This document shows positions 1 through 64,000 of a stretch of DNA of 64,000 nt, in pieces. Each line of letters starts with the position of its first letter. Position 1 is the stretch's first letter. The position numbers and the translations under genes are program-made. The notes beneath the pieces were generated by a model. That model did no database searches. It worked only from the letters and a program-made list of their open reading frames with translations, and was not told where the DNA came from. The stretch comes from Mytilus edulis (Eukaryota): assembly GCF_963676685.1 (NCBI RefSeq), contig NC_092355.1:43958001-44022000 (forward strand), given 5' to 3'.

Positions 1-122
1 GGTGTCACGATATCACAGTAGCATGGGTTCGAATCCCGGCGAGGGAAGAACCAAAAATTTGCGAAAGCAAATTTACAGATCTAACATTGTTGGGTTGATG
101 TTTAGACGAGTTATATATATAT
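1..122 (+). repeat. tRNA-derived SINE-like fragment ending in (TA)n
   Basis: B-box-like GGTTCGAATCC at ~27-37, then a short body and a TA-repeat tail. The 5' part lies outside the window. Confidence 0.5.
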
Positions 123-223
123 ATGGCTGTGTACATAATGTATATACAACTCGTAAACATCAATATAATTTTAAAATTTAGAACAGTTATAAGATTTGCA
201 GTTTTTGAAGAATAACCTTACAT

Positions 224-340
224 TGTCTCGAAATATCAATGTTATTTGTACTCGGCTCGAAACAGGTAGAAAGGATCGGCACAGCCTCGCGTTCTACCTG
301 TTTCTAAGCCTTGTACAAATAACATTGATATTTTGAGACA
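224..340. repeat. Near-perfect ~115-bp palindrome (MITE-like hairpin)
   Basis: Arms tgtctcgaaatatcaatgttatttgtac...aaacaggtagaa and ttctacctgttt...gtacaaataacattgatattttgagaca are imperfect reverse complements. Confidence 0.75.
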
Positions 341-962
341 TGATAATACATTTTGACTAAGGCTAACTAGTTAAACGTGGCTTGGTACTTTTACATCCCC
401 CAAACAATTAAGCAATTTAAATTGGTATATTCAACAAATTAATTAGAGATGAGGAAAGTAAAGAAATACATATAGAAACAGAGACTGTAATGATAAGTCA
501 TATAATCCAAATGTAGAGCACTACACGAAGTCGAACTACATCTATCCATTTATCCCATTTGGTGCCACAGTTAATTTTCTTATCCAAAATCTTTCCCGAG
601 TGAGTATATCCTCCCTAGACCAAGCAGAGTAGTGGTCAATGATTGTAATGGTCAGTCGATTGAGATCTGCCTAAGTGTGGCCAGATGATCTCAAATGTCG
701 ACTGAGAGGGAGGTCTGGCTTGCATTGGTAGTCGCTACGATGACCGTTATATATGTAAATTTTGTCCACGCTGTGCACATATATATATTTGCCCCTGTAC
801 TATTACAATCCTGAAATGGCATTTCACGACTCAGGAAAGCTATATTGCAGTTTGTTTACTGGTCTAGTGTACATGACACAGTGAACGCGGAGTTGCCATG
901 ATGTCAAGAATCATGGGTTCAACTCCCGCTGAGACAATAACATTAACGGTACCAATTGTACT

Positions 963-1006
963 GCACCAGATGCACATTTCGACAAAACATGTCTCTTCAG
1001 TGATGC
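963..1006 (-). ncRNA. Type I hammerhead ribozyme (intact), family A
   Basis: Minus strand reads GCAUCA-CUGAAGA-GACA(UGUUU)UGUC-GAAA-UGUGC-AUC^-UGGUGC. The catalytic core is complete, with stem I (GCAUCA/UGGUGC), stem II, a short stem III and an NUH site. Confidence 0.85.
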
Positions 1007-1290
1007 TCGTGGACAAACTTTTTGAAATCCAAAGCTTATATAAAAGATGAAGAGCTATAATCCAAAAGGTCCAAAAAGTATAGCCAAATCCGTGAAAGGA
1101 ATCCGAGTCTTGCATGAGGGAGATACATTCCTTAATTTATAATAATTTCGAACATTTTGTAACAGCAAATTTTAATAACACAAAAAATCCGTATTCTCAT
1201 GCCTGTACCGAAGTACTGGCTACTGGGCTGGTGATACTCTCGGGGACTAACAGTCCCACCAGCAGAGAAATCGACCCAGCGGTAGTAATA
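963..1290 (-). mobile_element. Hammerhead-bearing non-coding unit (retrozyme-like), family A
   Basis: About 330 bp without coding capacity. The hammerhead is at one end and a structured GC-rich domain (1215-1288), shared with 57030-57077, is at the other. Confidence 0.6.
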
Positions 1291-1993
1291 ACATTATTCC
1301 AGACTCAGATTTAACATTGTTTGGAAAAATTGTAGAAAATGAATATAAATAAACATAACATTACTGAAAATTGTTTAATAAAATTGTATGCATCGTTAAC
1401 TAAGTTTCGCCGATAAATCCTGTGTACTTATTTCTAAGTACACACATTCAGTATTCATGAGTTAATGTATATTGTTAAAATTTAAAAGATTCCAGACTTT
1501 GTAAGTTTAAAGTTAAACTGACACACAAATTAATAATAGCTGCCAAATAAGTATCATATTACCTCATATCATATTAGTAATCGACAACGTTAGATACCAA
1601 ATTACCCGTGCAGATTTATTAGATAAATTATATTTCACATGAACGAATCAGTAATGTAATCGTTCATGTATCATTTGAAAAACTTTGGTTTCCAGTACTG
1701 GCTAAATGTATGCACATATATAATAGAGAAATGCTTGAATATCAACAGTCTGCTAGCAAATTCGTCCTTTTGGTATTAATGTAAGAAGAAAGAACATTTT
1801 TCGCATGACGACACACATATCTTTTATGATATAAGCTAGTTACAGAAACTTTATTAAAAAAACAATGACACTATGTTATAGCTTCGGAATAAATAAAAGA
1901 GTAACAAAGCCGCAAAATTATGCTAAGTTGTATATTATAAGACTTTATGTGATCTTAACTCTCCACTGTCCTTCAACTGACAGTAAAGATTAA

Positions 1994-2611
1994 GGGCATA
2001 CGATACAGTTACAGGGGGGGAGTTAATGACGTTGCTATAGTAAAATGTTATTTTCGCGACGTCAAACTATGACATATCGGGAAAGGATGCATTTTTCTAC
2101 TGATTTTTATCGTTCAAACTGATTTAATTTGAAAACGAGTGCATGGACCCCTATTTTTTAAAATGACATTTTGTTTCATTTTGCAGGGAAATTGTGTAGA
2201 CTAAATTTTATAAAACTGTAAATAGTGCAATTGTTTTTTAAATTAGATAAATATACAGCAAAAAAATACGTTTTTTTTTTCTCAATTCATGACCATTTGA
2301 TAAATGTGACTTACTTTTGAATAAAAAATGCATAAATTTTTAAGATACTTATAAAAGACAGAAATTACAAACTATTTAACAAAAAAACAATTTGTGTTTA
2401 TCTTTTAAAAGAAAAAAGTTATGGATTTCTTTCGAAAGGGAAAATACGGCCAGAAATCCGAATTTATAGCAAATATGACCTCATTTAACTCAAAAAGTAG
2501 AACATGAAGGTATATTTTTTATTACATATTTGATTTAATCAGGCAAAAATTAGCCTATATAGAAATGTTCATCAAACTATAAATACGGGATCAAAACTGT
2601 ATCGTATGCCA
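1994..2611. mobile_element. Non-autonomous DNA transposon with TTAA TSD (Kolobok-like)
   Basis: ttaa|gggcatacgatacagtt ... aactgtatcgtatgcca|ttaa gives a ~17-bp TIR, GG terminus and TTAA on both flanks. Confidence 0.75.
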
Positions 2612-3584
2612 TTAAACCGTATAGTAGTAAAACAGAAACCAAAGATGACACAGACAACGGCCCTATCTAGGCTTAATCAATAACATAAAAGCAATTTTGC
2701 TTCAGACAGTTACAACTTTGATTAAGTTTTAAATGATTAACAAATATCTTACCAACGCATTCAATTAGTTTGTTCATATGTTGTACTGTTACACTACGGT
2801 CAAAATTAAAGGAGGGTCGCCAAACAAGCTTGTACAATCCAAAATCGGAATATGCCTTTTCTTAATCGGGATCTTGTAACTCGGTAGTTTAAATTTCTGG
2901 CTATATGTCTCTGGTTCATAGCTGGTACTCATACCACATATCCTTATTTTAAAAAATATACAAAGACAACTTTTTGATATGAATTTATCCCTCTGTGTAT
3001 ATTTTCCATATTAATTTTATATCTCCATTTTTATTTTTCATCCATAACATCTTCCGTTATTGGCATTGCGTATTATAGTTGTCAAAAGAATATGACATGT
3101 GACTAATCAATTATGATTATGCGTTGGATACCTTCCAATTATATAGTTTTATACCAGGTTAACTGTACTTGATTAAGATAACGCAGTTAAACAAACCCAC
3201 AGCTCATCAATAAGATTTGTCTGATATTTAACAAATGTTTATACATCCGTTTAAAATACTATTTAGAATGAATTAATTGAGCAGTCATTTCATTAAACTA
3301 CAATGTGATTTAATTGTTCAACCTTGGAATAAATATATACATAAGTGTATGCCATATATGCATATCGTAAGTAAAATTTTTATTGTACCTGATGAATACC
3401 TGATGAATATTTTGAACAAAAAAGATATATGACTAAATTTTTTTAATTTTTTTAAAACGAAATGATTGCGATCAATAAATATGTTACCGAATAACATCAT
3501 ATTTTTTATTTGATTATATGAGTCTATATTTAAATATGTTAAAAGTAATATGAGTAACATTTACAAATCTGTTATTAGATAATA

Positions 3585-4635
3585 TCTATACTATTAAACG
3601 AGAAGACCTCATTTTGGGTGTCGCTTCTCTTCTTTCCACAATAAATTAATCAATACGCCTCTGTGTCCTATAGGTACAGTGCATAGTCGCATTTGTCATC
3701 CATTCATATGATTATTCAGATTGGGTTATTTTGGGAGAAAATCGAGAAAAAGGGCATCCGGATATTGTCCCGTCATTGGACAAAAATTTTAAGTCAGATT
3801 AGACTTCCGGTTTGCGTTTTTCTGTATACTTTGAACATACATATACTACGAATAAAGTGTATTTTCAGAATTATATCTCCTATCATTTTCAAGTTTACTA
3901 TCCACGGTGGTCACATAGTTTATTAAATAGAGAGGGTCTGTATACTATATCAATGACCACCATGGATCGATTAGAAAACTTAGAATTGAAAGTAAATACA
4001 CTTTATTTATATAGTGAATGTTCATAATATACAGATAAGCGCTAAAATTATTCATGTGCACTTTTGATACCTTTTCTGAAATTCTCCAGTCATTAAATCT
4101 TTTACAAAATTCATTGATTACAAAAAAAAAGAAGATGTGGTATGATTGCCATGTTAACAACTCTCCACAAGAGACCAAAATGACACAGAAATTAACAACT
4201 ATAGGTCATCGTACGGCCTTCAACAACGAGCAAAGACCAAACCGCATACTCAGCTTTAAAAGGCACCGACATGAAAATGTAAAACAATTCAAACGAGAAA
4301 ACTAGCGGCCTTATTTATGTACAAACAATGAACGAAAAACAAATATGTAACGCATAAACAAACGACAACCACTGAAGTGCAGGCTCCTTACTTAAATGTT
4401 CATAACATACTAAATGTATATTCATATTGAAATTGATAGAAAACCACACATTGGGAATTTTGGAAATAAAGGAGGAGGGATTAAAAAAAAAATTTCATGT
4501 CCCCAATAACCTATGATTTATGATAATTTTGCTGAAATTCTCCAGTCATTCAATATTTCACAAAATTCTTTCAACAACACTTTACATACTTTAAACTACG
4601 TTCTGAATGCCCGCGATTTCGCGGGTGTGTTCTAG
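3585..4635 (+). mobile_element. Non-autonomous Helitron
   Basis: 5' end a|TCTATACTATTAAA. 3' hairpin cccgcgatttcgcggg (4610-4625) is followed by CTAG|t. Inserted at an A^T site. Contains a SINE-like repeat at ~4125-4390. Confidence 0.8.
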
Positions 4636-4909
4636 TTAAGATTTAAACTATTGTTAATGTTTCAAATGTGTATCTGTTTACTAGCATTAGCCAGTCGTAA
4701 ATTGAATTAGATCTACAAATCGACGAACGTTTTAAGGTACTTAAATACCTTTCTTTAAATCAAGGAATCATGAGGTAGAGAAAGGTGGTTACGAATCAAG
4801 TTTGGATTAACCTATAAGTGTGAGTAAACGGCATTCTAATTGAACGCTACGTAGCAAACCTATCTAGCCGATTGTATTATGAATGATGTGTTTAATATAT
4901 ATTTTCTAT

Positions 4910-5600
4910 AGTTAATTATCCATTTTTAGATGGTGACGTTTATCTGGCACCATCTTATGGTGTTTATTTATCTCAGCTTGTTTTATTCGCTCGTCTATGT
5001 ATCTGTATAACCAAGGATTTGCATAGCAAAAAAATATACTATTACTACACCAAGTTTTTCGATATCACAAACTAGTCAAAACAATAACTAAATTTTATTA
5101 TCTATACAAGGATATCATTTAATACAAATCAACATGCAGACGTCTTGTGCGTTTAGGCATACACATCCAATATTTTATGGTAATATTCTTTACAAAGCAC
5201 AAAAGTCTAAACATTCACCTTAAAATTAACCAAACCTTTAAACAGACTTATTTAGTAGAAATGTAGTTACGATACTGTTTTCAGGTCTATAAGGATGCCA
5301 TATTTTGGTATTAACATTGAATAACTTATAGGGTCTTTTGCATCGAGAATAAACACATTTAGTCTAAAACCAGTTTTTGGCATGATACGGGTTATTATAT
5401 ATTCTTCTCATATATGTTATGATGGTATGATACTTAACCCCTAACGGGAGGTATTGTGCCTGATTTTTATGTGATGAAGATATAATCTTTCAATCATTTT
5501 AATATAGGTCTGGAGCTAGCATGTCAGCAACTGCCAGTAGTCCTTTTTTAATATATGTGTCATTGTTATTTTGTATCGTTTCGTTAACCTATTCTGACAT
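4910..5600 (+). mobile_element. Penelope-like retroelement remnant (RT C-terminal region)
   Basis: Translates as ...YPFLDGDVYLAPSYGVYLSQLVLFAR..., matching the PLE RT motif (P)SYGVYISQLxRxAR. Heavily frameshifted downstream. Confidence 0.65.
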
Positions 5601-6239
5601 CGGACTCGGATTTCTTTTAAACTGAGATTTACCGTACGTATTGATTTGTGTTTCTTTATTCTTCATTGTCTGCTATAAGTATAGGGGAAGGTTGAGATCT
5701 CACAAAACATGTTTAAACCCGTCGATTTTTTGCACCTGTCCCCAGTTTGGAACCTTAGGCCTTTGTTAGTCTTATATGTTTTTTTAATACTTTTTGGAGT
5801 TAAGTATGCCGTCTGTTTTCAGTGAACTCGTACACATGTTTATTTATGGGCCAGGTGAAGTCCACCTTCGGGTGCGGATTTTCTCACTGCGTTGAAGACC
5901 CATTGGCGGCCTTCGGCTGGTATTTGCTCAGTGGTTGGGTTGTAGTCTCTTTGGAATATTCCCCATTTGTATTATCAATTTTATCTGCATCATCAAGCAC
6001 TAATTATGATGTATAACACACTGCGAAAGATTAAAATATAACTTCATCTTTAAAATTCGTATGTCATAAATATGTTAATACATGCATGAAAATCATACTG
6101 TTAAAAGTTGATTTTATTTAGATGTCACTTTTGCTTATGTTGTCTGCGTGATAAATATAGGCTACACAATATATGTTCCTTTAAGTTTATTTTTTTACTA
6201 TAATCAACATTAGGACTCATCGTAACATCAGTTGAATAT

Positions 6240-6871
6240 TGTAGGGTTGTGGGCCCAAATATACCATCAGTAATTAGTTACGAATCTGTTCACATGTTCT
6301 TTATTATTTCAATTCTCTTAATACACATGAAAGGATTAACTAAAATACACAAAAATACACAAAAATAGAATAAAGAATCGGAACAGCAAAATGAACACTT
6401 TACCATAACAAAAACACGTGATCATAAAATATCTAAAATCATACTTGTAATAATACTTTCTTATAGTTTATGTGTGATTTTATATGCATTATATAATGCT
6501 GACAACCAAATATATGTCTTATACCAGGTCTATCTTTTTTTCTATATATATATCAAACATTTCGATGTTTTCTCGTTTACAATTTACAGCGTCTCAAAAG
6601 TTACGATAAAATGGTCAAAATGCTGTTATAATAGTTTACCAAAAAACTTCTATTAAATAAACATATTCTTTGACTCATATATAACAAACATACCGTATTG
6701 GTTGTCCATGGTATTCTAATATAGCTTCAAAAACGTTTAACTTCAAAATTAGCTTCATCACATTCGTACTCTTTCGATTAGGAGACCGAATCCTTGCTAA
6801 AAAATGCTTGTTTACAATAAAGTGTTGATTTCAAATAAAAATAAGTTAAACAACCAACTTTGGTCTTAACA
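6240..6871 (-). repeat. 3' LTR of BEL/Pao element
   Basis: Minus-strand termini TGTTAAG...CCCTACA. Direct repeat of 18667-19314. Confidence 0.9.
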
Positions 6872-6989
6872 TACCGGCCCCTTAATTGTGGTCATGCAAG
6901 AACACAATTATCTAACCACAATAGACCTAAGTGGTTTCAAAATATCAAAATATATCTAAATAATAACAATACTGTCTTATCAATATTAA

Positions 6990-9900
6990 AACCCAATCAT
7001 TTAACAATGTCCATATCAGCTTCCAGAACCAAACACAGTTTTCCTATTGATCTGGTCAATACAGTAGAAGCAGTGTTGACCTTCGCTACACGCACTGTTT
7101 CAAATTTGTCCGTAATGACTTCCAAGACGCGTCCCATTGTCCATGAATTTCTCGGAGTGTTTTCAACAATAAAAACAAGATCATTGATTTTAAGATTTCT
7201 TTCCTTCTTGTTCCATTTGGTTCTCTGATTTAATAAAGGAAGCTATTCTTTTGTCCATCGATTCCAGAACAAGTCTGACAAATATTGTACTTTTCGCCAC
7301 CTTCTACGAACACAATTGTCGGATTTATCAAATGTCCCTGGAGGAGCGCTTTCTCCTGAACGAAGAAGCAGAAGATCATTTGGCGTTAACACATTCAAGT
7401 CATTCACACTGTTAGGTACTTCTGTGATAGGACGACCATTTAGTATAGCTTCAACTTCACAAAATCATGTTTGCAAGTTTTCATCATTCAAACGCAACTT
7501 TTGCTCCTGCAAAATAGAATACAAAACCTTTCTTACAGATCGAATGAGTCTCTCCCATACTCCACCAAAATAAGATGCTGCTGGAGGATTAAATTTCCAG
7601 TCGATGCCCTTTTGAAGCATAAAATTGTCAATCTGATTCAGATTCCATTTAACAATTTCAGCTTTAAGTTCTCTTTGCGCACCTACGAGATTTGTTCCAT
7701 TGTCCGATCGAATAATTTTGGGTACTCCTCTGCGTGCAATGAATCGCCGGATTGCATTAATGCAAGAACTGGTGTCTAGGGAATCGGCTACTTCCAAATG
7801 TACTGCTCTTATTTTGAGACATGTGAATATCACGCCGTAACGTTTAAGAGTACACCTTCTCTGTTTAATTGCAAAAGGTCCAAAGTAATCCATACCAACG
7901 ATTGTAAACGGTGCAGTATCTTGAGTCACCCTTTCGCTGGGCAAATTCGTCATTTTCTGTTGCATGATGGGTGCTTGATATTTTCTACATATGACACATT
8001 TAGAGACAATATTCTTGATTATACCGTTAGCACCTATGATCCAATACTTTTGTCTGAGTTCGGTCAAAATAGCATTTCCCCTAAATGTCCGATCGATCTA
8101 TGAATTCCTTGTATAATTGAATATGATATTGTAGATTGTTTTGGCAGTATGATTGGATGCTTTGATGTTTCGGTTAGATTTGATCTTGCTAATCTCCCAC
8201 CAACTCGTAATATTCCATTTTCGTCAATATATGAGTTAAGTTTAAACAGTCTTGATGTTCGCTTAACATTCAACTTAGCTTTTAATCGCTGTACTTCATC
8301 ATCGAAATGTTGGTTTTGAACAAAACGAATACTAGTAATTTCTGCGTTGTGTATATCCTGTACTTTTTGATTCAGAGTTTTGACTAGTTCCTTCGATTCA
8401 TTTAGTCGCTTGGATTTTGCTTGTGTAGGTAACTTATCTTCATTCTCATTTGCTAAGTCGTTTTTTCTTCGGGTGGTTTGCTTAAAGTTGTTTACGGCCT
8501 TCAACAACCAAGCTACAATTCTTTTCAACTTGTCAAAGTCAGAACATCGAGAAATCAAGGTTTCAAAACTGTTAAATTCATCATAATCATCGTCCACAAT
8601 TGATGCATTAACCACTGATTTTCGATTGACTTTCGAGTCATTATCTGGAAATTTCAAGTCCATCCATACTTGTGGCCATTCACATTCTGGTAACCACAAA
8701 TAATCTGGTCCCCTGATCCATTGAGGATTTTGTTGAAATTTCAAAATAGTCATTCCACGAGAAGCAAAGTTAGGTGGATTTTGCTTCGTATTTACATTAT
8801 TCCACTGTGCATTGTCGGTAGCTTCATGTATTAAAGCAAGACAATTTGCAACAAACTTATGATATCTTGAATTTCTGTTGAAAATATATCGCAGCACTGT
8901 CATACTATCTGTCCAAAAGAACACTTTATCGATGTTGTAATTCAACTCTTGCAAAATAACTTTGCTCAATCGAACTACTCTTGCTGCAGCAGTTAATTCC
9001 ATTCTAGGCACGGTAATTGTTTTCAGAGGCGCAACTCTTAATTTCCCAAGAACAAATGTGTAATGAATCCTCCCAGTTTTATCAATTAAACGAAGATAGA
9101 AAACCATGCCATAACCGATATCACTGGCATCCGAGAAACAATGAATCTGTGTTGACATTACATTTTCAAAATTTGGCGGCTTGTAACATCTGTCAATCTT
9201 AACATTATGCAACTCGTTCAACTGATTCAACCAACTGATCCATTTTTTCTCATCTGTCTCATTAATTTCTTCATCCCAATCAACTTGTTGTTTGCATAAA
9301 TTTTGAAGAATTGACCTTGAGTACAAAAGGAGATGCGATTCCTAACGGATCGTACACAGAACTTACAACTGATAATATTCCTCGCTTAGTATGAGGATGA
9401 TCATTGGTATTTATTTTAAATCCAAATACGTCTCTATCGATGTACCAAGATACTCCTAGCGCTTGTCCAACGGATGATTCGTTCTCAAAATCAAGCTGAT
9501 TAGTGTATTTTGTGCGACTCTTGTCTAGTATTGATTTTACTACAGTTGAACTCGTGCTTGTCCACTTTGTCATATTAAAGCCTCCTTTTGTGCAAAGAGA
9601 TCAAACACCATCTACTAACGATATTGCCTTTTCGTCTGATTCGGTCGATACTAAACAATCGTCTACATATATATTGTTCAAAATTGTTTCTGCAACTTGT
9701 GGCTCAAATTGGTTTCTATAGTTCTGTGCAGTTTGTCTCAACGCAAAATTACAAACACTTGGAGAAGATGCAGCTCCAAAAATATGAACGGTCATCCTGT
9801 ATACTTCTGGTTCGCCGTTCATGTCTTCATTTGGCCACCATAAAAATCGCAATAAGTTTCTATCTTTGAGTGGAACTTTAACTTGGTAGAACATACTTTC

Positions 9901-10272
9901 TATGTCACCTTGTAACGCAACTTTTTCAGTACGGAATCGTAAAAGTACTCCTATCAAATTATTAGCAAGGTCTGGTCCTTGCAATAACAATGCATTCAAC
10001 GAGACTCCCATGTACGATGCAGAACAATCAAATACTACTCTAATCTTGTTCGGTTTTTTGTTGTGATAAATTCCGTGGTGAGGAATGTACCACACTCTTC
10101 CGTCATCTTGGTTCAACTCAGTTATTGGTACCTTTTCAGCAAACCCTTTCGAGAAAAGATTGTTCATAAAGGAAACGTAGTCGTCCTTAAACTTCTGATT
10201 CTTTGTCATCTTGTTTCTAAGTCCTTTAAGACGATTTTTTTTTTCTAAGAACAACACTTCTCCACCTATCAA
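6990..10272 (-). pseudogene. pol: BEL/Pao pol remnant (RT, RNase H, integrase)
   Basis: RT motifs WYIPHH, KIRVVFDCSA, LLQGPDL, FGAASSP and IYVDD. RNase H motifs HCFSDAS and FWTDS. Integrase motifs GMDYFGP, IRSDNGTN and GGVWERLI. Split by frameshifts and stops. Confidence 0.92.
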
Positions 10273-11701
10273 GAAGTTGAAACGGCAATTTACACATGAG
10301 TCACTTTATATTTTCTGAGAACCCTAGGATACGTAAAGCGTTAATACTATGTGCTACATTTTCACACTCTATTAGAAAAAGTGAAAACTCATCAAAACCT
10401 TTCGAATCACCTGCTTTCAGTGTTGGCCATTCAGGGGCTTTCTTAATGAAGGCATTAGCTATAACCTCACTGTTGCCATATCTTTCTCAAACTGTTCCAT
10501 TGCGGCTCGATAAGCATATTCACCACTTAAATGACTGAAGCCGGACACTACTTTGTGTGCTTCTCCAAAAGTAAATTGTTCTAGATAGTTCATCTTTTCA
10601 TCTTCTGTATCACTGTTTTGTACTATTTTAACTGTGAATTGTCTCACAAACTTTCTAAATTCTAATGGGTCACCTGAGAACTTTTTAATTTCTGGCATAG
10701 GTTTTCTCAAATTTTTACAATTGCAGTAATGGTTTCTAAATTGTTGTTCTGATCTGTAGGTCTAGAATCTTGTCTATTAGTTGTAGTTGTGATATATTCT
10801 TTCTTTTCGGTTATTGGACTTTTGTAATAAGTAGAACTTAAAGTGGCTGTACCGATATTTGTAGTGCCTTTATTTGTTGACCTTTCCACTTTCTGAACTT
10901 TCGGTTCAAAATGTGGTGCATGCGGATTTAAATTAACTTTAGCAAATTTATCTTGTTTTTGTTCTTTAACAATATCTTACTACGTATGCTTTGTGTTTCT
11001 GATTTTACGTTTTCTAACAGTTCATACTTGTTTAATATATTTGTCTTAGCATCTGATACAGCAATTCCTGTTGATAAATCTAATTCTTCTTCATCCATCT
11101 GAATATTGATTTTTGCCAATTCTAACAATCTCTTCTTTTTCAAAGCTTCCTTCTTTAATTCTAATTCGACTCTTTGTTGTTCTTCGGCTAGCTTTTTTGA
11201 TGATATGTTACTTAATATAGAGGAACGACTGATATGTGTGCTTCTTTGGTCACTATGATGCGACGCAGGACCTTGACGGCTAGTATAATGGTCACCTCTA
11301 TGACTAGAACTTGTCTGGCTCTGAGTATCAGAAAAGTACTTTTCAATTGTCCTTTTGAAATCACATAAAAACGCTACTCTGTCTTCATATATATAAATGT
11401 ACTCTTCCTTCTCTTGTTCCCTTATTCTTGCCATAAAGTTCTGATGTAGCTCCAAATAATGTTCATATTTATCTATCCATAGTGAAAATGTACTTCTTAT
11501 GACTTCAAATGGAGCATTTTTTTCTACGAATGACAAAATGTTTTCACATAGTCTCTTTATAGCCTCAAACATGTCATCGATTGTTTTCTTTTCATATAAT
11601 TTACCCTTTTCTGTAAAGGTTCTTTTTCTTGCAGACGCTCAGTCTAAATCTTCCTCCATGTCTGTCTGTTCTTCACCAAGTTCAATAGCTTCTATATCCA
11701 T
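10255..11701 (-). pseudogene. gag: BEL/Pao gag remnant
   Basis: ATG at 11701 (MDIEAIELG...RKRTFTEKGK), a coiled-coil region, then the motif PEIKKFSGDPLEF...KMNYLEQF typical of Pao gag. Contains stops and frameshifts. Confidence 0.8.
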
Positions 11702-11721
11702 AACTTAGAGTCAATACGTTA

Positions 11722-14700
11722 TAGTCCGGCCGATTGGTGCAGATATAGGACAGAATTGCTCACTTGATGAGGAAAGCATGAAACTTTGCACAGTAGTTTT
11801 TGGTCATATACCCTTTGATTTCAGCTATGGACCCACTCTGAAAAATCCAATATGGCTGCCATATTCAAGATGGCGGAATAACGTTAAAAATAGCAAGAAT
11901 TTCCGCAAGGTATTCTATTTAATTACGGAAATTAAAGTAATGATTATTTAAAATGATCTTCATGTTTTTGAATTTGTTATCAATTAATTTTAAAATATAA
12001 AAAAAAAAAATTAGTTCTTTATATAACGCATACATTTGCAAATATGGCTGCATATACAAAAACAAATAGTGAAATTCAAAATGTTAATCAATATGTTACA
12101 TGTTATTGTAATTGTTCTGTAAACGCTTTCAGTTTTAATGATTGGAATGAAATATGTTGAAGCGAGTCTATTGAACGTTAATATAGGTAGGTTAAATGTG
12201 GTGGAATATTATGTAACTTATCTGAACTTTAAGGCAGTGCCGAGGGCACTTTGTCTCGTGTCTCTTCAATACCACGTCTTACGGCACTTATCGCGTTTTC
12301 ATCTGCCGTACCCACTACATCGTCAAACTATTCTATTTAATCAATAGGCGTACCTTTCTTCAGGCGCATTAGACGATTGCCATCATTTAAAATAGTTAAG
12401 GGGCAACTATTTCCTTTTCCAACTACATGCGAAACCAGTTCGCAACTAGTCAGCGAGCATGGTCCTAAAATGCACTCCTGGGTAGCACTTTTTTTAGTTT
12501 AAACGGTAACAGTCATTTCTGAGTGATGGTTCGTTTTATGCAAATTTGCTGAGTTTAAATCACGTTTCCACTGTTAACAAATGCCGCATTTTTCACTTTA
12601 ATGTTGATGCTGAGTGTGGGAGTACTCAGATTTATCACTGCGCTCAGTGTGTCCAAAATATCTAGCATAACATCGTATGTTAAAATGGCTCTTAACACAC
12701 ATCTTATTTTATGTTTACTCTATCAATGTCGAGAGTCGTTCTTTATAATCTTCTCAATAACAAGCTGTTCTCCCAAACCATGTAGCGTAACGGTCTCCAA
12801 ATCTCCATTATCTGCCGGAATTAATTTCTCATTCACTAATGTTATCATTGCAGCAGTGTCCACAATCATGCTCAATTTCTGGTCATGTATAGTACCTTGT
12901 ACTGCTAAGCTCTTTCAGATGGTTCGTCTGATGACAATATAGGAGGGGTTGCGCTTTGATCTAATCTATATCCTGGTGAAGTTAATTGACCGTTGTCTGA
13001 AATAATCAGGATTTCTGGAGTTTGTCCGTGGAGATGCTAACCGTTGTCCTTAAGGACTTTATTATCCCTGTCTTAGTGGGGGTGTTGCTGGTCGATGTGC
13101 ATTAAACTTGGGTGTATTTCTATCTGGCGATCTACCGCGATTGTATTGCTCAGGAGATTTACCTCGTGTATATTGATCAGGTGATCTTCCATGATTATTT
13201 GATCAGAAGGAACAAGGTTATATTGATAGGCTAATCCACGGGTATGCTGATTAGTTGAAAGCATAACATCAGCTAGTTTTGTGAGAATTTGTGTGAGTTA
13301 ATGCCCCTCATTTTCCAGAGGACTACTGATATTTCCTTTATCGGTAGGTGATACTGCACCGTCAGTAAAGTAGACTTGCCGATGGCCATAATTGGCACTT
13401 TTTGATCCATATATCGCCATCTGGTTGGCTTTTGAGGTTTTCAATTGTTTTAACGCCTTGTTGAATATTTCTAGGTTCCTCTCTATTATATGCCTTGCAG
13501 ACTCTTTGTCTTTTAAATTACATCTTTGAAGGAATGCTTCGATTCCAATCTGGTTTGATCGTCTTCCTTGTTGAAGCGCTGCTCTGCTCCAATACTTTTC
13601 TTTTGGCCTTTGAATCATCATCTGTGTTCACCTTGCTAGAGTACCCAAAGCCAACATCGGCCTGACAATCTGGGAGCCTACACACATTGTTCCTGTTTTC
13701 CCATTGTCATCTACCGGCAGTTCGTTCAAATTGGTAAATGAACGCCTTCCAATACAAGGATCCTCTTCAATTGAGTATTTGCATTTTTTGGGAGCTGTAG
13801 GCTTCGGTTCCGGTCTCTTGCACCGAGATTTATTGCCATCGACTATATTCTCTCTCGAATGAAGTGTCTGAAGACGAGCTGTTGCCACACTCTTTTGGTT
13901 TCATCTGCCCTTTCCTGGATCGGTCAGTGGAGTCAGCTTGCTGTTATGGAAAGTCTGTTAGAGATTCAGGAGCTGACTAGGTTGTCATAAGTGGAGTGAT
14001 AAATTTGGGAGGAGGATTTGCCATTGACTCGACGGAGATGATACCGTAAGTAGGCACTGCAGTCAGTATTGGAGATGCCAGTTGATGCCAGTTGTTGGAA
14101 GGTACCCTGCTGTTTAAATACACTTTTGAATTGAACTGTGTCTCCTTCATCAGTTTTTGTCAGCTTGTCCATCCGTCTCACCACAACATTGACTATCTTA
14201 TTGGTCTGACCATCAATTCCGCCAAGCAATTACCACTAGCCTTGTGGTCTATCCTGTCTACAAACTGCTAACGTTACTGAGATATTGCTGTTTGTTATTA
14301 ATATTCATTGCCTCTTTCTGTTCAGCTTGCGTCGTAAGGAGACCAACATATATTTTATCAATTGGCGCTTCGCTCTGTTTTATATTGCGGTTAGTCTCAG
14401 CTCTTCTTTGAACATTATATTTCCTAATAGTCACTTCTTTGTTGTCCTCTGTTAAAGAGTCTTCTATTGTGGGTTTGTCAATGTCCTAAAGTGATTCAGT
14501 TTCTGGCATTTAAATGTTCTTGTCCTTGTTGTCCTCAACTCCTGCCATTTCACTGATATGTGTTAAATTTTAAATGATTCTCAATTCACAGTTTAATATC
14601 TCAAATTGCAAATTATTGCGACCTAAGAAATAAAATAGGCACTGAATATTTTTGGGGGCAGATTAATTCCAAATCACAGCTTTTATGTGTGACCCAAGAC

Positions 14701-15190
14701 AACAAATAGTGCAGCTTTTAATGAAAGCTACTATTGCAGCTTTTTATGAAAGCTACTACTTTGTGTATGAAATGACAAGCCAGGCAAAATCAAAAAGGGC
14801 AGAAATGGGACAAAGACTTAATGACATTATACATCAATAAAATGCTTAAATTCAGGTCAATAATGAATATTTGCTTATTTTTCAAGGCGGTCATTTTGAA
14901 AATAGCCGCCATTTTGAATTTCAAAGATAGATCAAAACAAAATCTTGCAAAATACACCAATACATTCAAATTTGTTGATTTTTGTGCTTCCAGCATCAAA
15001 TCCACTGTGGCTCGTGCAATACTGGAAAATATTTTAAAATGTATGGCAGCCATCTTGAAATAAGCCGCCATATTGAATGTTGAGGGTGGGTCCATAGCTA
15101 ATATTGCTTAGTACACAAAAATGTACCATCATGCAAAATTTGGTGCTTTCCTCAATATTTGAGCAATTTTTTCACCGATCGGCCGGACTA
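11722..15190. mobile_element. Non-autonomous TIR DNA transposon, Academ-like, copy 1
   Basis: Termini TAGTCCGGCCGATTGGTG ... CACCGATCGGCCGGACTA, with long imperfect subterminal inverted arms rich in aanatggcngcc motifs. The dimer as a whole is flanked by a TTA duplication (11719-11721, 18658-18660). TAG..CTA ends with a 3-bp TSD fit Academ. Confidence 0.75.
12720..14560 (-). pseudogene. Captured Gypsy-type gag-protease fragment (copy 1)
   Basis: Minus strand gives gag-like IEAFLQRCNLKDKESARHIIERN...KALKQLKTS and aspartic protease SLAVQGTIHDQKLSMIVDTAAMITLVN (~12835-12912). No RT follows. Confidence 0.7.
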
Positions 15191-18100
15191 GTCCGGCCGA
15201 TTGGTGCAGATATAGGACAGAATTGCTCACTTGATGAGGAAAGCATGAAACTTTGCACAGTAGTTTTTGGTCATATACCCTTTGATTTCAGCTATGGACC
15301 CACTCTGAAAAATCCAATATGGCTGCCATATTCAAGATGGCGGAATAACGTTAAAAATAGCAAGAATTTCCGCAAGGTATTCTATTTAATTACGGAAATT
15401 AAAGTAATGATTATTTAAAATGATCTTCATGTTTTTGAATTTGTTATCAATTAATTTTAAAATATAAAAAAAAAAAATTAGTTCTTTATATAACGCATAC
15501 ATTTGCAAATATGGCTGCATATACAAAAACAAATAGTGAAATTCAAAATGTTAATCAATATGTTACATGTTATTGTAATTGTTCTGTAAACGCTTTCAGT
15601 TTTAATGATTGGAATGAAATATGTTGAAGCGAGTCTATTGAACGTTAATATAGGTAGGTTAAATGTGGTGGAATATTATGTAACTTATCTGAACTTTAAG
15701 GCAGTGCCGAGGGCACTTTGTCTCGTGTCTCTTCAATACCACGTCTTACGGCACTTATCGCGTTTTCATCTGCCGTACCCACTACATCGTCAAACTATTC
15801 TATTTAATCAATAGGCGTACCTTTCTTCAGGCGCATTAGACGATTGCCATCATTTAAAATAGTTAAGGGGCAACTATTTCCTTTTCCAACTACATGCGAA
15901 ACCAGTTCGCAACTAGTCAGCGAGCATGGTCCTAAAATGCACTCCTGGGTAGCACTTTTTTTAGTTTAAACGGTAACAGTCATTTCTGAGTGATGGTTCG
16001 TTTTATGCAAATTTGCTGAGTTTAAATCACGTTTCCACTGTTAACAAATGCCGCATTTTTCACTTTAATGTTGATGCTGAGTGTGGGAGTACTCAGATTT
16101 ATCACTGCGCTCAGTGTGTCCAAAATATCTAGCATAACATCGTATGTTAAAATGGCTCTTAACACACATCTTATTTTATGTTTACTCTATCAATGTCGAG
16201 AGTCGTTCTTTATAATCTTCTCAATAACAAGCTGTTCTCCCAAACCATGTAGCGTAACGGTCTCCAAATCTCCATTATCTGCCGGAATTAATTTCTCATT
16301 CACTAATGTTATCATTGCAGCAGTGTCCACAATCATGCTCAATTTCTGGTCATGTATAGTACCTTGTACTGCTAAGCTCTTTCAGATGGTTCGTCTGATG
16401 ACAATATAGGAGGGGTTGCGCTTTGATCTAATCTATATCCTGGTGAAGTTAATTGACCGTTGTCTGAAATAATCAGGATTTCTGGAGTTTGTCCGTGGAG
16501 ATGCTAACCGTTGTCCTTAAGGACTTTATTATCCCTGTCTTAGTGGGGGTGTTGCTGGTCGATGTGCATTAAACTTGGGTGTATTTCTATCTGGCGATCT
16601 ACCGCGATTGTATTGCTCAGGAGATTTACCTCGTGTATATTGATCAGGTGATCTTCCATGATTATTTGATCAGAAGGAACAAGGTTATATTGATAGGCTA
16701 ATCCACGGGTATGCTGATTAGTTGAAAGCATAACATCAGCTAGTTTTGTGAGAATTTGTGTGAGTTAATGCCCCTCATTTTCCAGAGGACTACTGATATT
16801 TCCTTTATCGGTAGGTGATACTGCACCGTCAGTAAAGTAGACTTGCCGATGGCCATAATTGGCACTTTTTGATCCATATATCGCCATCTGGTTGGCTTTT
16901 GAGGTTTTCAATTGTTTTAACGCCTTGTTGAATATTTCTAGGTTCCTCTCTATTATATGCCTTGCAGACTCTTTGTCTTTTAAATTACATCTTTGAAGGA
17001 ATGCTTCGATTCCAATCTGGTTTGATCGTCTTCCTTGTTGAAGCGCTGCTCTGCTCCAATACTTTTCTTTTGGCCTTTGAATCATCATCTGTGTTCACCT
17101 TGCTAGAGTACCCAAAGCCAACATCGGCCTGACAATCTGGGAGCCTACACACATTGTTCCTGTTTTCCCATTGTCATCTACCGGCAGTTCGTTCAAATTG
17201 GTAAATGAACGCCTTCCAATACAAGGATCCTCTTCAATTGAGTATTTGCATTTTTTGGGAGCTGTAGGCTTCGGTTCCGGTCTCTTGCACCGAGATTTAT
17301 TGCCATCGACTATATTCTCTCTCGAATGAAGTGTCTGAAGACGAGCTGTTGCCACACTCTTTTGGTTTCATCTGCCCTTTCCTGGATCGGTCAGTGGAGT
17401 CAGCTTGCTGTTATGGAAAGTCTGTTAGAGATTCAGGAGCTGACTAGGTTGTCATAAGTGGAGTGATAAATTTGGGAGGAGGATTTGCCATTGACTCGAC
17501 GGAGATGATACCGTAAGTAGGCACTGCAGTCAGTATTGGAGATGCCAGTTGATGCCAGTTGTTGGAAGGTACCCTGCTGTTTAAATACACTTTTGAATTG
17601 AACTGTGTCTCCTTCATCAGTTTTTGTCAGCTTGTCCATCCGTCTCACCACAACATTGACTATCTTATTGGTCTGACCATCAATTCCGCCAAGCAATTAC
17701 CACTAGCCTTGTGGTCTATCCTGTCTACAAACTGCTAACGTTACTGAGATATTGCTGTTTGTTATTAATATTCATTGCCTCTTTCTGTTCAGCTTGCGTC
17801 GTAAGGAGACCAACATATATTTTATCAATTGGCGCTTCGCTCTGTTTTATATTGCGGTTAGTCTCAGCTCTTCTTTGAACATTATATTTCCTAATAGTCA
17901 CTTCTTTGTTGTCCTCTGTTAAAGAGTCTTCTATTGTGGGTTTGTCAATGTCCTAAAGTGATTCAGTTTCTGGCATTTAAATGTTCTTGTCCTTGTTGTC
18001 CTCAACTCCTGCCATTTCACTGATATGTGTTAAATTTTAAATGATTCTCAATTCACAGTTTAATATCTCAAATTGCAAATTATTGCGACCTAAGAAATAA

Positions 18101-18657
18101 AATAGGCACTGAATATTTTTGGGGGCAGATTAATTCCAAATCACAGCTTTTATGTGTGACCCAAGACAACAAATAGTGCAGCTTTTAATGAAAGCTACTA
18201 TTGCAGCTTTTTATGAAAGCTACTACTTTGTGTATGAAATGACAAGCCAGGCAAAATCAAAAAGGGCAGAAATGGGACAAAGACTTAATGACATTATACA
18301 TCAATAAAATGCTTAAATTCAGGTCAATAATGAATATTTGCTTATTTTTCAAGGCGGTCATTTTGAAAATAGCCGCCATTTTGAATTTCAAAGATAGATC
18401 AAAACAAAATCTTGCAAAATACACCAATACATTCAAATTTGTTGATTTTTGTGCTTCCAGCATCAAATCCACTGTGGCTCGTGCAATACTGGAAAATATT
18501 TTAAAATGTATGGCAGCCATCTTGAAATAAGCCGCCATATTGAATGTTGAGGGTGGGTCCATAGCTAATATTGCTTAGTACACAAAAATGTACCATCATG
18601 CAAAATTTGGTGCTTTCCTCAATATTTGAGCAATTTTTTCACCGATCGGCCGGACTA
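15189..18657. mobile_element. Academ-like element, copy 2 (head-to-tail tandem)
   Basis: Offset is exactly 3467 bp from copy 1 and all ORF-track translations are identical. Junction GGAC-TA-GTCC. Confidence 0.85.
16187..18027 (-). pseudogene. Captured Gypsy-type gag-protease fragment (copy 2)
   Basis: Duplicate of 12720-14560 at +3467. Confidence 0.7.
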
Positions 18658-18666
18658 TTAAAGTAA

Positions 18667-19314
18667 TGTAGGGTTGTGGGCCCAAATATACCATCAGTAA
18701 TTAGTTACGAATCAGTTCACATGTTCTTTATTATTTCAATTCTCTTTTAAATACACATGAAAGGATTAACTGAAATACAAAAAATACACAAAAATAGAAT
18801 AAAGAATCGGAGCTGCAAAATGAACACTTTACCATAACAAAATACAGCATAAACACGTGATCATAAAATATCTAAAATCATACTTTTAATAATACTTTCT
18901 TATAGTTTATATGTGATTTTATATGCATTATATAATTCTGACAACCAAATATATGTCTTATACCAGGTCTATCTTTTTTCTATATATATATTAAACATTT
19001 CTATGTTTTCTCTTTTACAATTTACAGCGTCTCAAAAGGTACGATAAAATGGTCAAAATACTCTTATAATAGTTTACCAAAAAACTTCTATTAAATACAC
19101 ATATTCTTTGACTCATATATAACAAACATACCGTATTGGTTGTCCATGGTATTCTAATATAGCTTCAAAAACGTTTAACTTCAAAATTAGCTTCATCACA
19201 TTCGATTCACAAAAATAAGTTCTCTTTCGATTAGGAGACCGAAACATGCTAAAAAATGCTTGTTTACAATAAAGTGTTGCTTTCAAATAAAAATAAGTTA
19301 ACCAACCAACTTTG
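18667..19314 (-). repeat. 5' LTR of BEL/Pao element (outer ~9 bp missing)
   Basis: Matches 6240-6862 with several substitutions and indels. Similarity stops at caactttg, before the terminal gtcttaaca. Confidence 0.88.
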
Positions 19315-22109
19315 TAGTTTAAATTAAAAAAAAATATGAAAATATAGACTTAAAAATAGTTCTCTCCAGTTGTTGGAATAGTTAACGTTGGGTTTACCAT
19401 TTAAGTATATCTTAAAGATTTGTATTGAGGAGTATATATAATTTTTATTTTTTTTTATTTTTCAACCCAGTATCTATAATGCGGTTATTTTCTATTCTTT
19501 CTCCTTTTGGTTTGTGGTTAATTTAATCCGTCAACTAATAAAAGTTAGTTAGTAGTTCGGGATCCTATAATCCGACGTTACTAGTCTTAGTGTACCTGTT
19601 CTGGAGTACGCAAGGATGTCATAACGGACAAATTTTTACACTTCTTTAATGAACTTAAGGTGGTTCTTTGTCAAGATACACAATTCAATTTAATTCAATG
19701 TTTTATTAGAGTCTCATCTCTCAACAAGTACAATCAATCTTTATACATTGTAAAATAACACTAAATGAAATGAGAGGCATTCTATACAGAATTATAAGAG
19801 ACTATTAAAATACATAGATATAATACACAATATGAAATAAAATACTATTTACAATATATAAAATTTCTACGCCTTTTTAAAATCAAATGACAGGTTTTGG
19901 CACACACACGTATCATATTTACATCTGAGAATAAAAACACTCACTTTTGATTATCATCTAAAGTATTAAAATTATCATTAAAAGTTTCAGCAACATAATA
20001 TAAATGGTTTCTAAAATCGTCATAAAGAGGACATCTTAATAAAACATGCGCTTCATCTTCAATACAAACATTACATATATGGCACACTCTATTTTCTAAA
20101 ACAATATTTTCATATCTCCTAGTTTCACCTAGGGAGCAACACCACATCTAAATTTGGCGAAAGCACTTCTGTGACTGAAGGGTAAAGTTATTTTGCAGTA
20201 TTCCTCTGGTTCAAAAGTTTCTTTAAACAGTCTGTAAGTTTGTAGCTTTTTGCCACCTCTGTCCGATATAGATTTATCAGAATTTAAAACAGCATGCCAA
20301 TTATCGACATGTTTTTTTGTGTAATTTTGACATAAACATTTTTATACCATAGTTAGTGTCCATATTTTCAGGACACGATAAATAACTTAAATTTAGTTCA
20401 CAGAAGGTTTTCTTTACTAAAAAATTCCAGTTTTTAACACACTTATGCTTAATACTCATACTATCAGCCCACCTGTGTACTTTTGCATTTAACAGATTTG
20501 AGCTCATGTTATTTAATCTACACCACAAACGAATAATACTTTTTCACTGCTTATCAAAAATAGGTGTTGTATCTAAATCTCCTGTAACTGCAGCATTTGT
20601 AGCATATTTTCCTACTCCGAGAAAAAATCTACAAGCCCTGTTATGTATTGAGTTAATACAAGAATATGTTTTTACACCCCATATACCTGCTCCATATTCT
20701 ATTATAGGACAAACCAAACTTTCATATAATTTTACAAATACATCGAAACAAGCACCACCTAAAAGTTTACACTTGGCTATTACCAACCCTAAAGCTCTAT
20801 TTGCTGAAGATGCAACGGCTTTTGCAGTAACATTATAGTCTAAATGCTCGTTTAAAACGAGACCAAGATAAGTATAATAACTACAAAACTTGAACGTTGA
20901 AAGTATAACCATTACAATTAAAAATTACATGAGATCTAGGTATAGATGGCGGTCTAAAATGTACAACGTTACCCTTGTTTGCATTAATTGTCATACAATT
21001 GTCTTCATACCATGTAGATAAAGCATTTAACAGAAGTTGTAGCTTTTTTTCATCGTTTGCTATAATTACAACGTCATCAGCATATAATAAAATACACAGT
21101 TTTTCATCACCTATTTCTTTTCCGCAGCCAAAGGACTTAAGAAATGTAACTAAATTATTAATATACAAGTTGAACAAAATTGGCGACAAGGGACATCCTT
21201 GTTTCAAGCCACAGTTAACATTAAATCAGTCTGTGAAATGACCGTTTATTCTTACAGAAAATAAAATATTGGTATAAATTGACTTAATAGCAGAACAAAA
21301 ATTCTGTGCAACACCCATTTTATTTAGTTTATACCATAAAATATCCCTTTGTATAGTGTCGTAAGTCTTTTTAAAATCTATAAAGGCGCAAAAGGTTGAT
21401 TTACGAAGTTTTTTTCTTACACCAATCAAAATAGTAAGACTAGATAATTGGTCAATTGTACTACGTTGTTGCCGGAAACCATTTTGCTCGTCAGCCAGTA
21501 CATTGTTATCATCTACCCATTGAGCTAATCTATCGATCAGTACATTACAGTACAATTTGTAAGACACTGCTGCAAGAGCGATCCCTCTAAAACAAAGGGG
21601 GTCTCTCGCGTCTGGCATGTTAGATTTAGGGATAGGATTTATAATAATTCTATTCGAATCCATAAATCGGGAACATTACCATATCTAACACAAATATCAA
21701 ATAAATGGTCTAGAAATAGAGCTGAACTCTGGTTAAGAAAAACCTCCCCCGGTAGGTTATCGATGCCAGCAGATTTACCCCTTTTTGTCTTTTCAATAAC
21801 ATGTACTGTTTCTTGAAACGAAATGGGTTCCGTCAACAAAAAATTATTAAAAGTACTCGCTTCATTTAAACTGGTACAAAAAGCAGAAACCCTAATCGCA
21901 CTGTTTTGCTGATTAAGCAATTCCGAATGTTCAGATTTCCATTTACCAAGAACATCTGTTAATTCAGAACTGACATTACCGTCATCATCGATTACTTCCA
22001 TAGGAATGACATGTTTACTACTTTCTGCAATACCTATTTTACGAATCTTTTCCCAAAACATATGCTGATTTTTGCTAGATTCAGAGAGTAATTGCTTCTG
22101 CATGTCATA

Positions 22110-22574
22110 CAGCCCTTGGATGGTGTAAACTTCCCAAAACAACGTGTATGGTGTAATGGTGTATGGCATATGGTGCAATGGTGTAAGGTGTATGGTGCTA
22201 TGGTGTATGGTGTAAGGGGAATGGTGTAATGGTGTATGAGGAATGGTGCGACTGTGTAACGTGCGATCGGGAATGGTGTGAATGATAGTGTACGACCTTT
22301 CATTGGTTGCAAACGCTTTTTTTTTATTTCATTTTTTTCGGATTGTAAGCATAAACATAATAAAAATTTTAATATTTAAAATTTAATTGCATTATGGGTA
22401 ATTTCGGATCGTGTAGATAGAATGGGGAATGGTGTAGCGTGTAAAGTGTAAGGTGTATGGTGCAAGGGTGTAACGTGTACGTTGTAATGGTACAAGGTGT
22501 ATGGTGTAATGGGGTATGGTGTATGGTGTAATGGTGTACGGTGTTAGTGGGAAGTTTACACCATCCAAGGACTG
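22110..22574. mobile_element. TA-TSD MITE filled with degenerate (TGGTGTA)n heptamers
   Basis: ta|cagcccttggatggtgtaaacttccca ... tgggaagtttacaccatccaaggactg|ta. Removing it restores the LINE frame KRKYWY-DMQKQLL. Confidence 0.88.
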
Positions 22575-22853
22575 TACCAATACTTCCTCTTACTTTTTTG
22601 AACCTCACTATCAAAATGTTTCCTCTTTTGTACATTAATAGCTTTTAGCTGTTTTTGTTGCATGTTATTACATTTATTCCATGTTTTTTCAGCATTACAC
22701 ATCTCATACCACAATTTACTCAAAGATTCATTCCACCTAGGGTTTCTTATTCCGATATTTTTTATTTGGTTGCTTACCACCAACAAAAATAGTCTTACTT
22801 GGTATTTTATCAGACATCTCTGATTCAACCTTTTTACAAAAATCATCATAAAT

Positions 22854-24570
22854 GAGGGGGGGCAAGGGGTTTAACTGTTATGCTGTTATGGGGCAATTTA
22901 ATTCTTTGTTAACTGTTATTTTGAAAATATATTTGCTGTTAGCTGTTATTGTCTTATTCTTTGTTAGCTGTTATTGGGCTTTTAGTTTTTTTGTTATCTG
23001 TTATTGTGATAATGTATTTGCTGTTAACTGTTATTGAAAATTGGAATGTTAGCATTTTTTTTGACAGTCAATATTCGGTATAAATTGAAGATCATTGGCC
23101 ATTGGGGTCTACCACTACTAATATGTTTGTCCCGTATTCAGAGAAGGATTCCATTAACATATACCCATCACAGAAGTGATTATCCTTTGTAATAAATTCC
23201 ATTTTTTTATGAATGTGTATTTAGAATTATCTTAATTTTTTGTATGAGAATAATGTTCCTTGTTTTCCGTACGAACATATTAAATTAAAACAATTCTTAA
23301 TATGACAAAAAGGAAAACATATGGCCAGGAATATCTGACAAGGATCTCAATTACGGACTAGGTCCTAACAACCACTTAACCTTTTATATAATATGGTACA
23401 TAGACTCAGCTCTGTAATTCTTTTCAAAGCAGAACCAAATGCATTGTACAATGAAAGTTCCAACCATGTACTTGGGTCCGAAGCTGCACATTACTCATTA
23501 CAAACAAAGATTTATTTCGTTTCAAGCCATTGTTTCCCTACTAAACTATGTATTCTACTTACTAGTACACTTGGTACAATCAAAAACCTCAACTGATAAA
23601 AAATTGTTCAAATAGGGCCTTTGAAAATAGTGGAATAAATTGCTTTTAGAGTGTCAAAATTCTTTCGAAGTACTTGATAAATTGCATGCTTATAATTGGT
23701 GCTTTTGATTTTTCTACCCTATATACCACTTTGCCTCAAAGTTTTATTAAGAAAAATTCACACACCTCACTAAATAGTCATTTAGAAAAAGTCAGAATAT
23801 TCAAACTCTTTTAGGTCACTTTTTTGATTAGCAACAAAGGAAGCTTCAGTCAATATATATAAACAATACACCAACGTTTCATGAGAACTGCTGAAAACAT
23901 TTTTGTGTTAATGTCTGAAAACTGGAAAATCACCCCTTTTTAATTAATAAAACCCGTTAACTCGGAAACGTAAAATCTAAAATTTATAAAAACTAAAAGT
24001 TACCTCATGTTAATAGATATAAACAATTCACCAAAATTCCTTGCTTTGTGAAAGCATTTTTGAGATATTATCAGAAAACTGAGAAAAAAAAACACAAATT
24101 TTATTGAATAAAAACCCATTACCCAGAAACTTAAAATCTAAAATTTATATAAAAAAAAACCAAAAAGGGAGCTCACGTCAATAGATATAAACAATTTCCC
24201 AAAGTTTAATGCAAATGGTTAAAGAGTTTTTGAGTTAATGTCCGACATGTTGACAACAGACGGACAACAGTATACCATAATACGTTCCGTAAACGAGCGT
24301 ATAAAAATATTATAATATATTGAGTAGTAATTTAAACACATTCTAGATACATAAATTAATACTAAAAAAAACATAGTCATAAAAAATGGAATGCATTACA
24401 AAGGATTATATCCGTAATACGAAATACTGATTTGTCAAAGACCGAATTATTTTAATATTTCATTTACTGTTATCTGTTTTTGTCCATTTTAATTCCTTGT
24501 TATCTGTTATGAGCCAAATCAATTTGCTGTTTTGCTGTTATTGGGACCCCCTTGCCCCCCCCCCCCCCTC
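22854..24570. mobile_element. Non-autonomous DNA transposon with G-rich TIRs and 6-bp TSD
   Basis: ataaat|gagggggggcaagggg ... ccccttgccccccccccccctc|ataaat, with subterminal ctgtta repeats at both ends. Removing it restores LINE ENGIYDDFCK. Confidence 0.8.
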
Positions 24571-25831
24571 ATAAATGCCGTTTTCACAATTTTGTTGATG
24601 TTCAACAGTCTTTCTATTAATGAACATATATTTTGATAAATGTTATTTGTATTCATAAAATTTGCAGGAATTGTATTAAAATCAAATTTCTGAAACTTCG
24701 TAGAAAATGTCTTATCTTTTTCATTTGTTGGTTGTACATTAGACATAAAAGCATTTAAATCTATACTCCATTTAATTAGTGAATGATCAGGTATTAGTTT
24801 TAAATCTACCCCGTTCACGTCGAAGCCTGCGGATAACACAAAAATCTGTAAACAAGTTTAAATTCTCATAAGGCACAATGCAATAATCAACACCACTGAA
24901 CAGCCTGTTGTCGATACACATGTATAGTCATTGTTTACAACGTTTCTACCATTGAGTATTCAACAATTAACACTAATAAGGAAATCAATAAATGCATTGC
25001 AGTATGAATTACACTTAAAATCAATGACATCTCTTTGACATAAATTGTCAACACCCTCAATGTAATCACTTTCATTGCCACATCTACTGTTAAAATCTCC
25101 GCAAATGAAAAACGGCTTTTTATTTTGATGTTCATAAACTTGTGTAATTAAAGTGTCAAAGAAAGTATCTTTGTCGATTTGACGTGTTGAATTTTCTGGA
25201 GGTGAATAACAAATGCAAATATTAAATTCAAATTCAGATGATTTTTCAATATAGTTTATCCACAAAATACAAATGAATCGTCTAATATAGTAATATGAAA
25301 TAAGTCATATAAATAAGTCATATAAATACATTTTTATAAAAAAAAAACCTACACCACCAGATCCATTGTTTGCATTTCTATGTAATGCTTTTCTATTTTG
25401 ACCTATCTCCTTTCAAATGTGTTTCCCCAATACATATAATATCTAAATCGAGTTTATTTATACAAATAGAGCGAAGAATACAATTATCAGAGTTAGTGTT
25501 TTTGTTCCAGTTATTTACATTACAAAAACCTGCAGATTACTACCATCTACCTTTTCTTGATTGTTGATGGTGGTTACTACTGCTGTGTTCGTTGTTCTGT
25601 TCCCGATGACTTGTTCTTGTGTTGTAGTTACTGTGTAAGTTGAAAGTGTTACTTCGTGTTGAATTGTTTGTTCCACGTCGTTACGTATTTTGTTGTGTAT
25701 GAGCAGTCCCCCTACTCTCATGTTCGCTGCGGTTCTCGGAAGATATTCTGCTGTTAACATAACGACTGGCAATAATTTCCGTGCCCTTCATTTTGATATT
25801 GATATGTGGATCAACAGATTTTAACACATGA

Positions 25832-27362
25832 AATTGAGAATGGAAATGGGGAATGGGCCAAAGAGACAACAACCCTACCATAGAAAAAAACACAACAGCA
25901 GAAGGTCACCAACAGGTCTTCAATGAAGCGAGAAATTCCCGCACCCGGGGGCGTCCTTCAGCTGGCCCCTAAACAAATATATACTATTTCAGTGATAATG
26001 AACGCCATACTAATTTCCAAATTGTACACAAGAAACTAAAATTAAAATTAAAAACCAATTGTTCAGAGAACCATTGATGGTCTTTCCACCAGTAAGGATC
26101 TTTTTAATATGAAAATATTAAAATTCGGTTTTTAATGTCAATTTTAGCGTCAAATGACAGCTTATTGGACGCTGATTCCAAAAATATATGGTTTCTATAC
26201 AAAAAGATATACATAAGGGAGATCATTTTTTACTTCCGGTTTGAAAGATGTTATTTCTGTTATGTTTTGATAGTTTACTTGACACTGATTCCAAAAATAG
26301 ATGGTTCTATATACTTTTACATTAAATTAGTACAAAAAATGGCTACTTCCGGTTTACAAAGGTCACTTCCGGTTGGCTTTTTCAAGGTCACATTGCTTGC
26401 AACCTTTTGCCAAAAGTCCCATGGCTTTATCATGTATATATAAGAGGAAAAAGCAAAGGTCAAAATCTATAACGTTAAATTTACCTATGACCTTGAGCTC
26501 AATTTCAAGGTCATCAACCAAGGACCTCAAATCAAAAGACTCATGGCCTCTACTTTATATTGTTAATGAGTTATATTACCATACAACTAATATTAGATAT
26601 AGAAGGGGGAAAAACTCGCATTAAATGTTACGTACTCTTTTAAGTAAAATTTACATGTTACGACATGTCGCAACTAACAATTGTGTGAAAATATTTTGTC
26701 GATATCTTGTATGATTTCTGAAAATAAGAGATAACAAGCCAAAATCAAAAATTTGAACATGACCTTGACCTTTGACCTTGACCTCATTTTCATACTTTTT
26801 GAGCAAGGGCCTCAAATCAAAAGACCCTAGGCCTCTATCACTTATGGTTTTCCAGTTACAAATTTATTTCATTTATTTCAATACAAAAGGGGAAATTACT
26901 CTCATATGGGGTCTTCGTAAAGCTTCGGTCAAAATAAAACGTAACATCCTGAGGATATAACGAGCAATTTGGAAAAATAAATTTGTCGCTTTCTTTTACG
27001 GTTGCGGAGGAGATCTGATAACAAGAAAAACAGTGTTTGGGGAGATAACTCTTACAAAGAAAAGTGTTCGGTTAAACAGGGTGAGTTTCAAAAGTGTATA
27101 GACTGTATGATCTCATATACAAAAAAACTAAGCGACATCTTTTGAAACATTTTTACACCGCAAGAAAAAAATTAGGCGGAAGAAAAAAAAAATAATCAGA
27201 ACAAAATCAATAGGTCTTTCCACACGAAAGGTGGAAAGACCTAATAATACAAGACTAACAAAGGCCAGAGGCTCCTGACTTGGGACAGGCGCAAAAATGC
27301 GGCGGGGTTAAACATGTTTGTGAGATCTCAACCCTCCCCATATACCTTTAGCCAATGTAGAA
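25832..27362. repeat. Abundant SINE-like repeat split by a Helentron-like insertion (~26048-27243)
   Basis: The flanks match copies of the same repeat in inverse orientation at ~5680-5980 and ~39990-40160. The insert has a subterminal ggtctttcca and a 3' hairpin ggtctttccac...gtggaaagacc. Confidence 0.6.
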
Positions 27363-29671
27363 ATTGTTTTAAAATACATAGTCTGGTTGTATTGGGGATA
27401 ACTGAAACTATTTTAATAACTGACGAATATTTTATTACAGATATAGATTCCCAGATTTACAGATGAACAATTACGTACTACTCCTAGTTTTTATTCCAGG
27501 TAAATGTAATTGATCTTATTTTGATAGTCCTTAAGCAAAATTTTATAGACATGTTTTTTTCAATACAAATTTTATCTATTTCACAAAAAGTAGTTATTTT
27601 ATGATATGGTACAAAACATTAACCAACAAATATCGATTCGTTTTGGCCCCAGATGACTTTTTAAATGTTCATATCATTGAAAAAGTTCAAAATTGTCTCT
27701 CTTTGCTTCAAAAGTGCCATTTTTTGGCACTAAAGTTGAAATATCTTTTTTAACTCATCAGTGACCTTTATTTATTATTTTTTTCAAATACGCTGTACTT
27801 AAACTAAATAATTGTAAAATTTAAGCGATTTATGTAATTAATTTTTTTTTAATTTGTATTATCTCTTTTTCTATTTGCCCTTTTAGTTCAAAAGATTATA
27901 CATTGACAAAAAGCATGCTTCTTTCGAAGGCAGATGGTGAGCTTGAATAAACGGTGACCCCATTTTTTTATTTTATTTTTCTATTTAAGATATGATGAAT
28001 TTCATTTATAGAAAAAATAGAGAAATCCATATCTAAAAACAAGATGGGTTTATGCCCTCGAGCCCCCTAAATATGAAAAAAGAAAAAAAAATATTTTCAT
28101 TTGGGTCTGGCAGAGCATAATATTTAAATGAATATGTTCACTGAAATATTTTTTTGAATTTTTCAACCCAGTAATACCACCACTCCCCATACAGAATAGA
28201 AAGAATCGTATAAAAAAGTCCGCGATGTTCTTCAATATAGATTGGTAGCATATGCTATGAATTTATTACTTTTTGTTACTTTACGGTTAATTTTGTTAAC
28301 AAAAGGTCCTGGAAAAGTATAAACACCATTGTCTCAAATTAGTTATATATGACGTTGAATTCTTTGACTCATCGTTTGTACTAACAAATATTATGCTATA
28401 TATCTATATCAACTAGTTTGACCACGCCACATTCTATATATATCTGCCCAGAGTCAGAAGCTTGTTATCCAGTGGTTGTCTTTTGTTGCTGTAAACAATA
28501 TTTGTTTTTCATTTATTATTTTGTAAAGGCATTTAGTTTTGTAGTTTGAATTTTTTTTATTTGTCAGTCGGGGACTTTTAAAGCTAAATATGCGGTATGG
28601 TTTTTAATTTTTTTTTTTGAAGGACGTACGGTGACCAATAGATGATAACTTCTGTGTTATTTTGGATTTTAATTTTTACCTATATCTCTATTAATCAAGA
28701 ACGGTTGTAGAAAATATTACACTTCACTTTCGAAAAATTTATTTTATTTTAAGTAAATGTTTTCTTGGCAGTAACTTTAGATTATTTGTTAATCTGATCA
28801 TCACAGTGGTTTATCCCCTATCCATTTGGTAATATGAAACTGGGAAATTTCTATAGCCATGGCTAGGTGTTATGCAATTCAAATACAGGCAAGGTCAACA
28901 TAGTCATCGCATGGTCATGATAAATACTAATTTTGATTGGCTTATTATAATTAGAGTGACCAATTAGGAAACAGCAAATGATAGCAGCATTACATGGGAG
29001 GGGACGCTTGGCCATTCACAATTTCGCTTTGAAAGCTGCCAGACGCCATTTAGTGTTTTCCAGAGAGAAAGCAAATTCTGATAACACACCCTTGAATGTA
29101 TAGTTTTGATCATGTGTATATGTAGATATAGGAAGATGTGGTGTGAGTGCCAATGAGACAACTCTCCATTCAAATAACAATTTATAAAAGTAAACCATTA
29201 TAGGTCAATGTACGGCCTTCAACACGGAGCCTTGGCTCACACCGAACAACAAGCTATAAAGGGCCCCAAATTTACTAGTGTAAAACCATTTACACGGGAA
29301 AACCAACGGTCTAATCTTTATAAAAAACGAGAAACGAGAAACACGTATAAATTACATAAACAAACGACAACAACTGTACATCAGATTCCTGACTCAGGAC
29401 CACAGTTGCAAACATTTGCAGCTATATAAAAAACGAGAAACGAGAAACATGTATATGTATTTCTTCTTCCCCATATAATGTGTTGTATTTATTGTAAGTT
29501 TTGTCAATAATGTGGTCATTTTAATAAATTTCCTGTTAACAAAATTTTGAATTTTTCGAAAAACTAAGGATTTTCTTATTCCACGCATTACTTTAGCCGT
29601 AACTTTTTAGAATTTTGGATCCTCAATGCTCTTCAACTTTGTACTTTGTTTGGATTTATTAATATTTTGAG

Positions 29672-29713
29672 CGTTACTGAAGAGTCTTATGTAGACGAAA
29701 CGGTCGTCTTGCG
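29672..29713 (+). ncRNA. Type I hammerhead ribozyme (core intact, stem I mismatch), family B
   Basis: CGUUA-CUGAAGA-GUCU(UAUGU)AGAC-GAAA-CGGUC-GUC^-UUGCG, within a partial unit at ~29490-29750. Confidence 0.75.
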
Positions 29714-30049
29714 TAATAAATTATAATCCTGGTACCTTTGATACCTATTTGTCATTAATGAAGATTTGGAGTATTGCATAAATTGTATAATTGATTATAT
29801 AATACAGAATATAATGATTTTATGGTATTTTGTAGATAATAATGTTAATGATTGATGTTCAAAAGACAATGACTTTAGCGGAAAGTTTAGGGTTTTTAGT
29901 GACGTTGACGACTTTGGATGAATAGTGAACTTTAACGGTGCCATAACCACAATACATAAAATTGGTATAACTTTTTTGACAGATCGAATACTCGAGTATC
30001 GGTCGGTGAATCCAACGAATACTCGATTTTGAAATCTTCACCGAGTTGA

Positions 30050-30752
30050 CATACCTAATAAATATAACTTAAAGGAAAAGGTGTAAATCTATAAAGTAAC
30101 ATTACATATCACCTTGACCTCAAGTTCAAGCTCATAAACTAAGGAATTCATATAAAATAAGCCTAGGTCTTTACTATGTATGGGCAATGCGTTATATGTA
30201 ACCATACACATATAGTTGACCTATTGTTGTAAATATCTGTGTCATTTTGGTCTCTTATGGACAGTTGTCTCATTGGCAATCATACAACATATTCTTTTTT
30301 TACATAATTCATTCTAAATATAAGATGGGCGAAAACTCCCTTTTTATGTTTACGTACACTTTGAACTCAAATATATGTGTTACGACATGTTACAACTAAC
30401 TATTCTGTTTGTCGATATTTTATTTGATGACTGAACCTAGTCTATACCGCTTAATAAAAACATTCTGAAGATATAACGAGCAATTTAGGAAAATAAATTT
30501 CTCGTTTCTTTTACGGTTACAAACAAATATAAAGAAAACGTATTCGGGGAGATAACTCTTATATAGAAAGTAATCTATGGGTTCGCGGTATCAGGTTCAA
30601 AAGCGAATTAATTATTCGATAACATATAACAAATATATAAAGTAAGTCTTGCAAAAAACCAAACAGCGAAGGGAAAAATATCAGGCGAAAAATAAATAAT
30701 CAGAACAAAAGCAATAGGTCTTTCAATCCACGGAAAAGTAGAAAGACCTAAT
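30050..30752. mobile_element. Helentron-like non-autonomous element remnant
   Basis: Similar to 26450-27243. Ends with hairpin ggtctttc...gaaagacctaat. Confidence 0.5.
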
Positions 30753-31014
30753 AGATACATGTTTATTTTTACTCCACGATTCTGTAACTTATTCTTATTT
30801 ACATGTTCACTGCTAAATTGCAATAAATTAGACATAATACAAATATAAATAGTACTAAAAAAATCAAGGTACAAACAAATGAGAATTAAATAAAAATCAA
30901 ATGGAGTAGACATTTTTAATTTCAAATGTATGGAAAAAAAGAAATGTGAGAATGTAAGAATGCACATAAAAAACTAGTTTTGTAAAGATTAAAATTATAT
31001 TTTGCAAAGCAGAA

Positions 31015-31530
31015 CAAAAGAGGGACGAAAGATACCAGAGGAGCAGTCAAACTCATAGATCGAAAATAAACTGACAACGCCTTGGCTAGAAATTAAAAAA
31101 AAACCAGACAAATAATAGTACAGAAGACACAACATAGAAAACTTAAGACTAAGCAACACGAACCCCACCAAAAACGGAGGTGATTTCATGTGCTCCGGAA
31201 GGGTAAGCAGATCCTGCTCCACATGTGGCACCCATCGTGTTGCATATGTTATTGCAAATCCGGTAAATAGTCTAATTCGGTAGGTCACGTTCGTGAAAAA
31301 GGGAAGGGTATTGTAGTAACGACATAAGACACATGTCCGATATCATCTGTGAAACGGTTATTCCATAATGGTCAACCAACTCGTTATGACGTCCGTAAAA
31401 TTTACGAAGTGATGATTCCAACTTCACCATTTGGAACTCTTCGTTTAATAGCTTCCTTATAGGCAGCAATCTTCTATCAATAAAATCATGATACGAAATA
31501 CAAATCCAGGAATATCGTATCAATTGGGGG
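31015..31530 (-). mobile_element. Penelope-like element 3' fragment
   Basis: QLIRYSWICISYHDFIDRRLLPIRKLLNEEFQMVKLESSLRKFYGRHNELV resembles a PLE RT C-terminus. The non-coding tail is also seen at 38330-38540 and 51305-51640. Confidence 0.65.
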
Positions 31531-31791
31531 CAATCGGGAAACAGAAAGTGTGCACATATTTTACGGATTCTGAGGTAACTTCAACCCTGTTGTGTTTGTT
31601 GAACTTTTTCTTACAAATATCTTGATCCATCAAACCGCGTTGCAGACAAATAATAGATATAGAAAGAAATATGACACCGTAGACTCGTATCAGCATTGTA
31701 CCATTTCACAAAATAAGACAGAAAACTTTAAAATGACCTACAGACGTAGATTTTTACACCTTTACTTTACTTTATTTGCCCTGTATATTAA

Positions 31792-32384
31792 GGTAGATCA
31801 TAAGTAAATGTTTTTTTAGACAGAATTTTCTTATAATTTGACAAAATGAAGATTTTCCTATGCTGTTTTCAAAAATATAATAAAAAGTATGGGTCACCGT
31901 GCTATTTTTCAAGCTATGAGTCGTTGAAAATTGCCTAAATTTGGTTAGTTTGTTCATGAAAAAACACATAACAGTGCATAAAAAAAATTCTATGAGATAG
32001 AATTTTGAAAAAAATTGTGGGAAGGTAGGTTTTATAATATGTTTTAAGAAAATAAAAAGAAAACATGGTGTCACCGAACTTGTTTTCATGCCACAAGAAA
32101 AAATAAAAAATTTCCCTATTAGCCCAGTATAAATTTTGTGCTAAAAGAGTTATCTCCCCTTAAATGGCTCATTTGAAAAAAAATGATTTTAAAAACCAAA
32201 AAGGTTGATATTTGTTAAAATATTTTGAATAATACAATAAATTAGTAAGTTTTCTTTGTATAAATAAACAGTCTAACCATTAAATTGCAAATCTGTTTCC
32301 AAATTTGCTGATTTGGGCAAATAACTAGACCGATTTTGTACTGTGATTGTACAATCCAAGATGGCGGTATACCATGAATCTACC
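31792..32384. mobile_element. Non-autonomous DNA transposon with TTAA TSD (Kolobok-like)
   Basis: ttaa|ggtagatcat ... atgaatctacc|ttaa. Confidence 0.7.
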
Positions 32385-33263
32385 TTAATAGGATAACATT
32401 TGGTTTGTGTGCACTTCGCGATATATATTGACTACGTGAGACAACATTTTTAAACATACTATTCAACTTGTTCTATTCGATTGTCAGTTGTGAGTTCTTT
32501 ATAGGCGAAACGCGCGTGTGGCGTTAAATTTATAAGCCTTGAATCTTTGATGATTTTTTTTTAAACTTGTCGATAATATTTGAGTGAAAGAAAACTCCAC
32601 ATAATAATGCAATAACATAAGGTCAGCGGAAACCGCAGACACATCGAAAAATTCACATATTACCATCTCGGAAGTTGTAACATTCTTTCTTTGGCTTAAT
32701 AAGGAAGTGCAGAGAGGAATTGAATAAAATTGAACTCACATAAAACAGACCTGTATTTAACCATCTTAGTTCTAAAGAATTGTCATGAGATAATAACATA
32801 TATATATATATTTTAACACAAATGTTTTTATTTATAGTCATTACCGAATGCCATTGATGCTAAACATCGTATCAGATATTTTAATTGTAGTCGTATTTTG
32901 GAGTCTCTAAAACAGCTGCTTAAAAAGATAGTTTATGATTCTCATGATTTATCATTATTATAGAGTTTCACAACGCGCTCAGAGAATACGCTGTTCATCA
33001 TCATTTAATAACATTGGGTGTATGTTTCATTACAAAACGGTAATATGATTTGCAGACAGCAATATGGCGTCATTCTGAAATTAACCTTCATTTTGAAATA
33101 AAATGTAACACGCATAATGATACGAGCTCCCAGAGTTAAGTGCTCAGGTGAATAAAAGGAAAAATTGATAGAAATCGTGTTTTCATTTTTCTAGCTTATA
33201 AATGTAACTTTCAGTATTAAATGCTTATTTTTGTAATTTACTAGGGTACAATGAACTAACACA

Positions 33264-33313
33264 ATGAAGTATTCTATTTTTTATTATCGTGTCTATCATT
33301 GCTTCATTGGAAG
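33264..33313 (+). CDS. Host gene coding exon 1: signal peptide (apparent +1 T frameshift)
   Basis: Acceptor ...ttactag at 33244 and ATG at 33264. With one T removed from the T6 run (33277-33282) it reads MKYSIFIIVSIIASLE-G with a phase-1 donor at 33314. Confidence 0.6.
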
Positions 33314-33390
33314 GTTTGGTGAATGGCAATGTTCTGTCCATGTATACATTTTGATCATTTAAAGCTCAAACAAATCGTATTCATTTGTAG

Positions 33391-33726
33391 GTATTTCGCC
33401 ATGCAGCATAAATGCTTGTCTTAGCTGGACATCTGACACTAATAAGCTTCAACTAATTTGCAAGACTGCATCTCTTTATTTCACTGTTTCCTTTTTCGAT
33501 TACGACGACATAGAAGTTGCGTACTGCCTCAGTCCATTCCCGTCCCCAAAATGTTTTAGTAGTAATGGAGGAAACAGCACAAGCGTGATGCAGAATATAA
33601 TCACAAACGAAACCATTTTAACAATACGGAGAACAGTAGATGAAAGTATAAATGGAGTTTGGTCCTGTCATCACGGTAAAAATGTTCATACAGCAACTGT
33701 TTTGATTAACATTCCAACAACTAAAG
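33391..33726 (+). CDS. Host gene exon 2: Ig-like extracellular domain
   Basis: ttgtag|336 nt open, phase 1-1|gtaaac. Translation: GISPCSINACLSWTSDTNKLQLICKTASLYFTVSFFDYDDIEVAYCLSPFPSPKCFSSNGGNSTSVMQNIITNETILTIRRTVDESINGVWSCHHGKNVHTATVLINIPTTK. Shows LxC, LTI and GxWxC Ig strand patterns and two N-glycosylation sequons. Confidence 0.85.
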
Positions 33727-34486
33727 GTAAACGAAACATATTTGCAAGATCATAAAAAAAGAAGTTGTATTATTGCATCAGACAACTATCCAACATAGTA
33801 AAAAATGTTTCCCACTGCAACATTCTATAAATTTCTATCCAGACCCTGTAATTCAGAAGTTGTAGTTTTGTTTGCTTATCATATTTGCTTTTCGTTTATT
33901 TTTTATACAAATATACAAAAAAAAATAACTTCGTAGTTTTCTCGTTTGAAATTTTTTACATACGTCATGTTAAGGCATTTTAAATAGTATGGTCATTGTT
34001 AAAGTCCGTACACTGACCAGTAATTACCACCTTATCTGGTATCTGGGACAAAATCTTTCATTGATAATCATTCCACCAATTTTATCCAGGTGACCTTATG
34101 GCCTTTAAAAATAAAAGTATACTGTATAATACGGTGTATAAGGTCTAAATAACTAGATAGGATAACTAAATGTATCCAATATTGAAATATTTGCACTTTG
34201 CCCAAAAGGTATTGGAATATGAAAGATCAAATTGAAATAAATGTAACAAAATTTCTAGAAGTACGTAAGCATGTATTTGCATATTTAGAAGTAACTTTTG
34301 AAAAAAAGAAAAACTAATTGCATATGTATGTTTCAAAGTATGTTGCATATATCTTTCATCTATGCAACATCCTTTTGAAAGTATTTTTTTTATTTCGTTC
34401 GAACTATATGTAGAGGGAGGAAGCTTTCATTATTTTTATATTACAAAAATAATGCTGGAACTAATTGCATTTTAAATTTTTTTCAG

Positions 34487-34513
34487 TACATAGAGCAACA
34501 TCAGTATTAAATG
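34487..34513 (+). CDS. Host gene exon 3: 27-nt linker
   Basis: ttttttcag|...|gtatgt, phase 1-1, VHRATSVLN. Confidence 0.65.
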
Positions 34514-34957
34514 GTATGTAGTTATATTTGCTTCCAGTTATTAAACTCTAGATATCCTATATTTGCGAATTTCAAACTTCTCGCAAAAAAGGAGGGTCAT
34601 GCTCAAATATCTTCTATTCATTTTTTTGTGTTTTTTCCGAAAATATAATTCGAAATATGCATGATGTACTAATTTACTGAATGTTGTCTGATTTTTCTTG
34701 TTATTTAATGCGTTCTTGATTAAAATTCCCACTTCCATTGGCTACGTTTAGAAGCAGTCAGTGTGAGAATATTTACTATCTTTATGCAAATAAACTCATC
34801 AAAGATACCAGGATTAAAATTTTATATTTACGCCAGACGCGCGTTTCGTCTACAAAAGCAGTAATTTCATTCTTTCTTGCCTTATCAAATTTAAATGAGA
34901 AATGGACGTGTATACATATTTTACACATAACTTTATTATTATTTTTATGTATTACAG

Positions 34958-35077
34958 ACTTTCCCCCTTGGGTGAAGTTACTATGTTACACGTCGATTGG
35001 ATATGCTGTTTTGCTAGTTTTAACACGTATCATTCTTGCATTTATTGGCTCCATTTATGCATCTAAAACTAGTAAAG
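34958..35077 (+). CDS. Host gene exon 4: TM1
   Basis: attacag|120 nt|gtaagt, phase 1-1, DFPPWVKLLCYTSIGYAVLLVLTRIILAFIGSIYASKTSK. Confidence 0.85.
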
Positions 35078-35399
35078 GTAAGTCCCAACATTTTAAATAA
35101 TTACGAATTTAAAAACATTTACACGAAAACTATGGTAACGTTTTTATTGTAATTTTAATTATTATCAATATCATAATGACGATTGATAAAGATACATACT
35201 TTTTTGAAACAATATTACACAAAACACAACATCGATGTTAATATTTTATGAATACGACATAGTTAATAAATACTCAGGAGTTTTCTTAATGGTTTAAGTT
35301 ATATATGGTAGAAACGCAAAGGATATGAAGTATCCATCCATGACACAAAATCAGTAAATGCACACAAAAAAATACACACAGAAAATGCAGAAATGTCTG

Positions 35400-36652
35400 T
35401 CTAACGGTGCAATTAACGCAATATTTAACAGTCTACAGACGACTTAAACTCCTGTGGAGGACAATATTTAGTCTTCTGGAGAGTAACGCCACTGTTGTCG
35501 GTTTACATGCACAATTGAAAAGTCAATTGTTCATGAACAATTGAAAGGTCTTTCCTTTTTTCTTTTATTAATTGCCTTCTTAGTTCAAAAATATATGGTT
35601 TCTAAGGACTTTTATGTTCATAACAAGTGGTTGCTAAGGACAAAAATCATTCATAAGGATGAAAATATTACTACAAGTATTAAAATGTCATATGTACTAT
35701 TCATAGTATTTAAAGTTAAAAAGATAAGTGATTGCTAAGGACTTATATGTCGTTGCTAGGGACAAAAATGTCATTTCCAGTATTAAAAATTTCATATTTA
35801 TATTATTCATAGCCTTCTAAGTTCAAAAATATATGGTTGCTAAGGTGTTTTATGTCGTTGCTAGGGACTTGACCTCTAACCTTGACCTAACTTTGAAGAT
35901 CTTATTATGCTGAACATTTTTGCCATTCAAAGTTTCTTTCTATCTCTAACCACTTTTGAGTTAAAAGCAAACAATCATCATTTCGGACCAAAAAAAAACA
36001 GTTTTGGTGCCCTAGTTCCATAACAGTTTGTCCAATAATTTTGAACCCACATAACAAATGTAGATCTCGACAAGACACAAATTTTCTCCGTTACATTTTA
36101 TCAGCCATCTTTTAAGGTTATTGAGTAGATCCGATAACAAGCTAAGGTCAAAATATAGGTCATGACCTTGACCTTTGACCTTATGTCAATGTTCATGGTC
36201 ACGTGAATTGATGATCATTGGTGATGATCCTAGGTGTGGCGACAACTTACGGTTTCTGAGTTTTAGTGGCCAACCGACATTGGTTAATTTTCAAAGGGGC
36301 ATAACCCTACCAATGAGTCGTTGAATCTTTTCGATCCAATGTTAGGAAGAACCAGGGTCTGTTCCTGAACAAATTCCACCTGTGTTTTTTTTCTTCCTAT
36401 TATGGTTATGAAGTTAGAATGATAACAAGGTTTTCGGTGTGAGGGGAGATAACCGCTATAAAGGAAATGTTACGGGGTCGTGCCCTCACCACAAGATAGC
36501 TTCTGGTCAACCGATACTAGATACCTAATATCATTTCAACATGTCGCGTACTTTTTTGGGAAATTTCGTTAAAGTTTTGCGGAAAGAATAATAATAATAA
36601 TCAGAAGAAATACAGTAAGGTCTTTCCTTATAGAAAAAGGAAAGACCTTAAT
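35400..36652. mobile_element. Helentron-like non-autonomous element in intron
   Basis: Internal gttgctaagg and gaccttgacc repeats, and 3' hairpin aaggtctttcct...aggaaagacctt. The left boundary is approximate. Confidence 0.5.
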
Positions 36653-36799
36653 TACAATTACAATTACTTAAACAAAAAGAAACTATTGTAAGTATTACAG
36701 CATGTACAGAGTATTCGTCTTAGGTGTCATAAACATCGTTCTAAACACTTTATGGTATGTTCGCATACGTTCTCATAATGCATTTAGTCTTTCTTACAG

Positions 36800-36874
36800 A
36801 TTGTGACTGCAATTGTTTGGACATATGTCTTAAAGGCGCAACATGTTGCATTGAGAAGACGTGTTCAACCGACT
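36800..36874 (+). CDS. Host gene exon 5: Cys-rich loop
   Basis: cttacag|75 nt|gtaagt, phase 1-1, DCDCNCLDICLKGATCCIEKTCSTD. Confidence 0.8.
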
Positions 36875-37294
36875 GTAAGTTTTTTTACTTCAACTTTTCA
36901 TTTGAGAAAATAACAATAAACAATTGTTAATATGAATGAGAAAAACATCACGTCCCAAACTGAAAAATAAAACAATCAAAATATAGTTTCTTGTTGGACA
37001 GATCTTACAATGTTAATGACTGACATATATCCTAGAAGCCGAATTTGCTTTTGAAATAAAGTAATATAACTTGTACTTTTGACGTGTTCATCTTATTATT
37101 TTACCATGTATACGTACTGTGAAGTTATATGTCATAATGAAATGTTTTCTGAGAAACCAATCTACAACGTAGTAATTTTCATGAAATCGCTTTACGCCAA
37201 AAAACTTGATGCTATATGATTTCCAAACAAACCAATTTTCGAATCTTGCTTTCTCCAAACATACAAACTTTTTACTGACCTTTTCTTTTTTCAG

Positions 37295-37384
37295 TTAAGA
37301 AATTACTGATTTACATGTTGCTAGTACTTTTGGTTGTTATAGCAGCATTAACTACAGGACATTTTTTCAGTTTATCATACAACG
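37295..37384 (+). CDS. Host gene exon 6: TM2
   Basis: ttttttcag|90 nt|gtaaga, phase 1-1, FKKLLIYMLLVLLVVIAALTTGHFFSLSYN. Confidence 0.85.
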
Positions 37385-38081
37385 GTAAGAAACAATTTGA
37401 ATATCAAATTTGTTTTGTTTTATATGAATAATCAGTATACGTCCTTCGCACTATAAGAAACAGTTAATTCTTGTAAACACAACTCACATATAAATTGCCA
37501 TCTGACTGTTATATCATGTCGTCTTATGCGATTTGCAATATTCGTCAAATTAGACCATGGTCTACATAAATATAACAATACATCAACACAGCCTTTCTTA
37601 ATGACAATATAAATAACAATTTCTGAATCATAACAGTAAGCATGTGCCTGCTTCATTTTTTTTTGGTATTTGTAAGGTCAACTAAAATTTAAATGAATTG
37701 CAACATGTGATTCGACTTTCAGTCACTTAAAATCAGTATATGTATAAAGTGATGACATGTAAATATTTCAGTGTATCTTTTGATATTTCTACTCTTTCAA
37801 GATATATCCTTCCATGATTGAAAGAAATATTTCAACTACGTTTCATAAACAATAACTGGCAATTTCTAATTCACAGCTTAATCATAAGAAACTTTACGAT
37901 AATTTACGAATCTACTGCATTTCTTTGAAATGGACTGATATGTATCTTTAATCTAATACTATTTTTGTATAGACGAAACGCGCGTCTGGCGTATTAAATT
38001 ATAATCCTGGAACCTTTGATAACTATTTACAACTTGATGACAGAGTTAAAATATTTCCTGAATAGGATGCTACAAAAAATC

Positions 38082-38944
38082 AGGTTCAAGACAAGTTGGC
38101 CCGGAGACAACTCGGACCGTTTAAAAAAAAGAGAATTCGGACCGTCTATAAAGGCAAGTTGGACCGTCAATAAGACAACTTGGACCGTCAAATAAGACAA
38201 ATTGGACCGTCTATAAGTCAAGTATAGCAGGTAGGTCATTTGCATAAAAACATATAATTTAACACTAAGTACTACATAACATGTACACAAACTCAAGACA
38301 GGTAAGTTATTCACATAAGATACATATAAAAGAGGGACCAAATATACCAGAGGGACAGTCAAACTCGTAGATCGAAAATAAAATGACAACGCCATGGCTT
38401 CAAATAAAAAGACAAACAGACAAATAATAGAACAGAAGACACAACATAAAAAACTAAAAACTTAGCAACACGAACCCCACCAAAAACTGGGGGTGATATC
38501 AGGTGCTCCGGAAGGGTAAGCAGATCCTGCTTCACATGTTATAATTTGAGCACTTACTAAAACATAAGAGGTACAAAAAATCAGGACAAGTGAGTCATTT
38601 ACATAAGATAAATATTATTTGAGCACTAAGTATAACCTATGGTATAATATAATGTAATATAAGAAGGAAAACGTTCTCATATAAAGTTCCTTTGTCAAAC
38701 GATTAATTAATAGTTCATAAAAAAAAGTTCTAACTAAGTCCATCATACAGTGTACTCAAACGGGCGATCCATAAATACGTGCACACTTCTTCAGGAGGTG
38801 ACTGACTGTCATGTCTTTGGTGGCATACAAATTTCATGCAGTAAATAGCGGTTTGAGTTGTCTTCTTAGACGATCCGAGTTGTCTTCTTAGACGGTCCGA
38901 GTGGACGCGATCCGAATTGTCTCCGGGTCGAGTTGTCCTGCATT
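38082..38944. mobile_element. TIR element with 8-9-bp TSD (MULE-like) and subterminal ~21-bp tandem repeats
   Basis: caaaaaatc flanks both ends (38073-38081, 38945-38953). Inverted arms are built of taagacaactcggaccgtc units. A PLE-tail-like repeat is nested at ~38330-38540. Confidence 0.65.
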
Positions 38945-39671
38945 CAAAAAATCGTATTGTAGAGATGTAATAAAAGGTCACCCGAGTTTAACATTCTTTT
39001 TTCGCTTCTCGATCTTCCATTTATTCCTAATGAATGATCAACTATCCGTGACTATTGGGAAAAGTGTTTCTGTTACATAGGAGAACCATGATTCACCTTT
39101 TTTATTGGTATGACTCGCAGGTAGTAACGTCGTAATATCGAAGAGCGTCTAGTACATTTAGTGATTGTGTTATAATTTTGTTCAGGTGGTCATGATTTGG
39201 TTCTTGTTTTTTGAATTACAATCAATGATAGAATGTTAACATTGGATTTTTCCTATAAGAACCTATGCAGATAAATTTCGCCTGGTAAATATCTTTATAT
39301 ATAGCTATTATATTTTAAAATGCGAATTTTGTAGTATATAGGTATACTTTGAAACATACCACGCTCCCATAACAACTTGTCATTGGGTGTAATTGATTTT
39401 AAATATTTTAAAAAAGATTGCAACGTTTGCAAAAAAAACTTTTATATTATTGAAAATTCAGTGTCATACATACATTGTTTGGTTCAGATTTGGCTTCCTA
39501 CACTTGTAATTTGGTGATCTGCTTAAAAATAAGCCATCATATTGTAAAAACCGTAGAGTAAAAACATCAGGTTCTGAATTTAATTTGCAGAAAGTTGCAT
39601 GGTACTTCCTCTCTATGCTACATACATTAAGAAACAGAAACAAAAACTGATCATGAAGTCGCAGTTTTTAA

Positions 39672-39832
39672 TACACCTTATCGCTATTTGTCCGCCATTA
39701 CTTGATATCACACAGGTTTCCGAAAAATTTGACGTCACAAAACAAATTATTTGACGCCATAATGAAAAAGGGATTGTTGTATGCGTCAAATGTTCAAGCG
39801 GCCTAGTCAGCCGAGATGAGCGATAAGTTGTA
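39672..39832. mobile_element. Small MITE
   Basis: Inverted termini tacaccttatcgct ... agcgataagttgta. Confidence 0.55.
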
Positions 39833-40369
39833 TTGTTACAAATATAAATACAAATACAAAAATACTACAGTAAAAACGTGAATACAAAATTGTTTGATTT
39901 TATCCACAACATAAACATTGAACGCTTAAGGGCTTCACCTATTGTTAAGGTTGTGTATGTTCAATATATATTTCTACTGTATGTCTTATTGTTATTTAAA
40001 CCGTTTGGAGTTTAGTATGACATTATCACTGAACTAGTACACATTTTTGTTTAGGTGCATGCTGAGTTTCTCGCTGCATTGATGACCCATTGGGGGTCTT
40101 CGGCTGTTGTCTGCTCTTTGGTCGGGTTGTTGTCTTTTTGAACCATCCCCCATTTCCTTATTGTTTAAAAAAACCAAACACATATGTATGCGTAATAATG
40201 GCATTTATTTCTATGAATTTTAAAAGAGAATGTTGTCTTTTCTTGAGTATAACATAATTCTTTAATTTATCATTTATCAACCGTACATATTTTTTTTATT
40301 TATTTTGTGCTTAGTTGTCAATCATAGTTAAACAAAACATTTCTAGTATTATGATTTTCTCTTTTTCAG

Positions 40370-40441
40370 TATCGATTTTATTTCTGTGTTCGGGAGCAGT
40401 CATTGGTGTGATTAGTGGCGTCTGTTCTTTCAAACGAAAAG
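40370..40441 (+). CDS. Host gene exon 7: TM3 plus basic stop-transfer
   Basis: ctttttcag|72 nt|gtaaat, phase 1-1, VSILFLCSGAVIGVISGVCSFKRK. Confidence 0.85.
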
Positions 40442-41369
40442 GTAAATTGAAACCCCTAGATTGATATACAGGTATTTCAAGCTAATTAATTCTTAGAAAT
40501 TTTCCTCTAAAGATTGTGGTTAATGAAAAACTAGTATTTTACTTTTCAGTAAATTGAATTATAATAAGACAAATTGCCGCGATACTATTCCTTATTTAAA
40601 CGCATTGGCAGATTTTTATGAAACCAAAAATAGTTTATGAATAAGATTGACATTGAATAAGATCAACCACAATGAAATATGAAGTGTGTTACATTCTTTT
40701 TGTCAGTACCTCGAATTCTGCATGTTCTAATGATTGTATACTTTTGACAATATACTCGTTATTGTTGATTACAATTAACGAAGATATTCAGAAATTTTAT
40801 CACATTTATAAATCATTTATTAACAACCAAAAATGTGTTACGAAGACCTGTAACAAAAGATGCGACCAACAATATTCGATTGTCTGTTATTTGTTTCACA
40901 AAATTTATAAAAACAATATAATATACAACAAAAAAATGATAAGTGACCCATATGTTTTTTTCTCAATTTAAACTTGTGTCTCAAATCTGTTCTTAGTGTC
41001 TTTTTGTTGTTTTGATGTATAAGTTACCTGCTCTGTGTTTTGTAATGTATTTCTGTTTTGTATCCATCTGATGAATTTAGTCCTTTTCAACTGATTTGTA
41101 TAGATTTTTCTTATGTTATACTATTACACCAATGGCCTAGGTTAGAGGAGGGTTTGCACTTTCAAACTAGTTCAAGCCTGCATCATTCTGTACGTGCCTG
41201 TCCCAAGTCAGGAGCCTGTAATTAAGTGGTTGTCGTTTGTTGCTGTATATCATATTTCTTTTTCGTTCATTATTTTTTAACAAAAATCAAACCGTTAATT
41301 TTACAATTGTCTGCTCGGTGCCTTTTATAGCTGAATATGCGATATGGGTTTTACTCAGTTAAAAAGTCA

Positions 41370-42585
41370 TTGTCAGTATAAAAAGTTAAATGTAATCACT
41401 GAAAGCAAGTCTTAAATAATGGGTTTTCAAATTTTTCTTAAAAAGTTCGATTGAGTGTTCATGTCTTCTTAGATGGCTAGGCAAATTGTTCCAGAGGCTC
41501 GCAGTAGCTTTGTCGAAACGTCTTTCTCCATAGATTTTGGTGCGTTCACGAGGTTGTGTAAGCTGCATTGCATTTTCCGATCTAAGAGATCTTGACGGTT
41601 GATAGGCGCTAATGAGTTTCTCAAGATAGACGGGCGCTAGGCCATGCAGGATTTTTCAAAGTATACAAAAGAAGTTTATATTGTATTCGGTACTGCATCG
41701 GAATCCAATGAAGAGACACAAGAACTGGTGTTATATGATCATGTTTTTTGGTACGTGTAACGAGCCTGGCCGCTGTATTCTGTACTCGCTGTAACTTATT
41801 TACTAAACTGGCATTTACTCCATATAGCAGAGCGTTTCCGTAGTCAAGACGTGACGTGACAAGCGAGCAAACTAAAGTTTTACAGGCATCCTCGGTGATA
41901 TATTTCCGAATTCGACCAATTTTCCTGATTTGGAAATAGCACGACTTCGTGATGCCATTGACCTGCTTTTCCATGCTTAATGTTCTATCAAAATAGACAC
42001 CAAGATTTTTGACCACAGATGCATTGTTTACTATTGATCCATCAAATAACAGATGACAATTCGAAAATTCCTTTACACGAGTTTCTGGTGAAAATAAGAT
42101 CAGTTCCGTTTTGTCTTGGTTCAGTTTCAGCATGTTTAAGCACATCCATTTACTAATGTCAGCCAAACAAGTCTCTAGACGTAAAGATATGTTGTGCTAA
42201 TTATCGAGTGGTTTGATTACTAGGTAGACTTGCGTGTCATCAGCATACCCATGATAGCTAAAGTTGTGTCGCCGACATATTTCACTGATCGGTTTGGCAA
42301 AAATACAATACAATCGGAGTCCCAAGACCGAACCTTGCGGAACGCCATATTTAATGTTTATTACATCTGACAATACGGAGCCAATTGCTACACGTTGAGT
42401 TCGACTTTCAAGATAGGATCTCATCCATGACAGCGCTGAGCCAGTTATTCCGTAAGAGTATTCTAACCGATTGATGAGGATGGGATGGTCGATAGTGTCG
42501 AATGCAGCGGATAGACCGAGCATAACAAGTACCGCACAACAGTTATTATCAAGTGCCAATGCTATATCATGGTGAACCCTTAGTT
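41370..42585 (-). mobile_element. 5'-truncated L2/CR1-group LINE (RT 3' half), intronic and antisense
   Basis: LSAAFDTIDH, GVPQGSVLG, YADDTQVY, LKLNQDKTE, LVTSRLDYGN, LQRVQNTAARL. Contains a stop and a frameshift. Confidence 0.9.
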
Positions 42586-43628
42586 GTTTTATTGGGAATC
42601 AAACCACATCTTCTAATTTTATATTGTGTAAGAAATACCAAGAAAACATTGAAGCACAAGAAATAAGCTGACAAAATAAAGATGGTTTAAATACATATAA
42701 ATCAGAAAATAATCAAAGCATAGACATACTGTTTCCTCGGAGTATCCTATGATCTCATGGTTGACGAGTTAAGGACTTTCATGCTAGATGAAACCTGCCA
42801 TATCATATCGTAACTGCAGTATCAGAGATTGACTTGAATGGCCTCCACAAAATTTAACAGGTTTTTTTTCTCAATTTGATTACATTTATTCGATTTAGAG
42901 GTTCTACGAGAACCACTTAGAGTGTTAGATACTTTGCTGTTTGTTATGACATCTTCCTGTAAAACCACACACATTGTTCCAAGAGTTCCATAGCGTTGAC
43001 AGTACTTGGTACTCGCCAGGCAGTTTATATTATCAAATTAAGTTAATCGACCTCATCCGATTATTCGAGACGGTGTACAGATATTTAACATAGCTATTTT
43101 GTCGAAACTATAGAAGTCGAGATGAGAATATCTTATACTCTTTCAAACAAGCCCAAACTTTGATACGATCCGACTTATCAGTTACAAAAGAGAAAAACAA
43201 CAATATCACATTTAGTTTGAATTTTTATTCTTGTTGTTTTCTATACACATTTTCTGTAAAAAAAAAAGTACCAAATATTATTTTTTCTTTTCCCACAAAA
43301 AATCTTTAGTGTAGATCTTTCATCCTTAATACTGTCTTGTTCGCATTGTTCTGATTTTCTCCTCTTAAAACGAGATCTTAAATACCTTACTTAATCGTAT
43401 CGTTCTCTGCGAGCACACTGATAAATCAAGTCGTGTCAGGGAGCGCGCCTTATAAAATGTGTACATGTTTAGTAGTCTGATTGAACTGTTTATAGTTACC
43501 TTTTTTGTATTTGGAGTCGTTGTGTACATTTTTTTAGGCGTTTATATAATTTATTTATTGTGTACATGTATCGTTACTCGTAACGATCCAGCGCCCTCGC
43601 GGGGAAAATCGTTGACTATTATTCAGAC

Positions 43629-43632
<4 letters not shown>

Positions 43633-43674
<42 letters not shown>
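43633..43674. repeat. (TA)n microsatellite
   Basis: About 20 TA units. Confidence 0.95.
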
Positions 43675-43677
<3 letters not shown>

Positions 43678-44473
43678 GAGTCTAAATTGAAAACTACGTT
43701 CAAACTTATGATTGCGTAGGATAAGAACCGCAACTTTTATACGTGTGCATGTAAAACAAATTTCGTTGTAGAAGGGTCTAAATACAGCACAAACAACATT
43801 TTCCAAAAGACCAAAAAAGTGAAAAAGTATATTTAAACAAAACGCATTTGACTAACAGGTCGAACAACTGATGTTCTTAAACCCTGCTGACTGCCATTGG
43901 CGATTGCCAACTAAAATTGATCACGAGATGTAACAAAATGGATCTTAATATAAATTTAATACTAAACAGAAAACGATAAACTTGTGGCCAAGATGTTATG
44001 CCACAAACACATTGTGTCAATATTTTGTTTGTACACCAGATCTAGATTTCGACAATAAATGTCTCTTCAGTGATGTTAGGGATCGAAACGGTATTTGGAA
44101 GGCCATATAATTTACCCTCAATTTCAGATAGACTCTTGAATTTTAAGAGTCAATATAGGATGAACGGATCATATAAACCGGAGGGAAAATATGATACAAG
44201 CCCAAACGAAAAAATATAAACGAGTCTAAATTGAAAACTACGTTCAAACCTATGATTGCATTGGATAAAAACCGCAATTTTTATACGTGTGCATGTAAAA
44301 CAAATTTCGTTTTAGAAAGGTCTAAATACAGCACAAACAACATTTTCCAAAAGACCAAAAAAGTGAAAAAGTATATTTAAACAAAACGCATTTGACTAAC
44401 AGGTCGAACAACTGATGTTCTTAAACCCTGCTGACTGCCATTGGCGATTGCCAACTAAAATTGATCACGAGAT
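43670..44473 (-). mobile_element. 1.5-mer of a 544-bp hammerhead-bearing unit (family C), inserted in (TA)n
   Basis: 43670-43929 is repeated at 44214-44473 (offset 544). The hammerhead lies in the unique middle part and TA-rich sequence lies on both sides. Confidence 0.75.
44033..44076 (-). ncRNA. Type I hammerhead ribozyme (intact), family C
   Basis: ACAUCA-CUGAAGA-GACA(UUUAU)UGUC-GAAA-UCUAG-AUC^-UGGUGU. The stem III region AUCUAGAU is palindromic. Confidence 0.88.
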
Positions 44474-45110
44474 AGATATATAATTATATATATTTCACCT
44501 TTCACAGCTAATGAAAATTAGAGTGTTTTAGTTTACCATATGGTGTGAATATGTGTTTTTCATTATAAAAACGGACTTTTTTTTGTTTTTTCTGCTGTGC
44601 ATATACAGATTTTATGTCATAGATGGATATCCTGTATCTTTTGTTTTTATAATAACATCATGTTAGAAAGAGATAAGTGTTGGTACAACACAGAACGTCG
44701 GATCTCGTCAATTTATTTATTCCAATCACATCTTCTGTTTTGGTATACAACATGTGATAGAGACTTATTTCTCCTGGTGTCAACTTAAAAAAGATCTTTG
44801 CTTTCTGTTGAATTGGGAAATTTAATATATTTTCCCATTTGTAAAGGGTTTTTTTTATGAGAAAACGGCCTTTTGAAGAGCAAGATAGATGTATTGCGGT
44901 CGGAAATGCAGGCCAAAGTAAAAAAAACGAAACAGAATAAGCCGCTGGGAACACTGATTGTGACGACGAGGTTTCGTAATGAAAACGGCGCTATGCTACC
45001 AGTTTCCAAAACTTGTAACGTTCATAAACTGTCTTAATAGCAAAGACGATGGATGAAGTTCTAATTTTAATATCATTTCATTTTCTTTTTTTTTTTTTTG
45101 TATGCTTCAG

Positions 45111-45135
45111 ATACGTTAAAATCTGTGACAAAGAT
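45111..45135 (+). CDS. Host gene candidate micro-exon (tail)
   Basis: Strong polypyrimidine acceptor; reads DTLKSVTK; weak donor gttggg (phase 1 to 2). Confidence 0.4.
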
Positions 45136-45649
45136 GTTGGGCCATTTTCCCGGGAGTTCTATTCATTTGAATAGCGATGTAAATCATGTTTTAAATAGCC
45201 CTATAGATGCTAATTATAGTACATGAAAATACGTCACATCATTTATTTTCATACCTTGAACAGGTATTTCTACAAAAAATACTCAAAACAGTTATTGATT
45301 TTGTTTAATTGTTAACGCCCCTCATGCGCATAAGGTACCATACCATGTCAAGAAGCCAAAAAATATCGGACAAATTTAAATGGGATATTGTTTTCCTCAT
45401 TCTGGATATATCTATATTTGTTCCGGTTTTTAAGGTTTTATCGTTTATAAAAAACTGGACAACATCTTACAGTTGGTACCTAAACACCTTGTGTTACAAA
45501 CACATGTAATATGGCCTTTTCTGTCATTGTAACAAATGAGCCCTTTGCTGTGATACAGATGCAACACTTTCTTGATGTTTTACCTACATTCAGGATGTGA
45601 AGTGTAATTTATTTGTTCTGTTGTGTTGTTTTATTTTCTGATGACATAG

Positions 45650-45669
45650 GTACCGGTGCAGGAACGGTG
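45650..45669 (+). CDS. Host gene candidate micro-exon (tail)
   Basis: catag|...|gtaaca, phase 2 to 1. Together with the previous micro-exon it keeps the frame (MYRCRNG). Confidence 0.35.
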
Positions 45670-45799
45670 GTAACAATGTCAGTACTAGTACATACATAAT
45701 TGCTGTCTGCATTTGTTACATATAATATATAACGTGTTCAAAAACGTTCTTGTTCAAGGTTTCGAAAAATTGTCTGTGTTGTTTTGAAATTTTTCTACA

Positions 45800-46800
45800 T
45801 TGGCTTTTTCTCGTCACTTGGCGTCCGTCGTCGTCGTTAACTTTTACAAAAATCTTCTCCCCTGAAACTACTAGGCCAATTTTTTACCAATCTTTGCCAC
45901 AATCATCATTGGGGTATCTAGTTTAAACAGTGTGTCCGATGACCCGTCCAACCAACCAAGATGGCCGCCAGGGCTAAAAATATAACATAGGGGTAAAATG
46001 TAGAGTTTGGCTTATATCTCTGAAACCAAAGCATTTAGACCAAAACTGGCTGGATTAAAATTGTAAATCAGGTCAATATCTTTCTGTCCTGAAATTTTCA
46101 GAGGAATCTGACAACCTATTGTTGGGTTGCTGCCCCTGAATTGGATATTATAAGATATTTTTGCAGTTTTTGGTTATTAACTTGAATATTATTATAGATA
46201 GAGATAAACTGTAAACAGTAATAATGTTAAGCAAAGTAAGATTTACAAATAGGTCTAACATGGTCAATTGACCCCTTAAGGAGTTATTGTCCGTTATAAT
46301 AATTTTTTTACATTTTTTTGTTATCTTACAAAAATCTTTTCCTCTAAAACTACTGATACAAATTTTACCAAACTTGGTCACAATCATAATTCGTGTATCT
46401 AGTTAAAAAGATATGTCCGATGAGCCCACCTACCAACCAACATTGGCGACATAGCTAAAAATAGAACATAGTAGTATAATGCATTTTTGGCTTATATCTC
46501 TGAAACTAAAGCATTTAGAGCAAATTTGAGGTAAATTCAAATATTCATTAGGTTAAGATATAAATTTGTCCTAAAATTATCAGATGAATAAAAAAACTGT
46601 TGTTAGTTTGCGGCCCCTGAATACGTAATTTTATGCCAAACAATGCATGACAGACATGACTAAAAATAGGAGATAGGGGAACAATTCAGTTTTTGACTTG
46701 TATCTCTGAAACTAGAGCAAAAATATAACGGTTGCATTTATTCAATTGTAAATAAAAATAGCATGTGAGCGACACATGTTCCTTGGACCCTCTACTTTTT
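45800..46800. mobile_element. Helentron-associated non-autonomous element with internal partial tandem
   Basis: 5' cacttggcgtccgtcgtcgtc microsatellite, internal repeat (45843-46145 resembles 46328-46620), and a 3' gtgagcgacaca...ccctct motif. Confidence 0.55.
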
Positions 46801-47212
46801 TTTGCGTATATAACAAACGCAACATTTGGGCTTCATTGCTATATACTAGTAATCAATTCTCGTGTTATTGGTTATTTACCGGCACCTACTTCAATTTGAT
46901 GGCAATTGTTCCTTACATATATATTATAAATGTAAACACATGAATAGGAAGTACGTCAAGAGTATGGATAGTTATAGGAATGCACACAATAAGCGACACA
47001 TTATTTTTCTTTAATGAAATGATATAAAGTCAAAATGATCCATAATTACTCAATGAATTAAACAAACATCCGAAAAAATATGATAGTAACAATAAAATTT
47101 AATATTTAAATTGCAAAACATTTGTGCGAGATTTGAACCCTCTCTTTAAAACAATCTTTCATTTACAGTTCTATGTTCTATCGATAGAGCTACTGCGATG
47201 CTTGTACACATT

Positions 47213-49704
47213 CACGGTAGATATAGTGTCCGGCTAGGATCGTGGTTTTTCGAGTGTAGTTCGGGTTTTTTTGAGTGATGAAACATGCGATTAAATCAAT
47301 TAAGTGCTATTTCGTAATTAAAATAGTTGTTTTACATTACTACCCATCTTATATTTAATACTATACATGTTTTGATCAAGAAAGAAGCACAATTTCCTTG
47401 TATTTAACCAAAACATTCATTGTTTATCATTGTCCGGGCTTTTTTTAGAGCAACTGTGGAATCGTCCGGGTTTTTAGACAAATGGTCCGGGTTTTTTGCA
47501 GAAAATTTTAATAAGAAAATAGGTATTCTGGACTTTAAACAATGACTTTCCTAGTCTATGCCTGCAATTCAATGAATGAAATATCATATATTCTCAATAA
47601 ATCACAAAACATATTACTACGTACATTGATCAAAATTAACCTTTTTTGAATTTAATGCAATTTTTTTCTGTTCGGAAAACGTTCTACCACAACTTCCCAG
47701 TATCAAATTAGAAATTATTGGATTCTCTAAAAGGTCTTAAGAACATAATAAAGGGGAATCATAATATTTTCAACTTCATTTCATGGTACTTTTGTTGTCA
47801 AAGTAAATAAAAATTTTCGTGGTGAACCTTGGAGTTTTTATACGGGACGTATTATGGTACCCCCTTGTCCATCCGTCCATTGTCAGCATGTCGGACAAAA
47901 ACTCCCTTTCGAATTTCATAAATTTTATATTTACGTTTCCGAGTTATGGGATTTTATTAAACAATCTGGAGTATCTAAAGAGCCTGTGTCACTAATCTTG
48001 GTCTATTTGCTGCAGTGCATTTTAAACAAAGCTAGGACACTCTTCAACATTAAAGACAAGAATAGAATTTATGACACAATTCTCTATTTTGGTGATGGTG
48101 ACTTGTTTGTAGATCTTAATTTACTGAAAATTCTTGCTGTGTACAGTCATCTCTATCTATAATGAACTTGGTCCTGTAGTTTCAGAGAAGAAGATTTTTG
48201 TAAACGTTAATGGACGACGACAGACAACGAAACACCAAGTGATGAGAAAATCTCACTTGACCCTTTTTGGCCAGTTGAGCTTAATGTATATTTCAATATA
48301 ATAATAAACGAACCTATGGCGAGTTTATTATTTCTATTTGAATTAAATAACGAAAGTTGATATTAAGCGTGTCAACACTCTCCCGCGAATCGTTGTTCTA
48401 ATATTTTGCACACGAAAAGACCTATCGAATAGCCAGTGGAAATGATGTAATATCGTCTTATGATGATGTATAAGTGTTGTCGGACCATATGAGTATAATA
48501 CTCATTTGGTTATTAACGGGCCTGACCACGTGAGTATTTGGACCAAATAGGCATTTTTTTTCAAATTACATTATAATCGTTTCAATAATACAACAACTTT
48601 ATCTAAAAAAAAACAGTGAAATTTACATGAAAATTTATTAATTCTATAATCCGAAAACTACGTAAAATTTAAATATTGATGCCATAGTTAGTTTTCATTG
48701 CTAATTACATTCTTGCATGTAGGCTTGTGGTGACTTTCGTTTCCACATGGTATCATAGCTTTTTTGCATTGCAAGAAATTTGTGCACGATCCTTTTCATT
48801 TACACTTTTTTTTTGCGTATTAAAAGTAAACTGTAACAGAGTGTTAATTACCCCGACCATACGCGTACGGTCGGACATATGAGTATATACTCATATGGTC
48901 ATGACCATACTTGTATGGTCCAAATACTCATATGGTCCGGAACATAAGCAGATCAAATAAACGCAGATTTTCGTATCACTTTTTCATATCACACTCCTTG
49001 TAGTGTGATTCGAGAAATTTCTATTCATGCAAGAAATAGATAATAAGACATGCATAAAAGAAATGAACTTTGAAAACGTGGCATGTGTATCATGCAGCCA
49101 TGGCGCAGCTGTTTATTAAAAAATGGAGTAAGAAACATCAATTCTGGACAGCAAAGAAGAATCAGAAAATGCTATGTAATAATATACATTCTACGTAATT
49201 ACACTGACCCATAGCATTTTTAGCTGTAGGAAATTTGTATAATCACTTGAAAAAATCGGACACACTCGAAAAAGCCCAGACTGCTCTCGAAAAAAACCGA
49301 ACATACAGAAATGAATTTAGTCTCAAAATGTCGTTTTCAATGCAATAACAAGATTTTTTGTAACGTGTCTGTATTTCTAAGGATATATAGATACCATGTA
49401 TGCATTTCCTTCAACATTATCAGTGTTATGTATATTTTGGAATTAAAGCATTTTAAGGCTTATTTTAACCTTTGTTTAACGAAAAATAATGTCGGATCAG
49501 TAATATCTTTCTATATCAAATACTATCATACAAAATATAACTTTGTATATTAAACTCCAGCGTCTATATCACTTCTTGTTAAAAAGGAAGTCTGTTTCTT
49601 TACATTTTTGTTCATGTTCACTCGAAAAAAAGTGGTCACACTCGAAAAAGCCCGATCAAATCACTCGAAAACCACGATCCTAGCCGGACACTGTACCTAC
49701 CGTG
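47213..49704. mobile_element. Non-autonomous CMC/EnSpm-like element (CAC..GTG ends, 2-bp TSD)
   Basis: tt|cacggtagatatagtgtccggctaggatcgtggtttt ... aaaaccacgatcctagccggacactgtacctaccgtg|tt, with subterminal ctcgaaaaa repeats. Confidence 0.8.
48475..48944. mobile_element. Nested MITE with TGT..ACA ends and 4-bp TSD (Ginger2-like)
   Basis: taag|tgttgtcggaccatatgagtat ... atactcatatggtccggaaca|taag. Confidence 0.75.
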
Positions 49705-50684
49705 TTTTCTGTAATTATGCAGCTATATAGGTACAATTGAGCACTTTTTTTATCAAAATAATGGTTTTAAGGTATTAAGGACACACTTAACCAATTTCCT
49801 TTTTGAGGGAAAAGTTGTATAAATTACAGTATTTACAAAAAACATAACTTTTTTTGTTTGAAACGTCCTTCTCGGGAAATTGCCTGTTTTCCCACCCGAA
49901 AAAAAACATAAATTCCGCATATTAGACTTTCATCCTTTGGGGGTATTTTTTGTGGGGGGGGGGGGGTGTAAATTAATTATTTTAACACATATAATGATAT
50001 ATAAAAATTGAAATATTGATCAGAAAGCATTTTAATTCTTTGTTTTTATAGTTAATGTTTTTCTTTCAGCACTTTTTGAACTTGGCCCTTCTGTGAAAAA
50101 AAAATCAGGGGAAATTGGCTCTACCTCTTAACAACTCACTTTTACCTTCTGATGGCATCTAGGTATGCAGCACAAACGTCACACGATACGTATATTGCGT
50201 CTGTAGTGTAGCTTATCAATGTAACATTGGAGGCAACCTTTTATTCTTTTGTAAATGGGATATGAACCTTTTTTCTGTGACATCGTGGCAACGGCTTAGA
50301 CGACTCGACAACGTATTCTAAATACAAAACTAGTTTTCGCTTGTCGATAATCAACTTTCACCATCGACTGCAACAAAAAGTCGTAACACAGTATTTGCAG
50401 ATGTTGATTGTAAATATTGCAAAAATGGTTATGATTTATAGCTATATTATAAGCTTTTTTCGTTTGCTCAGCATCAGTTTATATTTTTCATTGAAATTTT
50501 ACAAAGGTTTACCACTCGTTTTGTTTTTAATCATAGGTGCAACAAACAAAAATATCTGAAGTATTTCATACTTATTAAACATTTTGAGTCTCACAGGGGA
50601 AGTTTTTTTAAACTAGTGATGCGAATTTGGAAAAGCTCAATCAATAGCTTGTAAACATCTCTTTTTTCATTGTATATGTTTTAG

Positions 50685-50745
50685 GTCAAGTGACAAATAC
50701 TAACGGCAGTACAAATGAAAACACTCCTGAAGCTATTCAATTGGT
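50685..50745 (+). CDS. Host gene tail exon
   Basis: ttttag|61 nt|gtaagt, phase 1 to 2, GQVTNTNGSTNENTPEAIQLV. Confidence 0.7.
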
Positions 50746-51304
50746 GTAAGTAATTAAAAAGTAAGTTAAATGAAATCAAAACTACAGAAATTCTGTAAAT
50801 TGAAATGTTTGGTGTTAATTAAATTGAATATGGTGTAAACTTTTTTTAAAAGCATCAATTATATTCCACACTTTTTATAGTTGTTGGTAAAGAAATTCAA
50901 TAATATAATGTCTGTATGATCAACATATATTTCAGAAATTTTAAACTATAACAAATTCATATAATTTCCAATATAAGAATCGACTGTTTCTGTCCACAAA
51001 GAGCAACATCTTGTATTAAAAAAAATTACGATTAAACATGTTAGAGTATATTAAAACGCCATCCGTTTGTAGACAAGTTCTCAAAGAACACTTCAAAAAT
51101 TTTGGAAACCATACTATCTTTACCTTACACCCTATCAAAGAGTTATTAATAGTTTTATATGGTAGTTTTATATATTCAAAATTCAATTACATATCGTTGT
51201 GCATTAACATCAGCCTGCTGTCCACCATTTTTATTTAGTTATTTGGTCCTTCTTATATAGATTTTGATTTAACTGTATTAATTACGATATCATTTTCTAA
51301 AATA

Positions 51305-53010
51305 GGGGCGAAAGATACCAAACGGACATTCAAACTAATAAGTCGAAAATATATTTGCAACGCCATGGCTAAAAAATGACAAAAGTATAAGAAACAATAC
51401 TTACATGTAAAAGATTAAAAACAGACACGAAACTCACCAAAATTCTAGAATGATATTGGGTGCTCCGGAACGTTCAGCAGCTCATTCTCCACTAAAGCAT
51501 TGTCGTGTAGCTCAAGTAATTACAAACCATGTAAAAAGTCTAATCCGGTAGGTCATATTCAAAGACAAGATGGACAGAAAATTGGATCATTTACCTCGTC
51601 ATCTTTGAAACAGACAATCTAGAACGGTCAATTTGAGATGGCATTTGTAAAATATAGTTGGGGCTGATTTTAGGTGGTTGACGCCTATTAAAACGTTTTA
51701 ACCCGCTGCATTTGTTTGCACTTGTCCTAAGTCAGGAACCTGTTTGTCGTTTGGTGATGTGGTTCATAAGTGTTTCTCGTTTCTCTTTTTTTTTTATGTT
51801 GATAAGACCATTGGGTTTTCCAGTTTGAATGATCTAACACTAATAATTTTAGGCCTTTCTCTATAGGTTGCTGTTCGGTGTGAGCAAAGGCTCCGTGTTG
51901 AAGGACGTACTTTGACCTATAATGGTTTCTTTTTACATATATATTGTGATTTGGATGGAGAATTATGTGTTTTGAATATTCCTTGGAGTTCGGTATTTTT
52001 GTTATTTATCTTCTTAGTGGTTGTAATAATTCTTCCTTAAATGTTTAATGGGGCAGGTTTTGTGTAAGGAGTACACCCTATTAATGAAGTCATAGTGTTA
52101 TCTTGCACACGAGTGTAACGTATCAATTTAGATAGGTAAACATCATACGACGAAGCATAGAATGCGCTTCCACTTAGAAATAGAAAGGTGAAAAAAGAAA
52201 AGTTGAAATCATCACTGGTGTTTATGAGATCTAACATAGCAATAGCAATGCCAACTTGCTGCAAAAATATCAATCCACCTAACTCAACAAATATGGTTTT
52301 AATTTTAGTTTTAGTTTTAGCGGGAATAAGTTTAGTTATTCACCAGTCCAGTAGTCAGGACTTCTTTGTTAACATGAGTTATTAATGATTTGGTTTTGTC
52401 ATAATTATAGATTATCTGTGAAAAAACTTCTTTTTTTTCGAAATATTAGGTATTTCTACCCCAGGAATACATTTCCTCAGTTGTAAAAACCTTTTGGATT
52501 TGTCGGTCTTTAATGTTTTTCAACTTCGTACTGTATTTGGCTTTTTAAATTGCGACACTAAACAAAATTTAAATCCTGGTTTCTATCATGAGTTTAACTT
52601 TACAATCTTCGTTTTCTCTTTTTGTAGAAAAATCACAGTTAAGTGAGGTGATTTAGTCCATTTTTCAATTGACCATGGGGAACAGCAGTGTACGGCATAG
52701 TAAAATCAAAGATTTTTTAACTGCAATACTTAAGCAAGTATTGCAAGGATTGTGATTAAAGGTTTTGGAAAATATCTTTTGAATTTTGACGAATCAACAT
52801 CTGATTGACACTGCTGGTTAAATATGCCATTATGCGATGTTTCTGAAAATCTTTTACCCTAGCGAGAATGGTGTCAAGAACTTTAGAAGGAATGTTTAGT
52901 TTAACATCTTGACAACCGGCCATACATCGTTCTTTAAAGGTGATGTTGGTGAGATTACGGTATCCAGTATATAATGATGGGAGATTTAGATAGTCCAAAG
53001 GAGAGATGAC
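51305..53010 (-). mobile_element. Highly decayed Penelope-like element with nested repeats
   Basis: LPSLY...VNQMLIRQNSKDI (RT N-terminal part, 52756-52998) and NFSFFTFLFLSG...SYDVYLSKLIRYTR (RT C-terminal part, ~52100-52210), followed by the non-coding tail. Confidence 0.55.
52628..52646 (+). CDS. Host gene candidate terminal coding exon A
   Basis: ctctttttgtag| gives (V)KITVK*. It lies within TE remnants. Confidence 0.35.
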
Positions 53011-54884
53011 CGAAATTGTGATTTTCTAAAATCTCCTCTTTCGTGAATAACGAATAGAAAAACTTGGGATTCGCAGTTGGTCTTTTTTTTTGTGATTTAA
53101 AATTCTCTTGTGAGACATCCAACTAATGTTTTTGCAAATGAGTTTGTTTCAGGCTTTTTCTGTTTGAACAATGTACATTTGTCATGATGGAGGGATAATT
53201 CATCCAAACCCTCGTGCTTCTTAAAGGGTTAGATATAAAAACAGGTTTAATCTACCATATAGAAATGCCTGTTTCAAATTTAGAATATAACCGCTATTTC
53301 CCGTTCGTTTAATGTGTTTGGGCTTTTTCTCCTTTGTAAAGGGACTTTCAGCTTTGAATATTTGTTGGGGTTCCTTTTTTTTTTGTTATTTTACTTTATT
53401 ACCTATGTGCTCAATGCACGTCGTAGAGACTTGCGTTTCTGAACGATAGCCAACCACCTTTAAATTTAAAGTCCAGTTTCGGCTTTATTAATTTTCTGGC
53501 ATGGTCCTGAATTGTATCCATCAATAACCTTAGTTTCTTCTTCCAGTTGATGGTTTTGAGTATTTCAGTATTTCGGACCTACTTTGGTTAAGTAGCCAAA
53601 CAGAGGTGTTCTATCATCAAAGTTTATTGAAATCACTACACCCTTGACTAGACAAAAACCTACACCATCGATGTTGACGTTGCATCTGTAAAGGAAAGCT
53701 GTTTTCAAATTTTGAATCCAAGTTTTCTCTTTGTAGTTGATATTGTGTACTCTATACATGCTATATGTGGTCATTTTTCGAATGAAATAGTTTCTCTAAA
53801 ATTCAAATTTTATGGAAAAATGAAATGGTAAAGTGTGTTCAGAAGAAATTAGTTGTTTTCTTGATCATTTACATTGGACTAGTGCTCATCTATCATTTTG
53901 TTTAGCCTTTGTCGTTTTCGACGACATAGATAATTCGCATAGAGACCATTTAGTATTAGGAATGGTCAATTTAATTGTAAATAAATATCAGTAATGAATG
54001 TTTTGCACAATTCGCAGTTTTCACAATTACAGTTAGAATATAAACAACCGTTACCATGAAAGCTGTCGATGAAATCATATATATATCTAAACATTGTACG
54101 ATACAGGTCCAAATATAAATAAATATTGTATTGAAAATAAGGAATCCGAACAAGGACGTTTTAATGACATCTTTTAAAATGAGCATGTGGCACATACAGT
54201 TGTAGCTCAAAAGTCTTTCACCTATCCCAAATTCCGCTGTTTGCATATGAAAGATACTCTGTTGTAACATTGTCAGAAAAACATTTGTTGTCCAATGTTG
54301 ATGAAACTTTTAATGTTGAACTCAAAACTGTGTACAGTTTTCCGTATTATGGTTCTTATGAGATATATTTGTGAGATACCATTACTGGGATATCATTATG
54401 TATAATATATAGAAATAGTTGAAAACTAAGTGGGTTTTTTTCCTATGCAGCCTTGTGATTTGTTTGTCTTTTCAGACATTTCTAAAAATAATGAAAAAAA
54501 TATTTATTTAAAAGAGGGACAACAGATACTAGAGCTACAGACAAACTCATAGATTGAAAATAACTGACAAAGCCATGGCTAAAAATAATTCAATTTGAGC
54601 AATTTTAACAGGTGTGTTTTAGTAGACGAAACGCGCGTCTGGCGTAAACATAAAATTTTATTCCTGGTATCCATGATGAGTTTATTTATATGATATAAAA
54701 GGTGAATTTCCGTTAAGTGAGACGCTTTTGATCTAGGACAGTCTTTCATTTGGATAAGATACAACAATTCAAAAATAATAATAAGTAGCAGATAATTTGA
54801 GAACATTTAAAAACAAAAAAGTATCTTATCATTTTCAAACTATCTGAAAGCATTTTTACCTATTCGTTGTTAATTTCTTTTCAG

Positions 54885-54894
54885 CAACATTTAG
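54885..54894 (+). CDS. Host gene candidate terminal coding exon B (or 3' UTR exon)
   Basis: tttcttttcag| gives (V)NI* followed by a second TAG. Confidence 0.4.
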
Positions 54895-56737
54895 TAGAGC
54901 AAGATTGGATGCATGGACATAGACGTTGGACTGAGGGACAAACGATAGGCAGTATTGACTTTTTTAATTGCGTATAGCAAAGTTGTCATAGATCTAGTTT
55001 TTAAATTATCTGATTGAAGGACACTAGGATAATTTACCATCAATTAGCATCCGTCGTCAGTTATCTTATATCTTCAATTTAAAATCTCTTCGGAAACTAC
55101 TGAACACTTTAATATAAAACTTCACAGACATAATTTCTGAGGGTGTCAAATTTACGGTTTGTAAACTTTATTATAGTCCAAAAACCAACAAGGACGTTTT
55201 TGCTAGATATGATTCATTTGGGTAAAGTAAAAAAAATATGATATTTGTATAACCACAATACATGCAGAAACAGACATTGCATGGGAGAAAAATGTCAAAA
55301 TATATCTCACCTCTTTGTATGCTGAAAATCATAAAATGATAACAATATATACTAAAATGCCAACATGACTAAAAGTTTGAATTGACCAATTATAATAATT
55401 CTGTCCCTTAAATAATGTAATCTAAAGCAGTTTTACCATGTCAACTATAAGAGAGCAACAGAAACAGTCTGTATCAAAAATTATCAGCAAAGCATTATGG
55501 CGAATGATTGATCAATCCATCATGTTATACCTTCTACGGGTTTTAACCCTACCACATGAGTGTCATGTATAAGGACTGGAATCTCATGGCGAGTTTGGCT
55601 ACAATGTACACACGGAAATACAATGCATATGGAAATACAATGCGTTACGAGGAATCTAGAGTTCCCTTCGGAATCCTCTGGTTTTATCTATTTAAATGCC
55701 TTTAAATAAATGCCCATTGACCCCCATTTTTCTTTTTATAAATCTTTTGCATGTATAATTATAGGCCACTTGTAAAAGTCTTATAAAATCTTAATTATTT
55801 TTAATAGTTTTGAGAACCTTAACTTGTCAATGATAAAGGTAAAAAAAATCAAGTGATACCATTTTCCCGCCAAAATTTCGATGGCTCATATCTCGAAAAC
55901 AAGCACATTGACCTCTATATATTTTTTGCTTTTTACATTCCTCAAGTAATCCCCTATCAAAATATACCAGTTTTATGAAAAGCTATTTAATTTGAAACCG
56001 ATTAGCGAACTTCCTTAATTCATATCGTATAATGTTTGGCTAGTCTGCTAAATGGTGAAAATGTTCTTACTTTATATAGTTTTGATATAAACAACAGTTC
56101 TCATTGTAATAATACACCGTGTTTGCTCCTAAAAACAGAAACTTCTCAAGGATCACTTTCCCTGTCCGCAATGATGGTCTTCACAACAGACTTGATTTAA
56201 AACTGCTCCTTTGATCTAATGTTTTTTTTACGAATTTCATATTATATCACGGGGAAATGTTTGATCCCGGTATATAGTATTTGCGGGAAATGTTGGCATC
56301 AAGCAATAATTATTTGTTTTGAAAATCATCAATCGGTTAACTCTTTTTTTTCGGACAATTTCATTAAAATAGTATCCGTTTAAAAATTTATAAAGAAATT
56401 ACACACTGAGTTAATTTTAGATATGATTTATTCCAAAACCGATCAATTTGAGTAGTAAAGAGATTTTTTGTGATTTTGAATTTTAAATTTAATGATTGTT
56501 TAAGGAGACCCGATGAAAATAGAATAAAGCGTCACATCAGATTAATTAACATTTAAACATATTTTTTTCATCAAAATATAGTTTTAAATGGTGGAATGTA
56601 CAAATTTGGATATTTTCGTCATTTTCACATACCACAAAGATGATGAGTTTCGGTCACTTCTCGTCAACTTCACAAATTATTTTGATTTTTAACTTTATTA
56701 TTTCGTGCGTCACTGAGTCATTTGTAAAATTTGTTAT

Positions 56738-57077
56738 GATAGTTATCAAAGGTACCAGGATTATAATTTAGAACGCCAGACGCGCGTTTCGTCTACATAA
56801 GACTCACCAGTGACGCTCATATCAAAATATTTAAAAAGCCAAACAATTACAAAGTTGAAGAGCATTGGGGATCCAAAATTCCAAAAAGTTGTACCAAATA
56901 CACGACTAAGGTAATCTATGTCTGGGATAAGAAAATCCTTAGTTTTTCGAAAAATTCAAAGTTTTGTAAACTGAAAATTTATCAAAATGACCACATTATT
57001 GATATTCATGTCAACAAAGAAGAGTTGACTACTGGGCTGGTGATACCCTCGGGGACGAAACTTCCACCAGCAGTGAC
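56738..57077 (-). mobile_element. Hammerhead-bearing unit, family B (core-mutated hammerhead at 56774-56815)
   Basis: CGUCA-CUGGUGA-GUCU(UAUGU)AGAC-GAAA-CGCGC-GUC^-UGGCG. All stems are perfect but CUGAnGA is changed to CUGGUGA. Homologous to 29490-29750. Confidence 0.75.
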
Positions 57078-57769
57078 ACAGGGATTGAAAACATAAAAAT
57101 TCATATCTTTTGTAACCCCACCCCAACGGTCAGATGAACACTTGTTTAATTTTATAAAATCTAGAAGTTTTTATATTATCATACAAATAAAACTGTTAAC
57201 ACAATCTTGGCCATAGCAAAAAGTGATTTTCAATTCATTTCGTGTTTTATTAACCATGGGAAGGAACATTTTATGAAATCTAGAAGTTTTATATTATTGT
57301 CCAAATAAAAAGGGATATAAAGAAACTGTTAACACAAACTTTGTCATAGCAAAAAGAGATTTTCGATTCATTTCGATTTTTATTAACCTAGTGGTGGAAC
57401 ATTTTATTATCATGGGGTATAAATATTCTTGGTGATTTTCAAACTGACATGTTTGCAAGACTAGCGATTCAGGCTCGTTGGTACCTATGGTTTGTTCTAC
57501 ATTTAGTATTATCAAATTTTTTAATAAGAATAAGATTTCAAAAATCATTATAACACAACTACTTCTGAGAAAACAATGACGTATATAGTGAATGACTTGT
57601 GTAATTAACTGCCGAATTTTACATTTTACTGCCTAAAACATGTTCGGTGTGTCTTATGTTTTCATATTAAATAATGTTTCTGCTTAATATATGCTGTCTT
57701 ATTCAACTGCAATTTTTGAAATTATGATGAATTAAAAATAATATGTAAGTCTGTCCACTACCATTATTA

Positions 57770-59124
57770 TGCATAGGTCACACATATATATACTGATTTG
57801 ATTCCGGAATAGCTACAGATACGATCCAGATTCATTCGTTGCAATCTCTATGAGTCATTTTATTTCTGTATTGTAGCCTTAGGCAGACGTAGTAGTATTT
57901 GTATATCCTTGACAACGTTTGCAGATGCGCAAAATGTGTCCACGGATAAAACAACTGTAGTATATCCTTATCACACCGTATTAGAACGAACTGATCCGTT
58001 TTAGTCCCTAACCCATACAATTCAAAGACCAAAAGATAATTTCGTACTAGTATAAGGATACAATACGATTTGTTACTAATTTGTCACGGAACGGCACGAT
58101 ATCATTATGTTGCGATACGGATAGCTTGGGATCAGTCATGGTTCTCAAAGTCTGTGAAGGTTTACAACGCTACAACACGACAATCACTAGCTATCCGTAC
58201 CGCAACGACAAAATACGGAATATTACGGTCCACGACAATCTGACATTATGGCTCTGTATAAATACTCCCTAAGGCCCAACGTAGTCTGTCTTGCCGTAGA
58301 AGTATACATATCATCATCCAACATGAATAATCAACAACTGATGCTTGCAATTAATCGGCTGGAATTTGATATTGATATGGTACAAAATGCCAGGGCAGTG
58401 GTCGAGCTACTTGATAGCAGAAAGAGGCAATAGTAGTATACCGCTGTTCGAAATAAATCGATAGAAAAAAAAACAAATCCGGGTTATAAACTAAAACTGA
58501 GGGAAATGCATTAAATATAAGAGGAGAAAGAGGAGACCAGAGCAAAAGGAGATGGCGATCTAGGGACTGGCTTCTCCAAAAACCTATCAATGGCCAGTAT
58601 GAGGCCTCATGACTGAATTGTGTGCAGAAAATCTGCTTTTTTAAGATTATTGTTAGAATAGTCTCAAAATAATGTTTTAAAGATTGCTACATATTGTTGG
58701 TCCGAGATTTTCAATGACCACCACCTTGTGCAGATAGACGGATAAATGATTTATCAAACAAAACATAAAACATATAAAAAAATATAATATTCACTGCCAC
58801 ATATAAATAATAAATCATAAGCTGAATACGAAAAACAGCTTTTAGATAATATGGCGGTTCGTACTATTCCGTATCAGACCATTCTCATTCTTTGTAACCC
58901 TTACTTATACTTTAGTAAACCGTTGTTTATCCGCAATACATATTCGCCGACACGTGTCGTTGCGTACTTAACAGTGTCATTTCCGTAATAAACCGTTTTT
59001 AAATACCCAAGAACCCATGTCACTCATGTCGCCAAATGACCCCTTTCCTACATAACGGGATTATCCGTGAGATTTTATCCGCAGTTGAACCAGCGATGTG
59101 ATCCGTTGATGTGTGACCTATGCA
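57770..59124 (+). mobile_element. PIF/Harbinger deletion derivative
   Basis: tta|tgcataggtcacacat ... atgtgtgacctatgca|taa (TWA target). Internal remnant MNNQQLMLAINRLE...RRWRSRDWLLQKPINGQYE resembles a Harbinger transposase N-terminus. Confidence 0.65.
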
Positions 59125-62100
59125 TAACATTCTGTATTTGGAAATCAATATTTTAGAAGCATCTGAATATGGGATAAATGTATCTCCCTCAAGCAATGGT
59201 ATGAAGGTTTCTTGTTTTTATCTAGTTCAAACTATTTCTATAAAAAAATCATGATAAAAAGTAAAATTACAAAAATACCAAACTCCGAGGAAGATTCAAA
59301 ACGGAAAGTATCTAATCATATGGCAACATCAAAAACATCAAACGCCGAATGGATAACAACTTTCCTATTCATGAATTTGGACAGGCATTTTCTATGTAGA
59401 AAATGGTGCATTAAACCTGGTTATATAGCTAGCTACACTTCGCAAATGTATGACAGTCACACAAAAAATCCATTATATTGACATCAATGTGTGAACAAAA
59501 CAAACAAACATAAAAGGTTTTGGGGCCCTTTATGTCTTGCTGTTCGGTATTAGCCAAGGCTCCTTGTTAAAGACCATACTTTGACATATAATGGCTTACT
59601 CTTACAAATTGCGACTTGCATTGAGAGTTGGCCCATTGGCATTCTTACCACATCTCCTTATATCTATAAATGTCAAAATTAGTGGCAAATTTCTTGACTT
59701 GACTTTGACGGAATCGCTGTCATAGATTGCCACAAATATATACGTGCCATTACGAAATGTTCTAGTATCATCCACATTTCCCCCACTGCAATGGTTACAC
59801 ATACTTTGCGAGTTTGTGTGTTGAAACACAGGCTCAAACAGGAGATAAATCATTTCATTAGACATTGAGCAAGCTACAGTCATCAAGCAAACCTTGTAAA
59901 TAGAAGTGTTGTGATCAGCTAAATCATCACGCTTTTTAAATTTGTAATCTGCAATTCGTTAACGATTACTATGAAAACTCACATTTTCATAATTTCGTAG
60001 TGCGGGAATCAATGGATTTTGAGCGTTAGAACAAAAAATACATTTCTACCTGTATATCGTGTACTAAATGTTCTGACATAGAGTGTGATCCCCAAGCGCA
60101 TGGCCAAAAAACGTCTTTCATATTTCCATGAAACCACCTGCACAAGAAGACTTTATTAAACATTTTGTTTCTAATTCATGAATTTTGGTGACTAAGTGAA
60201 ATCGCTAGTCTAGATTATCAAATTCTATGAAATATTTTCGTTCAGTTTCATCTAGCGATCTTTTACACTAAATGGAAAAGAAAAATAACTCGCCAGAAAT
60301 AGTCATGTTTAAAAGGTTAAAAGACATCAAATTAATATTACTTTTAATTTAAGAACATTGTTTTTTATATCAAGAATAACAAAAACAAGTTGATAATGAA
60401 CATGAAAGAAACTTCACTTCCAATTATATGGTATTAAATTGGGTTTTTTTTTTGTTTTCAGATTTCAAGTCTCACTGCTAGTCGACACATAATCCTTTAT
60501 CCTTCTCATACTATTCAGATCTATTCATATCTGATCTGTATTTTTTAGTCCGTACCGGGAAAACTTTTGGAATGTTACAACCTACATCTTAAAATACAAT
60601 TTCTTTAAAAAAAAAAAGAAGAAAACGATGGTTTCATGTAGATGGCTATATTTATAAGTGTATACATAATGTGTAAGGTCATATGATCCTTCGCATTTAA
60701 CCAAAATAGTGCAATACCTTGTTCAATTGCTATACCACGAGCAACATGATTGGGGCTACTAGTGAATTGTGATTTGCTATACCCTTCTGGATCACCTGAG
60801 ATCACCCATAATTTTTAGTGTATAGTTTTCTGTGTAGTGTTATTGTGTCTTATTTGTCTTTTTATTTAAAATTCGCAAAAAAAATAAAATTTGAAATTAT
60901 GTTTATCCTTAATAAATAAGCATATTCCCAAAATATTAAAGGTTTATTCGTCTAGATAAGTGAGTTATTAGATTTTTAAAATCGACTCTCAATTCTCGGG
61001 AAGACGCCATCTTGAAAACTAATGACCACGGATATCTAATTACCACAAAGTCCTAGTATCCAGCATGACATGTCCGTTAATCAGTGTTCAAATGACTTGT
61101 CAAGCTGATGGATGTTCTACCCGACCAAGTAATGGAAGAAGTCTACATAGTTTCCAAAATCATCAAATCAAGTAATGGTTCACTAAGATTGATAAGAATA
61201 TTTCAATAAATTAATCCTAATTTTTTTAGAGGGTTAAATATTCAGCGTACAATGGTGAAGTCAGGTTGAAAAGCTGTAAATGACAAAAGATCGTATATTC
61301 CCCATTTCCATTCTCAATTTTATTGGTTTAAGCTCGTCACTAAATTTACATTTTTGGCACCGAGATGCAGTTTTAAGTTTTATATAGGATTTATGCTATA
61401 ATAATGTAAAAGTAGTCACAATAAAGTGAAAAAAAAGTCCGGAGATACTTATTGTGGAGGAATTATAAACTGAGATTTATCTTTGCTGTAAAAGTTTTTT
61501 TAAATGCTTTTTTCTAACGTATATTTTTAGATTATTTTGGGTTTTGATCTAACTTGACCAACGTTCAAAAACTTGTCTTCTTGTATTCAGCATGGCTTAA
61601 TACCGGTAATTACCGGGGTATTGTAAAAATGACATATTCGGGTATTCTTACGGTCGACTTCCTGACAGGCTTGTTTAATTTAATACACAATGAACAAGGT
61701 CAATGAAGCACGTGCGTGATTGCGAGTGAACCAGGTGTGCTCAGGTAAAACTTATAAAATATACCATACCAATATAAAACTGTCCGTGATATACAGCCTG
61801 TGTACAAAATCTAACAAAAAAGAGTGGTTATAAGAATAGGTATAGACCAAATCTCCATGTTATCTAAATTAAATTTTACTTTTATTTATATTTCAGCACC
61901 TATTCTTCCGTTTTATATATAATTGTTGGTCCCGTTATTTTTAATCAGTTCGTCCCGTTTATACCCTCACATATGTATCTAGAAAACTGCTATATTTCAA
62001 AATGAATGCCGTTTTTTATAATTGTTCATTTATTTTACATGTGAAACCAGAATATAAATTAGGAAACTTCGGACTATACAAATGCAGAACATACTGTGCC

Positions 62101-64000
62101 GGTTTGCTTTCGTCTAACGAGATAAGAGAAATGAAAAAAAAAACTGTCATGTAAAAACAAGCACGCTCAAATCAAAATGTAAAAAAATATGTGAGTAAAA
62201 ATTAACTGGATCAGAAAAATTAACAACCTTTGATCTCGAGTATATTGGTAATAAATTTATTTGTTTTTATAGTATAGCTTCTTCCATTATCCAAATGATA
62301 TCAGATAATCTATATTATTTCATAAGATTAACCCTTCCGACCTCACTAGAATCTGAGACTATGTGTTATAGTGGTATCAGCTAAAATCTATAAATGCCAA
62401 TTATAACACTAGAAGTAAAAATGTAATACAGGTACACCTTTCATTTGGTCATGGCTTTCAAATGTCTTAATTTAAGTGTGCCCGTACAATTTTTGCCTAT
62501 TAAGAACAATTAAAATGCTTGTGTAAAACTAGTTTTATTTTCCCTTTAAAAAAATTATAAATAAATAATAAGAGTGCATATCATTTCATTCCGACAACTA
62601 AATTTAATTTCCAGACTTTAACCGGTTCATTTCTTAGTTTAGTAACTTCTATGAACATGTTGAATTCAAATAAAATAATAGCACCAAATATAATTAAATA
62701 ATTCCACGGCGATTCACTTGTATTTGTCAACACCTTGAATGTATTTTAAATTTGTGTATTAAACTTGACCTACCCACTGATGCGAATAGACAGTCACACA
62801 TGGCACGGTGTGCCCTAGAGGCCAAGCTATTTACTGATCTGCAAATAACTTTTCACCTTTATACAGGTCTTTCACGAGTATTGTCGGAGAATAATACACA
62901 CATCGCATAAATAAACTCATAACGTAGATAGAAAAAGGTCAATAAGTGTAAACCTATATATTGTCTTAACAGTTTAAGTTATATACTTTAATTTATTCAC
63001 TTTATCAGTCTCAAAAAGTATAAATTTAAGCAAAAACAAAATTAATTATAATAATTTCTTGTGCCGTCTACAAAAATAATTCGAAATATATACGGTAAAT
63101 ATAGAAATTTTACTCGTGAATGTGTACAACTGCACGACAGTGCGTTTTATTTTCTTATTATCGGATGGTTATTAGATAGAGCATTAGTCATCGGCACGCT
63201 TACGATAACGGTAAAATATGATTAAAAACCAAGACTTTTAATGATTGTATTTAAATCCCGGCATGCAAAAACCAGGAGAAAACGTCACGACCTACAGGAA
63301 GTAGTTAATATTTTTTCATTAATTATTGAATTTCTCCTTTATCACTGCACATATAGCGATAAAACTTTGTGAATATATATATTATGTCACAATGAACATA
63401 TTTAAACCATAAGTAAAAAATCGCGAATTTTCCCTTTAAGGACATAAATGAATTAATTTCAAAAGATCAATGACGGCTCCCAGTTCGTACTACGGTTGGT
63501 ACGGTAGCAAATCGGGAAGGCAGTGGCTATTTGACCGGCACCGGCAAAATAGCAAATTTGCTATTTAGCCGGCTCTGATTAAATTATATCTAACTGGAAT
63601 TTAAATTTAAGAATAATAATTAAATATCAAAATTTTCTATTTAAAAACTTTTGTTACTGTTGATCATATAAACACTTAAACTTCTTATCTAAAAAAAAAT
63701 TTAAAAAAAACTGTGTACACATCGAAAATTTGACAAAAATAAAAAAATGATGAATCTATTATGAATAAAAGTGAAGTAATAAGATAAATTTAAAATTGAA
63801 ATACAAATATGATAGTAGTCACTTTGTAGCTACATTCCGGAAACTAGTATACTCTTTTCATTTACGGAACCAGCATTGTGATTATGTTGCCGATGCAATC
63901 GCAGAATGGTCTTTCAGTACATTGAGAAGACTTGAGAAATACATATAGAACAATAGGTAGTTTCGTTTTTGATACTGACTATATCATGTGGAATATAAAG

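What the first reader, a model, noticed from the sequence alone, without database searches (positions are those of the whole stretch)
43633..44495. 544-bp hammerhead unit integrated as a 1.5-mer into a (TA)n tract: footprint of a circular template
Seen: ~260 bp (43670-43929) recurs 544 bp downstream with only a few substitutions, one intact hammerhead lies in the middle, and TA-repeat sequence lies on both flanks. Outside the ribozyme this unit shows no evident similarity to families A and B, and it is longer than they are. Inference: a greater-than-unit-length, permuted insertion whose ends do not coincide with the cleavage site is what reverse transcription around a 544-nt circular RNA (or PLE-style partial tandem copying), primed at a microsatellite, would leave. 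It may be an undescribed retrozyme size class.
Basis: partly seen in the sequence, partly recalled or inferred. Interest (0 to 1): 0.7.

Follow-up and report, generated by a model that had tools for sequence, protein, structure and literature searches.

The report
Ribozyme repeat hitchhiking on Penelope enzymes
This is one of thousands of copies of a non-coding 544-base repeat with a predicted self-cutting RNA motif, a new family of a known kind of animal jumping element, and its copies mostly begin at one fixed point in TA repeats and run on past one unit, which points to a Penelope-type enzyme likely copying it from a probably circular RNA.

Summary
In detail: a 260-bp direct repeat (7 substitutions) 544 bp apart, one intact type I hammerhead on the minus strand, TA on both flanks. 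It is one copy of a dispersed family (745 exact ribozyme matches; about 2,500 candidate places) in a 1.37-Gb genome, probably a mussel. Ends do not permute freely: 37 of 58 end-unbiased insertions start within 8 nt of one point, 363 nt downstream of the cleavage site, next to (TA)n. The other end is scattered and runs through the cleavage site. Not a TRIM, not a local duplication. Neighbouring units share locus-private variants (38 of 229, control 5 of 3809), so tandems often descend from one template, as a circle predicts. A young tandem source or later homogenisation is not excluded. Intact Neptune/Nematis-type Penelope elements here also end at TTAGAC beside TA, and one copy is fused head-to-head to such an element: the likely helper. 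The hammerhead strand is probably expressed; no circle was shown. Verdict: a new family of metazoan non-LTR retrozyme, not a new size class (51-972 bp reported). The scan noted the same kind of footprint earlier in other genomes.

The parts
43633..43674 (.). (TA)21 target tract at the fixed end; its last 5-6 bases overlap the unit's own ATATA (likely priming microhomology)
   Evidence: unit position 6 is A in 97 of 100 internal junctions but A/T/C in 47/42/11 of 100 TA-anchored ends
43676..44473 (-). the insertion, about 1.47 units; sense (hammerhead) strand is minus, fixed 3' end at about 43676, truncated 5' end at 44473
43670..44213 (-). one full 544-nt unit (family period 518-574 nt, mostly 542-553); no ORF of 120 aa or more
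44214..44473 (-). partial second unit (unit positions 1-260), 7 substitutions from the first
44033..44076 (-). type I hammerhead ribozyme motif with short palindromic stem III (predicted to work as a dimer)
   Evidence: sequence; centre of stem III is TA or CG, both palindromic, in 133 of 148 copies; position 17 is C or A in 150 of 150
44038..44039 (-). predicted self-cleavage site (after AUC)
   Evidence: hammerhead consensus (established knowledge); cleavage not tested
43680..43705 (-). main start signal candidate: predicted 11-bp hairpin whose 3' arm ends in TTTAGAC, about 4 nt upstream of the fixed 3' end
   Evidence: TTAGAC also closes the 3' ends of the 911-, 959- and 980-aa Penelope-like families
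43776..43800 (-). second TTTAGAC site, 96 nt upstream of the first; 22 of 26 columns like the 3' end of the 959-aa family; weak cluster of minor starts
   Evidence: 6 of 300 shuffles reach the score; 5 of 20 minor starts at unit 97-115, window chosen after looking
44474..44493 (.). imperfect TA run at the variable end (rest of the target)
   Evidence: TATA/ATAT within 14 nt of the variable end in 65 of 92 insertions against 617 of 3518 background windows
43560..43632 (+). 3' end of another TA-ended repeat whose TA tail received the insertion
   Evidence: related sequence flanks copies in L013, L119, L148, L166, L220

Best explanation
This is a 5'-truncated copy of a dispersed, non-coding 544-nt hammerhead repeat (a non-LTR retrozyme) that was likely pasted into a (TA)n tract by the endonuclease and reverse transcriptase of a Neptune/Nematis-type Penelope-like element, probably copying round a circular RNA from one fixed internal start. 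Steps: (1) arrays with two or more hammerheads are transcribed on the hammerhead strand (expression seen, strand inferred); (2) the ribozymes cut out unit-length RNA that a host ligase closes (inferred from other mussel retrozymes); (3) the helper nicks (TA)n, the TA end pairs with the unit's own UAUAU just downstream of a TTTAGAC hairpin, and synthesis starts there (fixed start shown, pairing inferred); (4) synthesis runs on through the cleavage site and past one unit and stops at a roughly constant rate, mean about 430 nt (shown), leaving 0.1- to 7-mers. This copy has one hammerhead, so it could not release a monomer on its own.
For: Family size: 2508 candidates, 745 exact 31-nt ribozyme matches and 361 exact TA-junction matches, reversed controls 0. 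Fixed start: 37 of 58 insertions picked only by the ribozyme start at unit 1-8, TA beside 32 of those 37. Variable end: 92 anchored insertions, median 356 nt, exponential fit not rejected (KS P 0.43), 44 pass the cleavage site, 25 exceed one unit, 12 pass two cleavage sites; 6 stops against 2.9 expected at the site, P 0.08. One template per insertion: rare variants shared 540 of 1368 against 35 expected; locus-private variants in both neighbours 38 of 229 against 5 of 3809 in random pairs; L205 has identical units; no first-versus-later unit differences in 544 columns except the junction base. Helper: intact 911-, 959- and 980-aa RT plus C-terminal GIY-YIG ORFs with a CX2-5CxxC linker end at TTAGAC beside TA; in L212 the variable end is joined without TA, head-to-head, to a 5'-truncated ORF of this type, with TA at both outer ends. 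RNA: runs X21 and X22 cover the whole unit, mostly on one strand (546 against 29 at 44124-44187 in X22), with zero depth on unique flanks; the dominant variant's 8 marks all occur in 2 of 174 genomic pieces, one of them a young insertion.
Against: No circle, cleavage or read pile-up at the cleavage site was seen. A circle's junction equals the genomic sequence, so short reads cannot show it. Shared variants also follow from a young homogeneous tandem source or from later gene conversion; in 1.x-mers only 4 of 53 private variants are shared and only 20 of 75 loci show any. 21 of 58 insertions start elsewhere, only 10 of them beside TA. Sequence likeness to a helper is short: best of seven families, 6 of 300 shuffles, not significant after correction; the hairpin is an energy prediction only. 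The hybrid evidence is one clean case among 476 ends; L069 and L292 have TA at the joint, and L241 is joined to a Naiad fragment. X23 shows a weaker strand bias without the dominant variant and X24 nearly even strands. In vitro, an anole Penelope element did not need hammerhead cleavage and started without homology to the target. The clade name rests on the linker motif, not on a tree.
Confidence: 0.6

Rival explanations
1. Same helper and same fixed internal start, but the template is a linear, uncleaved multimeric transcript of young tandem arrays, or the enzyme re-copies one linear RNA (Penelope-style partial tandem); the hammerhead is not needed for copying.
For: Arrays of 4-7 units exist. 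Autonomous elements here form partial tandems too. Hammerhead mutants did not affect insertion in vitro for an anole element; 8 of 9 Xenopus dimers did not cleave in vitro. No read ends at the cleavage site.
Against: Linear copying from a fixed start shortens arrays each round (12 of 92 keep two cleavage sites) and should pass on unit-to-unit differences, yet neighbours share private variants and no position-specific variants exist. The catalytic core and stem III palindrome are kept. Circles dominate for other mussel retrozymes.
Confidence: 0.27
2. The helper is another Penelope-like clade (Naiad, or the two-ORF 784/792-aa families), not the 911/959/980-aa type.
For: Naiads prefer (TA)n and are abundant in bivalves. 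The 784/792-aa families also end at TA. L069 is joined to a 792-aa arm and L241 to a Naiad fragment.
Against: The TTAGAC end motif is seen in the 911/959/980-aa families and not in the printed 784/792-aa ends; local alignments to the other families were at chance level.
Confidence: 0.08
3. The unit is the terminal repeat of an autonomous Penelope-like element not sampled here, and the copies are its truncated ends.
For: Xenopus retrozymes match Penelope terminal repeats. Sampling covered only about 180 of some thousands of loci.
Against: Unit follows unit directly in 117 adjacent pairs; no locus has an ORF inside the unit; 50 plus 46 Penelope loci contain the unit only as separate nested copies.
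Confidence: 0.04
4. A TRIM/LTR-like element with 260-bp terminal repeats, or a unique local duplication.
For: The single locus looks like repeat-spacer-repeat.
Against: The overlap length differs at nearly every locus (22 to over 500 nt) and multimers occur; thousands of dispersed copies.
Confidence: 0.01

Closest known systems
Metazoan non-LTR retrozymes, Mytilus galloprovincialis 350-390 bp families (Cervera and de la Pena 2020, PMC7229834; passages and sections 14 and 17 read, supplement unreadable)
   Same: Non-coding, AT-rich tandem unit with one type I hammerhead per unit; dispersed monomers and multimers; the ribozyme is 88% like that of the 350-bp family at window 964-1005; the paper proposes rolling reverse transcription of circles by Penelope-like enzymes.
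   Different: Unit 544-570 nt; no likeness to the 350-bp family outside the ribozyme within this window; targets (TA)n with a fixed start. Circles and cleavage were shown for those families, not for this one. Whether this family is among the paper's roughly 5000 ribozymes could not be checked.
Animal retrozymes as non-autonomous Penelope derivatives (Li, Clavereau, Pollet 2026, bioRxiv 10.64898/2026.07.22.740005; parts 1-3 of 5 read, supplements closed)
   Same: Unit length lies inside the reported 51-972 bp; co-occurs with Penelope-like elements.
   Different: That survey has no mollusc among the groups it names, and links retrozymes to terminal repeats by homology. Here no long homology was found, and the link rests on insertion ends, a short end motif and one hybrid.
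Neptune/Nematis-type and Naiad Penelope-like elements, and non-autonomous Chlamys such as MRC1 (Craig et al. 2021, PMC8557442; passages read)
   Same: 5' truncation, partial tandems, occasional inversions, (TA)n bias, fixed 3' end, non-autonomous multicopy head-to-tail insertions.
   Different: No ORF. Mostly single-armed (84 of 94 simple, 4 inverted) and one dominant start, whereas the 959-aa family uses two ends 92 nt apart about equally (13 and 15 of 37 hits).
Poseidon element of Anolis, internal initiation (Frangieh et al. 2024, PMC11167929; parts 1-2 of 4 read)
   Same: Reverse transcription starts inside the RNA, downstream of the hammerhead, at AT-rich targets.
   Different: There the start has no homology to the target and lies about 90 nt from the cleavage site; here a 5-6 nt TA microhomology lies at the start, 363 nt from the site.

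Membership tests
Metazoan non-LTR retrozyme | type I hammerhead in each unit | tested here: met
   core letters kept in about 98% of copies; stem III palindrome in 133 of 148; one motif per unit in arrays
Metazoan non-LTR retrozyme | dispersed tandem repeats with two or more consecutive hammerhead units at some loci | tested here: met
   arrays of 2-7 units; this locus itself has one hammerhead
Metazoan non-LTR retrozyme | non-coding, GC under 50%, no fixed LTR pair | tested here: met
   no ORF of 120 aa; AT-rich sequence; overlap length varies. PBS and PPT were not searched for
Metazoan non-LTR retrozyme | transcribed on the ribozyme strand | tested here: inconclusive
   strong one-strand excess in X21 and X22, weaker in X23, absent in X24; the strand call depends on the library protocol
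Metazoan non-LTR retrozyme | self-cleavage and accumulation as circular RNA | not testable with these tools
   needs cleavage assay, RNase R and northern blot; short reads showed no ends at the site
Non-autonomous Penelope-like element | fixed 3' end, variable 5' truncation, partial tandems, microsatellite target | tested here: met
Non-autonomous Penelope-like element | sequence shared with an autonomous family at the 3' end | tested here: inconclusive
   TTAGAC plus TA end motif and a 22 of 26 match, P about 0.02 before correcting for seven families
TRIM / LTR retrozyme | two fixed ends with terminal repeats of constant length | tested here: not met
   variable end spread over the whole unit

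The most novel reading that the evidence does not exclude
A Neptune-type reverse transcriptase docks on a short TTTAGAC hairpin in a covalently closed RNA, primes on (TA)n and rolls round it. Ribozyme and docking signal are swappable modules, so retrozymes with almost the same hammerhead in one genome ride different Penelope-like helpers, and one young variant of this family is being expressed and copied now.
Probability: 0.3. Interest if true: 0.7.

Novelty: new member of a known kind. Interest (0 to 1): 0.42.

Why it matters
A 2020 review states that animal retrozymes show no conserved motif that names their helper, and treats copying from circles as a model (PMC7761336). This family offers a defined start point, a candidate signal, intact young helper ORFs in the same genome and an expressed variant. 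With these, both open questions (which enzyme, and circle or line) can be tested in vitro. The element itself is an ordinary member of a known class.

Tried and rejected
Rfam scan of the window: 0 hits. The RT remnant at 41386-42598 looked like a possible partner but reads as a CR1/L2-type LINE (clade named from recalled motifs) and is not linked. Search for an autonomous element carrying the unit: none in 50 GIY-YIG loci, 46 further loci or the 56 census loci. Stop pile-up at the cleavage site, expected for cleaved linear templates: not significant. Position-specific variants, expected for a heterogeneous master dimer: none. Back-to-back two-start arms, suggested by earlier notes on other genomes: rare here, 4 inversions in 94. 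Whole-unit fold is not unusually stable (z -1.18). Logan contigs, including one 563-nt contig at depth 119 in X11, cannot show circularity or strand and were not used as evidence. Sequence look-up of earlier findings returned nothing. Paper searches showed no description of a 544-bp mussel family, but Repbase and Dfam could not be searched and the supplement of PMC7229834 could not be read, so it may already be catalogued.

Full report
Observation. A 260-nt direct repeat lies at 43670-43929 and 44214-44473, 544 nt apart, 97.3% identical without gaps. (TA)21 lies at 43633-43674 and a short imperfect TA run follows 44473. On the minus strand a type I hammerhead spans 44076-44033, with a 6-bp stem I, intact core, 4-bp stem II, a palindromic stem III and the AUC site at 44039/44038. 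Rfam finds nothing at gathering score and the local fold is unremarkable (z -0.24). Short palindromic stems III are typical of metazoan type I hammerheads that act as dimers (PMC4209133, passages). Among genomic copies the centre of the palindrome is CG in 74 and TA in 59 of 148, a two-sided change that may be one inherited event. Position 17 is C in 142 and A in 8 of 150. Core letters are 98% conserved against a mean of 95% and a median of 97% for the unit, which is weak evidence in so young a family.

Family. The genome has 1.37 Gb with 14 large contigs; a mussel is my inference. The middle of the unit gives 2508 candidates. An exact 31-nt ribozyme pattern occurs 745 times and an exact TA-junction pattern 361 times, with reversed controls 0. 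Copies differ from the column majority by 4.2% on average (157 pieces). Periods in arrays run from 518 to 574 nt. No ORF of 120 aa lies in the unit.

Ends. For a sample blind to the ends I took 56 of the 57 ribozyme clusters listed for contig C1 (the last was left out), giving 58 insertions. 37 start at unit positions 1-8, 20 elsewhere and 1 in an inverted piece; TA flanks 32 of the 37 and 10 of the other 21. This sample favours long copies because it requires the ribozyme. For the other end I took the first 100 listed of the 361 TA-anchored matches, dropped 6 that repeat one insertion inside a larger duplicated repeat and set aside 2 that ran off the fetched DNA. In the 92 left the median length is 356 nt, an exponential fit is not rejected (P 0.43), 44 pass the cleavage site, 25 exceed one unit and 12 pass two cleavage sites. 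Stops near the cleavage site number 6 against 2.9 expected (P 0.08). TA lies within 14 nt of the variable end in 65 of 92 against 617 of 3518 background windows. Of the 94, 84 are simple, 4 inverted and 6 rearranged. A mild excess of stops at unit 183-203 (12 against 4.5, best of many windows) falls in a predicted hairpin and is unexplained. Unit position 6 is A in 97 of 100 internal junctions but mixed at TA-anchored ends, so the true start is near 43676 and the unit's ATATA overlaps the target. The fixed end is the 3' end of the hammerhead strand, 363 nt downstream of the cleavage site. This is the footprint of Penelope-like elements: fixed 3' end, 5' truncation, partial tandems, microsatellite bias (PMC8557442, passages) and internal initiation (PMC11167929, parts 1-2 of 4). 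It excludes a TRIM and a local duplication, and it also excludes free permutation of both ends.

One template per insertion. Adjacent units differ by 3.3% against 6.2% between loci (80 pairs in 54 loci) and share 540 of 1368 rare variants against 35 expected; L205 has identical units. With variants seen in no other locus, 38 of 229 are in both neighbours (117 pairs, 75 loci; 20 loci show any) against 5 of 3809 in 1837 random pairs; for 1.x-mers the figure is 4 of 53. Arrays of three or more units count more than once. First and later units differ at none of 544 columns except the junction base. A circle predicts all this. A young homogeneous source array or later gene conversion would too, so the circle is favoured, not shown.

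Helper. A GIY-YIG search scored 150 of 858 candidates. Several families with intact ORFs end directly at (TA)n. The 911-, 959- and 980-aa families have RT, a CX2-5CxxC linker and a C-terminal endonuclease, the Neptune/Nematis layout (no tree was built). They end at TTAGAC followed within a few bases by TA; the 959-aa family uses two such sites 92 nt apart, in 13 and 15 of 37 hits. The 544-nt unit has exactly two TTAGAC, 96 nt apart: one just before the main start and one near 5 of the 20 minor starts (window chosen after looking). The best local match among seven families is 22 of 26 columns with the 959-aa end, reached by 6 of 300 shuffles, not significant after correction. A hairpin ending in this motif is predicted at the main site and in two other TA-ended repeats. 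Of 476 ends in 210 loci, 10 lie within 60 nt of Penelope coding DNA. In L212, from the blind sample, the variable end is joined without TA to a 5'-truncated ORF of this type in opposite orientation, and both outer ends lie at TA, as expected if one enzyme copied two RNAs from the two cut strands. An insertion with target deletion could give the same. L069 (792-aa family) and L292 (980-aa family) are similar but have TA at the joint, and L241 is joined to a Naiad fragment, which counts against a single helper. No ORF-bearing version of the unit was found.

RNA. Of 24 runs listed I laid 7. Raw reads of X21 and X22 (one study, about 6% of each run) cover the whole unit with a strong excess of first mates on plus, which in most stranded libraries means RNA of the hammerhead strand; unique flanks have zero depth. 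X23 of the same study shows a weaker bias and X24 of another study nearly none. In X21 and X22 one variant makes up most major-strand reads at its marks (426 of 492 at 44130 in X22; 159 of 217 at 44039 in X21, which gives an AUA site). All 8 marks tested occur together in 2 of 174 genomic pieces, one being L180, whose units differ by 0.5%. Reads are unphased and come from other individuals. No pile-up of read ends marks the cleavage site.

Comparison. Mussel retrozymes of 350-390 bp self-cleave and accumulate as circles, and the authors propose Penelope-like helpers (PMC7229834, passages and sections 14, 17; supplement unreadable, and it may list this ribozyme). A 2026 preprint reports units of 51-972 bp and links them to Penelope terminal repeats (parts 1-3 of 5; supplements closed). 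A review says no motif names the helper (PMC7761336, passages). My six searches showed no description of this family; repeat databases were not available. Earlier AI notes of this scan describe the same kind of footprint in other genomes and tie this genome's 350-390 bp families to Naiads. I used them as leads only and did not test the Naiad claim.

Verdict. A real, young, high-copy family and a new member of a known class. Mobilisation by a Penelope-like element is about 90% likely, the Neptune/Nematis-type helper about 75%, and a circular template about 60-65%; because these are not independent of one another and the circle is the weakest link, I put the whole explanation at 0.6. Interest 0.42.

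Noticed in passing
flanks of many loci, e.g. L106:2700-3150, L212:2330-2500, L222, L241: A very common TA-ended repeat with a tRNA-like segment (by eye) ends in TTTAGACGAGTTG then TATATA (93 hits). It may be a tRNA-bearing non-autonomous element using the same helper.
   Followed up: partly
L170 (G000:C2:73823660-73826660): The 544-nt unit is interrupted at position 171 by copies of the 350-bp ribozyme family spaced about 350 nt apart, and the arrangement repeats: a nested or chimeric array.
   Followed up: no
L281-L296: A very young 980-aa Penelope-like family with many identical copies; in inverted pairs one arm ends at the first TTAGAC site and the other reads on past it.
   Followed up: partly
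window 11722-18657: A 3467-bp tandem duplication at 100% identity beside a BEL/Pao LTR retrotransposon (ORFs 7465-11638); possibly an assembly artefact.
   Followed up: no
   Followed up: partly
window 41386-42598, minus strand: Broken LINE reverse transcriptase of CR1/L2 type, unrelated to the finding.
   Followed up: partly
L126, L127, L130, L162 and L143, L144, L185, L186: The same insertion with the same flanks at several places, so carried inside a larger mobile or duplicated sequence.
   Followed up: no
window 43852-43872 (unit 183-203): Mild excess of 5' truncation points inside a predicted hairpin of the sense RNA.
   Followed up: partly
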